Source: Gemmatimonadales bacterium | GTDB taxonomy: Bacteria > Gemmatimonadota > Gemmatimonadetes > Gemmatimonadales > GWC2-71-9 | Direction of reading: 5' to 3' | DNA: 16,144 bases | Assembly: GCA_035637235.1 (NCBI GenBank) | Contig: DASPXO010000025.1 | Location: 1 to 16,144 of the forward strand | In this document: positions 1-16,144 of the stretch, one piece after another | How positions within the stretch are numbered: the first letter of the stretch is position 1 | Layout of the letters: every line of letters begins with the position of its first letter | Translations under genes and position numbers: made by a program | Notes under the pieces: generated by a model | Told to the model about the DNA's origin: nothing | The model's input: the letters and a program-made list of their open reading frames with translations, nothing else | Database searches by the model: none

Positions 1-698
1 GCCGGCACGGCCGACAGGTGCGCCACGTTTTCGAACGCCGGGATGTCCGCGGCGAACAGCGTCTCGTGGGTGTCGAAGGTGGTGGACTGCCCGTAGTCGA
101 TGCTCGGCGTGTCGATCCCGACGGCGTGCACCTTGCGTTCGACCAGCCAGCGGGCCGCGTCCGGATGGATTCCCGGGAAGTGCAGCTCCGGCACCGCCGC
201 GGGCCCGGTCCTGGCGGTGCCGAGGTAGCGGGCGCGATCGGGCCAGCGGTTCCCCCAGCCGGTCCGAAACAGCACGATCGCTCCCTCGGGAATCCGCGTG
301 CCGGCCCGCTCCCACGCCTCGAGATCGGCGGGTGTGATGCGGTAGTCGCGGTCCGCCTCCGCCTGCCGGCGCACGTCGATCACGAACGCCGGGCCGGCGA
401 GCTGGGTGAGGGGGATCTGGTCGGTCGTGTGCCTGCCTTCGGCGAAGTGTACCGGCGCATCGAGATGGGTGCCGCCGTGCTCTGCCGCGGCGAAGTTGTT
501 CGCGGCGTAGTAGTAGCCCGCGGGCGTCCGCCGCGCCGAGACGACCTCGAGCGCGAACGGCTTGGCCGTGGGCCAATAGATCGTGGTCGAGTCGAAGGGG
601 TAGCTGAGATCGATCCAGGTGGCGCGGGCCAGCTGTCCGGTGAGGGAGGGACGGGCGCAGGCGGCGGCCGCTAGCAGAAGAGGCAGCATTCGAATCAT
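1..698 (-). CDS. Cyclase-family protein (arylformamidase / kynurenine-formamidase-like), N-terminal part only; the 3' end lies beyond the window start
   Basis: Reverse-complement reading from ATG (rc of 696-698) gives MIRMLPLLLAAAACARPSLTGQLARATWIDLSYPFDSTTIYWP...EHGGTHLDAPVHFAEGRHTTDQIP. The HxGTHxDxPxH motif (about nt 430-470) is the hallmark of the PF04199 cyclase family. GC3 is very high. The N-terminus looks like a signal peptide. The ORF runs off the edge, so it is absent from the ORF track, and + ORF 18..674 is its antisense shadow. Confidence 0.8.
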   Translation of the reverse strand, partial: MIRMLPLLLAAAACARPSLTGQLARATWIDLSYPFDSTTIYWPTAKPFALEVVSARRTPAGYYYAANNFAAAEHGGTHLDAPVHFAEGRHTTDQIPLTQLAGPAFVIDVRRQAEADRDYRITPADLEAWERAGTRIPEGAIVLFRTGWGNRWPDRARYLGTARTGPAAVPELHFPGIHPDAARWLVERKVHAVGIDTPSIDYGQSTTFDTHETLFAADIPAFENVAHLSAVP

Positions 699-794
699 GA
701 GCGTGCTCCGTGCTGGTCCCGGGCTAAGAGCGAATCCATAATGGAGTCGTTCCCCGAATTGGCAACCCGCCCGCAGGTGGGTACGTTGACACCT

Positions 795-1019
795 ATGAAC
801 AACCTCACAATCGTCGGTCTCGTCCTCCTCGCCGCCTGTGGCAGCGGCGGCCAATCCGAGAAGTCCGGCGCCGCCTCAGGCGACTCGCTCACCGAGCGGC
901 AGCGGGACAGCATGCTCGCGAAGTCGAGCATTCCCGGCGCCTCCGGCGTGGGCCGCGCGATGCGCGTGGCCGACTCGACCAGCGCCCGGGTGCGGGCGAC
1001 GGACAGCGTGTCGCCTTGA
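795..1019 (+). CDS. Small lipoprotein (74 aa), unknown function
   Basis: ATG at 795 in frame with ORF 741..1019. The N-terminus MNNLTIVGLVLLAACGSGG has a lipobox LAAC. GC3 is high over the whole ORF. An alternative start at ATG 741 lacks the signal peptide. Confidence 0.55.
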   Translation: MNNLTIVGLVLLAACGSGGQSEKSGAASGDSLTERQRDSMLAKSSIPGASGVGRAMRVADSTSARVRATDSVSP

Positions 1020-1021
1020 CC

Positions 1022-1037
1022 TGACCTCACCCCCTGA
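1022..1037 (+). repeat. Copy 1 of exact 16-nt motif TGACCTCACCCCCTGA, preceded by TTGACC
   Basis: Identical 16-mer at 3484-3499. Both copies lie in short intergenic gaps directly after a lipoprotein gene stop and before the next start codon. Confidence 0.6.
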
Positions 1038-1078
1038 CCCCCTCTCCGTAGCGGAGAGGGGGGACGAAGTGGTGAGGT
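1024..1078 (+). promoter_or_regulatory. Compound stem-loop in the NfeD leader: a perfect 11-bp GC-rich hairpin (ccccctctccg / tag / cggagaggggg, 1038-1062) nested inside an 8-bp outer stem (acctcacc 1024-1031 with ggtgaggt 1071-1078)
   Basis: Read directly from the sequence. The 3' arm contains the only SD-like purine tract (gagagggggga) and the candidate GTG starts at 1069/1072. No U-tract follows, so this is not a canonical intrinsic terminator. Confidence 0.5.
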
Positions 1079-1116
1079 CTCTTCCGCAAGGCAGTCCCGG
1101 GCTTCACTTTCAGGTC

Positions 1117-1731
1117 ATGCTCAGCGTCTACCTGTTCGCGGCGATCGTGGGGACGGGCTTGCTGCTGTTCAGTCTCCTCGGCGGCCACCACGGCGGCGGA
1201 GACGCGGGAGTGGGCCACGAGGTCGCGCTCGGCCACGGTGACGTCGGCCACGGCCACCCGGTACTCGCCGACGCGGAGCACCCGGGTGTCGGCGAAGCGA
1301 TCATCAGCCTGTTCCGCCCACGCAACATCATCTTTTTCGCAGCCGGGTTCGGGCTGACCGGGACGCTGCTGACGCTGCTCCGCACGAATCCGGCATTCAC
1401 GCTGCTCGCGTCGCTCGGCATGGGCACGGGCTTCTTCCTGCTCAGCCACACGGTGTTTTCCTTCCTGCGGCGCTCCGACACGGCCACCGAGGCGCTCACC
1501 GAGTCGGAATTCCTCGGGGAGCGCGGCCGGGTCACCCTGCCCCTCGAGCAGGGGCGTCCCGGACGGATCGCCTGCCTCATCGCCGGCCGCGAGGTGCATC
1601 TCACGGCCCATCTCTCGGACGGTAGCGTCGGGGAGATCCCGGCCGGCCGGGAAGTCGTCGTGGTGAAGGTCGTCGACGGGGTGGCGGAGGTGTGCACCCC
1701 CGAGCAGTACGAGCGCCAACTGCCAGCGTAA
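1117..1731 (+). CDS. NfeD-like membrane protein (short NfeD / YqiJ type) with C-terminal OB-fold domain
   Basis: Read from ATG 1117 (MLSVYLFAAIVGTGLLLFSLLGG...), this is the later part of ORF 838..1731. It has several TM helices and a C-terminal beta-rich segment GRVTLPLEQGRPGRIACLIAGREVHLTAHLSDGSVGEIPAGREVVVVKVVDGVAEV typical of the NfeD C-terminal domain. It sits immediately upstream of a flotillin gene, the classic nfeD-flotillin pairing. Alternative in-frame GTG starts lie at 1069/1072, after a G-rich SD-like gagagggggga. Confidence 0.8.
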   Translation: MLSVYLFAAIVGTGLLLFSLLGGHHGGGDAGVGHEVALGHGDVGHGHPVLADAEHPGVGEAIISLFRPRNIIFFAAGFGLTGTLLTLLRTNPAFTLLASLGMGTGFFLLSHTVFSFLRRSDTATEALTESEFLGERGRVTLPLEQGRPGRIACLIAGREVHLTAHLSDGSVGEIPAGREVVVVKVVDGVAEVCTPEQYERQLPA

Positions 1732-1740
1732 GAGGTCGCC

Positions 1741-3024
1741 ATGGACTTGTCTCCCGTCACCGTCGTCGCCCTCGCGGCCGTCGCGCTGGGCCTTGTGGGC
1801 GCGCTCGTCGGAATGGTCCGGTCGCTCATCGTGATCTGCATGCCGAACGAAATGGTGGTGGTCAGCGGCCGGCGTCGGGTCACGGAGGACGGGCGGAGCG
1901 TCGGGTACCGGGTGCTGCACGGCGGGCGCACGCTGCGGGTCCCGATCATCGAGAAGGTCTCGCGCATCGATCTCCGGACGATTCCGATCGAGGTGATGAT
2001 CAAGAACGCCTACTCGAAGGGCGGGATACCCCTGATCGTGCAGGGCATCGCCAACGTGAAGGTGTGCGCGCGCGAGCCGATCTCCTACAACGCGGTGGAG
2101 CGGCTGCTCGACAAACCGTTCGACGAGATCATGCAGATCGCGAAGGATACGCTCGAGGGCAACCTGCGCGGCGTGCTGGCGACGCTCACGCCCGAGGAAG
2201 TCAACGAGGACCGCCTCAAGTTCGCCCAGCGGCTGATCGAGGAGGCCGACGAGGACCTGAAGAAGCTGGGGCTCGAGCTCGACACGCTGAAGATCCAGAA
2301 CGTCACGGACGACGTGAAGTACCTCGACTCGATCGGGCGGACGCGCACCGCGGAGATCTTGAAGATCGCGCGCGTCGCCGAGGCGCAGCGCACCTCCGAG
2401 GCGGAGCAGACCGAAGCGTCGTCGCGCCAGGCGGCCCAGATCGCGAAGATCCAGGCGGACCTGAAGATCACGGAGGAGAACAACCGGCTCCGCGTCCGCA
2501 AAGCCGAGCTCGAAGCGGAGGCGCTGGCGCGGGAGAACGAGGCGCAGGTGGCCGGCGAGAAGGCGAAGGTCAAGGCGCAGCAGGATCTCCAGGCCGCGCG
2601 CATCGACCTCGAGGCCAAGCGCGTCGAGGCCGACGTCGTCGTGCCCGCCCGGGCCGACCGAGAGGCCTCGGAGCTGCGCGCCAAGGGCGCCGCGGCGTCG
2701 ATCCTCGAGAACGGCAACGCCAACCTCGCCGTGCTCGACCGCATGATCCAGCTCTACAGCAAGGCGGGGAACGAGGCCGAGCGGATTTTCATCCTGAACA
2801 TGCTGCCGGAGATCATCAAGGAACTGGCGGGCTCGGTGGAGCAGATCAAGATCGACAAGCTGGCGGTGATCGACTCGGGGAACGGCGCCGGCGTCGCTTC
2901 CGCGGCGGCGCAGTTTCCCCAGGCGATCATCAAGCTGACGGAGCAGATCGAGGGCGCGACCGGGATCAACATCCTGTCGCGGCTGCAGAAGCCGGCCGAG
3001 CAGCCGAAGCGTGCCGAGAAGTAG
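1741..3024 (+). CDS. Flotillin-like SPFH/band-7 protein (YqiK/FloT family)
   Basis: 427 aa. An N-terminal TM helix is followed by an SPFH core (VVSGRRRVTEDGRSVGYRVLHGGRTLRVPIIEKVSRIDLRTIPIEV...GGIPLIVQGIANVKV) and a long E/A/K/Q-rich coiled-coil (flotillin EA repeats). SD aagagg lies 5 nt before ATG 1741, which is 10 nt after the NfeD stop. Confidence 0.9.
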   Translation: MDLSPVTVVALAAVALGLVGALVGMVRSLIVICMPNEMVVVSGRRRVTEDGRSVGYRVLHGGRTLRVPIIEKVSRIDLRTIPIEVMIKNAYSKGGIPLIVQGIANVKVCAREPISYNAVERLLDKPFDEIMQIAKDTLEGNLRGVLATLTPEEVNEDRLKFAQRLIEEADEDLKKLGLELDTLKIQNVTDDVKYLDSIGRTRTAEILKIARVAEAQRTSEAEQTEASSRQAAQIAKIQADLKITEENNRLRVRKAELEAEALARENEAQVAGEKAKVKAQQDLQAARIDLEAKRVEADVVVPARADREASELRAKGAAASILENGNANLAVLDRMIQLYSKAGNEAERIFILNMLPEIIKELAGSVEQIKIDKLAVIDSGNGAGVASAAAQFPQAIIKLTEQIEGATGINILSRLQKPAEQPKRAEK

Positions 3025-3475
3025 TCTCGCTCTCCTCGCGTTCGCCGCCGCCTGCGGACCCACCGATCCCTGCCGCTCCCCCCCGATGCATCTCCGGAGC
3101 CGCTACGCGCGAGCATATGTCGGCCACTGGCGCGTGGCGCACGGGGACACGCTCACGCTCCCCGAGATGGGCGACCGGTTCAAGCTCAGCGACGTCGTGC
3201 TCGACAGCGCCCGGATCGCGGTGGGGCGAGCGTGTCACTTCAAGGGGCGGCTCGTGTTCCAGGTCCCGCGCGCCGAGACCCTCGCGGTGACGTGGTTCGG
3301 CCAACCCGAGCGGGCGCTCATCTTCGGCTGGCCGGCGGAGCTGGGGCCGTTCGCCGGGATCGAGGCGGTCCGCGTGGGCGATTCGCTCGCGGGTGCGATT
3401 CTGTTCGACGAGCGGTTGGGCGTGCGGGTGCCCCCCGGGGTCACGGCGCGCTTCGTCGCGGGCCGGGCACGGTGA
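3011..3475 (+). CDS. Hypothetical lipoprotein (154 aa)
   Basis: A GTG start at 3011 overlaps the flotillin stop (3022-3024) by 14 nt. The N-terminus SSLALLAFAAACGPTDP has lipobox AAAC. GC3 is high from about codon 30 onward. No recognisable domain. The start is uncertain; the next in-frame ATG (MHLRS...) would remove the signal peptide. Confidence 0.5.
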   Translation: MPRSSLALLAFAAACGPTDPCRSPPMHLRSRYARAYVGHWRVAHGDTLTLPEMGDRFKLSDVVLDSARIAVGRACHFKGRLVFQVPRAETLAVTWFGQPERALIFGWPAELGPFAGIEAVRVGDSLAGAILFDERLGVRVPPGVTARFVAGRAR

Positions 3476-3483
3476 AGTATCTT

Positions 3484-3499
3484 TGACCTCACCCCCTGA
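3484..3499 (+). repeat. Copy 2 of exact 16-nt motif TGACCTCACCCCCTGA, preceded by TTTGACC
   Basis: Same 16-mer as 1022-1037. Here CCTCA-ccccc-TGAGG forms a 5-bp hairpin whose 3' arm overlaps the SD gaggaga of the DinB_2 gene (ATG 3510). Confidence 0.6.
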
Positions 3500-3509
3500 G
3501 GAGAGCAAC

Positions 3510-4031
3510 ATGCCCTTCACCGCCGCCGAGCGCGCCGCCCTGATCGAGCGCTACGCCCACGGTCCCGCGCTCCTGAAGCGCGCTCTCGCCAGGGTCCCCG
3601 CCGAGGCCCTCCAATGGAAACCGGCTCCCGGCAAGTGGTCGGCCCACGAGATCGTCGTCCACTGCGCGGACTCCGAGACCAACGCCCACATGCGGCTGCG
3701 CTACCTGCTCGCCGAGCCGGACCCCATGATCGTGGGATACGACCAGGACCGCTGGGCCGCGGCGTTCGCCTACCACGGGCACCCGATCGAAGTCGCGCTC
3801 GCGACCGTCGAGGCCGTGCGGGCCAACACGGTGCCCCTGCTGAAGCGGATGACCGACCGGGACTGGGGCAAAGTCGGCCGGCACACGGAGTCCGGCCGCT
3901 ACGCCGTGGAAGACTGGCTCGCCATCTACGCCGAGCACCTCGAGAAGCACTCGCGCCAGATCGAGCGAAACCTCGCCGAGTGGAGCGACCGTCCCCCCCC
4001 TCCGCGACGCGGCGAGGGGGCCAGGGGGTGA
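3510..4031 (+). CDS. DinB/YfiT-like (DinB_2 superfamily) putative metal-dependent enzyme
   Basis: ATG 3510 is preceded by SD gaggaga and is in frame with ORF 3393..4031. Sequence MPFTAAERAALIERYAHGPALLKRALARVPAEALQWKPAPGKWSAHEIVVHCADSETNAHMRLRYLL...YAEHLEKHSRQIE carries the His triad pattern of DinB_2 proteins. The C-terminal tail is Pro/Arg/Gly-rich. Confidence 0.85.
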   Translation: MPFTAAERAALIERYAHGPALLKRALARVPAEALQWKPAPGKWSAHEIVVHCADSETNAHMRLRYLLAEPDPMIVGYDQDRWAAAFAYHGHPIEVALATVEAVRANTVPLLKRMTDRDWGKVGRHTESGRYAVEDWLAIYAEHLEKHSRQIERNLAEWSDRPPPPRRGEGARG

Positions 4032-4036
4032 GGCCG

Positions 4037-4432
4037 ATGAGGGGATTCCTGTTTCGCCTGCTCATCACCGCCCTCGGCCTGTGGGCCGCCGCCACCATCG
4101 TTCCCGGGGTCACGATCCGCGGCGTCGGGAACCTGATCGTCGCGGCGCTGCTGCTCGGGCTGGTGAACGCGGTCATCCGACCGGTCATCCTCATCCTGAC
4201 CCTTCCGTTGACGGTGCTCACGCTGGGGCTGTTCATCCTGGTCGTGAACGGGATTTCGCTCGCGCTCGTGGCGTGGCTGATGCCGGGGTTCACCATCGCC
4301 GGGCTGCCCCCGGCGATCCTCGGCTCGATCGTGGTCGGGCTGACCAGCTGGTTCGCTTCCGCGTTCGTCGGCGGCTCGGGCCGCATCGAGCGGATTCGCC
4401 ACATCGAGGTGAGCGGGCGCCGGCTCGATTGA
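4037..4432 (+). CDS. DUF360 / phage-holin-4_2-like small membrane protein (YvlD-like)
   Basis: ATG 4037 (MRGFLFRLLITALGLWAAATIVPGVTIRGVGNLIVAALLLGLVNAVIRPVILILTLPLTVLTLGLFILVVNGISLALVAWLMPGF...) gives four predicted TM helices, typical of DUF360. This is the later part of ORF 3614..4432. A G-rich SD (gggggtgagg) lies upstream. Confidence 0.8.
   Translation: MRGFLFRLLITALGLWAAATIVPGVTIRGVGNLIVAALLLGLVNAVIRPVILILTLPLTVLTLGLFILVVNGISLALVAWLMPGFTIAGLPPAILGSIVVGLTSWFASAFVGGSGRIERIRHIEVSGRRLD
4348..4432 (+). repeat. Direct-repeat copy A (3' end of the intact DUF360 gene), partner at 5968-6051
   Basis: See pseudogene entry 5968..6051. The two copies bracket a 1.5-kb segment carrying the DUF423 and GT87-like genes. 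Confidence 0.7.
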
Positions 4433-4800
4433 TGGACCGGCTCTTCGCGGGGCTTGGCGCCGCGTCGGCGTTGCTCGCGGTGGCCGCCGGCGCGTTCGGC
4501 GCGCACGCGCTGCGCGCCCGGACGCCCGCCGACCTCCTCGCGGTGTTCGAAACCGCAGCCCGCTACCAGATGTACCATGCGCTGGCGCTGCTCGCCGTTG
4601 CCTGGGCGGTGACGCGCTGGCCCGTGCCTGCTGTGCGCGCCGCCGGGTGGCTGTTCGTCGCCGGCACGGTGACCTTCTCCGGCTCGCTCTATCTGCTCGC
4701 GCTGACCGGCGTGCGCGCCTTCGGCGCCGCCACGCCCTTTGGCGGGCTCGCGTTCCTGGCAGGCTGGCTCGCGCTGGCGGTGGGCGTGTGGCGGGGCTGA
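4432..4800 (+). CDS. DUF423 family membrane protein (YgdD-like)
   Basis: ATG 4432 overlaps the DUF360 stop (tgATG). Sequence MDRLFAGLGAASALLAVAAGAFGAHALRA...YQMYHALALLAVAW...VTFSGSLYLLALTG...TPFGGLAFLAGWLALAVGVWRG matches the conserved GAFGAH, Y.xH.LA, FSGSLY.LAL and TP.GG..FLAGW blocks of DUF423. It lies in the frame of ORF 4081..4800. Confidence 0.85.
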   Translation: MDRLFAGLGAASALLAVAAGAFGAHALRARTPADLLAVFETAARYQMYHALALLAVAWAVTRWPVPAVRAAGWLFVAGTVTFSGSLYLLALTGVRAFGAATPFGGLAFLAGWLALAVGVWRG

Positions 4801-5933
4801 CCCCGCGGGAGCGGCGCATCCTCGTCGCGCTCGGGGGACTGTACGCCCTTGTCAATACGTTCATCGGCGTCCACTCCGGCGGCGATCTCGTGTTCCACCT
4901 GCGCCTGGCCGAGCGCCTGATGCAGGGTCTGCCGCTGTACGCGGACTTCGACACGGCGCGTGGCATGCCGTGGCCGCCGTTTGCGATATTCGCGTTGACC
5001 CCGTTTGCGCTCCTGGCTCGCCTCAGTTTGCCGGTCGCCAAGGGCTTGTGGGCGGTCGGCAACGTGGCGCTGTTCGGCTGGTGCGTGGTGCGCGCGTATT
5101 CCCGCGTCGGCCGCTGGCTCCCCGTCGTACTCGCCGTCGCCGCCGTGGCCCAGCCGCTCCAGAGCAACTTCCAGCACCTGAACATCAACATCGCGCTGCT
5201 GGGGCTGGTCGTGTTCGCCATGGACGATGTCGAGCGGGGGCGCGACATGCGGGCGACACTGTGGATTGGCGTCGCCACCGCGCTCAAGGGCTACCCCGGA
5301 GCGATCTTTCTCTATTTCCTCGCGCGCGGCCGCTGGCGGCCGCTGGCCGCGGGCCTCGTCGCCGCGGTCGGGCTCAGTTTCCTGGTGATGCTTCCCGCCG
5401 GTCTCGGGGGAGCCGCGATCGTCCCCGACTACGTACACCTCGCTCTGACCGCCCAGAGCACGAAGGCGCTCGCGGGCCAATCGATCGGCGGGCTCGTCGC
5501 CCGTTTGGGGGGAGGCGTTGCGACCGCAGTGGCGCTCGACCTCATCGCCTCCGGTGTGGTGGCCGCGGCGCTGTGGCGCCGCCGGCGGCTCCAGTCGGGT
5601 GCGGCGGCGTCCGACCTCGGGATGGCCGCGGTGCTCGCCGTGCTGCTCGCGCCGCTCGACCGGCTCCACTACTACGTTCTCGGATTCCCGGCGTGGACCG
5701 ACACGTTTGGCCGCCCCGCACCGGCGCGCGGGCGCACGGCGTGGTTCACCGCGCTCGCCGTCGGGGCATTCCTCACGTCGGGGATGCTGAGCCATATCCA
5801 CGGCCCTCTTCCCGCGGTCTTGTGGATCATTCGCAAGAATACCTACAACCTCGGCGCGCTGATCCTGCTCGGCATTCTCGTGATCCAGCGCGCCCGCGTC
5901 CCCGAACCTCCTCCGGCACCGCAACCTCCATGA
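4788..5933 (+). CDS. Polytopic membrane protein, DUF2029 / glycosyltransferase-87-like (function tentative)
   Basis: Frame of ORF 4647..5933. A GTG at 4788 overlaps the DUF423 stop by 13 nt. The 5' part of the ORF-track ORF is the DUF423 gene read out of frame, so the true start must be near 4788 (alternatives: CTG 4794, or ATG giving MQGLPLYADF about 4920). At least 8 hydrophobic segments, high GC3, Pro-rich C-terminal tail PEPPPAPQPP. The GT87/DUF2029 assignment is by general resemblance only. Confidence 0.6.
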   Translation: MAGLTPRERRILVALGGLYALVNTFIGVHSGGDLVFHLRLAERLMQGLPLYADFDTARGMPWPPFAIFALTPFALLARLSLPVAKGLWAVGNVALFGWCVVRAYSRVGRWLPVVLAVAAVAQPLQSNFQHLNINIALLGLVVFAMDDVERGRDMRATLWIGVATALKGYPGAIFLYFLARGRWRPLAAGLVAAVGLSFLVMLPAGLGGAAIVPDYVHLALTAQSTKALAGQSIGGLVARLGGGVATAVALDLIASGVVAAALWRRRRLQSGAAASDLGMAAVLAVLLAPLDRLHYYVLGFPAWTDTFGRPAPARGRTAWFTALAVGAFLTSGMLSHIHGPLPAVLWIIRKNTYNLGALILLGILVIQRARVPEPPPAPQPP

Positions 5934-5967
5934 CACCTGCCCCACTCTTGCTGTCGGCGCTCTCCTC

Positions 5968-6051
5968 CGGTTCGCGTCCGCGTTCGTCGGCCGCTCGGGC
6001 CGTATCGAGCGGATTCGCCCCATCGAGGTGACGGGGCGCCGCCTCGACTGA
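5968..6051 (+). pseudogene. Remnant of the 3' end of a second DUF360-family gene (28 codons plus stop), about 90% identical to 4348..4432
   Basis: Direct nucleotide alignment of 5968-6051 with 4348-4432 shows about 9 mismatches in 85 nt. The in-frame translation RFASAFVGRSGRIERIRPIEVTGRRLD* compares with WFASAFVGGSGRIERIRHIEVSGRRLD*. Most substitutions are synonymous and the stop codon is conserved. No start or upstream ORF was found. Confidence 0.55.
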
Positions 6052-6181
6052 GGGAAGCCCGGAAGATCTCGAAGAAGGCGCGTCTCGACTTGTAAGGCAG
6101 CAACCACAAAGCTGCCACAAAAATCCCCGCGGCTCGGCGCGCGCACGCTCCGCGCCGTGCCGCCGTGCCTTCCTTCCCCAT

Positions 6182-6217
6182 GTGCGAAAACGCCTTAGGC
6201 GGTGCGAACGCGCCTTA
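6182..6217 (+). promoter_or_regulatory. Two direct repeats GTGCGAAAACGCCTTA / GTGCGAACGCGCCTTA (14/16 identical), 20 nt centre to centre, 80-115 nt upstream of the giant MPE/PKD gene
   Basis: Read directly from the sequence (6182-6197 and 6202-6217). The two-helical-turn spacing is typical of a dimeric or tandem-binding transcription factor site. It lies in a 240-nt non-coding leader of locally lower GC. Confidence 0.4.
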
Positions 6218-6244
6218 CACGCGAGGCACGGCGCGTGCTCCAGG

Positions 6245-6273
6245 GGGGTCGCAAGCCCACGCCCTGCGACCCC
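6245..6273 (+). other. 9-bp stem-loop ggggtcgca / 11-nt loop / tgcgacccc, 22 nt upstream of ATG 6295
   Basis: Perfect inverted repeat read from the sequence. No U-tract follows. It could be an mRNA 5'UTR structure. Confidence 0.35.
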
Positions 6274-6294
6274 TTGAGCCGAGCTGCCCACTAG

Positions 6295-9200
6295 ATGACG
6301 CCGATCCGCTCCATCCGCTCCGTTGTTCGCGTGCTGTCAACCATCGCCGCCCTCTACGTCGTCGAGAGCTGTCGCGACTACCAAGGGCCCGGGTCGCCGA
6401 CCGGGGCGCCGGATCGGTCCGCGCCCGGCTTCGAAGTCTCCCCAGCGCCCCTCCCGGTGACGCTCGTGGGCGCGGGGAACATCGCTAGCTGCAAGAACAC
6501 CAACGACGACGCCACGGCTGCCCTTTTGGACGGGATCCCGGGGACCGTGTTCGCGCTCGGGGACAACGCCTACGACAACGGCACCCTCACCCAGTACAAC
6601 ACCTGCTACAACCCGAACTGGGGACGGCACAAGACCCGCACCCAGCCGGCGGTGGGCGACCGCGACTACAAGACCACCAACGCGGGCGGCTACTTCGGCT
6701 ACTTCGGCAGCGCCGCGGGCGATCCGACAAAGGGCTACTACAGCTACGAACTCGGCGCCTGGCACATCGTCGTGCTCAACAGCAACAGCTCCAAGGTCCC
6801 GACCGCCGCGGGCTCGGCCCAGGAGCAGTGGCTGCGCGCGGACCTCGCCGCCCATCCCGGGCGCTGCACCCTGGCCTACTGGCACCACCCCCGGTTCAGC
6901 TCCAAGGACAGCCCCAACAGCGCCATCACCCCGCTGTGGAACGCGCTCTATGCCGCCGGCGTGGACGTGGTGGTGAACGCCCACTACGCCTTCTACGAGC
7001 GGTTCGCGCCCCAGACCCCGGCCGGCGCCGCCGATGCGGCGTTTGGCATCCGGGAGTTCATCGCCGGTACGGGGGGCGGGGAAACCGGGTCGTTCGGCAC
7101 GGTCCGGGCGAACAGCGAGGTCCGGAGCAGCGGCACGCCGGGCGTGCTCAAGCTCACGCTCGACGCCGACGGCTACGCCTGGGAGTTCGTGCCGATCGCC
7201 GGCAAGACGTTCCGCGACTCGGGGACCGGCGGCTGCCATGGCGCGCCCCCGCTGTCCGTGAACGCCGGGGCCGATGTCACGGCCAGCCCGGGGGACACGG
7301 TGAAGCTCGCCGTCACGCTCACCGATCCCGCGAACGCCCCCCCGTGGACATACACGATCCTGTGGGGCGACGGCGGCTCGAGCAACGGAACCGCCCAATC
7401 CTCGCCGATCATCGCCTCGCACGTGTACTCGGCGCTGGGCCTCGACAGCGTACGCGTCGCCGTCACGAGCAACGTGGGAGGGTCCGGCTCGGACTCACTC
7501 GCCGTGCAGGTGGTCGTGCGGCCCACGTCGGTCGTCCTGGTAGGCGCCGGCGACATCGCCGACTGCACCAGGAACAGCGACTCTCTCACCGCGAACCTGC
7601 TCGACGGCATCCCGGGCACCGTGTTCACGGCGGGCGACAACGCTTACCCCGACGCCTCGAGCAGCGACTACACCAACTGCTACCACCCGACTTGGGGCCG
7701 GCACAAAGCCAGGACCCGACCGGTCCCGGGCAACCACGAGTACAGCACCTCCGGCGCCACACCGTATTACAGCTACTTCGGCGCGGCGGCCGGCGATCCC
7801 ACGAAAGGCTATTACAGCTACGACCTCGGCGATTGGCACATCATCGCCCTGAACTCGAACATCGCGTACGGTGCGGGGTCCGCCCAGGAGCAATGGCTGC
7901 GTGCCGACCTGGCGGCAAGCACGAAGCGCTGCACGCTCGCCTACCTGCATCATCCCCTCTTCAGCTCCGGCACTCTGGCCGCGGCCGGGACACAGGTCCT
8001 GTGGCAGGACCTGTACGTCGCCGGCGCCGAGATCGTGGTCGCCGGGCACGAGCACAACTACCAGCGCTTCGCTCCCGAGACCCCGACCGGCGTGGCCGAT
8101 CCGGTCTACGGTATTCGCGAATTCATCGCGGGGATGGGCGGCGCGGGCCATTTCAGCGTGGGAACAGCCCTGGCGAACACCGAGGTGCAGGAGGACCAGA
8201 CCTATGGGGTCCTCAAGCTGACGTTGTACGCCGCCCGCTACGACTGGGCGTTCGTCCCCGTCGCCGGCAAGACCTTCACGGACTCCGGCAACGAGACGTG
8301 CCATGATGCCCCGGGAGCCGTGAATCACGCGCCCATCGCCGCTGCCGGCGGACCCTACGCCGGCGTGGAGGGCGGCGCGGTCAGCTTCATCGGGAGCGGC
8401 TCCTCGGATCCCGACGGTGACGCGCTGACCTACGCCTGGAGCTTCGGCGACGGCGGCACCGGTAGCGGCGTCAACCCCAGTCACAGCTACGCCGACAACG
8501 GCAGCTACACCGTGACGCTGGCCGTCACCGACGCGCGCGGTGCGTCCAGCTCGGCGGCCACCATCACTGCGACGGTCGCCAATGCGGCGCCCTCGGTCAA
8601 CGCGGGAGCCAATCAGGCCATCGGTGTGGGCGCGAGCTACACGCTCGGCGCCGGCTTCAGCGATCCCGGCACCAACGACGCTCCCTGGGCGTACTCGATC
8701 GACTGGGGTGACGGCTCGTCGCCGACGACCGGGAGCACGACCAGTCAGTCGAGCGCCATCACGGCCACGCACCCATACCCTGCGGCGGGCAGCGACACCG
8801 TGCGCGTGACGGTCACCGACAAGGATGGCGCAACGGGCTCGGGACAGCTCACCGTGACGGTGAGCGACGCGAATCAGCCGCCCACCGCCACGGCCGGCGG
8901 TCCGTATGCCGGCACGGAGGGGACGGCGGTCAGCTTCGACGGTAGCGGCTCGTCGGACCCCGATGGGGACGCTTTGACCTACGCCTGGAGCTTCGGCGAC
9001 GGCGGCACGGGCAGCGGCGTGAAACCCAGCCACAGCTACGCCGACAACGGCGCCTATTCCGTGACGCTCACCGTCACCGACGCCCGCGGGGCGTCCGGCT
9101 CGGCGGCCACGACCACCGCCACGATCGGCAACGTGGCGCCCTCGGTCAACGCGGGCGTAAATCAGACCGTCACCGCGGGGACGAGCGTCACGCTCGATGC

Positions 9201-10212
9201 CGCCTTCAGCGATCCCGGCGCGAACGACGCGCCCTGGTCGTATTCGATCGACTGGGGCGACGGCTCGTCGCCGACGACCGGGGGCACGTCCACGCAGTCC
9301 AGCGCCATCACGGCCACGCATCCATACTCTGCGGCGGGCAGCAACATCGTGCGCGTCACGGTCACGGACAAGGATGGCGCAACCGGCTCGGGACAGCTCA
9401 CCGTGACCGTCACGCAGCCGGGGACGAGCGTCACGCTCGTCGGGGCCGGCGAGGTGACACGGTGCGACAACACGAAGGACGAGGCGACCGCGCTGCTGCT
9501 GGACGACATCCCTGGGACCGTCTTCACCACGGGCGACAACATCCGCGCCAGCGGGTCGCTGTCCGATTTCACCTCGTGCTACGATCCCTCGTGGGGCCGG
9601 CACAAGGCGAGGACGCGGCCGTCGCTCGGCGCGTATGAGTATCAGACCGCCGGCGCTGCGGGGTATTTCGACTACTTCGCGCTCGCCGGCGGAGAGCGGG
9701 ACAAGGGTTACTACACCTACGAGCTCGGCGACTGGCACATCGTCGTGCTGAACAGCAACATCGACATGACCGTCGGCTCCCCGCAGGAGCAATGGCTCCG
9801 CACCGACTTGGCGGCGAGCACGAAGCGCTGCACCCTGGCGTACTGGGCTCACCCCCGATTCAGCTCCTACTCGACGGCCGTGCGCTCGGGCGTCAAGCCG
9901 CTGTGGGATGACCTCTACGCCGCGGGCGCCGAGGTGGTGCTCAACGGGCACTACCGGCTGTACGAGCGGTTCGCCCCGCAGACCCCGGATGAAGTGGCCG
10001 ACCCGCAGAACGGCATCCGTCAATTCACCGTCGGAACGGGCGGGCATGGAGTCGATGCCTTCGGCACCACCCCCCGGCCGAACAGCGAAGTGCGGATCAG
10101 CGGCACGTACGGTGTGCTGCAGCTCACGCTGGGCGACGGCGTCTACTCCTGGCAGTTCGTCCCGGTGGCGGGCCAGACGGCGACCGACTCGGGAAGCGGG
10201 ACTTGCCACTAA
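6295..10212 (+). CDS. Secreted 1305-aa multidomain protein with three purple-acid-phosphatase-like metallophosphoesterase (MPE) domains, of which only the middle one is intact, interleaved with PKD and PKD-like domains
   Basis: ORF-track ORF with ATG 6295, N-terminal signal peptide (MTPIRSIRSVVRVLSTIAALYVVESC) and high GC3 throughout. MPE domain 2 (about nt 7528-8310) carries GDIAD, GDNAY, GNHEY, LHHP and GHEHNYQRF, i.e. the PAP motifs GDxxY / GNHE / xxH / GHxH. Domain 1 (about 6457-7255) reads GNIAS / GDNAY / GDRDY / WHHP / NAHYAFYERF. Domain 3 (about 9430-10209) reads GEVTR / GDNIR / GAYEY / WAHP / GHYRLYERF. Each domain ends F-VP-AGxT--DSG---CH. Between them are PKD domains (VSFxGSGSSDPDGDALTYAWSFGDGGTGSG...YTVTLxVTDARGAS) and PKD-like WGDG-containing domains. 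Confidence 0.9.
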   Translation: MTPIRSIRSVVRVLSTIAALYVVESCRDYQGPGSPTGAPDRSAPGFEVSPAPLPVTLVGAGNIASCKNTNDDATAALLDGIPGTVFALGDNAYDNGTLTQYNTCYNPNWGRHKTRTQPAVGDRDYKTTNAGGYFGYFGSAAGDPTKGYYSYELGAWHIVVLNSNSSKVPTAAGSAQEQWLRADLAAHPGRCTLAYWHHPRFSSKDSPNSAITPLWNALYAAGVDVVVNAHYAFYERFAPQTPAGAADAAFGIREFIAGTGGGETGSFGTVRANSEVRSSGTPGVLKLTLDADGYAWEFVPIAGKTFRDSGTGGCHGAPPLSVNAGADVTASPGDTVKLAVTLTDPANAPPWTYTILWGDGGSSNGTAQSSPIIASHVYSALGLDSVRVAVTSNVGGSGSDSLAVQVVVRPTSVVLVGAGDIADCTRNSDSLTANLLDGIPGTVFTAGDNAYPDASSSDYTNCYHPTWGRHKARTRPVPGNHEYSTSGATPYYSYFGAAAGDPTKGYYSYDLGDWHIIALNSNIAYGAGSAQEQWLRADLAASTKRCTLAYLHHPLFSSGTLAAAGTQVLWQDLYVAGAEIVVAGHEHNYQRFAPETPTGVADPVYGIREFIAGMGGAGHFSVGTALANTEVQEDQTYGVLKLTLYAARYDWAFVPVAGKTFTDSGNETCHDAPGAVNHAPIAAAGGPYAGVEGGAVSFIGSGSSDPDGDALTYAWSFGDGGTGSGVNPSHSYADNGSYTVTLAVTDARGASSSAATITATVANAAPSVNAGANQAIGVGASYTLGAGFSDPGTNDAPWAYSIDWGDGSSPTTGSTTSQSSAITATHPYPAAGSDTVRVTVTDKDGATGSGQLTVTVSDANQPPTATAGGPYAGTEGTAVSFDGSGSSDPDGDALTYAWSFGDGGTGSGVKPSHSYADNGAYSVTLTVTDARGASGSAATTTATIGNVAPSVNAGVNQTVTAGTSVTLDAAFSDPGANDAPWSYSIDWGDGSSPTTGGTSTQSSAITATHPYSAAGSNIVRVTVTDKDGATGSGQLTVTVTQPGTSVTLVGAGEVTRCDNTKDEATALLLDDIPGTVFTTGDNIRASGSLSDFTSCYDPSWGRHKARTRPSLGAYEYQTAGAAGYFDYFALAGGERDKGYYTYELGDWHIVVLNSNIDMTVGSPQEQWLRTDLAASTKRCTLAYWAHPRFSSYSTAVRSGVKPLWDDLYAAGAEVVLNGHYRLYERFAPQTPDEVADPQNGIRQFTVGTGGHGVDAFGTTPRPNSEVRISGTYGVLQLTLGDGVYSWQFVPVAGQTATDSGSGTCH
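8345..9420 (+). repeat. Intragenic tandem duplication, 2 x about 549 nt (183 codons), each unit encoding one PKD plus one PKD-like domain
   Basis: Unit A (from about 8345, gccggcggaccctacgccggcgtggag...) and unit B (from about 8894, gccggcggtccgtatgccggcacggag...) align along their full length at an estimated 85-90% nucleotide identity. The protein units are GGPYAGVEGGAVSFIGSGSSDPDGDALTYAWSFGDGGTGSGVNPSHSYADNGSYTVTL... and GGPYAGTEGTAVSFDGSGSSDPDGDALTYAWSFGDGGTGSGVKPSHSYADNGAYSVTL... Confidence 0.85.
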
Positions 10213-10215
10213 AGG

Positions 10216-10308
10216 CTAGGGGCTAAGGAGCTAAGGGGCTAAGGGGCTAAGGGCCATGGCTGGGTTCTAGCCCTGTCCCGAGCCCCTAGCCCCTAGCCCC
10301 TAGCCCCC
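10216..10308 (+). repeat. Palindromic minisatellite: (GGGGCTAA)-like x 4-5 on the + strand (10216-10253), a 29-nt spacer, then (CCCCTAGC) x 3 (10283-10308)
   Basis: Sequence ggctaggggctaaggagctaaggggctaaggggctaaggg ... cccctagcccctagcccctagccccc. The two arms are imperfectly complementary, giving a long hairpin or cruciform. Each arm also provides at least four G3-4 runs on one strand (left arm on +, right arm on -), i.e. G-quadruplex-capable tracts. It sits between the stop of the giant gene (10212) and the DSD1-like gene (10362). Confidence 0.7.
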
Positions 10309-10361
10309 AGTTACACTCCACGGGGTGTGAAGCCAGGAACCACGACGGCCAGGGACTTCCC

Positions 10362-11474
10362 GTGACCACGCGCGTCCAGGACCTCGAAACCCCAGCCCTG
10401 CTGCTCCACCTCGACGTCGTGCGGCGCAACGTGAAGCGCATGGCGGAGCGGGCGAAGCAGCTCGGCGTGAAGCTTCGGCCGCACGCCAAGACCCACAAGT
10501 GCGTCGAGCTGGGGCGGCTGCAGCTCGAGCACGGCGCGCATGGGCTCACCGTGGCGACGACCGTGGAAGCGGAGGTGTTCGCGCGCGCCGGGGTCCGGGA
10601 CATCACCTGGGCGTTCCCCGTGGATCCGGGTCACATCGCGCGCATGCGCCGCCTCGCCGACGCGACCGGCGCGCTCGTGCGGCTCGTGGTGGACGATCTG
10701 GGCACGGCCAAGGCGCTCGCCGGATCGGGGCTCCACGTCTGGCTCAAAGTGGACTGCGGCTATCACCGCGCCGGGGTCGACCCGACGTCGCCCTACGCCC
10801 TCGAGGTCGGGCGCGAGCTGGGGCGCGAGCGCGGACTCACGTTCGACGGCATCTTGAGCCACTCGGGCCACGCGTACCGCACGAAGACCAAGCAGGAAGC
10901 GGCGCAGGTCGCCGAGCAGGAACGCAGCGTCATGGTGGGCTTCGCCGAGCGAGTACGGAAAGAGGGCGTCCCGCTGCGCGAGATCAGCGTCGGCTCGACG
11001 CCCGCGATGGCGGCGGTGGAGCGCCTCGACGGCGTCACCGAGGCGCGCCCCGGGAACTACGTCTTCTACGACCGGACGATGGTGCTGATCGGCTGCTGCG
11101 CGCCGGAGGACGTCGGCGTGACCGTGCTCGCGTCGGTCGTGTCGCACCAGCCGGGCGCGGCGCACTTCATCGTGGACGCGGGGGCGCTCGCGCTGTCCAA
11201 GGACACGGGGCCGGGGCACGTCGGCCCGCCGGCGATGGGCGCGGTGCGGGGACACCCGGAGCTGACGATCGCGACGCTGTCGCAGGAGCACGGTCTCATC
11301 CGGGCCGAGTCGCCCGCGGCCATCGAGGGTCGGTTCACGGTGGGCGAGAAGGTCGAGATCGTTCCCAACCACTCGTGCCTGACGGTCGCGCATTTCGACG
11401 AGTACCACGTCGTGAGCGGGATGGACGACGGGGGACACGTCGTGGACCGCTGGAGGGTGGAGCGCGGACGATGA
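10362..11474 (+). CDS. PLP-dependent DSD1-family enzyme (D-serine dehydratase-like / D-threonine-aldolase-like; alanine-racemase-type fold)
   Basis: GTG start at 10362 (ORF track). The block LRPHAKTHKC contains the family PLP-lysine signature (PHxKTHKC). A C-terminal beta domain is present. 370 aa, high GC3. Confidence 0.88.
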   Translation: MTTRVQDLETPALLLHLDVVRRNVKRMAERAKQLGVKLRPHAKTHKCVELGRLQLEHGAHGLTVATTVEAEVFARAGVRDITWAFPVDPGHIARMRRLADATGALVRLVVDDLGTAKALAGSGLHVWLKVDCGYHRAGVDPTSPYALEVGRELGRERGLTFDGILSHSGHAYRTKTKQEAAQVAEQERSVMVGFAERVRKEGVPLREISVGSTPAMAAVERLDGVTEARPGNYVFYDRTMVLIGCCAPEDVGVTVLASVVSHQPGAAHFIVDAGALALSKDTGPGHVGPPAMGAVRGHPELTIATLSQEHGLIRAESPAAIEGRFTVGEKVEIVPNHSCLTVAHFDEYHVVSGMDDGGHVVDRWRVERGR

Positions 11475-11893
11475 GCGCACCGCTGCCATCGTTCCCACCG
11501 CCGCCTCCGGCGCTCGTGGCGCTGGCCTGGGCGGTCGTCGGCCCGCCGCTCCTCGTCCTTGCCGCGACCCGGGTGCGGCGGGGACAGATCCGGGTGCACA
11601 TGACCCTGATGCTGGTGAGCGTCGTCGTCGAGCTCGCGGTCGTCGTCGGGTTCTCTTTTCTGATGACGCCGAGCCCGCGTCGCGCGGCGCTCACGGCGCT
11701 GCCCTTCTTCAAGATTCACCTCGCGTTCGCGATCGCGACGCTCGCGGGGATCGCCTGGCAGCTCGTGAGCCGGACGGTGCCCAGGCTGCGCCCGCTGCAC
11801 CGGCACACCGGTCCTTACGTGGTGCTCGTGTGGTGCCTCGCGCTGTTGACGGGGATCTACAACTACGTCTTCCTCTACGTCATGAGCGGCTGA
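11471..11893 (+). CDS. DUF420 family membrane protein (CtaM/YozB-like)
   Basis: ATG 11471 overlaps the upstream stop (ATGA). The 140-aa protein has 4 TM helices and the conserved DUF420 blocks IRVHMTLMLVSV, FFKIHLAFAIATLAGIAW and LHRHTGPYVVLVWCLALLTGIYNYVFLYVM. It lies in the frame of ORF 10499..11893. Confidence 0.82.
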   Translation: MSAPLPSFPPPPPALVALAWAVVGPPLLVLAATRVRRGQIRVHMTLMLVSVVVELAVVVGFSFLMTPSPRRAALTALPFFKIHLAFAIATLAGIAWQLVSRTVPRLRPLHRHTGPYVVLVWCLALLTGIYNYVFLYVMSG

Positions 11894-12171
11894 TGAAAGT
11901 CTTTCTCCGCCATCTGTTCCTGGCCGCCCTGCCCCTCCTGTTCGGGCTCGGGGCGAGCTACGGCTTCGCGCTCAGCATGCAGTCCTGCGGCCGCCTGGTG
12001 GGCGCGGTGTTTGCGTCCAAGTGCCACGGGCGACAGCTCGAATACCAGCTGCTGTTCCAGACCGGCGGGACCGGCCTGGGTACGCTCTTCGCGGCCGTGC
12101 TGGGCGCCCGGCTGGAACATCGACGCCGCCGCGCCGTACAACGGCCTGAACCCACAGGAGGACATTCATGA
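11893..12171 (+). CDS. Small (92 aa) hypothetical membrane protein with a C-x11-CH motif
   Basis: ATG 11893 overlaps the DUF420 stop (TGATG). Sequence MKVFLRHLFLAALPLLFGLGASYGFALSMQSCGRLVGAVFASKCHGRQLEYQLLFQTGGTGLGTLFAAVLGA... begins with a hydrophobic N-terminus. The stop overlaps the next start (ATGA). This is the later part of ORF 11830..12171. Confidence 0.5.
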   Translation: MKVFLRHLFLAALPLLFGLGASYGFALSMQSCGRLVGAVFASKCHGRQLEYQLLFQTGGTGLGTLFAAVLGARLEHRRRRAVQRPEPTGGHS

Positions 12172-12587
12172 CACGGACCTGCGGCATCCTTCCGCTGGCG
12201 CTGCTGGCCGCGCGCGGTCTCGCCGCGCAGGACACCACCCAGGCGATGGCGATGCCGGCCGTCGAGGTCACCGAGGCGGTCGTGGCGAAGTCGCTGGTGG
12301 ACCGCCAACCGCAAGACACCGGGTCCGCGTTCCCGGCGGACGTGGGCCAGCTCATCTGCTGGACCAAAGTGAGCGGCGCGCCGGCGGAGACCGGGACGAC
12401 GCTTCACCACGTTTGGTTTCACGGCGACACCCAGGTCGGCGACGTCGAGCTGCACGTCGCGGGCTCGCCGTGGCGCACGTGGAGCCGCAAGACGGTCCCG
12501 CCGGACTGGACGGGCGCCTGGCACGTCGAGGTGAGAGATGGCTCAGGGACCGTGCTGAAGCGAATCGACTTCACGGTAGGGCAATAG
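12168..12587 (+). CDS. Secreted DUF2914-domain protein
   Basis: A strong SD aggagg lies 6 nt before ATG 12168. The signal peptide is MTRTCGILPLALLAARGLAAQD. The C-terminal domain ...ICWTKVSGAPAETGTTLHHVWFHGDTQVGDVELHVAGSPWRTWSRKTVPPDWTGAWHVEVRDGSGTVLKRIDFTV matches the conserved W-Y/F-H, SPRWRTWS-K and W-G-W-V-V pattern of DUF2914. Confidence 0.75.
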   Translation: MTRTCGILPLALLAARGLAAQDTTQAMAMPAVEVTEAVVAKSLVDRQPQDTGSAFPADVGQLICWTKVSGAPAETGTTLHHVWFHGDTQVGDVELHVAGSPWRTWSRKTVPPDWTGAWHVEVRDGSGTVLKRIDFTVGQ

Positions 12588-12602
12588 GACCGCGCCCCGG
12601 CC

Positions 12603-12656
12603 ACCCCGGGCTCGCACCCCGGGCTCGCGCCCGGGGTCAGTCGCCCGGGGTCAGTC
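12603..12656. terminator. Two tandem 13-mers ACCCCGGGCTCGC (12603-12628) followed by two tandem 14-mers GCCCGGGGTCAGTC (12629-12656) whose cores are reverse complements (ACCCCGGGC / GCCCGGGGT). This gives a 9-bp GC hairpin with a 4-nt loop, or a larger cruciform, at a convergent gene junction.
   Basis: Read directly from the sequence. It lies between the DUF2914 stop (12587) and the minus-strand gene stop (12651-12653) and overlaps the latter's last codons. No U-tracts; a bidirectional terminator role is only inferred from position. Confidence 0.4.
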
Positions 12657-13268
12657 GCGCGTTCTTCTTAGGGCCGGTCTGTGGAGCACCATCCACGCCG
12701 CCGCCGCCGCCGTCTTCTCGTCCGCCCGCCAAGGCCCACCGAGTGAGCGCCCGAAGCCAGCCACCGCGCGCTTCAAGTCCCCTGGCGACCGTCTCAGGAC
12801 CCTTGCCGCCTCGGTGTATGCCTCCCGTTCCACCACCACGGTGCACGGCAGCTCGAACGATCCGGCCGCGTCCGCGAGCACCACCCGGAACAGCTGCCCT
12901 TCGAGCGCGTGCGCACGGATGTGGTCATTCGCGATCCTGGCCGGGTCGATCGTGCTCCCCACGACGAGGCCGGCGGCGCGGACGTCGTGACCGGCGGTAC
13001 GGTATTCCCTGAGCAGCACGCCCACGGACCGACGGGTGACTCGCTCCACCACCTTCCGCAGGTGCTGCTCCAGCTTCGCACCGGCTGCCCGGGACGCCCC
13101 CATCACCGCATGGTACGGTTGGCGGGACGACGGCACCACCGGATCGCTCAGCTCGATGACCCGCCGATCCGCCACACGCGGCGCGCGCGCCGGGCCGACC
13201 AAAAGGACGGCGGTGGCCCAGCCCGACTTCACGCGGAATCCGATGGCGGCTCGAGTCCTCTGCGGCAC
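12651..13268 (-). CDS. Hypothetical protein (205 aa), no family recognised
   Basis: Minus-strand ORF with very high GC3, e.g. QLFRVVLADAAGSFELPCTVVVERE. It lies 13 nt downstream of the PP2C gene on the same strand. The GTG start at 13268 is not well supported (no SD). The last 2-3 codons overlap the palindromic repeat array at 12603-12656. Confidence 0.6.
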   Translation of the reverse strand: MPQRTRAAIGFRVKSGWATAVLLVGPARAPRVADRRVIELSDPVVPSSRQPYHAVMGASRAAGAKLEQHLRKVVERVTRRSVGVLLREYRTAGHDVRAAGLVVGSTIDPARIANDHIRAHALEGQLFRVVLADAAGSFELPCTVVVEREAYTEAARVLRRSPGDLKRAVAGFGRSLGGPWRADEKTAAAAAWMVLHRPALRRTRD

Positions 13269-13281
13269 GCGCCGGCGCCGG

Positions 13282-14184
13282 CTAATCGCTGCGCCGGCGG
13301 ACCCGCCCCACTACCACCGTCACGTTGTCCTCGCCGCCGCGCTCCAGCGCCAGCCGGACGAGATCGCGACACACCTGCTCGGCGGACTCGAGGTGCAGGA
13401 GGCGCTCGCGGATCTCGTCCTCGGTCACGTGCCGGGTGAGGCCGTCGGTGCAGAGCAGGTTCACGTCCTCCCGCTGGCGATCGGCGACGAGTGTCAAGGG
13501 AGTCGCCTCGCGCCCGCCGAGCGCACTGGACAGCACGTTGCGCAGGGGCGACCGCTTCGCTTCCTCCCGTGTCAGGGCCCCCGCGCGCACCAGATCTTCG
13601 GCCACCGTTTGGTCGCGCGTCATGCGCTCGAGCCGGCCCTCGCGCAGGCGGAACCAGCTCGAGTCGCCGAGGTGCACCAGGTACGCCCGCGGCCAGAGAA
13701 AGAAGACCATCGTGAGCGTCGTGGCGCTGCCCCGCCCCCGGTATTCCCGTTCCCCCTCGTCGCGCAGCGTATCGTGGATCTTCAACACCGCCCGCTCGAG
13801 CTCGCCGAGGAACGCGTTGTCGTGCTCCGGGTCGAGGCGGCGGTACAGGTCGGTGAGGTGGGTGACGTAGTGCGCGATCGTCCGCACCGCGACGCCGCTC
13901 GCGGCCTGGCCGTCGGGCTGCCCGCCCACGCCGTCCGCGACGAGCAGGACGTAGCCGCGTGAATCGGTGACGAGCGTCGTGAGGTCGTCGGGGGGGATGC
14001 TCGATTGGTGGACGCGGAGGAGCTTGTGGAGGCTAGCGATCAGGAACTGGTCCTGGTTCTCCTTGCGGACGCGGCCGCGGTCGGTGAGACCGAAGACGTC
14101 GATGTCCGACGGGGCCGGTTTGGGCCCGGCCTCCGAAGCGGCCTGGTCGTCCCACGGGCGGGCAGATCCGATTGGGGCCGTCAT
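13282..14184 (-). CDS. PP2C-family (PPM) serine/threonine protein phosphatase
   Basis: Conserved PPM motifs FGLTDRGRVRKENQDQF, LLVADGVGGQ, GSATTLT, HLGDSS, DQT, NVLSSALGG, LLCTDGLT and GGEDNVTVVV are all present. The ATG at 14184 is preceded by gaggcg. The ORF-track start at 14196 is a GTG behind a CCUCCC stretch and is less likely. Confidence 0.9.
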   Translation of the reverse strand: MTAPIGSARPWDDQAASEAGPKPAPSDIDVFGLTDRGRVRKENQDQFLIASLHKLLRVHQSSIPPDDLTTLVTDSRGYVLLVADGVGGQPDGQAASGVAVRTIAHYVTHLTDLYRRLDPEHDNAFLGELERAVLKIHDTLRDEGEREYRGRGSATTLTMVFFLWPRAYLVHLGDSSWFRLREGRLERMTRDQTVAEDLVRAGALTREEAKRSPLRNVLSSALGGREATPLTLVADRQREDVNLLCTDGLTRHVTEDEIRERLLHLESAEQVCRDLVRLALERGGEDNVTVVVGRVRRRSD

Positions 14185-14266
14185 GCGACGCCTCACGCAG
14201 GGAGGATGGCAACAAGATGAGTGACCGGTCGGTTTTGTGCCAGAGGACGAAGGCGCGAAACACCGT

Positions 14267-15268
14267 TCAGTTCTTGGCGAGGAATCTCAGCACGGTTTCG
14301 TCGTAGAACCGTGGAGACGCGGCGTGACTGTCGTAGCCTGCGCCCGGCACGGTGACGAGCTCCTCCGTGAGCAGACAGCGCTCGAGCTCCTCGGTGATCA
14401 CGTGGAACATCCGCGGGCTGCGCTCGCCGGTGAGGAGCAACACCGGACTCCGGATGCTCGCCACGTCCTTGCAGGACAGCGGGGGGAGGTACGCGGCAGG
14501 GTCGGCCAGCAGCTCGAGCCGCAGCTCGAACGCCAGCCGGAGCACCCCCCGGCGCGAAGCCTCCGGGATGCGGTCGAAGCGGCCCGGGGTGCCGCTCACC
14601 CCGTCGAGGAAGCGGCGCAGCCCGCCCACCGAGTCCCCGCGCGCGAACGCCGCGCGTGCCGGGGTGAGGACGGTCGCGTCGAACGCACGGCGGATGGAGT
14701 CGCCCTCCGGAGTTCGTGCGAGCCAGGGAAGGATTGGCGGATCTTCGAGCACCAGCGTGCGCACCAGCTCCGGACGCCGCAGGGCGAGCAGCAGCGCCGC
14801 ATACGCCCCGTAGGAGGACCCGACGATGTGCGCGCGAGAGATTCCGAGGCGCTCGAGGAGCGCGGCCAGGTCGTCCGCATGGAGCGAGAGCGCATAGCTC
14901 TGTCCGTCGCGCTGCGCCGGGTTGGGCGGATGGTACCGGCGGCTGTACGCGATCACCCGGTACTGGGAGGCGAACGCGTCGAGCTGCGTCCGCCAGTCGT
15001 CCAGGGTGCCGAGGCTGCCGTGAACGAACACCACCGGCAGGCCGCTCCCCTTCTCCACGTAATGGAGCTCCGTCCCGTTGGCGCGCACGACGCGCGGCGG
15101 CAGCGCGGCGGCAGCCCCCCCGGGGGCGGGGGCCGGGGCGGGCGCGGCACCCGGTTGCCCTTCCGGAGGCGACACCGCGCGGTGCCGGCCGCAGCTCGTC
15201 GCGACCGCGCAGGCCGTGATGAGGCCAGAGGAGAAGCGAATACCGGGTCGGCGGCTAGCGGTGACCAT
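14267..15268 (-). CDS. Alpha/beta-hydrolase-fold protein, probable lipoprotein
   Basis: HG oxyanion motif VVFVHGSLG and nucleophile elbow IVGSSYGAY (GxSxG). The N-terminus MVTASRRPGIRFSSGLITAC has lipobox ITAC, followed by a Pro/Ala-rich linker PPEGQPGAAPAPAPAPGGAAAALPP. ATG at 15268; the ORF-track alternative is GTG 15292. High GC3. Confidence 0.85.
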   Translation of the reverse strand: MVTASRRPGIRFSSGLITACAVATSCGRHRAVSPPEGQPGAAPAPAPAPGGAAAALPPRVVRANGTELHYVEKGSGLPVVFVHGSLGTLDDWRTQLDAFASQYRVIAYSRRYHPPNPAQRDGQSYALSLHADDLAALLERLGISRAHIVGSSYGAYAALLLALRRPELVRTLVLEDPPILPWLARTPEGDSIRRAFDATVLTPARAAFARGDSVGGLRRFLDGVSGTPGRFDRIPEASRRGVLRLAFELRLELLADPAAYLPPLSCKDVASIRSPVLLLTGERSPRMFHVITEELERCLLTEELVTVPGAGYDSHAASPRFYDETVLRFLAKN

Positions 15269-15824
15269 CTGCTTGACGAGGCCAGTTCGCACCGCGCCAG
15301 GTGCGCGAGTGGAGCCGTCCCGGCCAGAGCGGCGGTGCCAGCCGAGCGACGAGCATCGACACAGCCGTGAACAGCGCTACGACGGGAGCCGCACTCACCG
15401 CCCCGCGAACCCGCTCCCCCACGCCCCCGGACCCTGTGGCGAACTCCTCGGCAGCGAACGCCGCTGCGACCAGGAGTCCCAACAGGCCGCTCCCGGCGGA
15501 CGCGCCCAGCCACGAGCGCTCGAGCCCCGAGCCGGCGAGCACGCGCACATACAGCCCGAGCGCGAGCGCCTCTGCCGGGACCACGGTGCCCAGCACCAAC
15601 CCGCCGGCGTACAAGACAATCGGCGAGCGGTGCTGCAGCTGCCACAGGGCCCCCAACAGCGCGACGCCGGCGGCGAATGAGCCCGCGAGCCAGAGGAACA
15701 GGCGTCCCCAGAGCATGTGCCACGGCACCTCAGGACCGCGACCGAAGCGGCCGCGAGCCACGAACAGCAGTCCGGCGGCGCAGCCGAGCACGTAGATCAG
15801 GAACCAGGGGCTTACTCCGAGCAC
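15255..15824 (-). CDS. Hypothetical polytopic membrane protein (189 aa)
   Basis: GC3 is about 85-90% over the ORF. Hydrophobic segments include WFLIYVLGCAAGLLFVA, LFLWLAGSFAAGVALLGALW, IVLYAGGLVLGTVVPAEALALGLYV and LLGLLVAAAFAA. The start is uncertain (GTG 15824 or an internal ATG). The 3' end overlaps the hydrolase start by about 14 nt. Confidence 0.5.
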   Translation of the reverse strand: MLGVSPWFLIYVLGCAAGLLFVARGRFGRGPEVPWHMLWGRLFLWLAGSFAAGVALLGALWQLQHRSPIVLYAGGLVLGTVVPAEALALGLYVRVLAGSGLERSWLGASAGSGLLGLLVAAAFAAEEFATGSGGVGERVRGAVSAAPVVALFTAVSMLVARLAPPLWPGRLHSRTWRGANWPRQADGHR

Positions 15825-15981
15825 GGCGCTGAATCTGCACCGTCCGACGCCGGGCCGCGAGTGCGCCTACTGGACGTCGCGCGTCGTCCATTCGTCGAGA
15901 ATCCCGTCCTTCGCTGCGCGCTGCCGGGGCAGGCTAACGGACCGGGCGATCGTTGGTCAAGATGTGGCATCGGTGCCGCAC

Positions 15982-16144
15982 CTCGTTCAGTGCGCCTCTC
16001 GCGCCGTGGCCGTGAGTGAACCGCCCCCGCCGAGCTCCCACGTCCGCCACAGGAAGTACACCGCGGGAATCACCACCAGCGTCAGCACCGTCGCCGTCAC
16101 CATGCCGCCGACCATGGGCGCCGCAATCCGCTTCATCACGTCGG
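15982..16144 (-). CDS. RND-family efflux transporter permease (AcrB/CzcA/CusA type), C-terminal 53 codons only; the 5' end lies beyond the window end
   Basis: Reverse-complement translation DVMKRIAAPMVGGMVTATVLTLVVIPAVYFLWRTWELGGGGSLTATAREAH* is the characteristic last TM helix and tail of RND pumps (PMVGG...TLLTLxVIPxxY). The stop is the rc of 15982-15984. Confidence 0.75.

Follow-up and report, generated by a model that had tools for sequence, protein, structure and literature searches.

A 16-nt motif recurring in a Gemmatimonadota contig very probably belongs to a short, dispersed repeat of the BoxC/PIT/intrastrand-triplex class

The window, by which we mean the whole 16,144-nt stretch of contig DASPXO010000025.1 from a Gemmatimonadales bacterium, carries on its plus strand two lipoprotein-like ORFs (lipoboxes LLAAC and FAAAC), a gene for an NfeD-like membrane protein, and a DinB_2 family gene. 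At the boundaries of these genes lie copies of a short repeat, numbered below. Gene positions come from our own crude caller, which agrees with the calls recorded for the window except at the starts 6331, 11516, and 795.

741 to 1019, plus strand: lipoprotein-like ORF 1, probable start at 795, stop TGA at 1017-1019, 5 nt ahead of the third arm of copy 1
1023 to 1079, plus strand: copy 1, a complete element in palindromic form (from sequence, folding, and orthologues)
1023 to 1031 and 1071 to 1079, plus strand: outer arms of copy 1, GACCTCACC pairing with GGTGAGGTC, with the inner hairpin between them (from sequence)
1025 to 1037, plus strand: third (Hoogsteen) arm of copy 1, CCTCACCCCC (1025-1034), and loop TGA (1035-1037) (from sequence)
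1038 to 1062, plus strand: inner hairpin of copy 1, comprising Y arm CCCCCTCTCC (1038-1047), apex GTAGC (1048-1052), and R arm GGAGAGGGGG (1053-1062)
1117 to 1731, plus strand: NfeD-like membrane protein gene, start ATG at 1117
3011 to 3475, plus strand: lipoprotein-like ORF 2 (lipo2), stop TGA at 3473-3475
3016 to 3024, plus strand: empty site of a fourth copy, GAGAAGTAG here and a 70-nt element TAGACCTCACCCCCTGACCGCCTCTCCACGTTGTGGAGAGGGGGAACGACGAAGTCAGAACGCGGTGAGG in near-identical strains
3484 to 3499, plus strand: copy 2, a solo third arm CCTCACCCCC (3487-3496) with loop TGA, without Y or R arm
3510 to 4031, plus strand: DinB_2 family gene, between copy 2 (plus) and copy 3 (minus), absent from relatives L125-L127
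3992 to 4033, minus strand: copy 3, an inverted, partly decayed element (from complementarity to copy 1); read on the plus strand, Y arm CCCCCCCCTCC (3993-4003), apex GCGACGC (4004-4010), R arm GGCGAGGGGG (4011-4020), loop CCA (4021-4023), third arm GGGGGTGAGG (4024-4033)

The exact 16-nt motif TGACCTCACCCCCTGA is found at 1022-1037 and 3484-3499, each time between the stop codon of a lipoprotein-like ORF and the next start codon, as the original prediction had it. Chance is a negligible explanation: when up to 3 mismatches were allowed, shuffled sequence matched 0.12 times on average, and none of 200 shuffles reached 3. The motif had been described as present twice, which is correct for exact copies but missed the inverted copy 3, where the 16-mer recurs on the minus strand with 3 mismatches (4021-4036) and which an inverted-repeat search detected as 39 nt with 82% complementarity to 1025-1063. 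Similarly, the TTGACC that was placed immediately 5' of both copies lies there at copy 1 (1016-1021) but overlaps the motif at copy 2 (3483-3488). This hexamer was rejected as a -35 box, because it has no matching -10 and the transcript start would fall inside or after the DinB start codon.

Both exact copies had also been read as embedded in hairpins whose 3' arms cover the Shine-Dalgarno (SD) sequence of the next gene. The fold is borne out at copy 1, where 1023-1079 has a minimum free energy of -43 kcal/mol (z -4.4; 0 of 200 shuffles equally stable), but not at copy 2, where it is not significant (z -1.4; 14 of 200 shuffles as good). At copy 1 the 3' arm of the hairpin does not provide the SD of the NfeD-like gene, whose true start, ATG 1117, comes 54 nt after the purine arm and corresponds in alignment to the GTG start of orthologues having a 9-nt spacer; the alternative start GTG 1069, with the R arm as its SD, was ruled out by this orthologue alignment and by two gene callers. 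At copy 2, GGAG at 3500-3503 is a plausible and well-spaced SD for the DinB ATG at 3510, but it is ancestral, since orthologues without the motif carry GGAGAG or GGAGAC there. Copy 2 exactly occupies the gap between an ancestral GTATCTT and the ancestral DinB SD GGAGAG, and the orthologues have unrelated spacers at this site. The GGAGAG was also considered as a remnant of an R arm, a candidate that was rejected because element-free orthologues place GGAGAG or GGAGAC equally far from the DinB ATG.

Such details bear on whether the motif is a gene-specific cis-regulator, that is, either a shared operator or an anti-SD (CCUC) coupling or attenuation element that occludes the SD of the gene following each lipoprotein gene. 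We regard this as extremely unlikely. The identical 16-mer in two similar contexts, its pyrimidine-rich sequence beside purine-rich, SD-like sequence, and the good spacing of the GGAG at copy 2 speak for it. However, orthologous leaders lack the motif and its hairpins are not conserved in them, save for a decayed remnant at the copy-1 site of relative L142; the NfeD-like start lies 54 nt beyond the purine arm, copy 2 folds no better than shuffled sequence, and the DinB SD is independent of the motif. Furthermore, the third copy stands inverted at the DinB 3' end, a promoter and terminator scan placed no site at the motif, and an Rfam scan of the whole window (E ≤ 1) gave no match at the three copy sites. 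Since the same sequence is found at at least 119 loci of many phyla, beside unrelated genes matching 177 Pfam families, the shared-operator reading is unsupported. The Rfam scan also returned weak miRNA-like matches on an unrelated hairpin at ~10.2 kb.

We conclude, with high confidence, that the 16-mer is the third arm and loop of a short (~42-70 bp), noncoding, multicopy repeat. Its unit order is 5'-CCTCACCCCC-TGR-CCCCCTCTCC-(variable self-complementary apex)-GGAGAGGGGG-RA-3', and on the G-rich strand the third arm is an exact mirror of the purine arm, with 10/10 purine-motif triads in copy 1. The minus strand of copy 1 reads CCCCCTCTCC-GCTAC-GGAGAGGGGG-TCA-GGGGGTGAGG, with 10/10 Watson-Crick pairs and loops of 5 and 3 nt; read from the sequence, GGGGGTGAGG mirrors GGAGAGGGGG in 8 G·GC, 1 T·AT, and 1 A·AT triads. 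The asymmetric GGAGAGGGGG is thus followed by an antiparallel (mirror) third arm in GGGGGTGAGG rather than by a direct repeat. By the definition of class II purine motifs in ITxF (Holder 2015), which takes Y-R-RH blocks on one strand with stems of 6 to 15 nt, ≤1 mismatch, and loops of 1 to 6 nt, copy 1 is such a motif. Copy 3 has 9/10 triads, yet its 2 hairpin mismatches mark it as decayed, and copy 2, with the RH block only, is no motif by itself. The window holds one complete copy (copy 1), one complete but decaying copy (copy 3), and one solo third arm (copy 2).

The G/C hairpin formed by two of the arms is very stable. Judging from base order, the G-rich strand on its own can form a purine-motif triplex by folding back on itself two times, and the C-rich strand, whether DNA or RNA, could yield a pyrimidine-motif counterpart; in the sequence, CCUCACCCCC running parallel to GGAGAGGGGG gives 9/10 pyrimidine-motif triples. 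Outer inverted arms (GACCTCACC and GGTGAGGTC) occur in copies 1 and 4 and in 7 of 118 copies overall, and an outer palindromic arm was rejected as a general feature for that reason.

Outside the window, the 20-nt core of the repeat occurs at at least 119 genome loci in a dozen or more phyla, including Gemmatimonadota, Acidobacteriota, Chloroflexota, Bacteroidota, Planctomycetota, Myxococcota, SAR324, Desulfobacterota, Armatimonadota, Patescibacteria, Spirochaetota, and Bacillota, as well as in 14 viral contigs. Carriers include Hymenobacter, Herpetosiphon aurantiacus DSM 785 (CP000875), and Gemmatimonas. The inner-hairpin arms of copy 1 recur in 131 copies elsewhere; these were fetched by exact 20-mer, so the third arm and the first 7 nt of the Y arm are invariant by construction. 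Structural constraint is evidenced by the rest of the unit. The R arm is within 1 mismatch in 117 of 130 copies, and the three stem-extension pairs are paired in 92%, 78%, and 63% of cases, versus 42%, 39%, and 36% in shuffles, with all four Watson-Crick pair types in use. Among other Y/R hairpins at the same loci, 109 of 804 have ≥8/9 mirror triads, compared with 17.4 for shuffled flanks, 1 for the wrong side, and 33 under a direct-repeat rule. Also, the third arm covaries with the R arm (GAAGAGGG with GGGTGATG, GGGGAAGGG with GGGATGGGG). Loop similarity is 0.51 within genomes versus 0.12 between them, a difference that the flanks do not show. Solo or truncated arms, as at copy 2, are common elsewhere (36 of 245). 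A literature search with the literal sequence CCTCACCCCC gave nothing relevant among the matches listed.

Copies are strongly intergenic (105 of 130, against 17.5 expected at random) and keep no particular company. The 148 flanking proteins matched 177 different Pfam families with ≤3 members in any one; neither a transposase nor a common gene class was found among the flanking genes, and the 25 commonest families listed for them include no Y1 transposase.

The position of copies relative to gene ends is less even, and it may hint at a function at RNA 3' ends. In such a role, with the C-rich strand transcribed just past a stop codon, the G/C hairpin would act as a terminator, attenuator, or barrier to 3' exonucleases, perhaps stabilized by a C+·G-C/U·A-U triple helix made by the 5' C-rich arm. 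The arrangement would resemble that of REP stabilizers, and the repeat would be kept for that purpose. The third arm abuts a co-oriented stop codon (≤10 nt) in 25 of 62 cases, while the R arm does so at convergent stops in 5 of 53, and this adjacency is present in every taxon subset. Convergent gene pairs around copies outnumber divergent ones (22 versus 9). Of 11 copies in viral contigs, 8 are placed between codirectional genes with the C-rich strand as the sense strand, and all four upstream genes that could be annotated in viral contigs are head or capsid genes. The great stability of the hairpins and the 9/10 pyrimidine-motif triples fit as well. Nevertheless, we consider the idea unlikely. 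A U-tract is lacking, with T making up no more than 25% at any of the 12 positions that follow the R arm, and the terminator scan placed nothing at 1023-1079, 3484-3499, or 3992-4033. Between codirectional genes the two orientations are about equally frequent (34 versus 29), and PIT/BoxC elements in E. coli have been reported to have neither promoter nor terminator activity. Moreover, copy 1 sits inside a gene pair that is spaced by 9 nt in relatives and probably cotranscribed there, and a strong terminator at this point would therefore be harmful. Part of the stop asymmetry is explained by the R arm often not being the 3' end of the repeated unit. The type of stop codon beside the third arm (TAG/TAA) shows no significant bias (p = 0.086).

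Among relatives, the presence of these copies varies. All three window copies are missing from orthologous loci at 80-87% protein identity, with the exception of the decayed copy at the copy-1 site of L142; in L125 and L126, which lack copy 1, the spacer is 9 nt. Copy 3 is a 45-nt insertion with CCG at either side (3989-3991 and 4034-4036), although a duplication of only 3 nt could be a chance match. It encodes the last 12-13 residues of DinB plus the TGA stop at 4029-4031, and it ends 3 nt before the next ATG at 4037. Orthologues lack this insert, and in them the stop codon of DinB runs into the following ATG (ATGA). At 161 aa, DinB homologues cover 93% of the 173-aa query. Through copy 3, DinB has acquired a tail of 12 aa and a different stop, and the ancestral overlap of stop and start has been split. 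A metagenome scan for an empty copy-3 site with GAGTGGAGCGAC N0-12 ATGAGGGGATTC produced one match, a chance one in unrelated DNA. Around P0122, the closest DinB without the tail, the genes stand in yet another order, which is uninformative on the origin of copy 2.

The fourth copy is a polymorphism among strains with 99.8-99.97% identity to the window. On either side of this site, contig L121 matches the window at 99.97% and 99.75% identity, respectively, and it carries the 70-nt element where the window has the short allele. In the filled allele flotillin ends at a new TAG, and lipo2 is readable from a GTG within the element's right arm; the element in these sister strains provides a new flotillin stop and a candidate new lipo2 start. 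The same contig has six copies within 18 kb, every one at gene ends. Taken together, the comparisons show that the element multiplies within genomes and that it is gained, lost, and eroded at gene boundaries.

Because every window copy lies precisely where segments that differ between relatives meet, a copy might instead be a portable homology or recombination site at which cassettes (NfeD-flotillin, DinB) are integrated or deleted, roughly in the manner of attC sites or of rearrangements mediated by REP. DinB is absent from L125-L127 and NfeD-flotillin from L142-L147; NfeD-flotillin in L121 stands between two directly oriented copies of the same subfamily; L142 has its single decayed copy where NfeD-flotillin would be; inverted third arms bracket DinB; and TMECO has been tied to local rearrangement in the literature. 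Yet distant relatives have lipo1-NfeD-flotillin-lipo2 without any element, so the cassette does not need one, and no integrase or cassette array was seen. The coincidence may mean no more than that the same intergenic points tolerate genes as well as repeats, and the polarity of the events can be set only with a phylogeny. We find this explanation quite unlikely.

How, then, would a repeat of this kind persist? We infer that it is not a gene-specific regulator and that its effects on neighbors, such as a -43 kcal/mol hairpin in a polycistronic mRNA or SD-like purine arms, would be incidental. Its spread would occur in trans or be driven by structure, for example by template switching or slippage at the hairpin or triplex, or by some enzyme. 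We put forward, as a tentative and rather doubtful extension, that triplex-hairpin units constitute a single pan-bacterial family, carried by phages too, of mini mobile elements whose ends are defined, moved by an enzyme or by self-templated replication error. Such elements would have their 5' end at CCTCACC and their 3' end just after GGAGAGGGGGRA, and they would insert beside stop codons and rebuild gene termini. The agent would be either a trans-acting enzyme that recognizes the folded hairpin or triplex or a replication error templated by the element itself. On this view the near-identity of the arms across a dozen or more phyla would stem from such recognition, or from horizontal transfer, and not from convergence by chance.

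Recognition of the repeat removes a false regulatory lead from the annotation of the window. It also explains why 97 nt precede the NfeD-like gene as a gap, why DinB ends in a Pro/Arg/Gly tail of 12 residues, and the strain polymorphism at the flotillin/lipoprotein junction. To our knowledge, BoxC/PIT/TM repeats have gained no accepted function or mechanism of spreading in about 30 years. The present analysis adds an almost invariant variant across many phyla and viral contigs, filled and empty sites in otherwise nearly identical strains, a third arm that covaries with the purine arm according to the triplex rule, and a tendency of the third-arm end to sit right after stop codons. What keeps such repeats alive can be approached through the triplex geometry (with oligonucleotide CCCCCTCTCCGCTACGGAGAGGGGGTCAGGGGGTGAGG), a possible RNA 3'-end role, and a putative enzyme.

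Several known systems resemble the repeat in part. REP/BIME (REPIN) sequences are likewise short, G/C-rich, palindromic, dispersed, extragenic, and mostly 3' of genes, form genome-specific families, and can give possible mRNA hairpins. They are mobilized by RAYT transposases, and no RAYT gene was seen near any copy of the window repeat. They have a GTAG head, of which there is none at either end of the window-repeat consensus, and they lack its additional mirror-repeat arm. MITEs such as Neisseria Correia/NEMIS and ERIC are also small, nonautonomous, located at gene boundaries, and polymorphic for presence, and they can supply stops, starts, or SD-like sequence. The window repeat is much shorter, has terminal inverted repeats only in its palindromic minority (7 of 118), and has no clear target-site duplication, the CCG at copy 3 being short enough to be a chance match; we know of no parent IS for it. 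H-DNA mirror repeats share homopurine/homopyrimidine mirror symmetry, triplex potential, and genetic instability, but there a duplex mirror repeat unpairs one half, whereas here the three strands come from a single strand by way of a hairpin and a fold-back. Intrinsic terminators are G/C-rich stem-loops just after stop codons too, whereas the window repeat lacks a U-tract on either strand and has arm sequences common across phyla.

The closest match is to the BoxC/PIT/TMECO intrastrand triplex motifs of E. coli and other bacteria (Bachellier, 1990s; Hoyne and Maher 2000; Holder 2015, PMC4666352). An E. coli TMECO example is CCCTCTCCC-TGT-GGGAGAGGG-CCG-GGGTGAGGG, and with E. coli oligonucleotides the triplex forms in single strands in vitro and was not detected in vivo. 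Shared features are a C-rich arm, a loop, a purine arm, a 3-nt loop, and a second G-rich arm on one strand; an AGA core of the purine arm facing TGA of the third arm; variable loops with conserved arms; and palindromic double forms. BoxC-type behavior is shared as well, in that the window repeat family is multicopy, intergenic, without a link to any gene class, and deleted or mutated between close strains. There are differences. The TMECO consensus CCCTCNCCC N3-6 GGGNGAGGG N3 GGGNGAGGG is not matched by the window's CCCCCTCTCC, GGAGAGGGGG, and GGGGGTGAGG, in which A/T positions are shifted; the window arms are asymmetric 10-mers (GGAGAGGGGG and GGGGGTGAGG), whereas those of TMECO are quasi-symmetric 9-mers (GGGAGAGGG and GGGTGAGGG); and loop 2 is YCA rather than TTA or CCG. 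TMECO was counted in 262 proteobacterial genomes and reported not to be associated with phages or plasmids, while window-type copies are found in Gemmatimonadota and a dozen or more other phyla and also in viral contigs, and the end of their third arm, unlike that of TMECO, tends to abut stop codons. The small REP-like element that the original prediction had listed among its candidate roles was therefore right in substance, since the repeat is dispersed, intergenic, and hairpin forming. More precisely, the repeat falls within the BoxC/PIT/intrastrand-triplex class and probably outside REP proper.

The repeated motif in the window is part of an intergenic repeat, present in many copies and constrained in structure, that is gained and lost at gene ends and remodels them. 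The exact 16-mer TGACCTCACCCCCTGA is indeed present twice, at 1022-1037 and 3484-3499, and chance can be neglected. When up to 3 mismatches are allowed, the window contains 3 matches, whereas 200 dinucleotide-preserving shuffles of it average 0.12 and never reach 3. The third match, overlooked by the original prediction, is on the minus strand at 4021-4036, inside a longer inverted repeat in which 1025-1063 and 3995-4033 are 82% complementary over 39 nt. Both exact copies lie 3' of lipoprotein-like ORFs, as had been noted, with lipoboxes LLAAC and FAAAC. TTGACC, described as immediately 5' of both, takes that position at copy 1 (1016-1021) and instead overlaps the motif at copy 2 (3483-3488). 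The 16-mer is real and forms one of the arms of a repeat of the BoxC/PIT/TM class; among the roles suggested for it, a "REP-like element" was a correct guess.

Features of the element in the window:
1025-1034, plus strand: copy 1 third (Hoogsteen) arm, CCTCACCCCC
1035-1037, plus strand: copy 1 loop, TGA
1038-1047, plus strand: copy 1 pyrimidine (Y) arm, CCCCCTCTCC
1048-1052, plus strand: copy 1 apex, GTAGC
1053-1062, plus strand: copy 1 purine (R) arm, GGAGAGGGGG
1063-1070, plus strand: copy 1 spacer, GACGAAGT
1071-1079, plus strand: copy 1 outer arm, GGTGAGGTC, pairing with 1023-1031
3484-3499, plus strand: copy 2, third arm and TGA only
3993-4033, minus-strand copy in plus-strand reading: copy 3, CCCCCCCCTCC, GCGACGC, GGCGAGGGGG, CCA, GGGGGTGAGG

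On its minus strand, copy 1 runs in the order Y arm, loop, purine arm GGAGAGGGGG, TCA, and GGGGGTGAGG, which mirrors the purine arm. In antiparallel reading, 10/10 positions form purine-motif triads (eight G·GC, one T·AT, and one A·AT). Copy 3 follows the same plan, but with two hairpin mismatches and 9/10 triads. A hairpin had been proposed at both exact copies; it stands at copy 1 (-43 kcal/mol, z -4.4, 1010-1090) and not at copy 2 (z -1.4), where an equally good fold of 3470-3520 arose in 14/200 shuffles. The 131 copies listed have in common the three arms and an RA after them, an arm invariance that is built into the retrieval pattern (exact CCTCACCCCCTGRCCCCCTC), while the hairpin apex varies in both sequence and length.

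Because the retrieval pattern had a fixed third arm, other polypyrimidine/polypurine hairpins in the same ~1 Mb of loci were used to examine the triplex rule. At least 8/9 mirror triads directly 3' of the purine arm were found in 109/804 of these hairpins, compared to 17.4 (maximum 26) with shuffled flanks and 1 on the wrong side; a direct-repeat rule fit only 33 of 804, far below the mirror rule. Moreover, changes in one arm are matched in the other as expected from the triplex rule (GAAGAGGG with GGGTGATG, GAGGAGGG with GGGAGGTG, AGGGGAGGG with GGGAGGGGT, and GGGGAAGGG with GGGATGGGG). Pairing in the copies listed also reaches into the variable apex: the three positions that lengthen the stem are base-paired in 92%, 78%, and 63%, versus 42%, 39%, and 36% when partners are shuffled, and all four Watson-Crick types are seen. 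These patterns show that a hairpin-plus-mirror-arm geometry, which may have the potential to form a triplex in cells, is selected for or generated.

When one genome per species was scanned, CCTCACCCCCTGRCCCCCTC occurred in at least 119 loci, many of them MAG contigs; by our own estimate, chance alone would produce any 20-mer a handful of times in 596 Gb. Hosts among the matches listed include Gemmatimonadales, Thermoanaerobaculia, Holophagales, many Chloroflexota (including the complete genome of Herpetosiphon aurantiacus DSM 785), Hymenobacter isolates, Planctomycetota, Myxococcales, SAR324, Desulfamplus, Armatimonadota, a Nomurabacteria MAG, Leptospirales, and a Ruminococcus MAG. It also occurs on 14 viral contigs. 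Loop similarity averages 0.51 within a genome versus 0.12 between genomes, with no such contrast for the flanks, and solo or truncated third arms, as in copy 2, make up 36/245 occurrences.

In one Gemmatimonadales and one Dehalococcoidales genome (L044:7146-7422; L031:~420-480, minus strand), a second hairpin repeat, GTCATTGCGAG...GAAGCAATC, adjoins the triplex element, and at L044 the two are arranged together in tandem as three units, repeating every ~114-143 nt. Elements from different Acidobacteriota genomes (L006, minus strand, ~7770-7830; L052:4309-4350) are truncated at different points by the same CATAGGCGCTAACTTA, possibly one terminus of an insertion sequence for which triplex elements are a target or a tolerated site.

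Relatives record gain, loss, and decay at the window locus. In L125-L127, whose flotillin is 80-82% identical to the window's, the spacer from the first lipoprotein gene (lipo1) to the NfeD-like gene is 9 nt, the NfeD-like GTG start aligns with window ATG 1117, and the second lipoprotein gene (lipo2) is followed directly by the holin-like gene; the element and DinB are both absent. In L142-L147, DinB (84-87% identical) is 161 aa long, and the DinB stop codon shares bases with the following ATG (ATGA). The window carries 45 extra nt exactly at this junction, with CCG on either side, and copy 3 therefore encodes the last 12-13 residues (RPPPPRRGEGARG) and the TGA stop of the window's DinB, which has 173 aa. 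L142-L147 also retain GTATCTT 3' of lipo2 and, upstream of the DinB ATG, GGAGAG or GGAGAC; the spacers separating the two are unrelated, and in the window the 16-mer occupies precisely this interval. The DinB SD is therefore ancestral and outside the element. An anti-SD role is not supported, and copy 2, where a hairpin 3' arm was said to cover this SD, has no significant hairpin. Nor are the hairpins conserved in orthologous leaders, given the element-free lipo1-NfeD leaders of L125-L127 and the spacers before DinB in L142-L147. A decayed copy lies 3' of lipo1 in L142.

Turnover is also evident between near-identical strains. In L121, L122, and L123 (99.75-99.97% identical to the window), a fourth copy of 70 nt (L121:11277-11346) replaces window 3016-3024, a site that is empty in the window, L124, and L001. 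Where the site is filled, flotillin is two codons shorter, with a new TAG stop, and lipo2 can be read from a GTG in the element's right arm, a candidate new start that keeps the lipobox (VRSLALLALAAC). The L123 and L121 fourth copies differ by one base, in the Y arm. The apex of the fourth copy, ACGTTGT, recurs in another, complete L121 copy 5 kb upstream (L121:6437-6480). This copy lies upstream of the window region, as does a copy that ends after the Y arm directly 3' of the TAA of an mnmA-like gene (L121:5254-5276). Together, the filled and empty sites, within-genome loop likeness, and solo arms show duplicative spread, recent turnover, and erosion. A trans-acting enzyme that recognizes folded DNA is a candidate route of spread; alternatively, replication slippage or template switching at the hairpin or triplex could be responsible. 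Gene content is variable at all three window sites, which would suit an element that provides portable homology at which cassettes are gained and lost, but the data do not require such a role.

With gene positions from our simple codon-log-odds gene caller, which agrees with the recorded window gene calls except at three starts (6331, 11516, and 795), 105/130 copies listed are intergenic versus 17.5 expected by random placement. In 25/62 copies listed, a gene that reads into the element has its stop codon no more than 10 nt from the third-arm end, and a convergent stop is as close to the R arm in 5/53, an asymmetry that arises in part because the repeated unit often runs past the R arm. Start codons lie at median distances of 98 nt on one side and 145 nt on the other (copies listed). 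Stop proximity is found in Gemmatimonadota and Thermoanaerobaculia as well as in other taxa and on viral contigs, with no significant bias in stop-codon type beside the third arm.

The strongest rival explanation is a role at RNA 3' ends. Close stop codons agree with it, as do an excess of convergent over divergent gene pairs (22 and 9 among copies listed) and placement after phage head genes, which were the annotatable upstream genes on viral contigs in 4/4 cases (PHROGs). However, the element has no U-tract, its two orientations are equal between co-directional genes (34 and 29), assays in E. coli were negative (PMC4666352), and one insertion sits in a tightly spaced gene pair. On L130, L131, L137, and L140 (IMG/VR), the element is 2-26 nt 3' of head morphogenesis, head protease, or major head protein genes.

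A shared operator, one of the roles originally suggested, is not supported, the 16-mer being an arm of a dispersed repeat class with unrelated flanking genes. The 148 flanking proteins match 177 Pfam families, with at most three members in any, and no transposase is among the 25 commonest flanking-gene families listed. We infer that the element has no gene-specific regulatory role here and that its effects on neighbors are incidental. Such effects could include a very stable hairpin in the mRNA of lipo1-NfeD-flotillin, loss of coupling between DinB and the holin-like gene, and the presence of a purine arm 3 nt 5' of ATG 4037.

The window has other features. Across 700-4450, gene content varies among Gemmatimonadales relatives (L125-L127, L142-L148): NfeD-flotillin between two lipoprotein genes and DinB before the holin-like gene are each present or absent, and L148 has an extra 130-aa gene 5' of DinB. 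L124 carries an 81-nt in-frame flotillin deletion (L124:5699; window 2865-2946), giving 400 versus 427 aa. An 87-nt direct repeat (4350-4436 and 5969-6055, 90% identical) is the 3' end of the holin-like gene, stop included, duplicated just after the GT87 glycosyltransferase gene, and it therefore brackets a DUF423-GT87 segment; DUF423 is present in some relatives and absent in others. A 1305-aa ORF (6295-10212) with Metallophos and PKD domains has a threefold internal repeat (near 6500-7240, 7590-8300, and 9490-10210; 70-80% DNA identity) and a 300-nt tandem pair (8319-9167). Between it and the next gene, 10205-10315 forms a large imperfect hairpin of tandem GGGGCTAA units against CCCCTAG units (-70.4 kcal/mol, z -4.6), an intergenic repeat distinct from the triplex element, with Rfam matches that are weak and miRNA-like only.

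Among known systems, the closest are the BoxC/PIT/"TMECO" repeats, with the consensus CCCTCNCCC N3-6 GGGNGAGGG N3 GGGNGAGGG (Holder et al. 2015, PMC4666352), as in CCCTCTCCC-TGT-GGGAGAGGG-CCG-GGGTGAGGG (PMC4666352). These repeats are invariably intergenic in E. coli, show no preference for a class of genes, act neither as promoters nor as terminators, and are associated with local deletions and mutation between strains; their single strands form triplexes in vitro, which were not detectable in vivo (PMC4666352). The architecture is exactly that of the window element. The literal TMECO regex does not match it, because its register differs and its arms are 10 nt. Since the element nonetheless falls within the general class II definition, we file it with this kind, as what its sequence indicates is a previously undescribed member of the BoxC/PIT/TMECO-type repeats.

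Follow-up and report, generated by a model that had tools for sequence, protein, structure and literature searches.

A DUF360 locus in a soil Gemmatimonadales bacterium as a mosaic of recipient and donor sequence, probably formed by acquisition of two neighbouring genes from a related lineage

Integrative elements can enter a gene at its 3' end and bring a replacement for that end, as e14 does in icd of Escherichia coli and islands do in tRNA genes. Between conserved core genes, hotspots of gene content are turned over by homologous recombination with relatives. Homology-facilitated illegitimate recombination is known from Streptococcus pneumoniae, Acinetobacter baylyi and Pseudomonas stutzeri and from conjugation of E. 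coli; it usually deletes recipient DNA and uses 3–10 bp of microhomology (PMC3240628). Also in E. coli, duplications of 109–950 bp have been obtained by single crossover with a circle (PMC3240628).

The locus described here lies in a stretch of 16,144 nucleotides from a Gemmatimonadales bacterium, the whole of which we call the window, and all of its features mentioned below are on the + strand. An intact but mosaic DUF360 (Phage_holin_4_2) gene of 131 amino acids (4037..4432; Pfam PF04020, E=7.8e-30) follows a DinB_2 gene (3510..4031; Pfam PF12867, E=1.5e-18) that forms a left flank of the recipient type defined below. The DUF360 stop overlaps the start of a DUF423 gene (TGATG; 4432..4800; Pfam PF04241, E=1.8e-29), and this is followed by a GT87 glycosyltransferase gene (4788..5933; Pfam PF09594, E=1e-26). 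The right flank, also of recipient type, holds a gene for a metallophosphatase/PKD protein of 1305 amino acids (6295..10212; Pfam Metallophos and PKD). A scan of 3000-6400 found no terminator or promoter, and the fold of 6040-6110 was no more stable than its shuffles.

An earlier note, made on this DNA from the sequence alone, had reported that the 3' end of the DUF360 gene recurs downstream at about 90% identity. A repeat search of the window confirmed this: 4350-4436 and 5969-6055 form a direct repeat of 87 nt with 90% identity, the first copy of which comprises the last 27 codons and the stop of the DUF360 gene plus 4 nt past the stop. The repeat scored 117 bits with blastn, far above the chance level of 41 bits given by the best same-strand repeat in 100 dinucleotide-preserving shuffles. 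Two details of the earlier description need correction. The second copy does not start immediately after GT87; 35 nt separate the GT87 stop (5933) from 5969, and these are the 5' end of another gene. The statement that seven of nine differences are synonymous was overstated, since over the 83 coding bases the two copies differ at 8 bases in 7 codons, four of them synonymous (GCT/GCG, CGC/CGT, CGG/CGC and GAT/GAC) and three not (GGC/CGC, Gly>Arg; CAC/CCC, His>Pro; AGC/ACG, Ser>Thr).

The close relatives L091 and L092 have an empty site at this position. In both, DUF423 and GT87 are missing and a single DUF360 gene leads directly into the sequence that, in the window, is found after the second copy, or remnant (5969..6051; 27 codons plus stop). 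This includes the native intergenic region (6052..6294), which follows the DUF360 stop in the empty-site alleles. Positions 1-565 of L091 match window 3869-4436 at 96% and positions 463-1262 match window 5953-6771 at 91%, with the 5' part of the metallophosphatase/PKD gene directly downstream of DUF360. Positions 1192-1539 of L092 align to window 5953-6323 in the same layout. The divergence of L091 and L092 from the window is of similar relative size on both sides (4% versus 8.6%, and 8.7% versus 16%), which suggests that both flanks of the window share one history. The two relatives were reached via the closest DUF360 proteins, and the flank 6052-6294 was found only there; it had no match in the 80 loci from a scan of species-representative genomes. 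An exact-pattern scan of a metagenome collection for the junction between remnant and flank returned only 3 contigs, none of them a new empty or filled allele. Homologues of the N-terminal 220 amino acids of the metallophosphatase were found in L099-L101 at 71-75% protein identity, with no DUF360 match upstream of them.

Comparison with these relatives and with loci of a second, donor type showed that the window is a three-part mosaic, of recipient type up to 4408, of donor type from about 4413 to 5968, and of recipient type again from 5969. The first segment (3869-4408) shares 97.2% of its bases with L091 and 94.9% with L092, and 3508-4408 has about 81% identity to the donor-type loci. The middle segment is 91.0% identical to L093 over 4409-5933, 94.8% to L060 over 4798-5647 and 90.9% to L094 over 4798-5968. 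The third segment is 94.3% identical to L091. The donor-type stretch 4413..5968, which is missing from L091 and L092, begins with the final ~20 nt of DUF360, continues with DUF423 and GT87 and ends 13 codons into an M24 peptidase gene. L093 has DUF360, DUF423 and GT87 in one contiguous stretch, and the nearest relatives of the GT87 gene are donor-type loci. For DUF423, sliding-window identity was 90-97% to L060 versus 70-87% to L030 and L039.

At the left joint of the mosaic, recipient and donor sequence meet through a homologous crossover in register, which falls between 4408 and 4413 and thus within the reading frame of the intact DUF360 gene. Informative sites up to 4408 were 69 recipient and 5 donor, and after it 0 recipient and 4 donor (Fisher p=9e-5); sliding identity changes over at the same place (4408|4413). 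The last recipient-type site is 4408 (GAG versus GAA in the donor), and donor type starts with sites 4413-4414, where the window has AGC like L093 and L060; this places the crossover in the interval 4409..4412. In alignments with L091 and L092, the sequence just before it (4350..4408) is of recipient type like theirs, with one private synonymous change (GCT). The working DUF360 gene has a donor-type end of ~20 nt, and the recipient's own end sits past the insert.

At the other side, donor homology continues beyond the GT87 stop into the start of the M24 gene and stops at 5968. L094 and L095 align with the window up to this position and have there a gene start (MTPVTLLLS...) that matches M24; a full-length homologue of this gene in L022 matches Pfam Peptidase_M24. 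The window retains its truncated 5' end of 13 codons (5930..5968), which continues as a chimeric ORF of 33 codons to 6031. A three-way comparison of the right joint gave donor ...GCTCCTCCTCC|AGGCAC, recipient ...CACCAGCT|GGTTCGCG and window ...GCTCTCCTCC|GGTTCGCG, so that donor M24 codon 13 meets recipient DUF360 gene position 314 at 5968..5969. This joint appears to be illegitimate, with at most 2-3 nt shared at 5968|5969, although with donor proxies that are only 91-95% identical the exact joint bases are uncertain. In blastn against some relatives the remnant seemed to extend to 5953, and we rejected this extension: the added bases come from the donor M24 signal-peptide region, and only 8 of the 16 positions in 5953-5968 match DUF360. 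In recipient coordinates the right joint is upstream of the left one by 59 nt. Therefore, 59 nt of recipient sequence are present twice (4350-4408 = 5969-6027), and no recipient DNA is missing in comparison with L091.

The resident DUF360 gene thus appears to have originally ended in what is now the remnant at 5969-6051, its 3' end having been displaced 1.6 kb downstream. The remnant is of recipient type at 12 of 13 informative sites and, together with the downstream flank, is collinear with the single DUF360 gene of L091 and L092. It is non-coding and decaying. The reading frame is kept, and so is the stop codon, as the earlier note had stated for the latter, and the remnant has neither a start codon nor an ORF of its own in the DUF360 frame. 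Three substitutions are private to it (5992, 6003 and 6020), two of them non-synonymous (Gly>Arg and His>Pro) and the third synonymous; that at 5992, Gly>Arg, is still polymorphic among assemblies. Two non-synonymous and one synonymous private changes fit the decay expected of a remnant. The synonymous bias does not imply, as had been proposed, that the second copy evolved as coding sequence at its present location; the 3' differences between the copies are differences between donor and recipient alleles. Annotators should not label the remnant as a gene, and the 33-codon ORF after GT87 should be treated as a chimera.

Our best explanation for the observed mosaic, its two joints, the empty site and the decay is that about 1.56 kb of donor DNA recombined into the DUF360 locus and displaced the old 3' end, which we consider probable. 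The resident locus would have had the arrangement DinB-DUF360-intergenic-metallophosphatase/PKD still kept by L091 and L092, and would have acquired the ~1.56 kb from a related Gemmatimonadales lineage with the arrangement DUF360-DUF423-GT87-M24 peptidase, as in L093, L060 and L094. On the left, the incoming DNA would have recombined in register with the resident DUF360 gene, the crossover being resolved in the interval from 4408 to 4413. On the right, where it ended at codon 13 of the donor M24 gene, it would have been joined illegitimately to position 314 of the resident DUF360 gene. The duplicated 59 nt and ~24-28 nt of orthologous donor tail would then make up the 87-nt repeat. The functional DUF360 gene would now end in donor sequence with the TGATG overlap with DUF423 kept, and the old end after GT87, untranslated in its previous frame, would gather neutral changes. 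This was probably a single event, whose molecular path would be akin to homology-facilitated illegitimate recombination, or to a template switch into taken-up DNA and back. Against this explanation, the classical form of such recombination usually deletes recipient DNA and has 3-10 bp of microhomology (PMC3240628), where the window has a duplication and at most 2-3 nt. The closest donor proxies are only 91-95% identical and the true donor is not among them. The direction of change follows from parsimony; in place of a gain, there could have been a loss of the cassette from L091 and L092 by recombination between the repeats. The far right flank is covered by no long recipient-type or donor-type contig and, because of this, one event is not separable from two. 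The earlier reading that the cassette was inserted by homologous recombination at the DUF360 3' end is correct in essence, except that homology is confined to the left joint and the right one appears to be illegitimate.

Several other histories can be weighed against this acquisition. The window derives from a short-read metagenome assembly, which might raise the suspicion of an assembly artefact or a chimeric contig. We give this almost no credence because the repeat was found in ten independent assemblies (the window and 9 of the 9 others long enough to reach it), the same structure having been assembled independently in samples from three archives (NCBI, ENA and JGI). The source metagenomes include those of WNFU, WNGA and WNGF and of JGI 3300012204, 3300012355 and 3300012358. 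The filled-site copies in these other assemblies have 0-8 positions that differ from the window over 4037-6294, and the empty-site contigs, which are 4-9% different from the window, represent other genomes rather than collapsed repeats. A second DUF360 paralog after GT87 that was truncated to its 3' end, as the earlier note had suggested, would account for the kept frame and stop codon. However, what directly adjoins the remnant on its 5' side is the M24 gene start and not DUF360, and the remnant with its flank is collinear with what is the sole DUF360 gene of L091 and L092. A nucleotide-profile search found a second DUF360 gene in 0 of 61 other species-level loci, and extra DUF360 pieces only in the species of the window and, as an unrelated internal fragment, in L011. 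The truncated paralog is thus unsupported and highly improbable.

The remaining alternatives keep the transfer and change its route or timing. A donor fragment could have circularised, with M24 codon 13 joined illegitimately to DUF360 position 314, and then integrated in the manner of Campbell by one homologous crossover in the DUF360 tail, so that the homology was duplicated. When a circle integrates by a single crossover, the standard outcome is an insert between direct repeats of the homology, and the 87-nt repeat brackets the insert exactly. Such a crossover predicts reciprocal hybrids, with the remnant of donor type upstream of the crossover, yet it is of recipient type at 6 of 6 informative sites, at which L093 and L060, two independent proxies of the donor, have the same bases. 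The model would need either a co-conversion of the heteroduplex that left both copies of recipient type, or a donor resembling the recipient there, and we regard this route as unlikely. A history of two events would have donor-type DUF423-GT87-M24 replace the whole variable region through homologous crossovers in DUF360 and further right, after which an L091-like fragment (DUF360 tail, intergenic region and metallophosphatase gene), anchored on its right and joined illegitimately on its left, entered M24 and deleted it. This fits textbook homology-facilitated illegitimate recombination, in which insertion is accompanied by deletion of recipient DNA (PMC3240628), and it accounts for an M24 gene cut at codon 13 and a wholly recipient-type remnant. 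Nonetheless, it invokes two transfers where one suffices, the equal relative divergence of both flanks from L091 and L092 fits one resident background, and no donor-type sequence is known right of 5968; we judge it improbable. The acquisition may also have occurred just as in our best explanation but earlier, so that cassette and repeats were ancestral to the window, L091 and L092 and the latter two lost the cassette by recombination between the repeats. The 87-nt repeat, at 90% identity, is a possible substrate for deletion, and a crossover between its copies before 4413 would restore the exact L091/L092 sequence. This seems very unlikely in that two lineages, including the more distant L092, must both have lost the cassette or share a loss, neither has the three private changes of the remnant or any donor-type base, and one gain is more parsimonious.

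Downstream of DUF360, the interval up to an alanine-racemase-like gene varies strongly across the order, with 16 gene arrangements in 51 Gemmatimonadales species inside a conserved frame of hyp129-DUF360 ... alanine-racemase-like gene. The comparison with relatives that the earlier note had suggested does therefore show variation downstream of DUF360, and its reading of a scar at a variable site is borne out by the empty-site relatives, the breakpoint in the repeat and this variable interval. The site is not flanked by DUF360 genes as had been proposed; its left boundary is DUF360 and its right boundary an Ala_racemase_N/D-serine-dehydratase-like gene. When all loci were searched for further scars with relaxed protein matching, only an M24 fragment in L057 was found. 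Because each version of the interval holds some of the same few genes in a set order, differential loss may account for much of the variation. Tentatively, the interval could be a true hotspot at which soil Gemmatimonadales exchange a small envelope-related gene set. It is possible, though doubtful, that this set (DUF423, the mannosyltransferase-like GT87, M24 peptidase and methyltransferase) was lost and then regained from relatives repeatedly. If so, recombination would make use of the conserved DUF360 tail and of the joints at which stop and start overlap, and the window would be one regain, with filled, empty and donor-type populations co-occurring in related soil samples.

Base-level resolution of a natural gene acquisition is rare in uncultured bacteria, and here the recipient state, the donor-type state and the product are all at hand with both junctions readable. 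On our best explanation, a conserved gene end would have sufficed to import two neighbouring genes from a lineage about 19% divergent, and the event would have duplicated recipient DNA and not deleted it. No new mechanism and no new type of genetic element is revealed.

Known mobile elements were considered as sources of the insert, which encodes DUF423 and GT87 only. The Pfam lists of genes within 10 kb contain no integrase or transposase. An integron gene cassette was rejected because there is no inverted repeat at the insert ends among the 25 longest pairs listed and no integrase nearby, and an integrase-borne element because there is no integrase or recombinase in or beside the insert. Transposons typically make target-site duplications of about 2-14 bp. 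The duplication here is 59 nt and there are neither a transposase nor terminal inverted repeats, and a transposable element was likewise rejected.

As with e14 in icd, the incoming DNA brings its own 3' end, the target gene stays intact, and the old end is displaced past the insert and differs mainly at silent sites. Unlike e14, there is no integrase, att core or mobile-element gene, and the insert consists of two ordinary chromosomal genes that adjoin DUF360 in many relatives. The conserved frame around a variable interval resembles gene-content hotspots, but the interval draws its content, in order, from the same few genes (DUF423, GT87, M24 and methyltransferase) and not from unrelated accessory or mobile genes. 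The locus also resembles Campbell integration in having an insert between direct duplicates, of which the upstream copy completes a gene and the downstream copy is a dead fragment. It differs in that there are no reciprocal hybrids, the first copy switching at 4408|4413 and the remnant being of recipient type on both sides. Homology-facilitated illegitimate recombination shares with the locus one homologous end in a shared gene, another end joined to unrelated recipient sequence and an insert of ~1-1.5 kb, the difference being that here 59 nt of recipient DNA are duplicated, none is deleted, and microhomology is at most 2-3 nt. The locus is a well-resolved case of a known process and an ordinary footprint of gene exchange.

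The repeat search of the window returned two direct copies of 87 nt with 90% identity, at 4350–4436 and 5969–6055, which comprise the final 27 codons and stop of the DUF360 gene plus 4 nt further. This match scored 117 bits with blastn, whereas same-strand repeats reached at most 41 bits when the whole window was shuffled 100 times with its dinucleotides preserved, so the repeat of the DUF360 3′ end described in the earlier note is real. The gene names used there were borne out by Pfam: DinB_2 (3510–4031), DUF360 (Phage_holin_4_2; 4037–4432), DUF423 (4432–4800), whose start overlaps the DUF360 stop as TGATG, GT87 (4788–5933), and a 1305-aa metallophosphatase/PKD protein (6295–10212). The repeated segment is C-terminal to the Pfam domain of DUF360, yet it is highly conserved among relatives. 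The second copy (5969–6051; the remnant) has neither a start codon nor a listed ORF in its frame. Seven of about nine differences between the copies had been counted as synonymous, which was too generous; 8 bases differ in 7 codons, four of them synonymous and three not.

An identical DUF360 protein is encoded by 11 contigs in assemblies from NCBI, ENA, and JGI. Ten listed contigs have at least 99.7% identity to the window over 3400–6400, and the remnant is present in every one of these that extends that far. Because the structure was assembled independently in samples from three archives, an assembly artefact is ruled out. One strain-level contig (L005) has a G>A change at its position 3168 (window 4790), by which DUF423 codon 120 becomes a stop and GT87 loses its GTG start; for GT87 the gene caller chose a 347-aa product. 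The acquired genes may thus be starting to decay in some members of the population.

The closest DUF360 proteins (95% and 98% identity) are on two short contigs, L091 and L092. L091 1–565 aligned with window 3869–4436 at 96% and L091 463–1262 with window 5953–6771 at 91%, and L092 showed the same layout. Both contigs carry DinB, DUF360, an intergenic region, and the metallophosphatase gene in that order, with one DUF360 tail; DUF423 and GT87 are absent from both. Since they diverge from the window by 4–9% and more, they represent other genomes and not collapsed assemblies. L091 and L008, a contig with the site filled, are from the same metagenome assembly. By these alignments, the remnant and its downstream flank (5969–6294 onward) are the native DUF360 end and downstream region, as in L091 and L092.

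Sliding identity showed that up to about 4400 (DinB through DUF360) the window is nearest to loci L030 and L039 and less like L060, a locus with the order DUF360-DUF423-GT87-M24 that we use as a proxy for the donor. From about 4400 on, it is 90–97% identical to L060 and only 70–87% to L030 and L039. The same switch was seen with L093, a donor-type locus where DUF360, DUF423, and GT87 are arranged as in the window. By segment, the sequence up to 4408 is 97.2% identical to L091 (3869–4408) and 94.9% to L092 (3508–4408), compared with about 81% for the donor type (3508–4408). Positions 4409–5968 are absent from the recipient type and are 91.0% identical to L093, 94.8% to L060 (GT87 part), and 90.9% to L094, also of donor type. 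For 5969–6771 identity to L091 is 94.3% and a donor-type comparison is not applicable. At DUF360-gene positions that separate L091 from L093, the window agreed with L091 at 69 sites and with L093 at 5 up to 4408; past it, the window agreed with L093 at 4 sites and with L091 at none (Fisher p=9e-5). L093 and L060 are mutually identical through the DUF360 tail. The left joint is an in-register crossover between 4408 and 4413.

On the right, alignment of contigs L094 and L095 to the window covered 4798–5968, ending 35 nt past the GT87 stop. In both, a further gene begins after GT87 (ATGA overlap, MTPVTLLLS...), identified as M24 by a tblastn match; the full-length homologue matches Pfam Peptidase_M24. 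The window retains 13 M24 codons (5930–5968) and then continues as recipient DUF360 from gene position 314. With the joint (5968/5969) marked by a slash, the donor reads ...GCTCCTCCTCC/AGGCAC, the recipient ...CACCAGCT/GGTTCGCG, and the window ...GCTCTCCTCC/GGTTCGCG. At most 2–3 bases are shared, and this three-way comparison marks the right joint as apparently illegitimate. A chimeric 33-codon ORF (5930–6031) joins the M24 start MTPAPLLLSALSS to an out-of-frame DUF360 tail. It retains the donor ATGA stop/start overlap with GT87 and could be translated by coupling, although the product is probably a junk peptide.

In recipient coordinates the right joint (position 314) precedes the left joint (position about 372–376), so 59 nt of recipient sequence are present twice, at 4350–4408 and 5969–6027. 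The other 24–28 nt of the repeat pair a donor tail with a recipient tail. This anatomy explains the pattern of differences between the copies. Those in the 3′ part are allelic (AGC/ACG, CGG/CGC, GAT/GAC, and TGATGG/TGAGGG just beyond the stop), with the intact gene of the L093 and L060 type and the remnant of the L091 and L092 type. In the 5′ part, the intact gene has one private synonymous change. Three changes are private to the remnant: Gly>Arg and His>Pro, both at conserved positions, and one synonymous. Gly>Arg (5992) is still polymorphic, with the ancestral G in 3/9 assemblies. The remnant looks like a dead fragment in neutral decay.

With one genome scanned for each species, 80 loci were obtained, of which about 65 belong to Gemmatimonadales. 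Mapping the window proteins onto these loci revealed a conserved frame of hyp129, sometimes DinB, DUF360, a variable interval, and an Ala_racemase_N/D-serine-dehydratase-like gene. The interval (loci L011–L072, L077, and L081) ranges from 1 nt to 5.9 kb, with 16 arrangements among 51 species loci, and its genes are in every case drawn, in a fixed order, from DUF423, GT87 (one or two), M24 peptidase, and methyltransferase. Within the interval (4433–10361 in the window), a metallophosphatase/PKD gene occurs only in the window species and L091/L092. The interval may serve soil Gemmatimonadales as a hotspot dedicated to the exchange of envelope-related genes, a tentative idea that we regard as somewhat doubtful. 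Searching all loci with a nucleotide profile of the DUF360 gene uncovered no second DUF360 gene in any relative. This removes the first of two readings in the earlier note, that a second DUF360 paralog had been truncated to its 3′ end.

Apart from the window species, L011 alone yielded an extra DUF360 piece in the profile search, an unrelated internal fragment. This 149-nt piece (L011:4633–4781) is 100% identical to positions 200–348 of the DUF360 gene on its own contig and sits in frame inside GT87, in place of about 235 nt; the cause is either very recent ectopic conversion or chimeric assembly of the MAG. L057 has another deletion scar in this variable interval, a lone M24 peptidase fragment (10000–10125; residues 321–362, 60% identity) that lies between the genes for GT87 and the methyltransferase. 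Two tandem GT87 genes follow DUF423 in L060 and L094; the window and L093 have the second only, fused directly to the DUF423 end. Both GT87 starts share TGAC(A/C)CC(G/C)CGGGAGCG (window 4760–4830; L060:1868–1940 and 2975–3045; L093:2200–2272), which suggests that the first paralog was deleted through recombination between the paralogs' 5′ ends.

Other elements were also observed. A hairpin element, G+C-rich and about 40 nt long (core CCCCCTCTCCG...CGGAGAGGGGG), occurs twice in inverted orientation, at 1025–1066 (−) and 3990–4033, and is also found in L091 and L092. The former copy (1018–1072) has a fold z=−2.9. The latter extends the C terminus of DinB by 12 aa (to 173 aa; relatives match only the first ~161 aa) and separates DinB from DUF360, genes that abut or overlap in L030 and L039. 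A CCCCTAG heptamer run (10276–10307) just 3′ of the metallophosphatase/PKD gene forms an inverted-repeat pair with 10198–10229. Within the 1305-aa protein are three diverged metallophosphatase modules and several PKD domains, with internal DNA repeats (families D1–D6); gene calling split the homologous region into two consecutive genes in the more distant contigs L099 and L100.

The locus is a recipient-donor-recipient mosaic with one homologous joint, one illegitimate joint, a 59-nt target duplication, and an intact hybrid gene, all of which we infer to have arisen via a single event. DNA from a related lineage would have paired on its left with the resident DUF360 gene, and its right end would then have joined, or a primer/template switch occurred, slightly upstream in the recipient. 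The second reading in the earlier note, insertion of the cassette via DUF360 3′ ends, is largely correct given the empty site and the homologous left joint, but it does not hold for the right joint. When an insert is flanked by duplications, the usual source is one crossover with a circular molecule (PMC3240628), which favors a Campbell-type origin. However, that origin predicts a donor-type remnant upstream of the crossover, and the remnant is recipient type at 6/6 informative sites there; co-conversion or an unusual donor would therefore be needed, and we consider a Campbell-type origin unlikely. It is similarly unlikely that the interval was replaced and the metallophosphatase gene later re-acquired via right-anchored illegitimate recombination; this history requires two transfers, and the divergence from L091 and L092 is in the same proportion on both flanks. 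L091 and L092 could also have lost the cassette through the repeats, a less parsimonious course.

In outcome, this locus is like e14 in icd and similar elements, which supply a replacement gene end and push the original one aside. Unlike e14, the cassette consists of two ordinary chromosomal genes that are beside DUF360 in many relatives. No integrase or transposase was found in the Pfam matches of the insert or the Pfam lists for genes within 10 kb, and no att core, attC-like structure, or terminal inverted repeat (among the 25 longest inverted-repeat pairs listed) was found. The single event is similar in operation to homology-facilitated illegitimate recombination. We do not class it as a typical case because that process normally deletes recipient DNA and uses 3–10 bp of microhomology (PMC3240628), whereas here recipient DNA was duplicated; about 2–3 shared bases at most are seen at the right joint. 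The case is unusually well resolved, since the recipient and donor-type states can be compared with the product and both joints can be read. The most fitting description of the locus is a scar of homologous plus illegitimate recombination at a gene-content hotspot, and the event is an instance of known recombination processes.

Follow-up and report, generated by a model that had tools for sequence, protein, structure and literature searches.

Why should a bacterial protein carry three copies of one phosphoesterase domain when only one of them has kept a complete active site? The question is raised by an intact open reading frame (6295..10212, forward strand) in the window, by which we mean the whole 16,144-nt stretch of DNA that was analysed, from a soil Gemmatimonadales bacterium. 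The 1305-aa product is a predicted lipoprotein with three homologous metallophosphoesterase (MPE) domains of ~265 aa, D1 (aa 52-319), D2 (aa 409-674), and D3 (aa 1042-1305), together with five PKD domains. It is 100% identical to an NCBI entry named 'MAG TPA: PKD domain-containing protein [Gemmatimonadales bacterium]', and the identical sequence is also present in metagenome contig WNFU01004891.1. An earlier note on this DNA had described three homologous MPE domains, each starting with xVxLVGAG and ending with FVPxAGxTxxDSGxxxCH, and full-length alignment bears this out, with pairwise identities of 60-61%, far beyond chance. The gene neighbourhood within the window gives no hint to the function of the protein, and the gene does not lie inside a Wzx/Wzy-type polysaccharide cluster.

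D2 (7519..8316, forward strand) is predicted to be a complete binuclear MPE of the purple acid phosphatase (PAP) type. It alone of the three domains has all seven PAP metal ligands (D420, D448, Y451, N480, H552, H585, and H587) as well as the catalytic His (H481), and it can be aligned residue by residue to the kidney-bean PAP motifs GDLSY/GNHE/MHSP/GHVH. Six of its ligands align directly to D164, Y167, N201, H286, H323, and H325 of 1KBP; the pairing of D420 with D135 lies outside the direct alignment and is assigned by motif order only. Pfam Metallophos (PF00149) matches D2 with 32.9 bits against a cutoff of 21.5 (38.9 bits for the whole protein), and PAPs are the best matches in a sequence search of the PDB (E=2e-7). 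The AF2 model of D2 has a pLDDT of 96 and a pTM of 0.93; a Foldseek comparison with the PDB returned 66 matches at E<=1e-3 with MPE-fold proteins leading, the top ones being plant and mammalian PAPs (TM ~0.78, range 0.73-0.79).

The earlier note held that only D2 is catalytically intact. Mapping of the PAP ligands supports this insofar as the complete set is found in D2 and is absent from D1 and D3, but D1 (6448..7251, forward strand) is only partly degenerate, as GDNAY and WHHP are still in place. The residues at its PAP ligand positions are N62, D90, Y93, D122, H197, H230, and A232, with R123 replacing the catalytic His, so that it differs from the PAP set at three of seven ligand positions plus the catalytic His; along with that His the Fe-type (M1) site has gone, and the Zn-type (M2) site is retained. 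Its motif I is GAGN (GAGD in D2), and its AF2 model (pLDDT about 85-95) has the helix and strand order of D2. D1 falls in a variant class that we write as 'N..DY..[DE]xD..HH..HY[AG]', within which the positions of D2 residues D448, H552, and H585 are 99-100% conserved and the catalytic-His position lies at the 94th percentile of variability. Because these three M2 ligands are almost invariant, D1-type domains may still bind one metal and would not be simply dead, and D1 itself probably binds one metal at the M2 site. Two of the D1 changes, N480 to Asp and D420 to Asn, introduce residues that can still ligate metal, so D1 may have residual or altered catalysis.

D3 (9418..10209, forward strand), of the 'HYR' class, is strongly degenerate. 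It has E1053, D1081, R1084, A1113, A1185, H1219, and R1221 at the ligand positions and Y1114 in place of the catalytic His; five of the seven ligand positions and the catalytic His differ, and four ligands are lost, two of them from the M2 site. Motif I reads GAGE and motif IV reads WAHP, with its His replaced by A1185, an Ala seen at this position once among 155 non-redundant variant domains. C1304-H1305 is the exact end of the protein. The motif strings that the earlier note gave for D1 (GDRDY, NAHYAFYERF) and D3 (GDNIR, GAYEY, GHYRLYERF) are all correct, but the list was incomplete, missing the motif I changes (GAGN and GAGE) and A1185. Neither D1 nor D3 matches Pfam when scanned alone, even at E<=10; the expectation of three Metallophos or PAP-like matches failed, D2 being the sole match, whereas that of four to five PKD domains held. 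D1 and D3 are thus members of the PF00149 superfamily solely through their 60% identity to D2. Because variant MPE domains escape Pfam, automatic annotation gives multi-domain members of the family no name but 'PKD domain-containing protein'.

Selection holds the variant domains about as firmly as D2, and they are not decaying: relative to the nearest homologues, D1 has a dN/dS of 0.22-0.46, D2 of 0.22-0.32, and D3 of 0.18-0.24, and mean column entropy is 1.28 for canonical and 1.29 for variant domains. A neighbour-joining tree separates the variant domains from the canonical clade, and by sequence D1 and D3 belong to old, recurrent variant clades. Catalytic residues lost, purifying selection kept, and classes that recur in hundreds of domains are what sequence criteria for pseudo-enzymes look for, and D1 and D3 show them. 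The proposal that the enzyme has recruited pseudo-enzyme copies of itself fits both the D2-like dN/dS and the age and recurrence of these clades.

A search of a library of 1.84 billion at E<=1e-30 puts the family at 4,842 cluster representatives (50% identity). Of the 121 best full-length homologues, 87 show the order xAx (x, variant domain; A, canonical domain) and 26 others xxAx, xAAx, or xAxx; further cases of xAx come from GTDB MAGs and from contigs of soil metagenomes, and distinct proteins that share this order of domain types number well over a hundred and stem from many samples and MAGs. We found no paper describing a variant-canonical-variant PAP-like architecture in the literature searched, as the earlier note had surmised, but the arrangement is no one-off: database proteins with it run into the hundreds. 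Homologue loci with names are nearly all from Gemmatimonadales MAGs, the genes are often in tandem arrays, and about a third of the multi-MPE loci lie inside Wzx/Wzy-type polysaccharide clusters. In many homologues the two flanking domains are more similar to one another (mean 68% identity, up to 100%) than to the centre (56-58%), which is consistent with paired flanking modules. Variant-only proteins also exist (for example L117, with the order xxx), so a canonical partner in cis is not a strict requirement for variant domains. The C-terminal CH dipeptide, which had been thought unusual, does close each domain, but it is not peculiar to this protein: together with four Cys residues it occurs throughout the Gemmatimonadales family, and 250 of 265 canonical domains have its His, single-domain relatives included.

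The protein begins with a predicted signal peptide (6295..6372, forward strand), recognised by its basic n-region, hydrophobic core, and Cys, which reads MTPIRSIRSVVRVLSTIAALYVVES-C26 and has a lipobox-like end, VVES-C26, with an atypical Glu at -2. Of 96 full-length homologues, 92 have a Cys at the equivalent N-terminal place, usually within ...[ST][TS]C; here it is followed by a Pro/Ser/Gly-rich linker (aa 27-51; 6373..6447, forward strand) that forms the low-pLDDT start of the model. The conserved N-terminal Cys and the four conserved Cys of each domain fit an extracytoplasmic location. The product was previously called secreted; we infer that a lipoprotein is likelier than a freely secreted form.

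Pfam finds five PKD stretches above the gathering score (PKD_4, PF18911, 272 bits; PKD, PF00801, 134 bits; five stretches with each), in agreement with the five PKD-type domains reported before. One of them (aa 320-408; 7252..7518, forward strand) separates D1 from D2, and this one-PKD spacer is conserved, with a D1-D2 linker of 80-110 aa in 80 of the 87 xAx homologues. The other four (8320..9417, forward strand) lie between D2 and D3 as a unit of two PKDs duplicated in tandem (aa 676-858 and 859-1041), visible in the DNA as a 549-nt period with 83% identity over 300 nt. In homologues the D2-D3 spacer lengths cluster at about 180, 365, 545, and 735 aa, and this PKD stretch is a stalk of variable length. 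An AF2 model of D1-PKD-D2 has confident domains and a pTM of only 0.51, with no rigid packing of D1 on D2, and thus predicts no fixed arrangement that would explain cooperation between them.

We favour an explanation, to which we give roughly even chances, in which D2 is the enzyme and D1 and D3 are selected, non-catalytic accessory modules of an envelope lipoprotein. The protein would be exported by Sec and lipid-anchored in the envelope, where D2 would most likely hydrolyse phosphate esters outside the cytoplasm; candidate substrates are soil organic phosphate, or cell-surface glycans that carry phosphate, with their lipid-linked intermediates. D1 and D3 would be ancient paralogous copies lacking the M1 site (the equivalent of D135/Y167/H325 in kidney-bean PAP) and the catalytic His, which would have given up efficient hydrolysis and been retained by selection, most likely to hold or orient, on either side of D2, a substrate that is phosphorylated, polymeric, or bound to a surface. 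The role of the PKD domains would be that of spacers: D1 and D2 would be joined by a link that stays at one PKD, and D2 and D3 by a stalk that can grow by PKD pairs.

It is possible, although we think it rather unlikely, that the flanks are purely structural, serving as scaffold, spacer, anchor, or protein-protein modules without phosphate-ester recognition. D3-type domains suit such a role, as they are conserved overall (mean pairwise identity 0.67) and yet their former pocket positions 451, 480, 481, 552, and 553 belong to the most variable quarter of the domain, which speaks against a conserved pocket for ligand binding in them and suggests that the functional surface of D3 is not the old active site. 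There is a precedent in GAP50 (PMC2172186), whose structure (3tgh) ranks 32nd among the structural neighbours of D2, where Vps29 is also found. However, a pure scaffold has no need of the three almost invariant pocket ligands of D1-type domains, spacers are already supplied by the PKD domains, and the AF2 model predicts no rigid D1-D2 packing.

A multi-enzyme protein, in which D1 and perhaps D3 are hydrolases of other specificity with a re-tooled site (mononuclear or with other ligands), giving two or three activities, appears unlikely to us. Among 395 non-redundant variant domains M2 remains ligand-competent in 300, the replacements are often metal ligands themselves (N to D/E/H, H to E), and a large variant class, N..NH..HMR/Q, retains the catalytic His; the D1 class adds its near-invariant M2 positions and an Asp or Glu at position 480 in 73%, and variant-only proteins exist. 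Yet M1 is intact in just 9 of the 395, and in both the D1 and D3 classes few positions vary as much as that of the catalytic His. In the protein itself, D1 has Arg for the catalytic His and Ala for the H325 equivalent, and D3 lacks four ligands, two of them from M2; in MPEs, changes of these ligands are generally known to cost orders of magnitude in activity. The notion that D1 and D3 are remnants of internal duplications in neutral decay, or that the arrangement is an assembly artefact, prompted by the degenerate ligands and the rare motif IV Ala of D3, is effectively refuted and has very little probability left, given an intact reading frame, dN/dS values (0.18-0.46) like those of D2, and a domain order that recurs in over a hundred distinct proteins, with domains that at only 60% identity are not collapsed repeats.

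The reading of D1 and D3 as accessory modules can be extended, although we regard the extension, taken as a whole, as doubtful. The variant domains would be a new PAP-fold class with M2-only, single-metal recognition of phosphate esters or pyrophosphates without efficient hydrolysis, multi-MPE lipoproteins would be a so far uncharacterised periplasmic or surface component of Gemmatimonadales Wzx/Wzy-type polysaccharide pathways, and the gene in the window would be a dispersed paralogue. For example, phosphate-linked glycans or undecaprenyl-pyrophosphate-linked polymers might be trimmed or released, with the flanks holding the polymer and the centre cutting it. Little has been characterised of the Gemmatimonadota, which abound in soils, and the link of many paralogues to polysaccharide gene clusters hints that the making of envelope glycans or the recycling of phosphorus may include a step not known so far. 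If the flanks bind, the protein would be a case, outside the cytoplasm of a bacterium, of an enzyme whose accessory domains are inactivated versions of its own catalytic fold, of relevance to pseudo-enzyme evolution; the natural variants, graded from M1 lost and M2 kept through fully dead, are a ready system in which to follow the dismantling or re-purposing of a binuclear metallo-hydrolase site.

The closest known relatives of D2 are the PAPs (kidney-bean 1KBP/4DHL, sweet-potato 1XZW, and pig, rat, and human 1UTE/1QFC/1WAR), which share the five motifs, seven ligands, and GNHE His, although sequence identity is only 14-21%. Unlike them, D2 is compact (~265 aa), with four family-specific Cys and a C-terminal CH, and is bacterial, apparently lipid-anchored, and joined in one chain to PKD domains and to two degenerate copies of D2. 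The N-terminal fibronectin-like domain of plant high-molecular-weight PAPs has no Pfam match in the 1305-aa protein; mammalian PAPs also lack it, so PAP-type chemistry would still be possible. UshA/CpdB-type nucleotidases are likewise extracytoplasmic or cell-wall-bound MPEs, sometimes with more than one MPE domain in a polypeptide, as in Bacillus subtilis YfkN with two such modules. Their MPE domains are, however, of the non-PAP DxH kind, all catalytic, and each paired with a 5'-nucleotidase C-terminal domain, which is absent among the Pfam matches of our protein. Vps29, in which the MPE fold serves protein interactions as a retromer scaffold, is a distant structural neighbour of D2 (TM about 0.4-0.46), but it is much smaller, cytoplasmic, eukaryotic, and not of PAP type. 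Receptor-type protein tyrosine phosphatases follow the same logic of a duplicated phosphatase with one catalytic and one degenerate but conserved copy, their tandem domains being an active D1 and an inactive or regulatory D2; they are cytoplasmic Cys-based enzymes of unrelated fold and chemistry, with two domains rather than a variant-active-variant sandwich. A precedent for a PAP-type pseudo-enzyme kept for a non-catalytic role is apicomplexan GAP50 (PDB 3TGH), a membrane anchor with a PAP-like fold, mostly unconserved catalytic residues, and no detected phosphatase activity (PMC2172186). GAP50 is, however, a stand-alone eukaryotic anchor of the glideosome, whereas here the degenerate copies share a polypeptide with the intact D2, and half of the metal site persists in D1.

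The window gene is an intact open reading frame at 6295-10212 (+) coding for 1,305 residues, and a profile built from its three putative metallophosphoesterase (MPE) domains matches each over the full profile length: D1 (aa 52-319), D2 (aa 409-674), and D3 (aa 1042-1305), with pairwise identities of 60-61%. The earlier note described an intact middle MPE between two degenerate copies, together with five PKD domains, and that observation is confirmed. The strings it gave for the domain starts and ends are all found in the sequence, as are the motifs GDRDY and NAHYAFYERF in D1, and GDNIR, GAYEY, and GHYRLYERF in D3. A Pfam scan of the whole protein returned the five PKD stretches, but Metallophos, expected three times, matched once and only in D2; scanned alone, D2 scores 32.9 bits (cutoff 21.5), and D1 and D3 have no Pfam match even at E≤10.

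Plant purple acid phosphatases (PAPs) are the top PDB sequence matches, and in the printed alignment with the kidney-bean enzyme, GDNAY of D2 falls on GDLSY (D164, Y167), GNHE on GNHE (N201, H202), LHHP on MHSP (H286), and GHEH on GHVH (H323, H325); the motif-I Asp of D2 (D420, in GAGD) is equated with D135 by motif order only. In PAP structures, Fe(III) is bound by D135, Y167, H325, and the bridging D164 (here the M1 site), and the divalent metal by N201, H286, H323, and D164 (here M2). All seven ligands are present in D2, as is the catalytic His. The corresponding D1 residues are N62 / D90, Y93 / D122, R123 / H197 / H230, A232: at M1 the His is gone and the Asp is replaced by Asn, the catalytic His is an Arg, and the M2 site would be complete provided that Asp substitutes for Asn. 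D3 (E1053 / D1081, R1084 / A1113, Y1114 / A1185 / H1219, R1221) has non-ligating residues at four ligand positions, two of them in the M2 site. The mapping agrees with the claim that only the middle domain keeps the whole set of metal-ligand and catalytic motifs; the degeneracy of the flanks had been seen, with the motif-I changes and the His-to-Ala replacement in WAHP of D3 overlooked. An AlphaFold2 model of D2 (pLDDT 96, pTM 0.93) has plant and mammalian PAPs as its best structural matches (TM 0.73-0.79, 14-21% identity).

NCBI lists the window protein under the name 'MAG TPA: PKD domain-containing protein [Gemmatimonadales bacterium]' (P0121 in our set of full-length proteins). A single-domain profile search, which returned only fragments and single-domain proteins, had suggested that full-length relatives are absent; a full-length query overturned this. 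At E≤1e-30, a word-index search with the whole sequence as query yielded 2,965 matches, the best 120 of which are 973-1870 aa long, and a profile searched exhaustively against 1.84 billion 50%-identity cluster representatives matched 4,842; among the matches listed, at least 36 representatives carry two or more MPE stretches. Each domain was scored as canonical (A) or variant (x) by its residues at eight sites, those of the seven ligands plus that of the catalytic His. By domain order from the N terminus, the best 121 full-length proteins include 87 that are xAx, 13 xxAx, nine xAAx, four xAxx, and three xxx. The variant-canonical-variant pattern also occurs in GTDB MAGs, nearly all of them Gemmatimonadales, and in soil metagenome contigs; canonical single-domain relatives are very numerous in Gemmatimonadota and reach Actinomycetota and Saccharibacteria at 35-50% identity. 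The multi-MPE genes frequently form tandem paralogue arrays, as at the homologue loci L001:3304-15188, L008:2324-11052, and L002:1204-12211, with three neighboring genes of two, three, and four MPE domains at L001. The architecture was not found in literature searches on Gemmatimonadetes or Gemmatimonadota metallophosphoesterases and PAPs, on MPE pseudoenzymes, or on tandem, inactive, or PKD-containing forms.

Neighbor joining puts the canonical middle domains together and separates them from the variants, among which D1 belongs to an 'HY[AG]' class and D3 to a heterogeneous group, alongside a class marked by 'HM[RQ]'. Measured against the eight closest homologues, dN/dS (Nei-Gojobori) spans 0.22-0.46 for D1, 0.22-0.32 for D2, and 0.18-0.24 for D3, values of which only the between-domain comparison is meaningful because dS is probably underestimated at the GC content of the window (~70%). 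Mean column entropy is 1.28 for canonical and 1.29 for variant domains, and on these sequence measures the variant domains are being maintained and are not decaying. Of 395 non-redundant variant domains, only 9 have an intact M1 site, and 300 have a ligand-competent M2 site (D448; N, D, E, or H at 480; H552; H585). Within the D1 class (n=82), D448, H552, and H585 are conserved at 99-100% and 73% have Asp or Glu at position 480, with the catalytic-His position at the 94th percentile of variability; in the D3 class (n=37; overall pairwise identity 0.67), positions 451, 480, 481, 552, and 553 are all within the top quarter of variability. From these class statistics, one metal probably remains bound in D1-type domains, and D3-type domains appear to have given up the pocket. 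The D3 of the window is extreme among them, with an Ala at the motif-IV His position that was found in 1 of 155 non-redundant variant domains. Arg as a metal mimic was also considered; Arg or Lys is at one of positions 451, 481, or 587 in only 202 of the 395 variant domains, and mimicry is therefore no general rule.

A further recurrent class (D/N..DF..NHE..QQH or QMH) has the Tyr ligand changed to Phe and the first His of GHxH to Gln. It is seen at locus L117:2896-6807, in the third domains of proteins P0125, P0142, and P0122, and in the second domains of P0149-type proteins, sometimes in proteins without any fully canonical domain, and it may represent an active enzyme whose metal site differs.

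The D1-D2 spacer is a single PKD domain in 80 of the 87 xAx proteins, and the D2-D3 spacer lengths of the homologues cluster at ~180, 365, 545, and 735 aa; whereas the former is fixed at one PKD, the latter come in multiples of a two-PKD unit. In the window, such a unit is duplicated in tandem at 8319-9417, with a period of 549 nt and 83% identity over 300 nt. In an AlphaFold2 model of D1-PKD-D2 (aa 45-680) the individual domains are confidently predicted (mean pLDDT 90.5), but the pTM is 0.51; no fixed inter-domain arrangement is predicted, and a rigid D1-D2 pseudo-dimer is unsupported. The flanking domains of many homologues resemble each other more than the center (mean 68% versus 56-58%, maximum 100%). 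In P0176, P0131, P0194, P0180, and other proteins the flanks are 83-100% identical to each other and only ~55-60% to the central domain, a pattern that suggests recent duplication or gene conversion between them. The window flanks D1 and D3 share 61% identity and are of different classes.

At the N terminus of the window protein (6295-6372), a basic n-region and a hydrophobic core precede Cys26, and 92 of 96 homologues have a Cys at the equivalent place, mostly within ...[ST][TS]C, which suggests a lipoprotein. The putative lipobox of the family is unusual (...[LVI][STA][TS]-C, then R/G/H/Q and D/E, in the N termini of P0123-P0180), with Thr or Ser at position -1 in place of Gly or Ala; in the window protein it reads VVES-C. 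Each MPE domain has four conserved Cys residues, and since C1 and C2 are missing together in distant relatives that retain C3 and C4, we suggest C1-C2 and C3-C4 disulfides. The terminal CH dipeptide is common to the whole Gemmatimonadales group (His in 250 of 265 canonical domains), and the final MPE domains of proteins terminate exactly at CH. In the window protein the three dipeptides are C314-H315, C669-H670, and C1304-H1305.

Upstream of the window gene are genes for an SPFH/Band 7 protein (1741-3024, +), DinB_2 (3393-4031, +), a holin_4_2-family membrane protein (ORF 3614-4432, +) and DUF423 (ORF 4081-4800, +), both matched by Pfam in their C-terminal parts, and a GT87 glycosyltransferase (4647-5933, +) 362 nt away; these ORF coordinates are mechanical and overlapping, with approximate starts. 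Downstream are an alanine-racemase-N/D-serine-dehydratase-like protein (10362-11474, +), a DUF420 membrane protein in the C-terminal part of ORF 10499-11893, a PP2C phosphatase (13282-14196, -), and an alpha/beta hydrolase (14267-15292, -). The neighbors are unrelated housekeeping or membrane genes, GT87 being the sole envelope-related one, with no phosphate-regulon or transport genes among them; neither a sigma-70-like promoter nor a convincing terminator was found around the window gene. The closest full-length homologue (P0137, 70% identity) adjoins secY, adk, and map.

Many paralogues belong to a conserved Wzx/Wzy-type polysaccharide cluster whose genes all run in one direction, in the order Bac_transf, one to three multi-MPE genes, a ~505-aa NTP_transf_5-like protein, a ~227-aa AAA_33 protein, a ~520-aa protein, Wzy_C, an asparagine-synthase-like (AsnB-like) protein, and glycosyltransferases (L008:47-16189; L141:6376-18864; L142:3666-17257; L139:4273-18485; L001:2253-17501; L090, L117, and others). 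Such a cluster surrounds roughly one in three of the multi-MPE loci that have enough flank. Using home-made HMMs for the cluster markers, we detected at least one marker in 27 retrieved loci that also bear an MPE gene, and none in the window. By these HMMs, 11 of the 38 multi-MPE loci whose upstream flank is long enough have Bac_transf directly upstream, and 12 of the 28 whose downstream flank is long enough have the NTP_transf_5-like gene directly downstream. One marker-bearing locus, L117, shares its WGS record set (WNFU) with the source contig of the window, and its first MPE domain is 80% identical to D1. A more far-reaching and less likely reading would link the multi-MPE proteins to polysaccharide biogenesis.

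The best-supported reading of these sequences is that D2 would be the working PAP-type phosphoesterase of a predicted envelope-tethered protein, with D1 and D3 as selected accessory modules, putatively non-catalytic or very weakly catalytic, and the PKD domains as spacers. The substrate- or surface-binding role that the earlier note proposed for D1 and D3 is plausible and in keeping with the symmetric flanks and the conserved half-site of D1; the functional surface of D3 is unlikely to be its former pocket. Two rival explanations remain: that catalysis in the variant domains is altered, and that the role of D1 and D3 is purely structural, for which the PAP-fold pseudo-phosphatase GAP50 is a precedent (PMC2172186). 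Neutral decay of D1 and D3, or an artefact, is effectively excluded by a dN/dS similar to that of D2 and by the recurrence of the domain order in 87 of the 121 best full-length proteins.

Among the structural matches to the D2 model, GAP50 ranks 32nd, and PhoD, GpdQ, Rv0805, and Vps29 rank lower. PAP-type MPE chemistry and fold are already known, and PKD fusions are commonplace; the novelty lies in the architecture, widespread and clade-specific, which sets a canonical domain between conserved variant copies that have lost specifically the M1 site.

Follow-up and report, generated by a model that had tools for sequence, protein, structure and literature searches.

Do four genes joined by overlapping start and stop codons encode the parts of a single machine? 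The question is raised by a same-strand cluster at positions 10362–12587 (+) of a 16,144-nucleotide stretch of DNA from a Gemmatimonadales bacterium (contig DASPXO010000025.1; hereafter the window), which the original prediction had described as an obligatorily co-translated unit of a DSD1-like pyridoxal phosphate (PLP) enzyme, a CtaM-like DUF420 protein, a small Cys-containing membrane protein and a secreted DUF2914 protein. Coordinates and junctions were taken from the sequence itself. ORF1 (10362–11474, +) has a GTG start and ends with the TGA at 11472–11474, inside an ATGA from which ORF2 (11471–11893, +) starts at the ATG at 11471. The TGA of ORF2 (11891–11893) shares one nucleotide with the ATG of ORF3 at 11893 (11893–12171, +) in a TGATG, and ORF4 (12168–12587, +) starts at the ATG at 12168, again in an ATGA. 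An AGGAGG Shine-Dalgarno-like site (12156..12161, +) lies 6 nt before this last ATG, within the 3' end of ORF3. The public gene calls for contig WNFU01004891.1 (GCA_009772115.1) give the identical four genes, so that the genes, their order and their overlapping junctions are all borne out.

The coding character of the four frames was also assessed from their composition and divergence. Third-position GC is ~0.9 for ORF1, ORF2 and ORF4 and ambiguous (0.74–0.78) for ORF3, and substitutions among orthologues rank third position over first over second in all four genes, with values of 0.468, 0.321 and 0.245 for ORF3. Two antisense ORFs, at 10311–11498 (−) and 11875–12165 (−), were ruled out by codon-position composition and substitution patterns. 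Overlaps occur in 8 of the 18 same-strand adjacent gene pairs of the contig, 5 of these 8 being outside the four-gene cluster; the start/stop overlaps are genuine, but junctions of this kind are normal for operons of this genome.

Two unstranded hairpins flank the cluster. The first, long and imperfect (10219..10307), lies between the upstream PKD gene (1305 aa) and ORF1, and is made of repeats and inverted repeats, namely GGGGCTAA 8-mers and their complement (RNA fold −70.4 kcal/mol, z −4.6). The motif is limited to contigs of this organism, in which the hairpin is probably the 5' limit of the transcription unit. The second, GC-rich and containing two pairs of tandem 13/14-nt repeats (12588..12664; −53.3 kcal/mol, z −4.8), sits directly past the ORF4 stop, between convergent genes, and is likely the 3' boundary or a terminator. 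Both emerged from folding; a scan of 9900–13000 for sigma-70 promoter and intrinsic-terminator consensus sequences returned nothing, and Rfam at gathering thresholds gave no match in the whole window. Farther upstream, gene calls place a DinB_2, PF04020 (4-TM), DUF423 and GT87 block (3510..5933, +) that is syntenic in relatives, where it continues into the dehydratase cluster. What precedes the dehydratase differs from locus to locus (an M24 peptidase, a methyltransferase, GT87 or, in the window, the PKD protein), as do the flanks, with an M24 peptidase gene immediately upstream in most relatives, and the tail of the cluster stays intact. The four ORFs would make up the 3' part of an operon passed on by vertical descent.

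ORF1 encodes a 370-aa cytoplasmic fold-type-III PLP enzyme of the DSD1/D-serine-dehydratase-like family, in its dehydratase branch. Both Pfam domains scored well above their cut-offs: Ala_racemase_N (PF01168) at 1e-24 and 88 bits (cut-off 24.1), and the C-terminal D-ser_dehydrat (PF14031) at 6e-23 and 81.7 bits (cut-off 22). In the PDB, it matched D-threo-3-hydroxyaspartate dehydratase (3wqc, 3e-69) and chicken D-Ser dehydratase (3anu, 6e-66), with aldolases weaker; against the BhcC 3-hydroxy-D-aspartate aldolase equivalog (NF045642) it scored 140.5 bits, below the cut-off of 690. The PLP lysine, Lys43 (PHAKTHK; motif H-x-K-T-x-K), aligns with the HVKTSK lysine of 3wqc, and the His337/Cys339 metal site (NHSC) with the N-H-A-C of D-THA dehydratase (H351/C353), a position marked by the His-to-Ala change in chain 4pb3; lysine and metal site are invariant in our alignment A4. 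The DSD1-like assignment is supported, and a D-amino-acid catabolic role remains plausible. The enzyme would depend on PLP and a divalent metal, as a dehydratase of the D-serine/D-threo-3-hydroxyaspartate type, and we infer that its reaction is the beta-elimination of a D-beta-hydroxy-amino acid, yielding a 2-oxo acid and ammonia.

ORF2 encodes a divergent DUF420/DUF2306-like protein of 140 aa with four transmembrane segments. Its AlphaFold model (pLDDT 78.7) consists of four long helices (12–34, 40–64, 78–102 and 114–138), and hydropathy/charge analysis agrees. Against DUF420 (PF04238) it scored 30.3 bits, a borderline, marginal miss of the Pfam gathering cut-off of 30.5 that is consistent with a distant relative, and against DUF2306 it scored 26.5 bits. 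Among 22 aligned homologues, matches to DUF420 reached only ~E 1e-7 (best 2.3e-7), and 20 of the 22 match DUF2306 too. What stands of the proposed DUF420 assignment is thus a weak but consistent similarity over four transmembrane helices, and what does not is a score above the family threshold. H43, H83, H110 and W121-C122 are invariant in the homologues (alignment A1). In a Foldseek search of the model against the PDB, the best E-value was 0.78 (oxidase subunit III, STEAP), which is not significant, and CtaA fared likewise; structural support for a likeness to heme A synthase or a reductase is therefore lacking. A PDB sequence search found no relatives of ORF2, and a class-III signal match (E 0.13) was dismissed as noise.

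The aa3 oxidases require CtaM, a DUF420 protein for which a part in copper export or reduction has been proposed (PMC4958251, PMC13344008); the ctaM gene adjoins ctaB and is found only in genomes with aa3-type oxidases (PMC4958251). This did not seem to be the setting of ORF2, as no cox/cta genes (ctaB, ctaA, cox/qox) were found in the 16–20 kb around the ORF2-type gene in five different genomic contexts. With the sub-threshold DUF420 score, this leaves the suggested link to CtaM and heme-copper oxidases unsupported, and a role in oxidase assembly is not supported.

ORF3 encodes a 92-aa protein with one strong transmembrane segment, one Gly-rich hydrophobic segment and an RRRR-rich C-terminal tail. 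Its codon-position pattern and invariant Cys pair indicate that the small Cys-containing membrane protein is real and conserved. In the window, it carries C32-x11-C44-H45. The two cysteines, located in the loop between the hydrophobic segments, are invariant over 45–47 sequences, and position 45 varies among H, A and R; because the His is not conserved, a heme-c-like reading of the C-x11-CH pair was rejected, and the idea of that pair as a metal or heme ligand is not supported. From hydropathy and the positive-inside rule, Cys32 and Cys44 are predicted to face the periplasm, the second hydrophobic segment being weak. Homologues in relatives share 53–72% identity (tblastn). Against 1.84 billion representatives, an ORF3 profile found only 25 cluster representatives at E<=1e-3, among which there were no fusions to DUF420 or DUF2914, and neither Pfam nor NCBIfam gave a family match. 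By these searches, the ORF3 family is narrow and unclassified. A MYXO-CTERM match (E 0.07) was weak and was dismissed as noise.

ORF4 encodes a 139-aa protein with a signal-peptide-like N-terminus, a predicted cleavage site after LAA and before an invariant QDT, and an Ala/Pro-rich linker leading to an 8-strand, Trp-rich Ig-like beta-sandwich (DUF2914). The assignment to DUF2914 (PF11141) was confirmed at 3.7e-19 and 68.6 bits (cut-off 23.6), over positions 2–62 of the 62-position model. A PDB sequence search found no relatives, and we found no functional literature on DUF2914. No His, Cys or Met is invariant in ORF4 homologues, which argues against a metallation role for this protein. Taken with the missing cox/cta neighbors and the commonness of overlaps on the contig, it leaves both fixed stoichiometry and a CtaM-type metallation module unsupported.

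We then considered how the arrangement is distributed. It is found again in numerous genomes and metagenome contigs of Gemmatimonadales and is thus not fortuitous, nor is it unique to this genome. With the DUF420 gene as a query, all four genes were found in order, with −4/−1 junctions, in 16 of 22 species-level Gemmatimonadales genomes, and one further genome has a truncated DUF420. With the dehydratase as a query (27 close loci), the DUF420-like gene was missing in 20 of the 25 informative loci, 18 without it plus 2 truncated. Some of the DUF420-less spacers retain a 55–60-nt remnant of ORF2 (local alignment scores 45, 34 and 35 versus shuffled maxima of 24–29), and on the dehydratase tree the clades with and without DUF420 are intermingled, giving at least 5 losses. 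In the clade L053–L061, the dehydratase–ORF3 junction is again a direct abutment. ORF3 and ORF4 homologues are in every close dehydratase-seeded locus with enough downstream DNA; they occur together in all 45+ loci that have either and extend far enough downstream, and the pair is almost always downstream of the dehydratase. One clade has DUF420, ORF3 and ORF4 but no dehydratase, so that the pair can do without even the enzyme.

These losses bear directly on the possibility that the four products assemble into an obligate complex of fixed stoichiometry associated with the membrane, either a CtaM-like metallation module or a D-amino-acid catabolic one, with C-x11-CH as heme or metal ligand. The three overlapping junctions, the four-gene order in 16–17 of the 22 genomes, the three invariant His and one invariant Cys of ORF2, the invariant Cys pair of ORF3 and the role of CtaM in aa3 oxidases would all fit such a complex. 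However, the recurrent absence of ORF2, the clade without the dehydratase, the variable His45, the lack of conserved ligands in ORF4 and the oxidase-free neighborhoods make it extremely improbable, and the pattern of gene loss has already largely refuted it. The obligatory co-translation that had been read from the junctions is not supported either.

A narrower proposal would keep only ORF2, ORF3 and ORF4, as an envelope copper/heme triad consisting of a CtaM-type His-lined bundle, a periplasmic Cys-pair protein and a sandwich chaperone or adaptor, with the dehydratase as a passenger. We regard this as very unlikely, as ORF3 and ORF4 persist in many lineages after deletion of ORF2, ORF4 has no conserved metal-ligand residues, and no structure, CtaA and STEAP included, matched the ORF2 model significantly. 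A copper context was seen in a single genome, and the surroundings of the cluster contain no conserved copper-related genes.

It is important to note that the phylogenetic range of the cluster is small. The best 120 matches of the homologue searches for ORF2 and ORF4 all came from close relatives within the Gemmatimonadales, so that other phyla were beyond the reach of those searches, and neither protein had a tblastn match among 72,556 plasmids. In the sequences recovered, the cluster is restricted to one group of uncultured soil Gemmatimonadales. The co-occurrence of DSD1-like, DUF420 and DUF2914 genes holds within Gemmatimonadales, with DUF420 often missing, and fails in 53 distant DSD1-like loci, which have heterogeneous neighbors and none of the three partners. 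Since the cluster is confined to one order, part of its conservation is mere shared ancestry.

This distribution could point to an operon of convenience, in which a stand-alone D-amino-acid dehydratase and miscellaneous small envelope proteins are co-transcribed and co-inherited in one lineage but have unrelated functions. The confinement to Gemmatimonadales, the partnerless distant relatives and the losability of ORF1 and ORF2 each are in keeping with this, as is the region itself, where small membrane-protein genes (DinB_2, PF04020, DUF423, GT87) follow one another in an extended, fluid series that has often gained and lost members. On the other hand, the adjacency of the dehydratase and ORF3/ORF4 survives ~30% protein divergence, repeated deletion of ORF2 and turnover of both flanks, and direct dehydratase–ORF3 abutment was regained in the L053–L061 clade. 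Such persistent adjacency usually reflects selection for co-expression, and we consider unrelated functions a possible but somewhat unlikely explanation.

Our best guess is instead that a D-hydroxy-amino-acid dehydratase is co-expressed with an envelope pair, the DUF420-like protein being an optional accessory. We give roughly even chances to this fuller reading, a lineage-restricted operon of a D-hydroxy-amino-acid-type dehydratase and the ORF3/ORF4 pair, with ORF2 optional and the overlaps ordinary. The small membrane protein ORF3 and the secreted ORF4 would be an inseparable pair that constantly accompanies the dehydratase on its downstream side. ORF2, a putative 4-helix membrane protein with three invariant His, would be ancestral to the cluster and repeatedly deleted, and for that reason an optional accessory rather than an obligate subunit. 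The enzyme and the pair may share one physiological task at the cytoplasm–envelope boundary, probably dealing with D-hydroxy-amino acids derived from amino acids or peptides, which is proposed because of the M24 peptidase gene upstream in most relatives; the pair may be its envelope-side binding or thiol-disulfide component.

A bolder version, which we think quite unlikely, is that ORF3, as a 2-TM protein with its Cys pair in the periplasm, and the secreted ORF4 make up an envelope module not recognised before and coupled functionally to the cytoplasmic dehydratase, with the DUF420-like His bundle as an optional redox or metal accessory. Such coupling would involve, for example, sensing, capture or redox processing of a D-amino-acid-containing envelope or soil substrate, the product of which would be degraded by the enzyme. 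If true, it would offer a first way into the function of DUF2914 and of DUF420 proteins unconnected with oxidases. If the coupling is functional, it would provide the first clue to DUF2914 from genomic context and a further one to the very small Cys-pair membrane protein family found in this lineage alone, and would also show that DUF420-type proteins are not confined to oxidase loci and, away from them, can be lost. The main value of the analysis is corrective, as a four-gene coupled machine with a CtaM-like core becomes a three-gene conserved core without the CtaM-like member; this core belongs to one uncultured soil lineage, and the cluster is modest.

Like CtaM/YozB (DUF420) of Staphylococcus aureus and Bacillus subtilis, ORF2 is a small 4-TM protein, and its similarity to PF04238 is weak and consistent across all homologues, some of which are labeled 'YozB (DUF420 family)' by some sources. 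Unlike CtaM/YozB, ORF2-type proteins score just under the Pfam cut-off and close to their DUF2306 score, and they are shorter (134–140 aa); unlike ctaM, the ORF2 gene is not near ctaA, ctaB or cox and has been repeatedly lost from its cluster. For ORF4, the comparison systems are the immunoglobulin-like protein PA1606 of Pseudomonas aeruginosa (3n6y) and other Ig/macroglobulin-like beta-sandwiches. ORF1 shares PF01168, PF14031 and a full-length alignment with the D-threo-3-hydroxyaspartate dehydratase of Delftia sp. HT23 and with the chicken D-serine dehydratase/yeast Dsd1p family, but is only ~41% identical to the 3wqc and 3anu enzymes and, unlike the distant DSD1-like relatives examined, is embedded in an operon with envelope proteins.

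Direct reading of window positions 10200-12800 (G+C of the window, 70%) gave four plus-strand ORFs: ORF1 (10362-11474), encoding the dehydratase-type enzyme; ORF2 (11471-11893), the DUF420-like protein; ORF3 (11893-12171), a small membrane protein; and ORF4 (12168-12587), the DUF2914 protein. Their junctions are ATGA, TGATG and ATGA, which bears out the same-strand ORFs and overlapping junctions of the original prediction. The window matches contig WNFU01004891.1 of a Gemmatimonadales genome assembled from a soil metagenome (GCA_009772115.1), where public gene calls list the identical four ORFs; near-identical copies occur in several soil metagenomes. Such overlaps are nothing special on this contig, being found in 8/18 same-strand adjacent gene pairs, five of these eight outside the cluster. 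Third-position GC is ~0.9 in ORF1, ORF2 and ORF4. In ORF3 it is 0.74-0.78, the same as in the antisense frame and thus uninformative, and the coding status of ORF3 was therefore checked by comparison of relatives. Its product is 53-72% identical in relatives, and nucleotide differences among 19 orthologues rank third position (0.468) > first (0.321) > second (0.245), an order that also holds for the other three ORFs. Judging from this comparison, ORF3 is a genuine plus-strand gene.

The two domains that define DSD1-like enzymes, PF01168 (1e-24) and PF14031 (6e-23), are both present in the ORF1 product (370 aa). K43 in HAKTHK, the PLP lysine, is conserved, as are H337 and C339 of the His/Cys metal site, and the protein lacks a signal peptide and TM segments. 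Its closest solved structure is D-threo-3-hydroxyaspartate dehydratase (3wqc, 3e-69), followed by chicken D-serine dehydratase (3anu, 6e-66), whereas D-threonine and 3-hydroxyaspartate aldolases scored far lower. The proposed assignment as a DSD1-like PLP enzyme held up on these features, and we predict ORF1 to be a metal-dependent D-beta-hydroxy-amino-acid dehydratase. As a BhcC equivalog it was rejected, scoring 140 bits against a cut-off of 690.

A scan seeded with ORF2, using one genome per species, revealed 22 loci, every one of them in Gemmatimonadales. Whether the arrangement occurs elsewhere had been left to a neighborhood check; the complete four genes recur in order, mostly with -4/-1 junctions, in 16 of the 22. 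One further locus (L034) has the four in order with a truncated DUF420 (6001-6162), cut to its C-terminal third (residues 91-139) with the remaining genes intact, which may be a loss under way. Two loci carry DUF420-ORF3-ORF4 without the dehydratase, and the loci lacking the dehydratase form a single clade in the DUF420 tree. At L019, the sole locus with dehydratase and DUF420 that lacks ORF3 and ORF4, an IS481-family transposase (8075-9220, minus strand; 1.7 kb intervenes) follows, which suggests IS-mediated disruption. DUF420 stands alone in the last two. One of these (L007/L008 = L023, 5378-8402, in the complete 3.86-Mb genome OZ252244.1) places it 40 nt 3' of a DUF411 (CopG-type) gene, with SoxE (sulfocyanin-like cupredoxin) and TauE genes also nearby, the sole copper-flavored context seen.

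As the ORF2-seeded sample is biased by its query, a metagenome scan was seeded with the dehydratase alignment. Among the 27 loci with close orthologues (identity at least 69%), 18 read dehydratase-ORF3-ORF4 with DUF420 missing, two more do so at a locus cut by a contig end, five retain DUF420, and two are too short to judge. Another abundant DUF420-less locus (L035) came from an ORF4 look-up. The ~100-nt dehydratase-ORF3 spacers of three DUF420-less loci (L035, 6603-6704, and the equivalents in L039 and L046) still contain a decayed remnant, 55-60 nt long, of the TM2 region of ORF2 (nucleotides 124-187), with alignment scores of 45, 34 and 35 against shuffled maxima of 24-29. DUF420 was therefore deleted from these loci, not missing originally. 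In the L053-L061 clade, the remnant is gone and the dehydratase directly abuts ORF3. DUF420-less clades are interleaved with DUF420-bearing ones on the dehydratase tree, a pattern that implies five or more independent losses. Clade HMMs found no ORF2-, ORF3- or ORF4-type partners at 53 distant DSD1-like loci (34-51% identity), whose neighbors differ from locus to locus and include Nramp, DinB_2, transketolase, a radical SAM protein and a member of the beta-lactamase family.

The operon is thus genuine, persists through ~30% protein divergence and flank turnover, and is restricted to one lineage. Dehydratase, ORF3 and ORF4 make up its constant part, and the DUF420-like gene is an ancestral yet dispensable member. 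This loss pattern contradicts the obligate four-part unit containing CtaM, the DUF420 protein tied to aa3-type oxidases, that had been proposed.

No family could be assigned to ORF3 (92 aa). Of 1.84 billion cluster representatives, a profile of 33 homologues matched just 25, none fused to other domains. Residues R6, P14, F25, C32, G37, C44, Y51, G59, G63, E75 and R77 are invariant in 45-47 unique sequences; of the C-x11-CH pair originally noticed, the cysteines hold, but His45 varies (H, A or R). Residues ~8-27 make one clear TM segment, and a second hydrophobic stretch, rich in Gly, is weaker (~57-73). Basic residues at the N-terminus (K2, R6) and in the RRRR tail suggest that both ends lie inside (N-in/C-in) and that the Cys pair is periplasmic. 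Wherever a locus has a homologue of ORF3 or ORF4 and enough downstream DNA, it has both. The two probably act as an envelope pair in which ORF3 would anchor a predicted periplasmic Cys pair in the membrane and ORF4 would be a secreted sandwich; the pair would be tied physiologically to the ORF1 enzyme. At the predicted signal-peptidase site of ORF4, A-Q-D (residues 20-22; window 12225-12233) is invariant in 41-42/42 homologues and precedes a highly variable linker; the Gln at the mature N-terminus may matter, e.g., by cyclizing to pyroglutamate or by serving as a recognition motif.

The cluster lies between two strong hairpins, one at 10219-10307 (-70.4 kcal/mol, z -4.6) with GGGGCTAA repeats and one at 12588-12664 (-53.3 kcal/mol, z -4.8). 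Searches for Rfam families and for promoters and terminators of consensus type gave no match. In the intergenic 5' structure (10214-10310), four tandem GGGGCTAA 8-mers lie opposite four TAGCCCC copies, and the 16-mer GGGGCTAAGGGGCTAA is restricted, among 36 loci compared, to contigs of this organism. At 12600-12655, a 13-nt and then a 14-nt unit are each perfectly duplicated in tandem; the two neighboring duplications jointly fold to a -53 kcal/mol hairpin between ORF4 and a convergent minus-strand gene. That gene is publicly called at 12638-13219 (193 aa, hypothetical), a call supported by tblastn conservation at other loci (52-73% identity); the longest ORF, 12651-13268 (minus strand), is in another frame, which third-position GC slightly favors. 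The 3' flanks of the cluster are not conserved. Some 3.4 kb beyond the cluster, on the minus strand, is the 3' end (15974-16144) of an operon for RND efflux (ACR_tran pump, CusB/CzcB-like adaptor, OEP). This operon extends past the window (13807-19429 of L001, the same organism's contig), is present in no other organism's contigs and shows no conservation with the cluster.

Upstream, relatives extend the cluster into a conserved, fluid string of small membrane-protein genes, DinB_2 (3510-4031 in the window), PF04020 (4037-4432), DUF423 (4432-4800) and GT87 (4788-5933), which there runs straight into it; L017 has an unbroken DinB_2-PF04020-DUF423-DUF420-ORF3-ORF4. In the window, a gene at 6295-10212, followed by the hairpin, encodes 1305 aa that include a metallophosphoesterase domain of the calcineurin-like type and five or more PKD repeats. 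It fills the slot immediately 5' of the dehydratase in which most relatives have an M24 peptidase and/or a methyltransferase, and thus resembles a replacement or insertion specific to this lineage. The M24 peptidase lies at most two genes upstream of the dehydratase in 21/35 informative loci, and this frequency suggests a peptide or amino-acid catabolic theme.

ORF2 (140 aa) scores 30.3 bits for DUF420, under the Pfam cut-off of 30.5, and 26.5 bits for DUF2306; all 22 aligned homologues behave likewise (best E 2.3e-7). The DUF420 assignment thus survives as a DUF420/DUF2306 relationship but not at family threshold. Its model has four long helices, with Arg-rich loops 1 and 3 predicted cytoplasmic, and no significant structural neighbor in the PDB (best E 0.78); H43, H83, H110, W121, C122, Y130 and N131 are invariant. 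ORF2 is best described as a divergent DUF420/DUF2306-group member, not a demonstrated CtaM. Given the sub-threshold score, the expendable gene and the lack of cox/cta genes near the cluster, the CtaM/heme-copper reading is weak. A copper role for ORF2 is a minority alternative, consistent with the single DUF411/SoxE context and with the copper export or reduction recently proposed for CtaM (PMC13344008).

The original observation is confirmed and its interpretation partly supported. No publications on the function of DUF2914, or on this combination of genes, were found. ORF1 adds a member to a known enzyme family; its partners are a marginal relative of DUF420, a DUF2914 protein and a small protein from a narrow, unclassified group. 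The association is undescribed yet limited to one uncultured lineage. Whether DUF420 and heme A synthase are homologous is itself disputed (PMC8239418 vs PMC12808453). Whereas ORF2 stands apart from any cox/cta genes, ctaM adjoins ctaB and is confined to genomes with aa3-type oxidases (PMC4958251).
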